A stretch of 32,000 bases of DNA. Source: Geotalea daltonii FRC-32 (GTDB lineage: Bacteria; Desulfobacterota; Desulfuromonadia; Geobacterales; Geobacteraceae). The position numbers were made by a program, and so were the translations under genes. The notes under the pieces were generated by a model that saw only the letters and a program-made list of their open reading frames with translations, was not told the DNA's origin and did no database searches. Below are positions 1-32,000 of the stretch, piece by piece. The first letter of the stretch is position 1. Every line of letters begins with the position of its first letter. Location of the stretch: NCBI RefSeq assembly GCF_000022265.1, contig NC_011979.1, positions 1,980,001 to 2,012,000 of the forward strand, written 5' to 3'.

Positions 1-854
1 AATACTGCCGGGTCGGAAGAAAAGATGGCGCTGATCCCCGGTTGGATGCCCCAGAAGCCCGACCCCGTGGGAAGTTCCGTCTGCAACGGTACCCCCGATG
101 GGCTGGTCACGTTGGTCGCGGTGGGAACCTCGAAGGGATCCTTGCCGGTGATGGATTTTACCCGCAGGTTGGCGATGAAATAGGGACCGTTTCCCCCCGG
201 CTGGTTAAGCTGAAAACGGGGACCGAATTCGACGTCACCCATATTGTTCCCGTCGGCGGTGAACACACTTGCCGGTATCCGGTTGCCCGTATTGGGATCG
301 GTAGTCGGTTCGAACGAGGTGGAATCGGAACGGTAGACGTAGGGGACCCTGGCTTCGAATTCTACCCGGTTGGTGATGCCGTAGCGTGCTCCCAGGGAGA
401 CGACGTAGGTATTGCTGTTGACGTTCCGCACATCGATGAGCCCGATGGTGAAGGAGGGAATGATAGTATAGCCGCTCAGTGCCACACGGTTGGAGGAGGA
501 ATTGGAGAACTGGAATGATGGCTCCAGGACCAGCGTTCCCTTGGGGGTCAGTACCCCCGGTTGATCGAAGATCGGAGCTATATCCGGCGTCCGCGCTTCT
601 CCAGGCTGCCCAACCGGCGGCTCATGAATATGCGTCCTAGTTGCCTCGGTGCGCATTTCTTTTTTCGCCTCGTCTGCTTTGGCAGTTGCCTTCTTTTCAT
701 TTCCTTTTTTGGTGGAGGTGATTTCCCGGTCCTGTTCCGGCGGCCGGTTTTTTCCTTTGCCGGGGGGGGGAGACTCTGCGCAAAACGAATTTGCAGACAG
801 CAACATCAAAGCCACCCAGACGCAGGCGGTAATGGTTTTTCCACGAGCAGGCAT
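1..854 (-). CDS. Outer-membrane beta-barrel protein, N-terminal 284 codons (gene continues beyond the left edge)
   Basis: Not in the ORF track because it runs off the edge. I translated the reverse strand by hand: the frame from ATG 854..852 stays open through position 1. GGAGGA (865..860) lies 5 nt upstream. The N-terminus MPARGKTITACVWVALMLLSANSFCAE is a signal peptide, followed by a K/E/P-rich linker and then amphipathic strands (VSLGARYGITNRVEFEARVPYVYRSDS, YFIANLRVKSITG, ELPTGSGFWGIQPGISAIF). The exact family is not certain. Confidence 0.75.
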   Translation of the reverse strand, partial: MPARGKTITACVWVALMLLSANSFCAESPPPGKGKNRPPEQDREITSTKKGNEKKATAKADEAKKEMRTEATRTHIHEPPVGQPGEARTPDIAPIFDQPGVLTPKGTLVLEPSFQFSNSSSNRVALSGYTIIPSFTIGLIDVRNVNSNTYVVSLGARYGITNRVEFEARVPYVYRSDSTSFEPTTDPNTGNRIPASVFTADGNNMGDVEFGPRFQLNQPGGNGPYFIANLRVKSITGKDPFEVPTATNVTSPSGVPLQTELPTGSGFWGIQPGISAIFSSDPAV

Positions 855-872
855 CGAAATCCTCCAAAGAAA

Positions 873-1000
873 AATTAATTCGAATTAATTTGATTGCTTA
901 AATTAATCCAATGGCGGCCGGATGTCAATGACCAGCTCAAATTTTTTTTTCAGGGAGACGCGAGCAAAAATATTTTTAAGTAAATTTGTAAAAATTAATT
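873..1000. repeat. Four copies of the palindromic box AATTAAT(T) in the divergent promoter region
   Basis: AATTAATT at 873-880, 883-890 and 993-1000; AATTAAT at 901-907. One copy lies in the spacer of the + promoter, one overlaps the -10 of the - promoter, and two lie in the - strand leader. Confidence 0.5.
900..928 (-). promoter_or_regulatory. Sigma-70-type promoter for the OM beta-barrel gene
   Basis: Minus strand: TTGACA (928..923), 17-nt spacer, TAATTT (905..900), about 45 nt upstream of ATG 854. Confidence 0.4.
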
Positions 1001-1013
1001 TGTGATATATAAT
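986..1013 (+). promoter_or_regulatory. Sigma-70-type promoter for the giant surface-protein gene
   Basis: TTGTAA (986-991), 16-nt spacer, TATAAT (1008-1013), about 105 nt upstream of GTG 1122. Confidence 0.45.
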
Positions 1014-1121
1014 TAGTCACGCCCGCCGGTCATGTGGATGACAGGTGGAGAGCAAGGTTAAGCGATCGGCGCCCAACCAATGAATACTTGTTTCTCTTGT
1101 TATCGGACAGGAGGGGGTAAC

Positions 1122-4100
1122 GTGAACGGTATAAAAACGATTATCTGGTTGTATATCCTCATTACATTCGCTGTTTTCTCGGCCGTTCCCGACATTCATG
1201 CCGCCACACCTTCCGCAACACCAATAGCAGACGTCACCCAAAACGAGGCTGATATCATCAACCTTGACGTGGCAGGCTCTTTCAGCGATGGGGATGGCCA
1301 CACGCTTACTTTCACCGCCACCGGCCTGCCCGAAGGCATTGGCATCAGCTCTGCCGGGCTTATTTCGGGAAAGCTGCCGAAGGTGACGGCGAATACCTCC
1401 TATAGGGTGACGGTGACCGCCACAGACCTGAGTAATCTTACTGCCGACCAGAGTTTCACCCTGACGGTCATCAACAGCATTAACGAGCTTCCTGTCCTGG
1501 CCCGCAATACCGTGCTCAGAATCAACCAGGATGCCGCTGCCGGTACCATCGGTAATAACTATTTGCAGCTTACGGATGAAAACAATCCCGGTGCCAGCTC
1601 CCTGACCTACACCCTGACCGCCGTGCCGGTCAAAGGGACCCTGCAAAAAGGGAACTCACCCCTCGCTGTCGGCGCCACCATTACCCAGGCGGACATCGAC
1701 GCCGGTTCCATCAGCTTCGCTCCTTCGGGGAGCGCCAACGGCGCCGACGGTTTTTCCTTTACCTACACGGACGACGTCGGGGAAACACAGGGTCCAGCGG
1801 TTTTCACCATCACCATCGTCGATAATATACCGCCGACCATGAACGGCACTGCCGTGTATGTGGACTCGACCCATGTGGAGGTGACCTTCAGCGAGGAGGT
1901 TAAAGGCGCGGATCTCCCGGCCAATTACACGGCAGACAACGGCCTGACCATAACCGGAGCGACGCCGGTTAGCGCGAATACCTATCGTCTCACCACCTCA
2001 GTCCACAAAATCGGCGTTACCTATACCATTACCGGCAAGAATATCGCCGATCAAGCCGGCAATGGGCTGGCCGCAAATGGCAGAACTGCAGAGTTAACCC
2101 GGCCTGCCACAGCTAACAGTGCTCCCGGCACGCCGGTCCTCAAGGCACCGGCAAGCGGGGAAGCCAATTCGGCCGGAGAGGTAACGACCTTGACCCCGTC
2201 TCTCACCGTCAATGCCGTCACCGATCCGGACGGCGACCTGGTTACCTATACGTTCGAGGTTAGTACGACCGGCAACTTCGCGACTCTTGCAGTTTCAGGG
2301 GAGATGACCATTGCCGTTGATGGGGCTGTCTCCTTTGCCGTACCCACAGCAACGCCCCTTGCCGAGAACACCCTCTATTACTGGCGGGTTCAGGCCAGTG
2401 ACGGCAACTTGAACAGCGGTTACATGCCGACGGCTACTTTCTTCGTCAACACAACCGCGGAGGCACCGACCGATCCAGCGGTGAGCTATCCTGCCGCCGG
2501 CACCGAAGTGCCCTTACTGACACCGGCACTTACCATTACCAATAGTGCCGATGCGGACCAGGATACCCTCACCTATGACTTCGACCTGGCAATGGATCAG
2601 GGGTTCGGCAACGGCAGTATCGTGGCCAGTGGCACCGGCATTCCCCAGGGCACTGGAGGGAGCACAGCCTGGACTGTCCCCCCGGACAAAGCAAAGGATA
2701 ACAGTCGGTACTTCTGGCGATGCCGGGCCGTAGACCATGATGGGAAAACCAGTAACTACGTCACCTCATCCTTTTTCATCAACACTGCCAACGACGCCCC
2801 CACTGCACCCACTTTGAGCGCACCGGCAAACGGCTCGCCCAATGTCAATGAGGTGAATATCCTCACCCCCACACTGGTGGTCAATAATGCAACCGATCCC
2901 GACCCGGTGAAGGCGGCTCTCACCTACACCTTCGAAATCGATACGGTCAACACCTTCGATAGTGCCGGCAAGCAGGTGTCGCCGGCTATTCCCGAGGGGG
3001 CGGGGACCACCGCCTGGCCTGTAGCGGCAAATCTTACCGAGAACACCACCTATTATTGGCGCGCCAAGGCGAACGACGGTGCAGCTGACGGCCCATGGAT
3101 GACCACCGGCAGCTTTTTCGTCACCACTCGCAATATCGCACCCAACGTTCCTGCACTGGTGAGTCCACCAGCAGGCGGCGAAGCGGATTCAGTGACGCCG
3201 GTGCTTTCCGTTCAAGGAAGCGATGTCAACGGTGATACCATGACCTATACATTCGAGGTGTTCACCGACAGCAGCTTGGATTCCCGTACACGAGTGGCCT
3301 ATGCCGTAGACCAGCCTGCCAACTGGATCGTCACTCCGCCTCTTACGGATAACACACGATACTACTGGACCGCCATGGCAAAGGACCTCCACGGCGCCTT
3401 CAGCAGACCCATGGCGGCACAATCCTTCACGGTAAAAAACAAGGATAGCGGCAACATTGCGCCGAACATGACCATAACTGCCCCCGGTGCAAATGAACCG
3501 GTGATGAACAAATACTCCATAAATTCCTATACCATTACCTGGACTGCCGCCGACCCGGACAGTCCGGCCCTCATCGCCCTGTACCACGCCCCGGATGCCG
3601 GCGGTACCGGAGGGACCCTGATTGCCAGCGGCCTCAGCAAGAATGTGACCAGCTACACCTGGGATACCTCGGTCCTTCAGGACGGGAGCTACTACGTGTA
3701 CGGTGTCATCGCCGACGGCAAGTCGCAGGTTACGGCAGTTTCGGCCGGACCCATCGTCATCGACCGCACTCTACCCACCCCCCCGGAGGTGTCGGGTGTG
3801 ACGCTGACCAACAATCCCACGCCCACCTGGAGCTGGACCGGGAAAGGGGGAGGGAGCGGAACTTACCGCTACAAGCTGGACAGCGAAGATTTGACAACCG
3901 GTGCAATCGAGACGCCAGACCTTACCTTTACTCCGGCGTCGGCACTGGGCGGAGGAGAGCACACGCTGTATGTGCAGGAGCGGGATGTTGCCGGCAATTG
4001 GTCCCCAAGCGGCAGCTACAGGACCAATATAGATCTGATACCCCCTGAGGCCACAATCAGCGGTGCTCCCGTTCAGGCAACAGCTGATACCAGCGTTACC

Positions 4101-5642
4101 CTGACTGTCAGCGGAGATGACGTGATCATCTACCGGTACCGGCAGGATGGTGGCGAATTTTCCGGTGAAAGACCGGTCGGCGATCCCATCCAGTTGGCGG
4201 CTCTCGGGGATGGTGGACATGTCGTCGCCGTTATCGGCAGGGACAGTGCCGGAAACTGGCAAACCACCGAATCGACGGTGCAGTGGGTCGTAGACATAAC
4301 CCCGCCGGGTGCTGTTATCAACAGCGTTCCATCGAGCCTAACGAACAGGACTGCGGCCACTTTGGTAGTCGGTGGGGAAGGAGTTACTGCCTACCGTTAC
4401 AAGTTCGACGACGGTGCATATTCCAGCGAGACGCCCGTTTCCACCCCCATAACGCTTGCCTCCCTGACCGAGGGGAACCATACGGTGTCGGTAATCGGCC
4501 GGGACGGCGCCGGAAACTGGCAGGCCGAGGAGAGCGCCGCCACCGCCGCCTGGATGGTGGATTTGACTCCTGCAGTAATGAATGTATCCACCCTTTTGGA
4601 TGGCAACTATACCAACGTGGCAGAGTTGAACATTTCCGGGACCGTCACCGATGCCAGCGGCATTGCGAGTCTTGCCCTTGAATATGCGGCCGAAGGCACT
4701 ACCGGCTCCGGCGAGGTCATACTCGACGGGAAGGGAGCCTTCAGCCACATTGTGACCTTGGCCGTCGGGGCCAATAAGCTGACCCTGACTGCCACTGACC
4801 GTGCGGGTAACCGGACCGGCAATACGAGAACCATCAACTACGATCCGTTTGGGCCAGAGCTTACCATTACGAGCCCTGCAGATAATCTGAAGACCAACCA
4901 GTCATTCGTCAAGATCAACGGGACGACCAACGAAACTGCCACCATCGAGGTCACTACCTACGACCGGAATCAGATACCTGCTTCCCCCCAATTGGCGTCC
5001 ATCAGCGGAGCGGATTTTACCGCCACCGCCAATCTCTTCGAAGGACTCAACACCGTCGTCATCACCGCCCAGGACCAGACCGGGACCAGAAGCTCCTACA
5101 AAAGGACCGTTACCTACGACAACCAGAAACCCAATCTGGCCATTACCGAGCCTGTCCAGGACCTGAGGACCAATCTGCACATCATGACCATCAAGGGAGC
5201 TGTTTCCGATGCCCTCAGTGAGGTTGCCGTGACGGTGAAACAGGATGGCAATGAACCCGAGCCGGTTTTCCTGATTACCGGCGAGTCGGGGCAGTCCTTT
5301 GAGAAGACGGTGACCTTTACGGATAGTAAGGTCTATCATTTTGTGGTGACGGCAACGGATGCCGCGGGGAACGAGACAACTGTCCAGCGGAACATCATCT
5401 TTGCCGCTCCAGCCTGGGGGGATATCAACAGCGACGACAGGGTGGATATCCTCGACGCCCTGATTGCGCTGCAGATTTCCAATGGCATGCTGACCCAGAC
5501 TGATTTTGACCTGATCCGCGGGGATGTTGCTCCATTGATAGACGGCAAACCGGTCTCCGACGGCAGGATCAATGTGGGTGATGCCGTCGTCATTCTCCAG
5601 GCTGCAGTCAACCTGATCACACTTGAGGCACCTCAAAAATAA
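1122..5642 (+). CDS. Very large secreted multi-domain surface protein (cadherin/Ig-like modules, four FN3-like repeats, C-terminal dockerin-type module)
   Basis: ORF track gives 1080..5642. I prefer the in-frame GTG 1122: GGAGGGGG (1110-1117) is 4 nt upstream and the product then starts VNGIKTIIWLYILITFAVFSAVPDIHA (signal peptide). There are four tandem ~110-aa repeats (nt ~2121-3440), each with TPxLxV..DPDGD..TYxFE....YYWR..A.DG. Two ~86-aa repeats (nt ~4040-4570) carry YRY(R/K).DGG..S...P......L..G.H.V.VIGRD.AGNWQ. Further ..TATD.AGN modules follow. The C-terminal GDINSDDRVDILD ... DGRINVGDAV forms paired Ca-binding dockerin-like loops (nt ~5418-5620). Confidence 0.9.
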   Translation: MNGIKTIIWLYILITFAVFSAVPDIHAATPSATPIADVTQNEADIINLDVAGSFSDGDGHTLTFTATGLPEGIGISSAGLISGKLPKVTANTSYRVTVTATDLSNLTADQSFTLTVINSINELPVLARNTVLRINQDAAAGTIGNNYLQLTDENNPGASSLTYTLTAVPVKGTLQKGNSPLAVGATITQADIDAGSISFAPSGSANGADGFSFTYTDDVGETQGPAVFTITIVDNIPPTMNGTAVYVDSTHVEVTFSEEVKGADLPANYTADNGLTITGATPVSANTYRLTTSVHKIGVTYTITGKNIADQAGNGLAANGRTAELTRPATANSAPGTPVLKAPASGEANSAGEVTTLTPSLTVNAVTDPDGDLVTYTFEVSTTGNFATLAVSGEMTIAVDGAVSFAVPTATPLAENTLYYWRVQASDGNLNSGYMPTATFFVNTTAEAPTDPAVSYPAAGTEVPLLTPALTITNSADADQDTLTYDFDLAMDQGFGNGSIVASGTGIPQGTGGSTAWTVPPDKAKDNSRYFWRCRAVDHDGKTSNYVTSSFFINTANDAPTAPTLSAPANGSPNVNEVNILTPTLVVNNATDPDPVKAALTYTFEIDTVNTFDSAGKQVSPAIPEGAGTTAWPVAANLTENTTYYWRAKANDGAADGPWMTTGSFFVTTRNIAPNVPALVSPPAGGEADSVTPVLSVQGSDVNGDTMTYTFEVFTDSSLDSRTRVAYAVDQPANWIVTPPLTDNTRYYWTAMAKDLHGAFSRPMAAQSFTVKNKDSGNIAPNMTITAPGANEPVMNKYSINSYTITWTAADPDSPALIALYHAPDAGGTGGTLIASGLSKNVTSYTWDTSVLQDGSYYVYGVIADGKSQVTAVSAGPIVIDRTLPTPPEVSGVTLTNNPTPTWSWTGKGGGSGTYRYKLDSEDLTTGAIETPDLTFTPASALGGGEHTLYVQERDVAGNWSPSGSYRTNIDLIPPEATISGAPVQATADTSVTLTVSGDDVIIYRYRQDGGEFSGERPVGDPIQLAALGDGGHVVAVIGRDSAGNWQTTESTVQWVVDITPPGAVINSVPSSLTNRTAATLVVGGEGVTAYRYKFDDGAYSSETPVSTPITLASLTEGNHTVSVIGRDGAGNWQAEESAATAAWMVDLTPAVMNVSTLLDGNYTNVAELNISGTVTDASGIASLALEYAAEGTTGSGEVILDGKGAFSHIVTLAVGANKLTLTATDRAGNRTGNTRTINYDPFGPELTITSPADNLKTNQSFVKINGTTNETATIEVTTYDRNQIPASPQLASISGADFTATANLFEGLNTVVITAQDQTGTRSSYKRTVTYDNQKPNLAITEPVQDLRTNLHIMTIKGAVSDALSEVAVTVKQDGNEPEPVFLITGESGQSFEKTVTFTDSKVYHFVVTATDAAGNETTVQRNIIFAAPAWGDINSDDRVDILDALIALQISNGMLTQTDFDLIRGDVAPLIDGKPVSDGRINVGDAVVILQAAVNLITLEAPQK

Positions 5643-5664
5643 AAAGAAAGCGAGTGTTGCAGGT

Positions 5665-6969
5665 ATGAAAGTGAACAGAGCGATATTATCAGGTTTTATC
5701 CTGTGGGTTTCCATTCTTTCCGGTTGCGGTTTCGGCGGTTTCACCGACAATCCCAACAACGATGCAGCATCCGCCAACCAGTCGAAGACCGACACCGATA
5801 CCAAGATAACCGGCGTCGTTGCCAAAGGATTGTTCAAGGATGGTACGGTGCGGGTTTATGCCCTCAACACCGACGGCACCGAAACGTTGCTCAGGACCTC
5901 CAAGATCAACGCGTTCGGCAATTATTCATCGCGCATCAGCGCATTCAAGACCAGTACCACCGGGTCCTATAACGGTATTTACCTGATCAAGGCGACCGGC
6001 TCCTATCTCGACGAATCGACCGGCTCGGTGCTGACCATCGACGAGGGAAATCCCCTCAGAGCCGTTATCGCCAATCCGTCGGGGATCTTTACTGCCTCGG
6101 TGACCCCGCTGACGGAGCTTGCCGCCAGAAAAGTCCTGGCGCTCCAGCAGGGGGGAAAGAGTCTGGCCTCCACCGATGTAACGGCAGCAAATGCATTGAT
6201 TTCGGAGATGTTCAAGGTGGACATTATCGGTACGAAGCCGGTGGAGCCGGATCAGACGCCAGCCGGTATCAAAGCCGATACCGGGCAGGGGCAGAGGGAT
6301 TATACCCTGGCGCTTGCCGCCATCTCACAGATGGCCAAAGCTGATGCAGGGGCACTGGCCGGGACCTTGAATGCCCTGAGCGGCGATATCGCAGACGGCG
6401 CCATGTCAGTGGAGAGTGCCGGCGCCTTTCAGTCAGCGCTGACCGCTTTTCTCGGCTCGGATAAGAATGCCACCGGTATCACCAGCATCAACAATACCAA
6501 CCTGGCCAACGCCGGCGGCACGACAAAAACCATCAAGATTGCCACCTCTGCAAAGGAGGGTGCCAACGCCCTTATCCGGGGCATAACGGTGACGCTGGTG
6601 TTGCCCCCCGGGGTTACTCTGAGAGCGAATTTTGTAACCTCCAAAGAGAAAAAAGAACCCTTGTCTGCGGTTGTTACCCTGCCAAGTACCATGTCCGCGA
6701 ATACCCAATTTCAGTCGGCATATAGTCCACCTGCCTCGGGTGCTCGGGGGATGGTCACCATATCTCTGGGTAATGCATACGGTTTTGCAGCCGGGGAGTT
6801 TTTGATGATCAAATGCGATGTGGCCCCGGGGGCGGTACCAGTGACTTCGGATTTCACCATCTACCGCAATCCCGATAATCCTGAAGATCCGAAGAATTTC
6901 CAGGCGGTAGACGGCAATGGGGCGCTCTTCCCGCCTGAGGTGCTCAGCGCGGAGATAATGCCCGAGTAA
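5665..6969 (+). CDS. Lipoprotein of unknown function, possibly with a cohesin-like C-terminal module
   Basis: ORF track gives 5623..6969. The in-frame ATG 5665 gives MKVNRAILSGFILWVSILSG|C (lipobox LSGC). It starts 22 nt after the upstream stop on the same strand. The C-terminal ~150 aa show a beta-sandwich-like pattern (IKIATSAKEG..IRGITVTLVLPPGVTL..GMVTISLGNAYGFAAGEFLMIKCDVAPG). Confidence 0.85.
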   Translation: MKVNRAILSGFILWVSILSGCGFGGFTDNPNNDAASANQSKTDTDTKITGVVAKGLFKDGTVRVYALNTDGTETLLRTSKINAFGNYSSRISAFKTSTTGSYNGIYLIKATGSYLDESTGSVLTIDEGNPLRAVIANPSGIFTASVTPLTELAARKVLALQQGGKSLASTDVTAANALISEMFKVDIIGTKPVEPDQTPAGIKADTGQGQRDYTLALAAISQMAKADAGALAGTLNALSGDIADGAMSVESAGAFQSALTAFLGSDKNATGITSINNTNLANAGGTTKTIKIATSAKEGANALIRGITVTLVLPPGVTLRANFVTSKEKKEPLSAVVTLPSTMSANTQFQSAYSPPASGARGMVTISLGNAYGFAAGEFLMIKCDVAPGAVPVTSDFTIYRNPDNPEDPKNFQAVDGNGALFPPEVLSAEIMPE

Positions 6970-6987
6970 ACGGGGGCGATTTCACCG

Positions 6988-7043
6988 AGACAGGCCGATC
7001 GGGATGTATGGCAAGTCGGGATCGGCCTGTCTTTTGGATTTTT
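6988..7043 (+). terminator. Intrinsic terminator after the surface-protein/lipoprotein pair
   Basis: Perfect 13-bp stem AGACAGGCCGATC (6988-7000) / GATCGGCCTGTCT (7020-7032) followed by TTTGGATTTTT. It begins 19 nt after the stop at 6969. Confidence 0.75.
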
Positions 7044-7099
7044 GGCAGCTGGGGCGATGGGGCGGCTACGGCAGCCGTCCTGGAAACACGGCAGCAATC

Positions 7100-7447
7100 T
7101 TACTTGCTGCCTATGGTGGAAAGAGTAATTCTCCGGAGGCAATTGCCGTTGTCGGTAATGCCCTTGTCTGCTTCGTCCCACAGTTTTATTTTCGATGCCG
7201 CCAGTTCCAGCTTGCCGGAGGACAGGACCCCAATGGGAATGGCAGTCTCAAGGCCATGCCCCACTATCTGCACCAGTTCCTCGTCATTGACGTTCACCTC
7301 CGAAAGGAGGCGGTCACGCCAAGCTTCTTCCTCTGCGGACGGTTGCAGGGTGTAGTTCGGTTGTGTCGAAGGGGCAGGCTCCTCTGCCTTCAGCCAGGCC
7401 GGCATCAGGCAAAGGAAAAGACAGGCAAACGCGGCGGTTTTTTTCAT
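7100..7447 (-). CDS. Small secreted protein (115 aa), no family recognised
   Basis: ORF track gives 7100..7627. The internal ATG 7447 is preceded by AAGGAG (7461..7456, 8-nt spacing) and gives the signal peptide MKKTAAFACLFLCLMPAWLKA. A sigma-54 promoter lies upstream. Confidence 0.7.
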   Translation of the reverse strand: MKKTAAFACLFLCLMPAWLKAEEPAPSTQPNYTLQPSAEEEAWRDRLLSEVNVNDEELVQIVGHGLETAIPIGVLSSGKLELAASKIKLWDEADKGITDNGNCLRRITLSTIGSK

Positions 7448-7530
7448 GTTAGCGGCTCCTTGATGGGATATTTCGCGAAAGGGCACTCCTAAATGGGGAC
7501 GCACTTTTGCTGTCCATTGAAAAAAAGGAG

Positions 7531-7546
7531 AGCAATTCAAATGCCA
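7531..7546 (-). promoter_or_regulatory. Sigma-54 (-24/-12) promoter for the small secreted protein gene
   Basis: Minus strand reads TGGCATTTGAATTGCT. GG and GC have the correct 10-nt separation, and 10 of the 12 specified positions of TGGCACG-N4-TTGCW match. It lies about 85 nt upstream of ATG 7447. Confidence 0.6.
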
Positions 7547-7609
7547 AAGTGCAACTAGCCGATTTTCCACAATTTTATTGTGGCAACACTTTGATCTGTA
7601 AAGAAATCG

Positions 7610-7735
7610 TACAGGCGGAAATTCCATTCATTCCCGGTGATGCGGACAAAACGCAATTATTTTCAGTATGTTAAGTCTGCAATAGGGGGTGTTTGCCGCC
7701 TGTAATGATTCCATACATTCAGGAATGATGATTCC
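7610..7735. repeat. Repeat cluster upstream of the sigma-54 promoter (possible enhancer/UAS)
   Basis: A 9-bp perfect inverted repeat TACAGGCGG (7610-7618) / CCGCCTGTA (7696-7704), each arm followed by the direct repeat ATTCCAT(T/A)CATTC (7621-7633, 7708-7720), plus the palindrome GGAAT-GATG-ATTCC (7722-7735). Closer to the promoter: palindrome CCACAAT-TTT-ATTGTGG (7567-7583) nested in CAAAGTG (7545-7551) / CACTTTG (7587-7593). Confidence 0.5.
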
Positions 7736-7767
7736 GTTCCGGGCATGCATTTGTCAGGTTGCCGTCC

Positions 7768-7796
7768 TTGACAGGCTATTCCTTTTTCTGTATAAA
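7768..7796 (+). promoter_or_regulatory. Near-consensus sigma-70 promoter for yggT-divIVA-yggU-CBS
   Basis: TTGACA (7768-7773), 17-nt spacer, TATAAA (7791-7796), 36 nt before ATG 7832. Confidence 0.65.
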
Positions 7797-7831
7797 ATTC
7801 TGTGCTTTATTAAAGCAAAAAGGGGCGCCTG

Positions 7832-8143
7832 ATGTTCATAATTGCCAATTTTCTCAATGCCATTGCCTATGTCCTTGAGTTCTCACTCAACATTTACATG
7901 TACATCATAATTGCCAGGGCAATTCTTTCCTGGGTCAATCCTGATCCATACAATCCGATAGTCAATTTTCTCTACCGTGCAACCGATCCGGTACTTTACC
8001 GGGTCCGGCGTATGCTCCCGGACATGGGGGGGCTGGACTTGTCCCCAATGATCGTACTGCTTATTATCTTTTTCCTGCAGAAGTTTCTGGTCAATTCCGT
8101 TTTTGAATTGGCAAACAGGCTGAAGTTCGCCGTGGGGGCATAA
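7832..8143 (+). CDS. yggT: YggT family membrane protein
   Basis: 103 aa and hydrophobic. ARAILSWVNPDPYNPIVNFLYRATDPVLYRVRRMLP..GGLDLSPMIVLLII is the YggT/Ycf19 signature. The conserved neighbourhood with divIVA and yggU supports the call. Confidence 0.9.
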   Translation: MFIIANFLNAIAYVLEFSLNIYMYIIIARAILSWVNPDPYNPIVNFLYRATDPVLYRVRRMLPDMGGLDLSPMIVLLIIFFLQKFLVNSVFELANRLKFAVGA

Positions 8144-8145
8144 CT

Positions 8146-8595
8146 GTGAAAATAACTCCCATAGACATCCAGCAGCAACAGTTCAAGGGGAAAATGATCG
8201 GTGGCCTCGACCCGGAGGATGTGGATGCCTTCCTGCAGATGGTAGCCCAGGAGATGGAAGGGCTTCTTCGGGAAAATAACGAGCTCAAGGAACAGCTGAA
8301 TCGCAACAGTGCAGCCATGGCAGCCATGGAAGGCCAGGAAACGAAGCTTCGCGATGCAGTGCTTGCTGCCCAGAACATAGCTGAAGATATGAAGGCCAAT
8401 GCCCGTAAGGAGGCTACTTTGCTTGTTTCTGAAGCCGAGTTGAAGGGTGAAAGAATTATTGCCGCTGCAGAACAGAAACTGGTGGAACTGACCAGCCAGA
8501 TCCAGGACCTGCGCAGGGAGAAAGTGCAGTTTGAAACTTCCTTGAAGTCTCTTCTAGATGCCCACTACAAAATGCTCTCCTTCAATGAAGAATGA
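8146..8595 (+). CDS. divIVA: DivIVA domain protein
   Basis: GTG 8146 lies 2 nt after the yggT stop. ITPIDIQQQQFKGKMIGGLDPEDVDAFL is followed by a long coiled coil, which is the DivIVA N-terminal signature. Confidence 0.9.
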   Translation: MKITPIDIQQQQFKGKMIGGLDPEDVDAFLQMVAQEMEGLLRENNELKEQLNRNSAAMAAMEGQETKLRDAVLAAQNIAEDMKANARKEATLLVSEAELKGERIIAAAEQKLVELTSQIQDLRREKVQFETSLKSLLDAHYKMLSFNEE

Positions 8596-8893
8596 CGGCG
8601 ACACAGGCAGTCTCAAGGTAACCGAGACCGCTGATGGGGTGATTTTCACCGTTCACGTTCAACCCCGTGCTTCTCGCAATGAGATCTGCGGCGTTCAGGG
8701 AGACGAACTCAGGCTCCGCCTCACCGCACCGCCGGTCGATGACGCGGCCAACAAGCTCTGTATAGAGCTTTTGGCCAAGGCTCTCGGCGTGGCAAAATCC
8801 CATTTGGCCCTGACCTCTGGGGCGAAATCCCGGCACAAGACCATCAGGGCCGAAGGGGTCTCAAAGAATACTGTTCTTTCTCTGGTAAAATGA
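8585..8893 (+). CDS. yggU: DUF167 (YggU) family protein
   Basis: ORF track gives 8558..8893. ATG 8585 overlaps the divIVA end by 11 nt. VHVQPRASRNEI.G.....LRLRLTAPPVDDAANKLCIELLAKALGV..S.L.L.SG.KSR.K is the DUF167 pattern. Confidence 0.85.
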   Translation: MKNDGDTGSLKVTETADGVIFTVHVQPRASRNEICGVQGDELRLRLTAPPVDDAANKLCIELLAKALGVAKSHLALTSGAKSRHKTIRAEGVSKNTVLSLVK

Positions 8894-8913
8894 TTAGCAG
8901 TGCAGGAGGAGAT

Positions 8914-9378
8914 ATGAAAGCCAGAGATATAATGGTTTCGGATGTTCCGGTCATTACCACCAAGGCCACAGTCGCACAAGCGGTGCAGATGCTGAAGGAT
9001 AACTATGGTGACGAGAGCTTCATCAATGCCGCTCCCGGTCTTGTGGTGCTCTCCGAACGTGGAGGTCTTGCCGGCATCCTCACCCCTCTCAGCGTCATCA
9101 CGGCCCTTATCGGGGACATGACCGGCGTGACATCGGCGGCAAAACTTGATGATTCTTTTTTTTCCGAACGCTGCGACATGATAAAGGGGCTGCCGGTTTC
9201 GGAGATCATGGAACGTCAGGCAATCTCCGTCACCGAGGACGCCCACGTTGCCGATATTGCCGAACTCTTCGTCAAGCACCGGTTTCAGCGCCTGCCGGTG
9301 GTCAAGGGAAGCCGGGTCGTCGGCATTATCTACCGTTCGCGTCTGCTCTTTGCCATGACTGAAAAAATGACAACTTGA
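8914..9378 (+). CDS. CBS-domain pair protein
   Basis: ORF track gives 8890..9378. ATG 8914 follows AGGAGGA (8904-8910). MKARDIMVSDVPVITTKATVAQAVQMLKDN and ..VSEIMERQAISVTEDAHVADIAELFVKHRFQRLPVV are two CBS motifs. Confidence 0.85.
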   Translation: MKARDIMVSDVPVITTKATVAQAVQMLKDNYGDESFINAAPGLVVLSERGGLAGILTPLSVITALIGDMTGVTSAAKLDDSFFSERCDMIKGLPVSEIMERQAISVTEDAHVADIAELFVKHRFQRLPVVKGSRVVGIIYRSRLLFAMTEKMTT

Positions 9379-9379
9379 C

Positions 9380-9409
9380 TTGACAAAACTAACTGCAAAT
9401 ACCTATATT
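9380..9409 (+). promoter_or_regulatory. Sigma-70-type promoter for the FmdB-like gene
   Basis: TTGACA (9380-9385), 18-nt spacer, TATATT (9404-9409). AAGGAGG lies at 9432-9438. Confidence 0.5.
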
Positions 9410-9448
9410 AGCTACTGTGATTCATGAGAAAAAGGAGGTAGTTGGAAA

Positions 9449-9697
9449 ATGCCACTCTACGAATATGCATGCAACAGTTGCGGAAATAACTTCGAATTGC
9501 GCCAGAAGTTCTCGGATGCCCCTGCCAGTGAATGCCCCAGCTGTGGTGGACCTGTACAGAAGCTGATTTCCCAGGCAGGTTTCTCCCTCAAGGGGGGCGG
9601 ATGGTACAACGATGGGTACAGCAGTAGCAAAAGTTCCGATGCCCCGGCTTGCCCTTCGGGTGGCAGCTGCGCCGGATGTCCGTCTGCCGCTGCATAG
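9449..9697 (+). CDS. FmdB-family zinc-ribbon protein
   Basis: [23 protein letters not shown]....CPSCGG is the CxxC...CxxC (CxxC_CxxC_SSSS) signature. The tail is G/S/C-rich. Confidence 0.85.
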
Positions 9698-9735
9698 CAA
9701 CATCCCAAAAGACTGCAGCTCCGCAAGGAGCAGGG

Positions 9736-9765
9736 AAAATCCTCCGGCGACGGGGGATTTTTTTT
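9736..9765 (+). terminator. Intrinsic terminator after the FmdB-like gene
   Basis: An 8-bp stem ATCCTCCG / CGGGGGAT (one G-U pair) with a GCGA tetraloop, followed by eight T (9758-9765). Confidence 0.75.
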
Positions 9766-9788
9766 GCCCTGCTTTCCCAGGAAAATAC

Positions 9789-9817
9789 TTTACAAAGGTC
9801 CCGCTGTTACTTATTAT
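9789..9817 (+). promoter_or_regulatory. Sigma-70-type promoter for folD-metV-metF
   Basis: TTTACA (9789-9794), 17-nt spacer, TATTAT (9812-9817). AAGGAG lies at 9841-9846. Confidence 0.5.
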
Positions 9818-9854
9818 TTCTAATTTCTACAAATGGTTAAAAGGAGCTTATCTT

Positions 9855-10697
9855 ATGGCGAAAATAATAGACGGGAAAGCAATTGCGGCAAAAATTCGCG
9901 GTGAAATTACCGCAGAGGTGGCGAAACTGGCCGCTCAGGGCATAACACCGGGTCTTGCCGTGGTGCTTGTGGGCGAAGATCCGGCAAGCAAGGTCTATGT
10001 CAGCATGAAGGAAAAGGCGTGCAAGGATGTGGGGATCTTTTCCGACGAATACAAACTTCCTGCGGAGACGACAGAAGAAGAGCTTTTGCAACTGATTGAC
10101 AAGTTGAACAAGGACAGGAAGATACATGGCATCCTCGTCCAGCTTCCGCTGCCGAAGCAGATAAATACGGAAAAGGTGCTGGAGGCAATTTCTCCGGAAA
10201 AGGACGCCGATGGGTTCCACCCCTACAATGTGGGCAGGCTGGTCATCGGCAAGCCTCTTTTTCAGCCATGCACACCTTATGGAGTCATGGTCATGCTCAA
10301 GGAAACGGGGGTCGATCTTGCCGGCAAGGAGGTGGTCGTTGTCGGCCGCTCCAACATCGTCGGTAAGCCGGTTGCTTTCATGTGTCTGCAACAGAATGCC
10401 ACGGTAACCCTCTGCCACTCCAAAACACGTGACTTGGCAGCCAAAGTGGCCATGGCCGATGTGGTGATTGCCGCCGTCGGCCAGCCGGAAATGATAAAGG
10501 GTGCCTGGATCAAGAAAGGGGCGGTGGTCATCGATGTGGGGGTGAATCGTGTCGGTGAAAAGAAGCTGGTCGGCGATGTTGAATACGAAGCAGCCTCTGC
10601 CCGCGCTTCAGCAATCACTCCGGTGCCCGGTGGTGTCGGACCGATGACGATTACCATGCTCCTTTACAATACACTGGAATCGGCGAAAAGGCGGTAA
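9855..10697 (+). CDS. folD: Bifunctional methylene-THF dehydrogenase / methenyl-THF cyclohydrolase
   Basis: ORF track gives 9612..10697. The true start is ATG 9855, after [67 protein letters not shown] and [10 protein letters not shown] are FolD hallmarks. Length 280 aa. Confidence 0.95.
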
Positions 10698-10742
10698 TTA
10701 AGGCGGTTGCAGTCGGTGATGAAAATCTCAGATTTCAAACCG

Positions 10743-10763
10743 CCGACTGCCGACCACCGACCG
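10743..10763. repeat. Three tandem heptamers CCGACTG-CCGACCA-CCGACCG in the folD-metV spacer
   Basis: Read directly from the sequence. A TTTTT run follows. Confidence 0.8.
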
Positions 10764-10774
10764 TTTTTAAAAAT

Positions 10775-11434
10775 ATGATCGTAAGCAAACAAAAACCAAT
10801 AGCTGAAATCCTTGCCGTTCTCGCCGATGATGATAAAATTTTTCTCATTGGCTGCGCAAAGTGCGCCACTGTCTGCAAGGCGGGGGGCGAGGAAGAGATT
10901 TGGCAGATGCAGGATACGTTGACTGCCGCCGGCAAGGAGGTGACCGGATCGGTGGTCATCGACGAGGCTTGCCACATGCTGCGTTCAGGCCGGGACCTGC
11001 GCGCGAAGAAGGAGATGGTGGACGAGGCGGATGCGTTGCTGGTATTGGCCTGCGGTGCCGGCATCCAGTCAATTTCGTCAAGCACCCCGAAGAAAACGGT
11101 TGCCGGCCTGAATACCCTTTTCCTCGGTAATATCCGCCGTTTCGGACACTTTGAACAGAAATGCTCCCTCTGCGGCGACTGTATCCTCACTGAAACCGGC
11201 TGCATCTGTCCGGTAACCGTCTGCCCCAAGGGACTTTTGAATGGACCTTGCGGTGGCATGGACAACGGCCGGTGTGAGACGGACAAGGAAAGGGAGTGTG
11301 TCTGGTTCCAGATCTACGAGCGCCTCAAGGCCAGGGATGCATTGGATAAGCTGAAAAAAACCGTTTCTCAGAAGGATTATTCCGGAATGCTCAAGCCGGG
11401 GACCCTGAAGCTGGAGAAAGAAATCCCCCGATGA
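10775..11434 (+). CDS. metV: MTHFR-associated Cys-rich protein (MetV; MTHFR C-terminal-domain family)
   Basis: CAKCATVC is followed by CSLCGDCILTETGCICPVTVCPKGLLNGPCGG, the ..CP..C.KG..NGPCGG hallmark. The stop overlaps the metF start (ATGA at 11431). Confidence 0.8.
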   Translation: MIVSKQKPIAEILAVLADDDKIFLIGCAKCATVCKAGGEEEIWQMQDTLTAAGKEVTGSVVIDEACHMLRSGRDLRAKKEMVDEADALLVLACGAGIQSISSSTPKKTVAGLNTLFLGNIRRFGHFEQKCSLCGDCILTETGCICPVTVCPKGLLNGPCGGMDNGRCETDKERECVWFQIYERLKARDALDKLKKTVSQKDYSGMLKPGTLKLEKEIPR

Positions 11435-12309
11435 TCTCCCGACTGCAGCAAAAACTCATGACAGGCAGCTTTGTCCTGACTGCTGAGGTCTGTCCTCCCA
11501 AAGGATCCGACTGCAGCGAATTTCTGGAAAAGGCCCGAAAGCTGGCACCGTTGGTGGATGCGGTCAATGTCACCGATAACCAGGGGGCGACAATGCGAAT
11601 TTCCCCCCTGGCTGCAGCTGCTCTCCTGGTGCGGGAAGGGATTGAGCCGATCTATCAGATTACCTGTCGCGACAGAAACCGGCTGGCCCTGCAGAGCGAC
11701 CTGCTTGGTGCGGCAGCGCTGGGCATAAACAATGTCTTGGCACTGTCCGGAGATCACATTTCTTTCGGGGACCACCGTGCAGGCAAACCGGTCTTCGATC
11801 TTGATTCGGTCCAGCTGCTACATGCCATAAGGGGGCTAGGTGAAGGGATGGATCTGGCTGGGAAGAGCATCACAGGTTTACCGTCTTTTTTTGTCGGTGC
11901 GGCCGCAGCCCCCGAAGCCGAACCTTTTGAACTTACCACCTTCAAGCTGGAGAAGAAGGTAGTTGCAGGAGCAAGCTTTTTTCAGACCCAGGCTATTTTC
12001 GACCCGGAGCGCCTCGCCCTTTTCGCTGAGGCGATAAAACCGCTTCAGGTGAAGGTAATAGCCGGTATCCTGCTTCTCAAATCGGCGGGCATGGCACGAT
12101 ATGTCAACAACAATATCCCTGGACTGAAAGTGCCGGCTGCATTGATAGAAGAACTGGAAAAAGCGACAGATCCGCTGGCAGCCGGTGTCGACATTGCCAA
12201 AAGGCTTGCCGCTGCCTGCAAACCCCATTGCCATGGGCTGCACATCATGGCCATGGGGAGAGAAGACCTGATTCCTGAAATCCTGGAGTCGGTGAAGAGT
12301 GAAGAGTGA
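11431..12309 (+). CDS. metF: Methylenetetrahydrofolate reductase (MetVF type)
   Basis: FVLTAEVCPPKGSD, VDAVNVTDNQGATMRISPLA, ITCRDRNRLALQSDLLGAAALGINNVLALSGDH and FFQTQAIFD are MTHFR family motifs. Confidence 0.9.
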   Translation: MISRLQQKLMTGSFVLTAEVCPPKGSDCSEFLEKARKLAPLVDAVNVTDNQGATMRISPLAAAALLVREGIEPIYQITCRDRNRLALQSDLLGAAALGINNVLALSGDHISFGDHRAGKPVFDLDSVQLLHAIRGLGEGMDLAGKSITGLPSFFVGAAAAPEAEPFELTTFKLEKKVVAGASFFQTQAIFDPERLALFAEAIKPLQVKVIAGILLLKSAGMARYVNNNIPGLKVPAALIEELEKATDPLAAGVDIAKRLAAACKPHCHGLHIMAMGREDLIPEILESVKSEE

Positions 12310-12312
12310 AGA
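12292..12312. repeat. Three perfect tandem heptamers GTGAAGA spanning the metF stop codon
   Basis: GTGAAGA at 12292, 12299 and 12306. The TGA stop (12307-12309) lies inside unit 3. A related pair GTGATTA-GTGAAGT (13211-13224) spans the galU stop. Confidence 0.85.
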
Positions 12313-12338
12313 AAAAACATCTATCCAGGAGCTGAATC

Positions 12339-13214
12339 ATGCAGGTGAAAAAAGCAGTATTTCCCGTTGCCGGGCTTGGCACCAGGTTTCTTCCCGCAAC
12401 AAAGTCCACCCCAAAAGAGATGCTCCCCCTGATTGACAAGCCTCTGGTGCAGTATGTGGTTGAAGAGGCGGTTGCCTCGGGCATCGAACAGATACTCTTC
12501 GTCACCGGCAGGAGCAAGCGGGCTATTGAGGACCATTTCGACATCTCTTTCGAGCTGGAATCACTGCTGTACGACAAGGGGAAGGACGCTGAACTCAGCC
12601 AGATCAGGGATATTGCCGAGATGATGAATATCTTCTACGTGCGGCAGAAACAGGCACTCGGTCTTGGCCATGCCATCCTCTGCGCCAAGGAATTCATCGG
12701 CAACGAACCCTTTGCCGTTCTGCTGGGTGATGACATCATCGACGGCAAAAAACCATGTCTGGGACAACTGCTGGAGGTCTACCGCAAGTATCGCGGGCCG
12801 GTCCTGGCGCTGGAACAGGTGCCCATGGAGAATATCTCTTCCTATGGCTGTGTCGCCGCCAACACTATCTCGGACCGGATCTACGAGGTGGTGGATATGG
12901 TGGAAAAGCCGAAGCAGGAGGATGCCCCGTCCGATCTGGCGATAATCGGCCGCTACATTCTCACCCCGGATATCTTCCCCATTCTTGAAAAACAGGAGCC
13001 GGGCAAGGGGGGAGAGATCCAGCTTACCGATGCCATAAAGAAACTGGCAAAGGATGAAGCTATTTACGGCTGCCGTTTCGAAGGCATCCGCCATGACTGT
13101 GGCGACAAGCTGGGCTTTCTCAAGGCCACAGTTGATATGGCCTTGAAGCGGGAGGAATTCAACGGCGACTTCGAGAGGTTCCTGCGGGAACGGCTGGACT
13201 GCGTCAAACGGTGA
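12339..13214 (+). CDS. galU: UTP--glucose-1-phosphate uridylyltransferase
   Basis: KAVFPVAGLGTRFLPATKSTPKEMLP and MVEKPK are GalU signatures. AGGAG lies 7 nt upstream. Confidence 0.95.
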   Translation: MQVKKAVFPVAGLGTRFLPATKSTPKEMLPLIDKPLVQYVVEEAVASGIEQILFVTGRSKRAIEDHFDISFELESLLYDKGKDAELSQIRDIAEMMNIFYVRQKQALGLGHAILCAKEFIGNEPFAVLLGDDIIDGKKPCLGQLLEVYRKYRGPVLALEQVPMENISSYGCVAANTISDRIYEVVDMVEKPKQEDAPSDLAIIGRYILTPDIFPILEKQEPGKGGEIQLTDAIKKLAKDEAIYGCRFEGIRHDCGDKLGFLKATVDMALKREEFNGDFERFLRERLDCVKR

Positions 13215-14069
13215 TTAGTGAAGTGATCCTCTGATGCCGCTGCTGCTGTTGATGTACTGAAAGAAAGCTATCAGCTTGAAGGTGTCTTTCGTGTAGCCAC
13301 GGGGGAATGAACCTATACGGCCGATTTCACGCAAAGTCCTCAGGACCTCTTCATCAAGAATTCTGCTTCCCGAGCTCTCCAGCAATTTGACATCAACCAC
13401 TTCGCCCTTTCTGTTGAAGGTGATCCTTACCGGTGTTACGCCTTGAATGCCATGTCGGGCCGCTTCCTGTGGGTAGCGCCATACCCCGTAAACCGCCGTC
13501 TCGAACCGGCGCAGGAATGACCCGAACAAAATATCATCGGTGTTGAGAAAAGAAGCCTCGCCGTCCTCCACCTCGGGTCCATATTTTTTGCGGTAGTTTT
13601 CTTCTATTTTGGCCATTTTGCCGGAGCTTGGAAAAAGCTTTGCCAGGGATGGCTGCTCCTGCCGGTTTGGTTTAAAGACGCTTTCTCCCCGTGGGGCTTC
13701 CTCACGGGGTATGATGCCACGCTCCTGCCGTTGCGGTATTCTTATCTCCTCTCTTGTCGCCTGTTGCCCCGGTTTCGCCACTGGTGGCTGTAACGGCGGC
13801 GCCAGCCGCTCTACTTCCCGCTCACCTTTAGGTGCGATTTCTTTTGGAACCCGTCGCTGCTTTTCCGCCAGTCTGCTTGTCTTTTTTTGCTCTTGAGGGG
13901 GCGGCGCCTTAACCTCCGGCAGGTCCCGCAATTCGACCATGTACGGTTCCTGTTTCGGGGGGTTCTTTTCCTGGGGGAACAGGATAAAGAATGCGAATAC
14001 CGCCACGTGGAGGAGGAGGGATATTGCCAGGAGATAGAGGAATATCTTTTCTATGTGCTTGTCGGACAT
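13215..14069 (-). CDS. TonB-family protein (N-terminal anchor, Pro/Lys/Glu-rich spacer, TonB C-terminal domain)
   Basis: The N-terminal TM helix is IFLYLLAISLLLHVAVFAFFILF, followed by a P/E/K/Q-rich linker. The C-terminus YPQEAARHGIQGVTPVRITFNRKGEVVDVKLLESSGSRILDEEVLRTL matches the TonB_C pattern. The stop abuts the galU stop (TGA|TTA) with no spacer. Confidence 0.85.
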   Translation of the reverse strand: MSDKHIEKIFLYLLAISLLLHVAVFAFFILFPQEKNPPKQEPYMVELRDLPEVKAPPPQEQKKTSRLAEKQRRVPKEIAPKGEREVERLAPPLQPPVAKPGQQATREEIRIPQRQERGIIPREEAPRGESVFKPNRQEQPSLAKLFPSSGKMAKIEENYRKKYGPEVEDGEASFLNTDDILFGSFLRRFETAVYGVWRYPQEAARHGIQGVTPVRITFNRKGEVVDVKLLESSGSRILDEEVLRTLREIGRIGSFPRGYTKDTFKLIAFFQYINSSSGIRGSLH

Positions 14070-14100
14070 TCACTTGCCGGAGAAAATGGATTTCTCGAAA

Positions 14101-14129
14101 ATTGTAAGCTGTCAGCGGCCAAATTGCAA
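14101..14129 (-). promoter_or_regulatory. Sigma-70-type promoter for the TonB-like gene
   Basis: Minus strand: TTGCAA (14129..14124), 17-nt spacer, TACAAT (14106..14101), about 32 nt before ATG 14069. Confidence 0.45.
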
Positions 14130-14178
14130 ATGGCGTTAAAATTTACCAGTGCCTTGAGGCGGAGCCAACGGTGCCGGA

Positions 14179-14757
14179 TCAGAACGCCTGGTAGAGAATG
14201 GCGATGCCGAAGATAAGAAAAAGGCAGCCGGCTCCCTTGTGAATGGTGGAAAGAGGGACAAAGCGTGTAAGTTGTTTACCGACGAATATACCGAGCAGGG
14301 AAACAATCCACAAGGCCAATGTTGACCCAGCAAAAACTGACAGCGTGGAATCATGCTGGGCAGAGAGGCTGGTGGTTACCAACTGTGTCTTGTCACCCAG
14401 TTCCGCCAGCAGAATCATGATAAACGAAGTTGCTACCGGTCCCTTTGTTTTCAATTGATTTTCTTCCGCCTCTTCTTCCTCCTGGGAAAACCCGGCCGAC
14501 CTCAGGGTGGTGATGCCGAAGAAAAGGAAGAGTATGCCTGAAACCATCTTGATCCAGAACAGGGGAAGGAAGGAGAACAATACCTGGCCGATGACGACTG
14601 CACCTATATTAAGCACGGCGAAGGCTGCAGCTATGCCGATGAAGATCCTTTTCCAGGGATATTTTGTCGCCAGTGCCATGGCGGTAAGTTGTGTCTTGTC
14701 CCCTAATTCTGCAAGGAAAATTATGCCGAAGGTGCTGATAAAAACGCTGAGATCCAT
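14179..14757 (-). CDS. GDT1/TMEM165 (UPF0016) family cation (Mn2+/Ca2+) transporter
   Basis: Two internal repeats each carry E-L-G-D-K-T-Q (FLAELGDKTQLTA and LLAELGDKTQLVT). There are six hydrophobic segments. AGGAG lies before ATG 14757. Confidence 0.9.
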   Translation of the reverse strand: MDLSVFISTFGIIFLAELGDKTQLTAMALATKYPWKRIFIGIAAAFAVLNIGAVVIGQVLFSFLPLFWIKMVSGILFLFFGITTLRSAGFSQEEEEAEENQLKTKGPVATSFIMILLAELGDKTQLVTTSLSAQHDSTLSVFAGSTLALWIVSLLGIFVGKQLTRFVPLSTIHKGAGCLFLIFGIAILYQAF

Positions 14758-14889
14758 TTGAACGCTCCTGATATGTGGTGGTGGGGATGGTAAAAGATAG
14801 CTGCACCATTTGCAAGAATGAAATGGTTGCCGGGTGTGGCGTTATTGGATATTCAAGGGAAGCCGGAGCAACTGCTGAAGTGCTTCTGA

Positions 14890-15675
14890 CTAGCTTTTCC
14901 GGGCGAGCGCCCCGGTGACGCCATAAAAAGCAGCAGCATTCTCCCAGAGCACTTTTTTTGCCTTCTCCTCTCCCAGGGTCTCTATCACCAAGGTAAAATC
15001 GTCATCTCGGTAGGGTCTCGGCGCCCTTGTGGAGGGGAGATCGGTTCCGAACATCAACGTCTCCGGGTTTACCGCACAGAGCTCCTTAAGGGCTGTCGGC
15101 ACATGGAAATCTATCCGCCCAAAGCCCGTTGCCTTGACTCGTACCCCCCGTTCTGCTAGCTTGAGGAGCACGGGAAAACCGTCACCTGAAAGCCCCAGGT
15201 GATCGATGCTGACAGCAGGCAGGCCGACCAGCGTCTCATACAGGTCCCCCAGCTCCCGGGCATCCACGTACAGCTCCACATGCCACCCTGCCAGATCGTA
15301 TACCCGCCGCGCAAACTTTTCCAGATGCCGGATATCCTCCGATCCTCCCCGTTTCAAATTGAACCTCACGGCGCGTACTCCGGCCCCATTCAGCCGCAGC
15401 AGCTCCTCATCGGAAGCTGAAGCCGGCAACTGGGTCACACCGACAAAGCCGGGGCCCAGTTTTTCCAGGGCGTCGATCAGGTAGCTCTGGTCGTATGCCT
15501 GAAAGGAGCCGGATACTACGGCACCCCCGGCAAGCCGGTACCCCTTCATCCTGGCAAGATAATCCTCGCAGGTGAACATCTCGGGCAGGTAGCCCTGGTT
15601 CGGAACCAGAGGAAACCGGCCGTCGATGATGTGAAAGTGGGCGTCAAACAATTTGAAATTTTCAGCCGGCTTCAT
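14890..15675 (-). CDS. Amidohydrolase-2 family metal-dependent hydrolase
   Basis: FDAHFHIID is the HxH metal motif. The TIM-barrel-like length (261 aa) and the later H/D residues (VSIDHLG, MFGTDLP) fit the family. The start overlaps the upstream stop (ATGA at 15672-15675). Confidence 0.75.
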   Translation of the reverse strand: MKPAENFKLFDAHFHIIDGRFPLVPNQGYLPEMFTCEDYLARMKGYRLAGGAVVSGSFQAYDQSYLIDALEKLGPGFVGVTQLPASASDEELLRLNGAGVRAVRFNLKRGGSEDIRHLEKFARRVYDLAGWHVELYVDARELGDLYETLVGLPAVSIDHLGLSGDGFPVLLKLAERGVRVKATGFGRIDFHVPTALKELCAVNPETLMFGTDLPSTRAPRPYRDDDFTLVIETLGEEKAKKVLWENAAAFYGVTGALARKS

Positions 15676-16007
15676 TGTTTGACCCGTTTCTGTATCTCCT
15701 GGACCTGGGGGTTATTGAGGATCTCAAGGAATCGAGGGTTTCCGGCCAGTGCGTCGATGTCCCCATTGGTAACTGCTGTCACCACATCAGGATCCTGAAG
15801 AAGTGCCTGCACTTCCGGGTTGTCCTTAAGCATGAGTATCAGTGCGACTATTTCCTTGTCCGCCAGCAGAGCATCCTGCAACTCCTCCAACTGCATCTTG
15901 ACCTGCGGTTGCTTAATAGTGCTGTCGGCAGGTTCCAGTGCGGATGCCTCAAGTTGGCTGCAGCTCAGCACAAATACCAGCAAAGCGAGAATGCGGAATT
16001 TCATCAT
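15672..16007 (-). CDS. Small secreted protein with STI1/DP-like helical repeats
   Basis: The signal peptide is MMKFRILALLVFVLSCSQLEA. It is followed by NPEVQALLQDPDVVTAV..GNPRFLEILNNPQVQEIQ. The gene is translationally coupled to the amidohydrolase. Confidence 0.7.
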   Translation of the reverse strand: MMKFRILALLVFVLSCSQLEASALEPADSTIKQPQVKMQLEELQDALLADKEIVALILMLKDNPEVQALLQDPDVVTAVTNGDIDALAGNPRFLEILNNPQVQEIQKRVKQ

Positions 16008-16044
16008 CTACCCCCGGTGTTATTTTGATTTGGCGCCTCAACGA

Positions 16045-16232
16045 CTAAATAGTTTCCATCCGGAAAGGGTTCTTTTCTGTCCTGGCGGCGTCAATCTGCG
16101 GGCTTACTTGTGCGACGTACCGATGTACGTCTCCGCGCAAGCCCTTGATTTCCTTGCCAGAACAAAAAATCCCCTCTTTCCGAATCGGAAACCACTAGTT
16201 TCTCATCCGGAGTTTCCGGATGGAAACTAAAT
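16045..16232. repeat. Nested imperfect inverted-repeat element (MITE-like or structured RNA)
   Basis: The outer arms are TAGTTTCCATCCGGAAA (16050-16066) and TTTCCGGATGGAAACTA (16213-16229), a 17/17 match. The second arm pair is 16067-16086 against 16156-16174 (~16/20). A central hairpin lies at 16100-16144 and includes ACGTAC-CGAT-GTACGT. The right arm carries extra hairpins: TTTCCG-AAT-CGGAAA, GAAAC-CACTA-GTTTC and CATCCGGA-GTT-TCCGGATG (16204-16222). AAAT flanks both ends. Confidence 0.6.
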
Positions 16233-16760
16233 AATATGTCCAGGCACTGGATAATACAAGAACACTTTCCCTTGTCGCCCAAACTTAAAAAAAATCCCAT
16301 CAATACTGGCAAGCCTTTTGTAAAGGGTTAAATATCCAGCCGATGATCAGCATTGGTTCCAGCGACCGACTTGCCAAAAGAAATCAGGTGCGAACGCCCT
16401 GTTTTCAGGTTTTGCAGTTGCCACTACCTCAAATCGGGGTAAGATTGAAAGTCTGATCAAGCTGGAGAAAAAAACTACATCTGCCTCTTTTTTGTGCGAC
16501 AGCGCAGCCAGCTCTTTACTTGACTATCTTTGGGTTCGATGACATTCAGCAGGCATTAGTAGCGGAAATAATTTTATTGATACTAAAAAAATTTGCTCAA
16601 ATTATAAGCAGCTCTATGCTTGTTTCTCTGCGGGCTTTTTGTTATTATCCCGCCTGCACAAAATTTAGACTCTGATTCATTCGACGTTATTGATCTGGCT
16701 CAAGGCCCAAACCTTTGCCACAGCTATAGTTGCTTATTACTTTATTTACGAGGTTTTCCC

Positions 16761-17573
16761 ATGCTGATAGTCGCCTGCATCAAACAGGTTCCGGACACCA
16801 CCCAGGTGCAGATCGACCCGGTTACCAACACCCTGGTCCGGGAAGGAATTCCCTTTATCGTCAATCCCTACGACACCCATGCACTGGAAGAAAGCCTGCG
16901 ACTGAAAGATCGTTTCGGTTGCCGGGTTGCAGCCATCTCCATGGGGCCTCCCAATGCGGAGGCCACACTGAAAAAGGCCCTGGCCCTGGGCGTTGATGAA
17001 GCGATACTGCTCAGCGACCGGGTTTTCGGCGGCGCCGATACCCTGGCCACGAGCAATGTCCTGGCTGCTGCCATCCGCAAATTATCGGAAGAGGAAGAAG
17101 TGGGGCTGGTCATCTGCGGCAAGCAGACTATCGACGGAGATACGGCCCAGGTCGGCCCCGGTATTGCCACCCGTCTCGGTTTCACCCAGCTTACCCTCAT
17201 CGACCGTGTCGAGGATTTCGACCCTAAAGGCCGCAAAATACGTGTCAGGCGCAAGCTTGAAGGGCGGCACGAGATGGTCGAGGCGCCGCTCCCTGCCATG
17301 CTGACCGTCGTTCGCGAACTGAACCGTCCCCGTTACCCGACGGTTCCCATGCGATTGGCATCAGTGGATGCGGAGGTAAAAGTATGGAACAATCAGGTGT
17401 TGAAGCTCGATGAGCAGAAAATAGGACTGAAGGGCTCGCCAACCTGGGTGAGCCGGATCTTTTCCCCTGAACGTGAAAAGGGAGAGATCATCGGCGAAGG
17501 CATCCAGGACCCGAAGCAAACTGCCCGGCTGCTGGTGGAGAAGCTGTTGAGCAAGGATCTGCTCTCAATTTGA
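16761..17573 (+). CDS. etfB: Electron transfer flavoprotein beta subunit
   Basis: ORF track gives 16620..17573. ATG 16761 gives MLIVACIKQVPDTTQVQIDP..NPYDTHALEESLRLKD...AISMGP..A...LKKALALGVDEAILLSD..FGGADTLATS, the EtfB signature. Length 270 aa. Confidence 0.92.
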   Translation: MLIVACIKQVPDTTQVQIDPVTNTLVREGIPFIVNPYDTHALEESLRLKDRFGCRVAAISMGPPNAEATLKKALALGVDEAILLSDRVFGGADTLATSNVLAAAIRKLSEEEEVGLVICGKQTIDGDTAQVGPGIATRLGFTQLTLIDRVEDFDPKGRKIRVRRKLEGRHEMVEAPLPAMLTVVRELNRPRYPTVPMRLASVDAEVKVWNNQVLKLDEQKIGLKGSPTWVSRIFSPEREKGEIIGEGIQDPKQTARLLVEKLLSKDLLSI

Positions 17574-17578
17574 AAACA

Positions 17579-17656
17579 GTGATTGGTGATTGGACAAACA
17601 GTGATTGGTGATTGGTGACGGGTGACTTCGAACCTCGAACCTCGAACTTCGAACGT
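17579..17656. repeat. Array of 10 tandem heptamers filling the etfB-etfA spacer
   Basis: The array reads GTGATTG x2, an 8-nt break (GACAAACA), GTGATTG x2, GTGACGG, GTGACTT, CGAACCT x2, CGAACTT, CGAACGT. The first part is also a 20-nt direct repeat, AAACAGTGATTGGTGATTGG (17574-17593 and 17596-17615). AAGAGG (17662-17667) and ATG 17673 follow. Confidence 0.9.
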
Positions 17657-17672
17657 TTTTTAAGAGGCTTAC

Positions 17673-19001
17673 ATGACCGAAGAAATAAAAAAACCCCTGA
17701 AAAAACCACGCGGCAAGGCCTGCGTTCTGGAAGGTAAGTGCATTGCCTGCGGCGCCCGCTGCCAGAGTTCCTGCCCGGTGGATGCCATAGAGATGAATGA
17801 AGCCGGCGAACCGGTGATCAACCCGGATAAGTGCATCGGCTGTGTCAAGTGCGTCAAAGTCTGCCCTGCCCAGGCCATCGAGATGTTCTTCACCCCCGAA
17901 GAGCAGAAGATTCTCGACGAGATCCTGAAGCAGGGTGCCCCTGCCGTTGAGGAAATGGATGAAGAGGCTGCTTCCCTGGCGAAGAAGCTCGCAGCCTACC
18001 GTGGAGTCTGGGTTTTTATCGAACAGACCGAAGGTGAAGCCGCCAAGGTATCCTGGGAATTGCTCGGCAAGGGAAAAGAACTGGCTGCGGCCCTTGGCGT
18101 TGAGCTTTCCGCGGTGGTCATTGGCGAAAATGTGGAGCATCTCTGCCGCGAAGCCTTCGCCTATGGTGCCGTCAAGGCCTATCTCATGGACGCCCCGGTC
18201 TTCCATTACTACCGTACCGAAAGCTATCTCAGGGGTATCAACCACCTGATCGACAAGTACAAACCGGAGATCATCCTCATGGGCGCCACCGGCCTTGGCC
18301 GCGACCTGGCCGGCGCCGTGGCCACTGTCGTCGGCACCGGCCTCACCGCCGACTGCACCGGCCTTGCCATCGATGACAAGCGCAACCTGATGCAGACCCG
18401 CCCCGCCTTCGGCGGCAACATCATGGCCACCATCATGTGCGATAAGTTCCGTCCCCAGATGGCCACAGTCCGTCCCCACGTCATGCCCATGGCCGAACAC
18501 AAGCCCGGCGCAACGGGTGAAATCATCCGCGAAACCTGTCCCGTACGTGAAGAAGACATCCTGGTCAAGGTGCTGGAGATTATCAGCGACAAGAAAAAAG
18601 ACCAGGTGGATGTGGCTGGCGCCGATTTCATCGTCTCCGGCGGCCGGGGCATGATGGGCAAGGAAAACTTTGCCATGCTCCAGGAATTGGCCAATGAATT
18701 GGGCGGCGTGGTCGGCGCTTCGAGAAGTGCAGTGGATGCAGGCTGGATGCCGCAGGAGCGCCAGGTGGGGCAAACCGGTAAGACCGTTCGCCCAAAGATA
18801 TATATCGCCTGTGGCATCTCCGGAGCTATCCAGCATCTGGTGGGGATGCAGGATTCCGATGTCATTATCGCCATCAACCGCGACAAGGAGGCCCCCATTT
18901 TCGAGGTGGCCACCTACGGTATCGTCGGCGACCTTTTCCAGATCGTGCCGGCCTTTACCAATCTCCTGAGGGAGATGAAGGCTGCGAAAGGCTCAAAGTA
19001 A
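17673..19001 (+). CDS. etfA: Electron transfer flavoprotein alpha subunit with an N-terminal 2x[4Fe-4S] ferredoxin domain
   Basis: CIACGARCQSSCP and CIGCVKCVKVCP are two ferredoxin-type clusters. The EtfA body follows, with C-terminal FAD motifs (FIVSGGRG, GASRSAVDAGW, QVGQTGKTVRPKIYIACGISGAIQH). Confidence 0.92.
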   Translation: MTEEIKKPLKKPRGKACVLEGKCIACGARCQSSCPVDAIEMNEAGEPVINPDKCIGCVKCVKVCPAQAIEMFFTPEEQKILDEILKQGAPAVEEMDEEAASLAKKLAAYRGVWVFIEQTEGEAAKVSWELLGKGKELAAALGVELSAVVIGENVEHLCREAFAYGAVKAYLMDAPVFHYYRTESYLRGINHLIDKYKPEIILMGATGLGRDLAGAVATVVGTGLTADCTGLAIDDKRNLMQTRPAFGGNIMATIMCDKFRPQMATVRPHVMPMAEHKPGATGEIIRETCPVREEDILVKVLEIISDKKKDQVDVAGADFIVSGGRGMMGKENFAMLQELANELGGVVGASRSAVDAGWMPQERQVGQTGKTVRPKIYIACGISGAIQHLVGMQDSDVIIAINRDKEAPIFEVATYGIVGDLFQIVPAFTNLLREMKAAKGSK

Positions 19002-19025
19002 CAATAACCAGAGATGAGGATAACC

Positions 19026-21008
19026 ATGTCACCCAATCCGACACTATTCACCATATTACTCGTTGCTGCCCTGGTTTTTTTCGCCTGGAGCTGCTACAGG
19101 CGTTTCAGCCTCATAACCCTCGGCCGGGAGGAGAATCGCTACGACAACCCCGGGCTGCGCATCTGGGACATGCTCCTCTATGCCTTCGGCCAGAAACGGG
19201 TTGTGCAGAAGCCGTTCGGCATCAACCATTTCGTCATTTTCTGGGCGTTCGTCATTCTTCTCATCGCCAACCTGGAATTCCTGGTCCATGGCGCTTTCCC
19301 GCAATTGGGCCTGTCCGCTTTACCGGCACAGATCCACCATTTCCTGCTTTTCGCCTTCGATGGGGTATCCCTTCTTACCCTGATTGCCATTGCCTTATCC
19401 TTTGCCCGACGGATCTTCTTCCCGCCTCCATACCTCAGTACCCAGTACGTAAAGGCGAGAAGCCCCGAGGCCTTTCTCATCCTTGCTTTCATCGGCCTGC
19501 TCATGCTGGCCTACTTCGGCTTCCACGGCGCTGAAATCGCCCTGGGAGAAACGGAAGCCGCAGCTTATATGCCCGTTTCAGCCTTTGTTGCACAGCTTAT
19601 CGCACCTTACCCCTCACTCCTCGCTCCTTTCGCCGCCATAAGCTGGTGGATCCATGCCCTGGTGCTGCTCGCTTTCATGTGCTTCCTTCCCCACAGCAAG
19701 CACATGCACATTCTTACCGCCATTCCCAACTGCTTCTTCCAGACCCTGGGCAAGGCCAACACCCAGCCCCGGGAGGAATTCATCAAGGGTAACTCCTTCG
19801 GTGTCGCCAGGGTGGATCAGTTCACCTGGAAGGATCTCTTCGATGGCTACTCCTGCACCGAATGCGGCAGATGCCAGGATGCCTGCCCGGCCACCAACAC
19901 CGGCAAGCCCCTCAATCCTCGCCAAGTGATCCATGCCATCAAAACCAACCTCCTGCAGAACGGCCCGCTTATGCAGGAAGGGGGCAAACCGGTGGTGCCG
20001 CTGATCGGTGAAGAAGGGGAGGGGACCAATACCGAGGAGACCATCTGGTCGTGCACCACCTGCGGCGCCTGTCTGCAGGCCTGCCCGGTGATGATCGAGC
20101 AAATGCCGAAAATCATCAAGATGCGCCGCCACCTGGTGCAGATGGAGAGCAAATTCCCGGAAGAACTCCTGAACCTGTTCGAGAACATGGAACAGCGATC
20201 CAACCCATGGGGTATTGCACCGTCGGAGCGGACCAAGTGGGTTTCGACCATGAACGTGCAGCCTTTTGAAAAGGGAAAGACGGAATATCTTTTCTATGTG
20301 GGCTGTGCCGGTTCATTTGATTCCCGGGCCAAGCATATCACCGTGGCCATGGCCACCATACTTGATGCCGCCGGTGTCTCCTGGGGCATCCTGGGCAAGG
20401 AAGAGAACTGCTGCGGCGACAGTCTGCGCAGGCTCGGCAATGAGTTCGTCTTCGACAAGATGGCGAAGGAAAATGTCAGGCAGTTCCAGGAGAAAGGCAT
20501 CACCAAGGTTATTACCCTTTGCCCCCATTGTTTTACTACCTTCAAGAACGATTATCGCCAATATGGGCTGGAACTGGAAGTGATCCACCATACGGAGTTC
20601 ATCAACCAGTTGTTGCAACAGAACAGACTTAAGCTCACCCATCAGGTGAAAGAGCTCGGCAATATCGTTTTCCATGATTCCTGCTACATGGGGCGGCATA
20701 ATGATGTCTTTGACGCCCCCCGTCAGGTGATAGAGGCCGCAACAGGCAACATGCCCCGAGAAATGGAGCGCAGCAGGGAAAATTCCTTCTGTTGCGGCGC
20801 CGGTGGCGGCCGCATGTGGATGGAGGAGTTCAGCGGCGAGCGGATCAACCTGAACCGGGTCAGTGAGGCTCTGACCACCAACCCCGACACCATCTGTGTC
20901 AGCTGCCCCTATTGCATGACCATGTTCGAGGACGGCCTCAAGGACAAGCAGGCGGGGGAGACGAGGGTGAGGGATATAGCAGAACTGGTAGCCGAAGGCC
21001 TCAGGTAG
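19026..21008 (+). CDS. Membrane-anchored HdrD/GlpC-like Fe-S oxidoreductase (candidate Etf:quinone oxidoreductase)
   Basis: ORF track gives 19014..21008. ATG 19026 has GAGGA 5 nt upstream. The N-terminal ~230 aa carry 5-6 TM helices with conserved His. Then come CTECGRCQDACP and CTTCGACLQACP (2x[4Fe-4S]) and two CCG domains (ENCCGD...LCPHC and FCCGAGGG...SCPYC). Confidence 0.9.
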   Translation: MSPNPTLFTILLVAALVFFAWSCYRRFSLITLGREENRYDNPGLRIWDMLLYAFGQKRVVQKPFGINHFVIFWAFVILLIANLEFLVHGAFPQLGLSALPAQIHHFLLFAFDGVSLLTLIAIALSFARRIFFPPPYLSTQYVKARSPEAFLILAFIGLLMLAYFGFHGAEIALGETEAAAYMPVSAFVAQLIAPYPSLLAPFAAISWWIHALVLLAFMCFLPHSKHMHILTAIPNCFFQTLGKANTQPREEFIKGNSFGVARVDQFTWKDLFDGYSCTECGRCQDACPATNTGKPLNPRQVIHAIKTNLLQNGPLMQEGGKPVVPLIGEEGEGTNTEETIWSCTTCGACLQACPVMIEQMPKIIKMRRHLVQMESKFPEELLNLFENMEQRSNPWGIAPSERTKWVSTMNVQPFEKGKTEYLFYVGCAGSFDSRAKHITVAMATILDAAGVSWGILGKEENCCGDSLRRLGNEFVFDKMAKENVRQFQEKGITKVITLCPHCFTTFKNDYRQYGLELEVIHHTEFINQLLQQNRLKLTHQVKELGNIVFHDSCYMGRHNDVFDAPRQVIEAATGNMPREMERSRENSFCCGAGGGRMWMEEFSGERINLNRVSEALTTNPDTICVSCPYCMTMFEDGLKDKQAGETRVRDIAELVAEGLR

Positions 21009-21045
21009 GACGAGACGCGGCAAAAGTCATCTGCTGCGTTACGCG

Positions 21046-21089
21046 CACCCTTCTATCTTCCCCCCTTTATTGGGGGCGATTGAAGGGTG
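21046..21089 (+). other. GC-rich two-tier hairpin 38 nt after the Fe-S oxidoreductase stop (no U-tract)
   Basis: CACCCTTC (21046-21053) pairs with GAAGGGTG (21082-21089). An inner CCCCC-TTTATT-GGGGG stem sits inside. No T run follows the hairpin. Confidence 0.4.
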
Positions 21090-21277
21090 GAATGCTACGC
21101 CTTACTTGGCAGGTTCGCAAGCCTTGCACATGGGCTTTTCCCTGATTCGTGCGACATGGATAGGGCCAATCGGCATTCACTGTAAAAACCATCTGAGTAA
21201 CGATCTTCCGCTCCTTACTTATCCACTCCCTTGATGGGAGGGTCGGGGGAGGGTGAAAATGAGTCTAAAGGCTACCC

Positions 21278-21985
21278 ATGCTGCTCGTAGTACAAAACGA
21301 TCCGCGAGTGCCCCTTGGAACCTATGCCGACTATCTCGCGGAGGCCGGGGTACCATTCCGCACTATTCATCCCTATGCCGGCGAAACGCTCCCTAACCCT
21401 GCCGGTATCGGTGCCGTGATCGTTCTTGGCGGCGCGATGGGGGTCCATGATGTGGATCAGCATCCCTTTATTGCCGAGGTAGAGTTTTTCATTGCCCATG
21501 TGGTTGCTAAAGAAATCCCATTTCTCGGCATCTGCCTTGGCGGCCAGTTTCTTGCCCATGTCCTCGGGGCGACGATAACATCCAACTCTCCATGGAGAGA
21601 GAAAGGGATGCTGTCGGTGACGCTGACCGAATCGGGTTCGGCTGATCCCCTATTCAGAAAAATCGGCCGCCAGTTTATGACCTTCCAGTGGCATAACGAC
21701 AGCTTTGCCATCCCCGATGGAGCAGAACTCCTTGCCTCGTCCCCTGCCTGTCCCAGCCAGGCCTTCCGCTTCGGCTCAAATGCCTACGGCATCCAATTCC
21801 ACCCCGAGGTCAACCGGCAGATCATCGAAAACTGGAGCGGCTGGACCTCTGAAACCAGGGGCCGGAGGCAGGAATTTCTCTCCATCTTCGCTGCCGCTGC
21901 TGCTGCCTATAATGCAGCCTCCCACCGCCTGCTTCTAAATTTCCTGCAGCTGTCCGGGTTGGACAGCAAAACCCAAACACAATAA
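21278..21985 (+). CDS. Class-I glutamine amidotransferase-like protein
   Basis: FLGICLGGQFLA is the nucleophile elbow with Cys. GIQFHPE supplies His/Glu. Length 235 aa. Confidence 0.85.
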   Translation: MLLVVQNDPRVPLGTYADYLAEAGVPFRTIHPYAGETLPNPAGIGAVIVLGGAMGVHDVDQHPFIAEVEFFIAHVVAKEIPFLGICLGGQFLAHVLGATITSNSPWREKGMLSVTLTESGSADPLFRKIGRQFMTFQWHNDSFAIPDGAELLASSPACPSQAFRFGSNAYGIQFHPEVNRQIIENWSGWTSETRGRRQEFLSIFAAAAAAYNAASHRLLLNFLQLSGLDSKTQTQ

Positions 21986-22062
21986 TTCTCTTATCGGGAA
22001 AACTGTGCTATAAAGCGGCTGGCAGCAATCATCTTCAGTGTACTTCAATATCAGGAGGAATT

Positions 22063-22665
22063 ATGAAACTTGTTCGTGCAGTACTTTTGGCGTCGGTTGT
22101 ATCCGCATTTAGCGTATCGTCGCTCTTTGCGGCTGATGAAGCACCGCTCCCCAAGCCTGACGTGCTTACGGAAGAGGCGGTAATGACTTCCAGGCGCCTT
22201 TCCACTTACGATACCATCATTTTGCGTGATCTGAAGGTGGAGGGGGCGGAATACTCCAACATCGATGAAGAGGAAAAGCCGAAAGTCGAAGCAATGAAGC
22301 CGTTTCTGGTGCGTACGGTTGCAGAGTCACTGGAGATGGAGTTGAAGAGACGGAACATGTTCAAAAAGATCCAGAAAAATGGCGAGGCAAAGCAGAAGGC
22401 GGTAATACTGGAGGGAGATTTCACCGAATTTAATGCCGGTAACCGTGCCGTACGTTTCTGGGTGGGCTTCGGCGCAGGCAAGACCTATCTTAGGATGAAG
22501 GGGCGTTTGATCGATGCCGAGACCGGCAAGGAGCTGGCAACGTTCGAAGACCGTGAAACCGGCTACCGTGGTTCCATGACCATGGAGAGTTTCGACGATC
22601 TGTTCCCCCATCAAGCCAAATCTCTTGGGGAAAACATCGCTAACTTCATCGAAAAACTTTACTGA
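22063..22665 (+). CDS. Secreted protein of unknown function (possibly DUF4410-like)
   Basis: AGGAGG lies 5 nt upstream. The signal peptide is MKLVRAVLLASVVSAFSVSSLFA. The motif EGDFTEFNAGNRAVRFWVGFGAGKTYL is present. The family assignment is from memory only. Confidence 0.7.
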   Translation: MKLVRAVLLASVVSAFSVSSLFAADEAPLPKPDVLTEEAVMTSRRLSTYDTIILRDLKVEGAEYSNIDEEEKPKVEAMKPFLVRTVAESLEMELKRRNMFKKIQKNGEAKQKAVILEGDFTEFNAGNRAVRFWVGFGAGKTYLRMKGRLIDAETGKELATFEDRETGYRGSMTMESFDDLFPHQAKSLGENIANFIEKLY

Positions 22666-22684
22666 TCAACCGATGAAGAAAAAA

Positions 22685-22717
22685 AGCCGGGACTGTCACT
22701 GCAGTCCCGGCTTTTTT
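22685..22717. terminator. Bidirectional intrinsic terminator between convergent genes
   Basis: An 11-bp perfect stem AGCCGGGACTG / CAGTCCCGGCT, flanked by an A-run (22675-22685) and a T-run (22712-22717). Confidence 0.85.
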
Positions 22718-22761
22718 GTTTATAGAGGATAAAGGCCGCTGTGGGAAAATCTCTTCAATTC

Positions 22762-24069
22762 TTATCCCTCGCCGGCATCTCTGCGGTTGGAGTCCGGCAG
22801 GTGGTAGGTCCTTTTGAAGTCTGCCCGGGCGAAGGAATAGGGGAAGTGGGCCGGGTCGGTATAGGTCCCGGCCAGGATGGCAGCAGTGTCCTCGGCAAAG
22901 ACCAGCTCCTCGGCGGTGGGGATGACAAATATCTTTACCGGCGAGTGATTGGCGGAAATCTTCATTTCGGACTCAAGGGAAACCGCCTTGCGGTTGGCCT
23001 CCTTATCCAGAACAATGCCGAAAATTTCCAGTCCCTGCAGCGTCTGCTCCCTTATCTGCCAGGCCATGACTCCCACTCCTGCGGTAAATACCAGCGCATC
23101 AAGCGGCCCGATGGCAGCCAGATAGGCGCCGATATATTTTTTCAGCCGGTACGCCTCTATCTCGAAGGCGAGCCTGCACCGGTCATCCCCTGCCTCCATT
23201 TCACGGATGATGTCCCGCCGGTCCTTGTATCTGCCGGTAATGCCCAGCATGCCGCTCTTCATGTTGAGGATGGTGTCCATCTCTCGCGGCGAAACATCCT
23301 TCTCCTGCATGATGAATGGGGGAATGCCAGGGTCGATGTCGCCGCAACGGGTACCCATGGCAGCCCCCTCGATGGGAGTGAGTCCCATGCTTGTGTCGAT
23401 GGAGGCGCCATTCTTGATGGCACAGAGCGACGCGCCTTTTCCGATGTGCAGGGTGATCAGATTGCACTGGGTGGCGGGTTTACCGAGAAGGGCTGCAGCC
23501 CGCCTGGAAACAAAAAGGTGGGATGCGCCATGGAAGCCGTAGCGGCGGACGCCGTATTCTTCGTACCATTCGTGGGGGAGGGGATAAATGAAGGCATGTT
23601 CGGGCATGGTTTGGTGAAAAGCGGTATCGAAGATGGCTACGTGGGGAATGCCGGGCAACAGGGCCTGTGCAGCCTCGATGCCGGCTATGTTGTTGCTGTT
23701 GTGCTGGGGAGCCAGTTGAACCATCTCCCGCACCGCTGCCATCACTTCATCATCGATGAGCAGCGAGTGGGTGAACTTTTCTCCGCCATGGGCAACGCGG
23801 TGGCCGACGGCGCCGATCTCCGAAATGTCGCTTATAACTCCCAGTTCGGAACTGGTCAGGGTTCTCAGAATAAGTTCGATGGCAGTGCGGTGGTCCGGGC
23901 AGTCCTGCTCGATGCGGACGGTCGGAGAGCCGGGTATTTCATGGTCGAAGAAGGAATCACCGATAATGACCCGTTCAACAGTGCCTCCGGCCAGGACCTT
24001 GTTGTTGTCCCAGTCGAAGAGCTGATAACGTACCGAGTAGCTCCAGCAATTGATGGTTAAAATGATCAC
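22762..24069 (-). CDS. Acetate/propionate kinase family protein, divergent paralogue
   Basis: ORF track gives 22762..24075. GTG 24069 has GGGAG (24079..24075) 5 nt upstream and puts Asn at residue 7, as in canonical AckA. Motifs present: GHRVAHGG, FDTAFHQTMP, RRYGFHGASH, ITLHIGKGASLCAIKNGASIDTSMGLTPIEGAAMGTRCGDIDPG, FTAGVG and IPTAEE. The N-terminal phosphate loop is atypical: NCWSYSVRY where NCGSSS(L/I)KY is expected. Confidence 0.85.
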   Translation of the reverse strand: MIILTINCWSYSVRYQLFDWDNNKVLAGGTVERVIIGDSFFDHEIPGSPTVRIEQDCPDHRTAIELILRTLTSSELGVISDISEIGAVGHRVAHGGEKFTHSLLIDDEVMAAVREMVQLAPQHNSNNIAGIEAAQALLPGIPHVAIFDTAFHQTMPEHAFIYPLPHEWYEEYGVRRYGFHGASHLFVSRRAAALLGKPATQCNLITLHIGKGASLCAIKNGASIDTSMGLTPIEGAAMGTRCGDIDPGIPPFIMQEKDVSPREMDTILNMKSGMLGITGRYKDRRDIIREMEAGDDRCRLAFEIEAYRLKKYIGAYLAAIGPLDALVFTAGVGVMAWQIREQTLQGLEIFGIVLDKEANRKAVSLESEMKISANHSPVKIFVIPTAEELVFAEDTAAILAGTYTDPAHFPYSFARADFKRTYHLPDSNRRDAGEG

Positions 24070-24099
24070 GGACACTCCCGAAGCGGACAGGAGCCCAGC

Positions 24100-24130
24100 A
24101 AATAAAAAAGCCGGCCTTCAAAAGCCAGCT
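24100..24130 (-). terminator. Intrinsic-terminator-like hairpin inside the 5' leader of the acetate-kinase paralogue
   Basis: Minus strand: AGCTGGC-TTTTGAAG-GCCGGCT (7 bp, one G-U pair) followed by TTTTTTATTT. It ends 30 nt upstream of GTG 24069. Confidence 0.55.
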
Positions 24131-24199
24131 CCGTTGCCGATTAAGTTTCTGGAGCAATACTGTCCAAGCTTCTATAGATTTCGCTGCTCATCTTCTGCT

Positions 24200-24229
24200 T
24201 TTATACACATATTTTTCTACTCCATGCAA
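24200..24229 (-). promoter_or_regulatory. Sigma-70-type promoter feeding the leader/terminator above
   Basis: Minus strand: TTGCAT (24229..24224), 18-nt spacer, TATAAA (24205..24200). Confidence 0.45.
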
Positions 24230-24384
24230 CCGGTCGAAATCAACCCAAAACTGCGATAAAATGTAGGATAATTAGGCCAAGCAAATGTGGTGGTGTGGTC
24301 GGGAAATGAAAAGAGGGCTTCTTTTCCTTTGTTTTTTCGTGCTATAACAATCGACCCAGATCACAGAATATACGGGAGTTGTAC

Positions 24385-24672
24385 ATGAAACCAGCCTGGT
24401 TATCCATTCTCTGCCTGCTTATCTTTGCCACTTCAGTATGTGCCGTTTCGGAAGTGATTCCCATGAAGAACAAGGTACGCTTCAACCATTTCAATCATAT
24501 GAATTATACGGAGACCTGTTTCCAATGCCATGTGGAAGAACCGGCGAGAATCAAGGGGTTCGGCAAGGACTGGGGCCATGAGAAATGCAAGGGCTGCCAC
24601 ACCAAAATGACCAGGGGGCCACAGCGGTGCTCCGGGTGCCACAAGTGGAATGAAGCTGCGCCGAATGATTAG
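24385..24672 (+). CDS. Periplasmic triheme cytochrome c7 (PpcA family)
   Basis: ORF track gives 24379..24672. ATG 24385 lies 6 nt after GGGAG. A signal peptide is followed by three CxxCH motifs (CFQCH, CKGCH, CSGCH). The sequence VRFNHFNH...IKGFGKDWGHEKCKGCH..M.RGP..C..CHK aligns by eye with PpcA (VKFPHKAH...IEGFGKEMAHGKGCKGCHEEMKKGPTKCGECHKK). Confidence 0.9.
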   Translation: MKPAWLSILCLLIFATSVCAVSEVIPMKNKVRFNHFNHMNYTETCFQCHVEEPARIKGFGKDWGHEKCKGCHTKMTRGPQRCSGCHKWNEAAPND

Positions 24673-24727
24673 CCTTTAGGCATTTTGACAAACGGATATC
24701 AAGCCTACCCCCATCTGCTTTCATTGC

Positions 24728-24756
24728 TTGACACAGCGCATCCACGGGTATATCGT
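24728..24756 (+). promoter_or_regulatory. Sigma-70-type promoter for vapBC
   Basis: TTGACA (24728-24733), 17-nt spacer, TATCGT (24751-24756). Confidence 0.4.
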
Positions 24757-24788
24757 TTTACGAAATACAGATCGATAAAGGATGCTAA

Positions 24789-24995
24789 ATGGAAGCGGTC
24801 AAAATCTCTCCTAAATTTCAGGTAGTGATCCCCCGCGAAGTCCGGGAAAAGCTGCGCCTGGTTGCCGGCCAACGGATGCAGGTAATCGCCTATGGTAACA
24901 GGATCGAGCTGATTCCGGAGAGGGATATTGCCGATATGCGCGGTTTTTTGAAGGGGCTTGATACTAACGTTGAGCGGGAATCGGACCGCTTATGA
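24789..24995 (+). CDS. vapB: AbrB/SpoVT-fold antitoxin (VapB-like)
   Basis: 68 aa. MEAVKISPKFQVVIPREVREKLRL is the SpoVT/AbrB swapped-hairpin motif. It overlaps the PIN gene by 4 nt. Confidence 0.85.
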   Translation: MEAVKISPKFQVVIPREVREKLRLVAGQRMQVIAYGNRIELIPERDIADMRGFLKGLDTNVERESDRL

Positions 24996-25366
24996 ATGTG
25001 GTGGACTCGTGTGGCTGGCTCGAATATCTCGCCGATGGCCCCAATGCTGAGTCCTTCGCCGGTCCTCTTGCCGATCGGGACTCCATTATTATCCCAACCA
25101 TAACTATTTATGAGGTATTCAAAGTTGTGGCCCGACAGCGTGGTGAAGATGCTGCATTACAGGCTACTGCCCTCATGCAGCAAGGAAAGGTAGTGGAACT
25201 GTCGCCATCACTGGCAATGATCGCTGCACACATCAGCCTTGAGCTGGCACTCCCCATGGCCGACAGTATTATCCTGGCGACAAGCCGATTCCATGGGGCA
25301 GTCCTCTGGACCCAGGACGAGCATTTCAGAACCCTTTCCGAAGTTCGATATTTTCCAAAACGATAA
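24992..25366 (+). CDS. vapC: PIN-domain toxin (VapC-like)
   Basis: 124 aa. The conserved acidic residues are in the expected spacing (VVDS.., ..YEV.., ..MADS.., ..TQDEHF). Confidence 0.85.
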   Translation: MNVVDSCGWLEYLADGPNAESFAGPLADRDSIIIPTITIYEVFKVVARQRGEDAALQATALMQQGKVVELSPSLAMIAAHISLELALPMADSIILATSRFHGAVLWTQDEHFRTLSEVRYFPKR

Positions 25367-25378
25367 TTTCAGGACCGT

Positions 25379-27364
25379 TCACACCTTTACCCGGATCGGC
25401 AGGATTACCGTCGTGATTCCTTCCCACTGCAAGCGGCGCTGAATGGCGAAAGCCGTCTCATTGTGAAGTAGCCGGTGATAGAACTTTTCCAGCCTGAAGG
25501 TGAGTTGTCCGGAAAACACCGCTGAGCGGGGAAACTCCTCCGCAATTTCTCTGCATAATTTTATAGCAGTTTCTACCACGTCGATGCCGGTTGCCATGCG
25601 ATACTCGGCGGCAAAGCCGAGACGCCGGGCCAGATCCACATATTTCTCCAGCCCTTCTCGCACCGAATCCTCCAACGCCTCCATCTCATGCACACCTTTG
25701 AAGGACCCGGAATCGATGACTGCCACCGAGACGAAGACGATATTTTTATAGGTTTCGGGAAAGGTCGTAAGAATTGAGAGCAGGGTGTGGATGCCGAAAC
25801 CATTGTAGGATGTGACGAGTTGGATGGCGGTGGAATCGTTGGCGTTGAGGGGATCGGTATTGACCGGTCCGCTGGTGGGGAAGTCCAGCAGTGTTTCGTC
25901 CAGCTCGGCAATCCCCTTGCGTACCCTGAGATAATGGCTCCTGATCAGGTAGCAGAGCCCGATTACAAGTGACGTGATGACGAGGGTCAGCCAGCCCCCT
26001 TCGGTGAATTTCTCCACCGTAGTTATCACCAGGATGGTGGCACAGAGGGCGAGACCCACCAGGTGAACCGACAGGTGCTGCATCCATTTCGGGTCCTTGT
26101 CCCGTCGTTTAAGATAGAGCCTGGACATGCCGAGCTGGGACAGGGTAAAGGTGACAAAGACATTGATCGAATACATGACCACCAGTGCGGAGACCGAGCC
26201 GCGCGTATAAATGAGGAGGGCAATCGCCGCCCCCCCCATCATGAAGATGCCGTTGCGCATGGTCAGCCGCTCCGACAGGGCGGCAAAGCGGTGGGGGAGC
26301 CATGAATCCACCGCCATGTTGGACATTACCCTGGGGCCTCCGACAAAGCCTGTCTGTGCTGCTACCAATAGAAGCGCACCTTCTGAAAAGATGGTGACGA
26401 AGGCGATTGCCCCTCCCAGGGGCCAATCGGAGAACAGCATGTCGGCGAGAACGGCGTTCAGCGTTTTGCCTTCTATGGGTTTTACTCCTAAAAGTGCATA
26501 GCAGATGAACAGCGCTGCTGCGGTAAAAGCAAGGGATGTGGCCATGTAAAGCATGGTCCGCTTGCCGGTCTTGACTCGCGGCTCGCGCATGATCTGCATG
26601 CTGTTGGAAACTGCTTCGATACCGGTATAGGTCCCGCCCCCCAGGGAGTAGGCGCGGAGGAAAAGGAGGGCAATGCCGACGAAGCCCATGGTGGAAAGAT
26701 CGTAATCCAGTCCGCGCTGGAACTCCTCCGCCAGCGGCCCAAAGCGGTCCCGGTGGGTGATGACCCCGTCCAGCAGCATGGTCAGGTGCATGATGACGAA
26801 GACGATGAAGATTGGAGCCATTACGTAGATGGATTCCTTAAGTCCGCGAATATTGAGTACGATGAGCATCAGGGCCAGGAGGCAGGTAAGCGGCACCTTG
26901 TACTGGTGGAGATGGAGCGGCAGGTAGCTAAAAATTGCGTCGGCACAGGACGCGATGGAAACGGTAATGGTTAAAATGTAATCGACCAGCAGTGCGCAAC
27001 CGGATATTACCCCCGCCCGTTGTCCCAGCATGTGGGTGGCCACCATGTAACCCCCGCCGCCATGGGGGAAGACCTCGATGATGCGGGCATAGGCATAGGA
27101 AATGATGAAAACGGTGATGGCGGTTGCCAGTCCAAGCACGATTGCCAGATAGGTATGGGAACCCAAGGCACGGAAAGCTTCTTCCGGGCCGTAAGAGGAG
27201 GATGACAAGCCATCGGCGCCAAGGCCAATCCAGGCCAGCACCGGAATGAGCGACATCCTGTGGAACAGGGTCGGATCATTGAGCTGTTTAGGGGCGCCTA
27301 CCACGGCCCGCCTGATTTTATTGGCAACGCCCGGCCTTCTCTGATCAGGACTGTTAGGGCTCAC
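25379..27364 (-). CDS. APC-superfamily permease with a cytoplasmic C-terminal domain (KimA-like K+ uptake candidate)
   Basis: GTG 27364 lies 5 nt after AGGAGG. There are about 12 TM segments. GLGADGLSSSSYGPEE and FPHGGGGYMVATHMLGQRAGVISGCALLVDYILTITVSIAS resemble, from memory, B. subtilis KimA (DALSSVAYGTEQ, YPQGGGAYIVSKENLG..LLVDYILTVAVSISA). A soluble tail of about 190 aa follows. Confidence 0.8.
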   Translation of the reverse strand: MSPNSPDQRRPGVANKIRRAVVGAPKQLNDPTLFHRMSLIPVLAWIGLGADGLSSSSYGPEEAFRALGSHTYLAIVLGLATAITVFIISYAYARIIEVFPHGGGGYMVATHMLGQRAGVISGCALLVDYILTITVSIASCADAIFSYLPLHLHQYKVPLTCLLALMLIVLNIRGLKESIYVMAPIFIVFVIMHLTMLLDGVITHRDRFGPLAEEFQRGLDYDLSTMGFVGIALLFLRAYSLGGGTYTGIEAVSNSMQIMREPRVKTGKRTMLYMATSLAFTAAALFICYALLGVKPIEGKTLNAVLADMLFSDWPLGGAIAFVTIFSEGALLLVAAQTGFVGGPRVMSNMAVDSWLPHRFAALSERLTMRNGIFMMGGAAIALLIYTRGSVSALVVMYSINVFVTFTLSQLGMSRLYLKRRDKDPKWMQHLSVHLVGLALCATILVITTVEKFTEGGWLTLVITSLVIGLCYLIRSHYLRVRKGIAELDETLLDFPTSGPVNTDPLNANDSTAIQLVTSYNGFGIHTLLSILTTFPETYKNIVFVSVAVIDSGSFKGVHEMEALEDSVREGLEKYVDLARRLGFAAEYRMATGIDVVETAIKLCREIAEEFPRSAVFSGQLTFRLEKFYHRLLHNETAFAIQRRLQWEGITTVILPIRVKV

Positions 27365-27409
27365 CCCGCCTCCTGGAAGAACTCCATTAGCTTCTGCCCC
27401 CCCCTAACA

Positions 27410-27437
27410 ACTATACGATGCGGCGCATCATTTTCAA
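27410..27437 (-). promoter_or_regulatory. Sigma-70-type promoter for the KimA-like gene
   Basis: Minus strand: TTGAAA (27437..27432), 16-nt spacer, TATAGT (27415..27410). The leader is about 40 nt. Confidence 0.4.
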
Positions 27438-27594
27438 TTGGCCCCTGCCATTGATGGTTTTTATTTCCTTGTTGCACAAAAAATAATCAGCTGTCCCCTG
27501 TTGGCAAAATGCCCGTTTGTCTCCTTATTATTTTAAATTCATTTTTATCCGGTAAGTGATTGAAAATAGATGTGCTGCTTGATGAAAAACAGGA

Positions 27595-27610
27595 TGGCAC
27601 GCCTCGTGCT
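27595..27610 (+). promoter_or_regulatory. Sigma-54 (-24/-12) promoter of the nitrogen module
   Basis: TGGCACGCCTCGTGCT matches 11 of the 12 specified positions of TGGCACG-N4-TTGCW. The GG/GC spacing is correct. Confidence 0.75.
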
Positions 27611-27639
27611 ACCACCATAACAAAACCATAACTAAACAG

Positions 27640-27679
27640 TGCACAAGGTTGTGCAGATTGATGTGACGGCAATGGCGCC
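27640..27679 (+). promoter_or_regulatory. ANTAR-type dual hexaloop hairpins in the leader RNA
   Basis: Hairpin 1 is TGCAC-AAGGTT-GTGCA (27640-27655). Hairpin 2 is GGC-AATGGC-GCC (27668-27679). Both 6-nt loops have A at position 1 and G at position 4. The linker is 12 nt. Hairpin 2 overlaps the 5' arm of the terminator. Confidence 0.55.
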
Positions 27680-27712
27680 TTTCACCTTCCGGTGAGAGGC
27701 GCCTTTTTATTT
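27674..27712 (+). terminator. Strong intrinsic terminator in the leader, 84 nt before the porin start
   Basis: A 13-bp stem GGCGCCTTTCACC / GGTGAGAGGCGCC (one G-U pair) with a TTCC loop, followed by TTTTTATTT. Confidence 0.8.
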
Positions 27713-27795
27713 AAGAACCGGAAAGGGGGCTCACACGTCAACACTTGTTCTACCAGATATTAAAATTTCAGGGATTAACTACAAAGGAGTATGAA

Positions 27796-28961
<1,166 letters not shown>

Positions 28962-28985
28962 GCAATTATAGTTCTGGAGGCTATT

Positions 28986-30467
28986 ATGAAAATCAAACTT
29001 TCTTTAATCAAACTGCTCATGGCTGTGACAATTGTCATGGTGCCAATGGCAGTCCTGGCTGAAGAACCGGCCAAGGGCACTGAGTCAGTGGCAGCTGAGA
29101 CTAAACTTGCACCAGCCCCTTCGGCTTCCGCCGCGGCCCCTGAAGCTGCTGCATCGGCCGCTGCCGCCCCTGTCGAGGCTGCTACGCCTAAACCGGTCGA
29201 TCCGGTGCTCAATACCGGCGACACCGCCTGGATACTTACTTCGGCAGCGCTGGTCCTGTTCATGATCCCAGGACTGGCCTTCTTCTACGGCGGCATGGTC
29301 CGGAGCAAGAACGTTCTCTCCACGCTCATGCATTCCTTCGTCGCCATGGGCATCGTCGGCGTGCAGTGGGCGGTCATCGGCTATTCCCTCTCATTCGGAC
29401 CCGATGCCTTCATGGGGCTCATAGGCAATACCAGCAAGGCATTGCTCAACGGCCTCATCACCTTCAAGGACGGCAATCCGGTTTATACCCTCTTCCAGAA
29501 TGTGGCGACCGAACCGGGCGCCATTCCCGAGTACGTTTTTGCCATGTTCCAGTGCATGTTCGCCATGATCACCGTGGCTCTAATCTCCGGCGCCCTGGCC
29601 GAGAGGATCAAGTTTTCCGCCTACTGCCTCTTCGTCCTGCTCTGGACCACCCTGGTCTATGATCCTCTGGCCCATTGGGTATGGATGGTCGATGGTTGGT
29701 TGTTCAAAAAAGGAGCACTGGACTTTGCCGGCGGTACCGTCGTTCACCTCTCTTCAGGTATCTCCGCCCTGGCAGCGATCATGTTCCTCGGCAAGCGTCA
29801 TGGATTTCCTCAGGAAAGGATGGCCCCCCACAATCTGCCGCTGACCATGCTCGGCGTCGGTATGCTCTGGTTCGGCTGGTATGGCTTCAACGCAGGCTCG
29901 GCCATTGTCGGCGTCAACTGTTCCGATGCGGCAGGCGGCCTGGCCGGTCTCGCCTTTGCCACAACCACCATCGCCCCGGCAGCAGCCGGCCTTTCCTGGA
30001 TGATTGCCGAGTGGATTCATGCCGGAAAACCGTCGGCCCTTGGTTTCGGTTCGGGCGTGGTGGCGGGGCTGGTCGTCATCACCCCGGCAGCCGGTTTCGT
30101 GCAACCCGGTGCGGCCCTGATCTTTGGCCTCGTTGCCGGTGTCGTCTGTTACGGTGGCGTCTTGCTCAAAGCCAGGATGAAATATGACGACTCCCTGGAT
30201 GCCTTCGGCGTTCACGGCATCGGCGGCACCACCGGCGCCATCCTGACCGGCGTCTTTGCCACCGTCGGCGCCACCGGCCTTATGTCGGGCAATTTCAAGC
30301 AGCTTGTGACCCAAATTATTGCCGTAGTGGCGGCAGGCGCCTATGCTTTTATCGTAACCCTGGTCATCGCCTTTGTTCTCGACAAGACTATTGGTCTCAG
30401 GGTCGAAAAAGACGACGAGATCGTCGGACTCGACCAAACCCAGCATTCGGAAAGTGCCTACAACTGA
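28986..30467 (+). CDS. amtB: Ammonium transporter
   Basis: GGAGG lies 5 nt upstream. A signal peptide and an Ala/Pro-rich linker come first, followed by the Amt body (DTAWILTSAALVLFMIPGLAFFYGG, FAGGTVVHLSSG, GFNAGS, DDSLDAFGVHGIGG). Confidence 0.95.
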   Translation: MKIKLSLIKLLMAVTIVMVPMAVLAEEPAKGTESVAAETKLAPAPSASAAAPEAAASAAAAPVEAATPKPVDPVLNTGDTAWILTSAALVLFMIPGLAFFYGGMVRSKNVLSTLMHSFVAMGIVGVQWAVIGYSLSFGPDAFMGLIGNTSKALLNGLITFKDGNPVYTLFQNVATEPGAIPEYVFAMFQCMFAMITVALISGALAERIKFSAYCLFVLLWTTLVYDPLAHWVWMVDGWLFKKGALDFAGGTVVHLSSGISALAAIMFLGKRHGFPQERMAPHNLPLTMLGVGMLWFGWYGFNAGSAIVGVNCSDAAGGLAGLAFATTTIAPAAAGLSWMIAEWIHAGKPSALGFGSGVVAGLVVITPAAGFVQPGAALIFGLVAGVVCYGGVLLKARMKYDDSLDAFGVHGIGGTTGAILTGVFATVGATGLMSGNFKQLVTQIIAVVAAGAYAFIVTLVIAFVLDKTIGLRVEKDDEIVGLDQTQHSESAYN

Positions 30468-30493
30468 TCATCTGCAATCGCACTTGTCATACC

Positions 30494-30528
30494 AGGCCGC
30501 TTCCTTAAGGGGGCGGCCTTTTTTCTTT
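30494..30528 (+). terminator. Intrinsic terminator after amtB
   Basis: An 11-bp stem AGGCCGCTTCC / GGGGGCGGCCT (two G-U pairs) around a TTAA loop, followed by TTTTTCTTT. Confidence 0.8.
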
Positions 30529-30628
30529 GCATGATTTTTGTGCAGAAAGCTGCCTTGTTTTTACGCATCACTCAGCTATGCATAGGGCTTTATACTGATA
30601 ACTAGCTGGAATTCTGTTCAGGTCCTCT

Positions 30629-30644
30629 TGGCACGACTTGTGCC
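30629..30644 (+). promoter_or_regulatory. Second sigma-54 promoter, for the kinase gene
   Basis: TGGCACGACTTGTGCC matches 10 of 12 specified positions. It has the same unusual GTGC at -12 as the 27595 promoter. It lies 41 nt before ATG 30686. Confidence 0.7.
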
Positions 30645-30685
30645 TCGGAAAAGGCATCTAACGCGCCCCGGTTATGGGGGGATAA

Positions 30686-31432
30686 ATGGAAAAAAGTCTG
30701 GGAAAAATAGTTGATGCCAACGGCCTGCTGCTGGACGAGCAGGTTCTGGAACAACTGGCGTTCAACGAAAAGATGGCTGAGCTGGGCAAGCTCTCAACCG
30801 GGTTGGTGCATGAGCTGAATTCTCCCCTGTCGGTGATAGTTTCCGCTGCCCAGATGATCCTGCGCGAAGAGCAGCTTCCCGACTTCGTCAAGGAAATGGT
30901 TGAACGGATCGGAATGGAGGCCCAGCGTTTGTCTCTTTTTACCAGAAGCCTCCTTTCCTTTGCCCGCAGCGACGCCGGTGTCGATTCGGAAGCGGATGTG
31001 AACCTGGTGCTGCAGGAGGTGATGGACTTTCTCAGGTATGAGGCCCGGAAAGACTCCATAATGGTGATCGAAGAAAAAGATTTCGACCTTCCACCCATTG
31101 CTGCCGACGCCAACAAGCTCAAGCAGGTATTCATCAACCTGATCATGAATGCTTTTCAGTCCATGGAAGACGGCGGGACGCTGCTGCTGAAAACCTACGC
31201 TGTCGATGGCCCTTTTGTGGCGGTGGAACTGGCCGATACCGGTAAAGGAATCCCTGTCGGGGCCATAGACCATATTTTCGAGCCCTTTTTCACCACCAAA
31301 GCGGCCAACGAAGGGACCGGCCTTGGCCTCTATATAACCCGTCACATCATCGAGCGCCTTGGCGGTAAAATACAAGTCCAGAGCGTCGTTAACGAGGGTA
31401 CGACGTTCACTCTCCTGTTTCCTCTCCCGTAA
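30686..31432 (+). CDS. Soluble NtrB-like histidine kinase without a sensor domain
   Basis: 248 aa. The H-box is LSTGLVHELNSPLSV, and the N, G1 (DTGKGIP) and G2 (GTGLGL) boxes are present. There is no TM segment, and only about 35 aa precede the DHp domain. Confidence 0.9.
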   Translation: MEKSLGKIVDANGLLLDEQVLEQLAFNEKMAELGKLSTGLVHELNSPLSVIVSAAQMILREEQLPDFVKEMVERIGMEAQRLSLFTRSLLSFARSDAGVDSEADVNLVLQEVMDFLRYEARKDSIMVIEEKDFDLPPIAADANKLKQVFINLIMNAFQSMEDGGTLLLKTYAVDGPFVAVELADTGKGIPVGAIDHIFEPFFTTKAANEGTGLGLYITRHIIERLGGKIQVQSVVNEGTTFTLLFPLP

Positions 31433-31521
31433 TTCCATCCGTTTAGCGTCGATTTTTCTGCTGACCCTTCTCCTTGGGGGAGAAGGTGGCCGATCCCAGC
31501 AGGGTTTTTCCCGTTATTTCT

Positions 31522-31552
31522 GCCGTTCATCTTGCCGATGGACGGCTTTTTT
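31522..31552 (+). terminator. Intrinsic terminator after the kinase gene
   Basis: A 10-bp stem GCCGTTCATC / GATGGACGGC (one G-U pair) followed by TTTTTT. Confidence 0.75.
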
Positions 31553-31557
31553 GTCCC

Positions 31558-31586
31558 TTGATTTATCATTTTTAACGGTTTAGCAT
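31558..31586 (+). promoter_or_regulatory. Sigma-70-type promoter for the IMPase gene
   Basis: TTGATT (31558-31563), 17-nt spacer, TAGCAT (31581-31586). Confidence 0.35.
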
Positions 31587-31620
31587 ACCGCAACTGCCAA
31601 TTCAAATGGAGGAATCGACA

Positions 31621-32000
31621 ATGCAGCAATATCTGGAAACAGCCGTCCGTGCCGCCAGGGCTGCCGGGGCAATGCAGAAGGAGCGGCTTTGGTCCGAGCA
31701 TGACATAGAGTTCAAGGGCGAGATCAACCTGGTGACGGAGGTGGACAAGGCCTGTGAAGACCTGATTGTCCGGACCATCCGCGCCGAGTTCCCCGATCAT
31801 GACATCCTGGCCGAAGAGAATGATTATGCCGCCGTCAACTCCCCATGCAAGTGGATCATCGATCCTTTGGACGGCACCACCAATTATGCCCATGGCTTTC
31901 CCTGGTTCTGCGTCTCCATTGCCCTTGAGATCGAGGGGATTGTCCAAACCGGTGTCGTCTACCACCCGATGATGGGTGAAATGTTCATCGCCATTAAAGG
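31621..32000 (+). CDS. suhB: Inositol monophosphatase family protein (SuhB-like), N-terminal 126 codons; continues past the right edge
   Basis: Not in the ORF track because it runs off the edge. GGAGGA (31608-31613) lies 7 nt before ATG 31621. Hand translation gives MQQYLETAVRAARAAG...INLVTEVDKACEDLIV...ILAEE...KWIIDPLDGTTNYAHGFP, which are the IMPase motifs. Confidence 0.85.
   Translation, partial: MQQYLETAVRAARAAGAMQKERLWSEHDIEFKGEINLVTEVDKACEDLIVRTIRAEFPDHDILAEENDYAAVNSPCKWIIDPLDGTTNYAHGFPWFCVSIALEIEGIVQTGVVYHPMMGEMFIAIK

Follow-up and report, generated by a model that had tools for sequence, protein, structure and literature searches.

A sigma-54 promoter followed by a probable ANTAR-type antitermination leader ahead of the barrel-glnK-amtB operon of a Geotalea-like genome

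In an operon coding for an outer-membrane beta-barrel, the P-II signal protein GlnK and the ammonium transporter AmtB, a strong intrinsic terminator lies between promoter and coding sequences. The operon is part of a stretch of 32 kb of DNA, which is in the following called the window. According to our analysis, the 5' leader of the barrel-glnK-amtB operon very probably combines sigma-54 initiation with ANTAR antitermination, i.e. two checkpoints are arranged in series. The control region as such is already published, both as the Geobacter GnfK/GnfR leader and among the ANTAR matches of Ramesh et al. A first-pass annotation of this DNA had arrived at the same sigma-54 plus ANTAR reading, which is supported by the anatomy of the leader, by its conservation, and by published experiments on orthologues (PMC2995071, PMC3369931). 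The leader comprises the following elements:

27595..27610, plus strand: sigma-54 (RpoN) -24/-12 promoter TGGCACGCCTCGTGCT, i.e. TGGCAC-GCCTC-GTGCT.
27640..27655, plus strand: hairpin P1, putative ANTAR target, TGCAC-AAGGTT-GTGCA; 5-bp stem TGCAC/GTGCA, hexaloop AAGGTT with A1 and G4.
27668..27679, plus strand: hairpin P2, core of the published GnfR site, GGC-AATGGC-GCC; hexaloop with A1 and G4.
27674..27712, plus strand: intrinsic terminator; 13-bp stem 27674-27686/27691-27703, loop TTCC, U-tract 27704-27712.

The promoter possesses the GG-N10-GC spacing and has one mismatch to TGGCAC-N5-TTGCW; from its position, a transcription start at about 27620-27623 is predicted. The stem of P2 comprises only 3 bp in the window, and the linker between P1 and P2 measures 12-13 nt, according to where the stems are taken to end. 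The terminator reads GGCGCCTTTCACC-TTCC-GGTGAGAGGCGCC (27674-27703) with one G-U among its 13 bp, continues with TTTTTATTT (27704-27712), and is the best stem that a terminator scan found in 27000-32000. Positions 27674-27679 are common to the 3' half of P2 and the 5' strand of the terminator; consequently, P2 and the terminator are mutually exclusive. The GnfR-type site ACGGCAATGGCGCC (27666-27679) matches 11 of the 13 specified bases of the published site CAGGCAANGGCGCC; its core GGCAANGGCGCC is exact, and the two bases 5' of the site are AC in the window versus CA in the published form.

Chance occurrence of these features is excluded. The P1 pattern GCACANNGNNGTGC occurs once in the window, where 0.06 occurrences are expected. 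If one mismatch is allowed, GGCAANGGCGCC gives 7 matches (1.33 expected) with the sole exact one at 27668, and the sigma-54 pattern TGGCACNNNNNKTGCW likewise gives 7 matches with the sole exact one at 27595. The first-pass annotation had placed a near-consensus -24/-12 element at 27595-27610, the two hairpins at 27640-27655 and 27668-27679, 12 nt apart, and a 13-bp terminator at 27674-27703 that excludes P2. All of this is confirmed.

Folding of 27620-27715 by means of RNAfold gave -36.5 kcal/mol (z = -4.9), and none of 200 shuffled sequences was equally stable. For the alternative folds, values of -10.4 kcal/mol (P1 plus P2) and -33.0 kcal/mol (P1 plus terminator) were calculated; the terminator stem alone contributes -26.8 kcal/mol. 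Given the far greater stability of the fold with the terminator, termination is the default. As long as the 3' half of the terminator has not yet been synthesised, P1 and P2 each form in the nascent RNA with p ~0.97; moreover, an outer helix (27663-27666/27682-27685) lengthens P2 and covers more of the terminator's 5' strand. As the extended P2 overlays this strand, a protein clamping P1 and P2 would block the terminator. Note that RNAfold pairs A27645 with U27650 within the P1 loop, which results in a tetraloop, whereas orthologues lack this pair and conserve the hexaloop instead.

The genes downstream of the leader and the elements belonging to them are:

27796..28527, plus strand: first gene, coding for a 243-aa secreted outer-membrane beta-barrel, homologue of GSU0938; ribosome binding site AAAGGAG at 27783-27789.
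28623..28961, plus strand: glnK, P-II signal protein (Pfam P-II, E = 5.9e-34).
28986..30467, plus strand: amtB, ammonium transporter (Pfam Ammonium_transp, E = 4e-129).
30494-30519: terminator after amtB, found by the terminator scan.
30629..30644, plus strand: second sigma-54 promoter, TGGCACGACTTGTGCC, ahead of the kinase gene.
30686..31432, plus strand: sensor-less histidine kinase of 248 aa; HisKA plus HATPase_c, preceded by about 32 N-terminal residues.

No Pfam or NCBIfam family matched the protein encoded by the first gene. Its AlphaFold2 model (pLDDT 72.5) consists of a signal helix and 12 strands, and Foldseek found similarity with a TM value of about 0.5 to 12-strand barrels (intimin/invasin beta-domains, NanC, FapF), with the best E-values for OmpF. 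The protein for which the name porin had been proposed is an unclassified 12-strand outer-membrane beta-barrel; judged from the model and the OmpF matches, the label porin-like is reasonable, but unproven. Sequence identity of the protein amounts to 97% with its counterpart in Geotalea toluenoxydans and to 92% with the one in Geotalea sp. SG265; its gene is syntenic with glnK/amtB. The promoter of the kinase gene is preceded by a TGC-N11-GCA site (30528-30544). Synteny of the kinase gene is maintained in five related loci (L001, L002, L029, L033, L061), and an inositol monophosphatase gene comes next in the cluster. As GSU0941 directly follows amtB (GSU0940) in the same way, the kinase of the window is the positional orthologue of GnfK. 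Upstream of the leader, a permease gene (25379-27364) is located on the minus strand and diverges from it.

The GnfK/GnfR system was characterised in Geobacter by Ueki & Lovley 2010 (NAR 38:7485, PMC2995071), who described a terminator plus the conserved GnfR site CAGGCAANGGCGCC in the leader of Gsul_0938 homologue-glnK-amtB. GnfR (GSU2822), a REC-ANTAR protein, binds CAGGCAANGGCGCC in nifH RNA only in the presence of GnfK (GSU0941) and ATP. Deletion of gnfK or gnfR in G. sulfurreducens leads to premature termination of nifH and to more of the short nifH product (PMC2995071). The Geobacter genes belonging to this scheme have RpoN promoters activated by GnfL/GnfM, and gnfK of G. sulfurreducens has its own RpoN promoter with a GnfM footprint from -131 to -91; GnfM can also repress, namely by binding over the gdhA promoter (PMC2995071). 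The genes gnfK and gnfR are unlinked, and homologues are present in G. uraniireducens (PMC2995071).

The resemblance between these leaders and the window is extensive. In both cases, an outer-membrane or hypothetical protein, glnK and amtB are followed by gnfK, an RpoN -24/-12 promoter precedes the operon, a terminator hairpin with U-tract is overlapped on its 5' strand by the conserved GGCAANGGCGCC, and the gene of a sensor-less kinase adjoins amtB and has its own sigma-54 promoter. In contrast to the present analysis, the published description covers the P2/terminator part only and leaves P1 undescribed, and its experiments were made on the nifH leader (PMC2995071).

Independently of GnfR, Ramesh et al. 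2012 (PLoS Genet, PMC3369931) list in Table S2 ANTAR matches in front of "hypothetical protein; P-II; ammonium transporter" in three genomes. These are covariance-model matches that comprise a dual hairpin with overlapping terminator; they are located in Geobacter sp. FRC-32 (NC_011979.1, 2007634-2007688), G. sulfurreducens (NC_002939.4, 1008412-1008483), and G. uraniireducens (NC_009483.1, 3952988-3952924) (PMC3369931). Of these, FRC-32 (G. daltonii) and the former Geobacter uraniireducens are now placed in Geotalea, the genus nearest to the window.

ANTAR proteins act on dual hexaloops with A1 and G4, of which P2 overlaps the terminator (PMC3369931; PMC8934654). The RNAs of EutV, NasR, and AmiR (PMC3369931; Walshe et al. 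2022, NAR, PMC8934654) share with the leader two short stems, A1/G4 hexaloops, a P2 that overlaps an intrinsic terminator, and the theme of nitrogen metabolism; with the GnfR scheme they share a phosphorylation-activated response regulator having an ANTAR output domain. There are, however, differences. EutV tolerates a linker of 5-12 nt, and a 14-nt or +20-nt linker abolishes function (PMC3369931; PMC8934654); against these 5-12 nt of the eut leaders stand 12-13 nt for the window; orthologues have 13-19 nt and reach up to 42 nt. As the linker is at or beyond the range of EutV, the geometry differs from that of the best-studied ANTAR system. The leader of the window further deviates from textbook ANTAR leaders by its distinct, nearly invariant stems (GCAC/GTGC, GGC/GCC) and by sigma-54-dependent initiation. 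It has in common with the NtrC/sigma-54 control of glnK-amtB in Proteobacteria the enhancer-dependent promoter, an upstream site of TGC-N11-GCA type and the link to nitrogen limitation; in comparison, it adds a post-initiation ANTAR checkpoint and the leading outer-membrane barrel gene.

In order to assess conservation, 91 related loci were considered, comprising 9 from a genome scan, 80 from metagenomes, and 3 contigs that encode an identical first-gene protein; the latter are all metagenome assemblies, two of which contain the whole leader. Promoter, both hairpins and terminator are found together in 32 distinct leaders, 29 of them metagenomic, which had been selected for the promoter plus the GnfR site. 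In these leaders, TGGCAY-N5-NTGCT, P1, (A)GGCAANGGCGCC and the terminator follow each other with fixed spacing: the promoter motif is at the same position in 32/32, and P1 starts 34-46 nt past the first base of the -24 element. The GnfR site has the form AGGCAANGGCGCC in most orthologues. Linkers between P1 and P2 are mostly 13-19 nt long, and five measure 26-42 nt. A sigma-54 promoter also precedes the homologous operon in Nitrospirota MAGs.

The core GCAC-N6-GTGC of P1 is present in 30/32 distinct leaders, with a hexaloop in 27 and a heptaloop in 3 of the 30. In the hexaloops, A1 occurs in 25/27, A2 in 23/27, and G4 in 27/27 cases, whereas positions 3, 5, and 6 are variable. Conservation of A1 and G4 in orthologous leaders had been named beforehand as a point at which the ANTAR reading could be refuted, and P1 provides a fair test of it, because this hairpin was selected by its stem only and its loop was unconstrained. 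The loop of P2 is not an independent test, since the selection pattern fixed A1 and G4. Substitutions in the P1 stem include G-U wobbles (GTAC/GTGC and GCAC/GTGT) and compensatory variants, namely ACAC/GTGT in L022 and AGAC-AAGGGC-GTCT in L036 and L038; in the latter two leaders, P2 is GGGC-AAAGAC-GCCC. Covariation of the P1/P2 core stems is weak within the main clade, where the percentage of paired cells seen in the alignment is also attained by 33 of 500 shuffles, and it is uninformative there because the stems are nearly invariant. The stem of the terminator does covary: among 24 leaders, 5 pairs changed on both sides, and 0/500 shuffles reach the observed score. RNAalifold recovers P1 and the terminator.

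A covariance model was built from 21 metagenomic leaders and included no Geotalea sequence. It matches 27633-27711 with 61.4 bits (E = 6e-16), and the rest of the 32-kb window reaches at most 15 bits. When the leader was scanned against Rfam 15, nothing was found at the gathering threshold, and no ANTAR-named family below it either. Sub-threshold matches with E up to 10 (atoC, PyrG, Thr leader) were rejected, as all are terminator-driven. The best of these, the atoC RNA motif (RF01733), resembles the leader in having a hairpin and then a terminator (27620-27708), but its terminator-driven match reaches 22.2 bits (E = 0.11) where the gathering score is 50, and the leader does not belong to this family.

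The leader has stayed with the 5' end of the operon in L036 and L038, whose genes are rearranged to kinase, leader, glnK, amtB, barrel; stand-alone barrel genes have it upstream as well. In L040, L032, and L024, a gene for a REC-ANTAR response regulator (Pfam PF03861, E = 2.6e-23) is located directly upstream of the leader. In the window, Pfam detected an ANTAR domain in none of the 29 ORFs, as would be anticipated from the unlinked gnfR of Geobacter. A search for GnfR homologues with the ANTAR regulator of L040 as query gave many ANTAR regulators, few of them labelled Geobacteraceae or Geobacter; among the matches listed, most are unnamed and none is labelled Geotalea. A sister clade (L019, L027, L030, L046) has retained the operon together with its sigma-54 promoter and the 17-mer described below, and possesses a different conserved leader without terminator. 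As this clade runs the operon without such a leader, the ANTAR checkpoint is not obligatory for the operon.

The following sequence of events would combine these data. Sigma-54 RNA polymerase would start at about 27620 from the -24/-12 promoter, with the aid of an NtrC-type activator (GnfM in Geobacter), which is probably bound to the 17-mer about 120 nt upstream. Unless prevented, the nascent RNA would form the 13-bp terminator, and transcription would stop at about 27705-27712, giving a product of about 90 nt. Under nitrogen limitation, the sensor-less kinase encoded after amtB would activate an ANTAR response regulator by phosphorylation. This regulator would be the GnfR orthologue, encoded elsewhere in the genome; in its phosphorylated form it would bind the emerging hexaloop hairpins P1 and P2. 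When held closed, P2 would sequester GGCGCC (27674-27679), the base of the terminator's 5' strand, such that the terminator would be prevented and polymerase could read into the three genes. The leader's anatomy, the mutual exclusivity of the folds, their energetics, and their conservation are established here. Binding of GnfR~P to the P2 sequence, the function of the terminator, and gnfK/gnfR-dependent read-through were shown for orthologues in the literature. For the source genome, we infer where transcription starts, which activator is involved, and that gnfR is present.

Beside or instead of attenuation, the terminated RNA of about 90 nt might be a functional sRNA, which titrates the ANTAR protein via P1, as EutX/Rli55 do in the case of EutV, or acts in trans. 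The terminated product is stable, as it combines P1 with a strong terminator (-33 kcal/mol), and it still displays the P1 hexaloop; the short nifH product that increases in gnfK and gnfR mutants (Ueki & Lovley) also fits this idea. On the other hand, nothing supports a trans target, the leader is always 5' of the co-oriented operon and moves with it, and there is a single copy of the leader in the window. In addition, P2 is consumed by the terminator in the terminated fold, which leaves only half of a dual site. We therefore regard a role as sRNA as improbable.

The first-pass annotation had also considered that the palindrome TGCAC-N6-GTGCA (27640-27655) is a DNA site, i.e. an operator for a protein of NtrC/GnfM type, mediating for example repression downstream of the start. 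P1 is indeed a perfect inverted repeat with NtrC-like half-sites, its core stem is nearly as invariant as a protein-DNA site would be, and repression by GnfM bound to the promoter has a precedent at gdhA (PMC2995071). However, the conservation of its spacer is strand-asymmetric: it reads AANGNN, with the frequencies given above, and has no mirror-image T's. The outer T/A of TGC/GCA is not conserved, being U-A in 6/24 leaders and unpaired in 15/24. The substitutions are either compensatory (ACAC/GTGT, AGAC/GTCT) or G-U wobbles, which correspond to A-C mismatches on the other strand. Furthermore, the spacing of P1 to P2 and to the terminator is fixed within the transcript, and the conserved candidate for an activator site is another, AT-rich motif (TGC-N11-GCA) about 120 nt upstream. 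Due to the asymmetric loop, the unconserved outer T/A, the wobble and compensatory changes and the separate activator motif, the operator reading is disfavoured, and we consider it highly implausible.

Equally small is the chance that the hexaloops are incidental and that the leader is a constitutive attenuator or under a control other than ANTAR, for instance by a metabolite-binding RNA, a leader peptide or Rho, which would agree with window ORFs that contain no ANTAR protein, with the lack of an Rfam family at threshold and with the same operon lacking this leader in the sister clade, but not with conserved RNA features that consist solely of two AxxG hexaloops and a terminator, with ANTAR genes adjoining the leader in three loci, or with the binding of GnfR to the P2 sequence, as experimentally shown in G. 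sulfurreducens. Attenuation by a leader peptide was rejected, as the leaders contain no conserved ORF: ATG 27662 is immediately followed by TGA, and ATG 27672 hinges on a variable loop base. Assignment of the terminator to the upstream gene was rejected as well, because this gene (25379-27364, minus strand) diverges from the leader.

Besides the elements required for ANTAR antitermination, two further conserved motifs flank the leader:

27473..27489, no strand assigned: 17-mer TGCACAAAAAATAATCA, candidate upstream activator site; TGC-N11-(G/T)CA, an NtrC/GnfM-like layout.
27721..27729, plus strand: purine box GAAAGGGGG, Shine-Dalgarno-like, 8 nt past the U-tract.

The 17-mer starts 122 nt upstream of the -24 element. 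Such a 17-mer is found 101-124 nt upstream of -24 in 24/35 distinct orthologous promoters versus 1.8% of shuffled sequences, a comparison for which the pattern was derived after seeing the data. Judged from its layout, it is a plausible site of GnfM/NtrC type, and its distance from the promoter suits a GnfM site; the assignment to GnfM is tentative.

The purine box has the form GAAAGGRGG and occurs in 28/31 distinct leaders 7-25 nt past the T-run of the terminator (12 nt in the window by the same count). In most leaders, the 16 nt 3' of the box contain no start codon, for which reason a small ORF behind it was rejected; an extension of the first gene from the in-frame TTG at 27745 was rejected, too, because L001 has a stop codon there. 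GAAAGGRGG might be a third control element that acts after antitermination, as a ribosome standby site, by stabilising the mRNA, or as a site for a further RNA-binding protein. We offer this interpretation tentatively and deem it rather doubtful; if it were true, the operon would have three control layers versus the two that are published.

The finding by itself raises no new question. What it adds to the published record is small: statistics on the conservation of P1, variants with long linkers, a candidate activator site, the purine box, and the sister clade with a different leader. For annotation, it calls for the label cis-regulatory attenuator on the leader of about 90 nt, for the name gnfK orthologue on the kinase gene that follows amtB, and for the description of the first gene as a nitrogen-regulated outer-membrane barrel. 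For the biology of the family, it means that the published Geobacter scheme, with a sigma-54/GnfM switch for the start of transcription and a GnfK/GnfR ANTAR switch for its continuation, reaches another Geotalea-like genome and many uncultured Geobacteraceae.

The first gene of the operon encodes a predicted outer-membrane barrel, for which neither Pfam nor NCBIfam holds a family. Its linkage to glnK/amtB takes three different gene orders across Geobacteraceae, Nitrospirota and Syntrophorhabdus, and in the linked loci a sigma-54 promoter usually precedes the gene. We regard the protein as a candidate nitrogen-regulated outer-membrane channel. The gene and several associated elements are located in the window as follows:

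27473-27489 and 30528-30544: TGC-N11-(G/T)CA sites, about 100-125 nt upstream of the operon's and the kinase gene's sigma-54 promoter, respectively
27721-27729: Shine-Dalgarno-like purine box GAAAGGRGG, kept at the equivalent position in the related loci L001, L002 and most of L011-L089
27781-27791: ACAAAGGAGTA, the real ribosome-binding site (RBS) of the first gene, distinct from the purine box
27796-28527: first gene, predicted 12-strand outer-membrane beta-barrel, with homologues in L003-L009 and L010-L089

Both TGC-N11-(G/T)CA sites are candidate enhancer sites of the GnfM/NtrC type; the position of the 27473-27489 site is kept in 24 of 35 orthologous promoters. Among 31 distinct leaders, 28 contain GAAAGGRGG, 7-25 nt 3' of the leader terminator, and in most leaders a start codon within 16 nt 3' of the box is absent. 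The terminator ends 3' with CCUUUU, a possible pairing partner for GAAAGG.

Three further features lie elsewhere in the window:

7531-7546, minus strand: near-consensus sigma-54 element TGGCATTTGAATTGCT
24379-24672: small cytochrome c-like ORF, just upstream of the next feature
24789-25366: VapBC-like toxin-antitoxin pair made up of overlapping ORFs for a 68-aa MazE/AbrB-type antitoxin and a 124-aa PIN-domain toxin

No obvious gene follows the sigma-54-like element on the minus strand, and the ORFs of this region (5623-6969 and 7004-7492) gave no Pfam matches.

The gnfR gene of Geobacter is unlinked (PMC2995071). A REC-ANTAR response-regulator gene directly adjoins the leader or the barrel gene in some uncultured relatives (L040, 3024-3590; L032, 12-395; L024, 2-151; L080, 4908-5477). 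A sister clade (L019, L027, L030/L031, L046) shares the barrel-glnK-amtB-kinase operon, the sigma-54 promoter and the upstream 17-mer; its leader, some 150 nt 5' of the barrel gene, differs from the ANTAR leader but is itself conserved (…CAACTTCAACAGAACGTGC…GAAGCTTTCATCTGATCACCGTTCAAAATCAACGATGAAAAGGAG). It contains neither the ANTAR hairpins nor the terminator, and a TTTCATC/GATGAAA inverted repeat directly adjoins the RBS.

In five leaders (L022, L029, L033, L061, L066) the linker between hairpins P1 and P2 extends to 26-42 nt, and three of these five have 7-nt P1 loops. If functional, such long-linker leaders would contradict the strict rule on linker length that holds for EutV, unless the linker folds up on itself.
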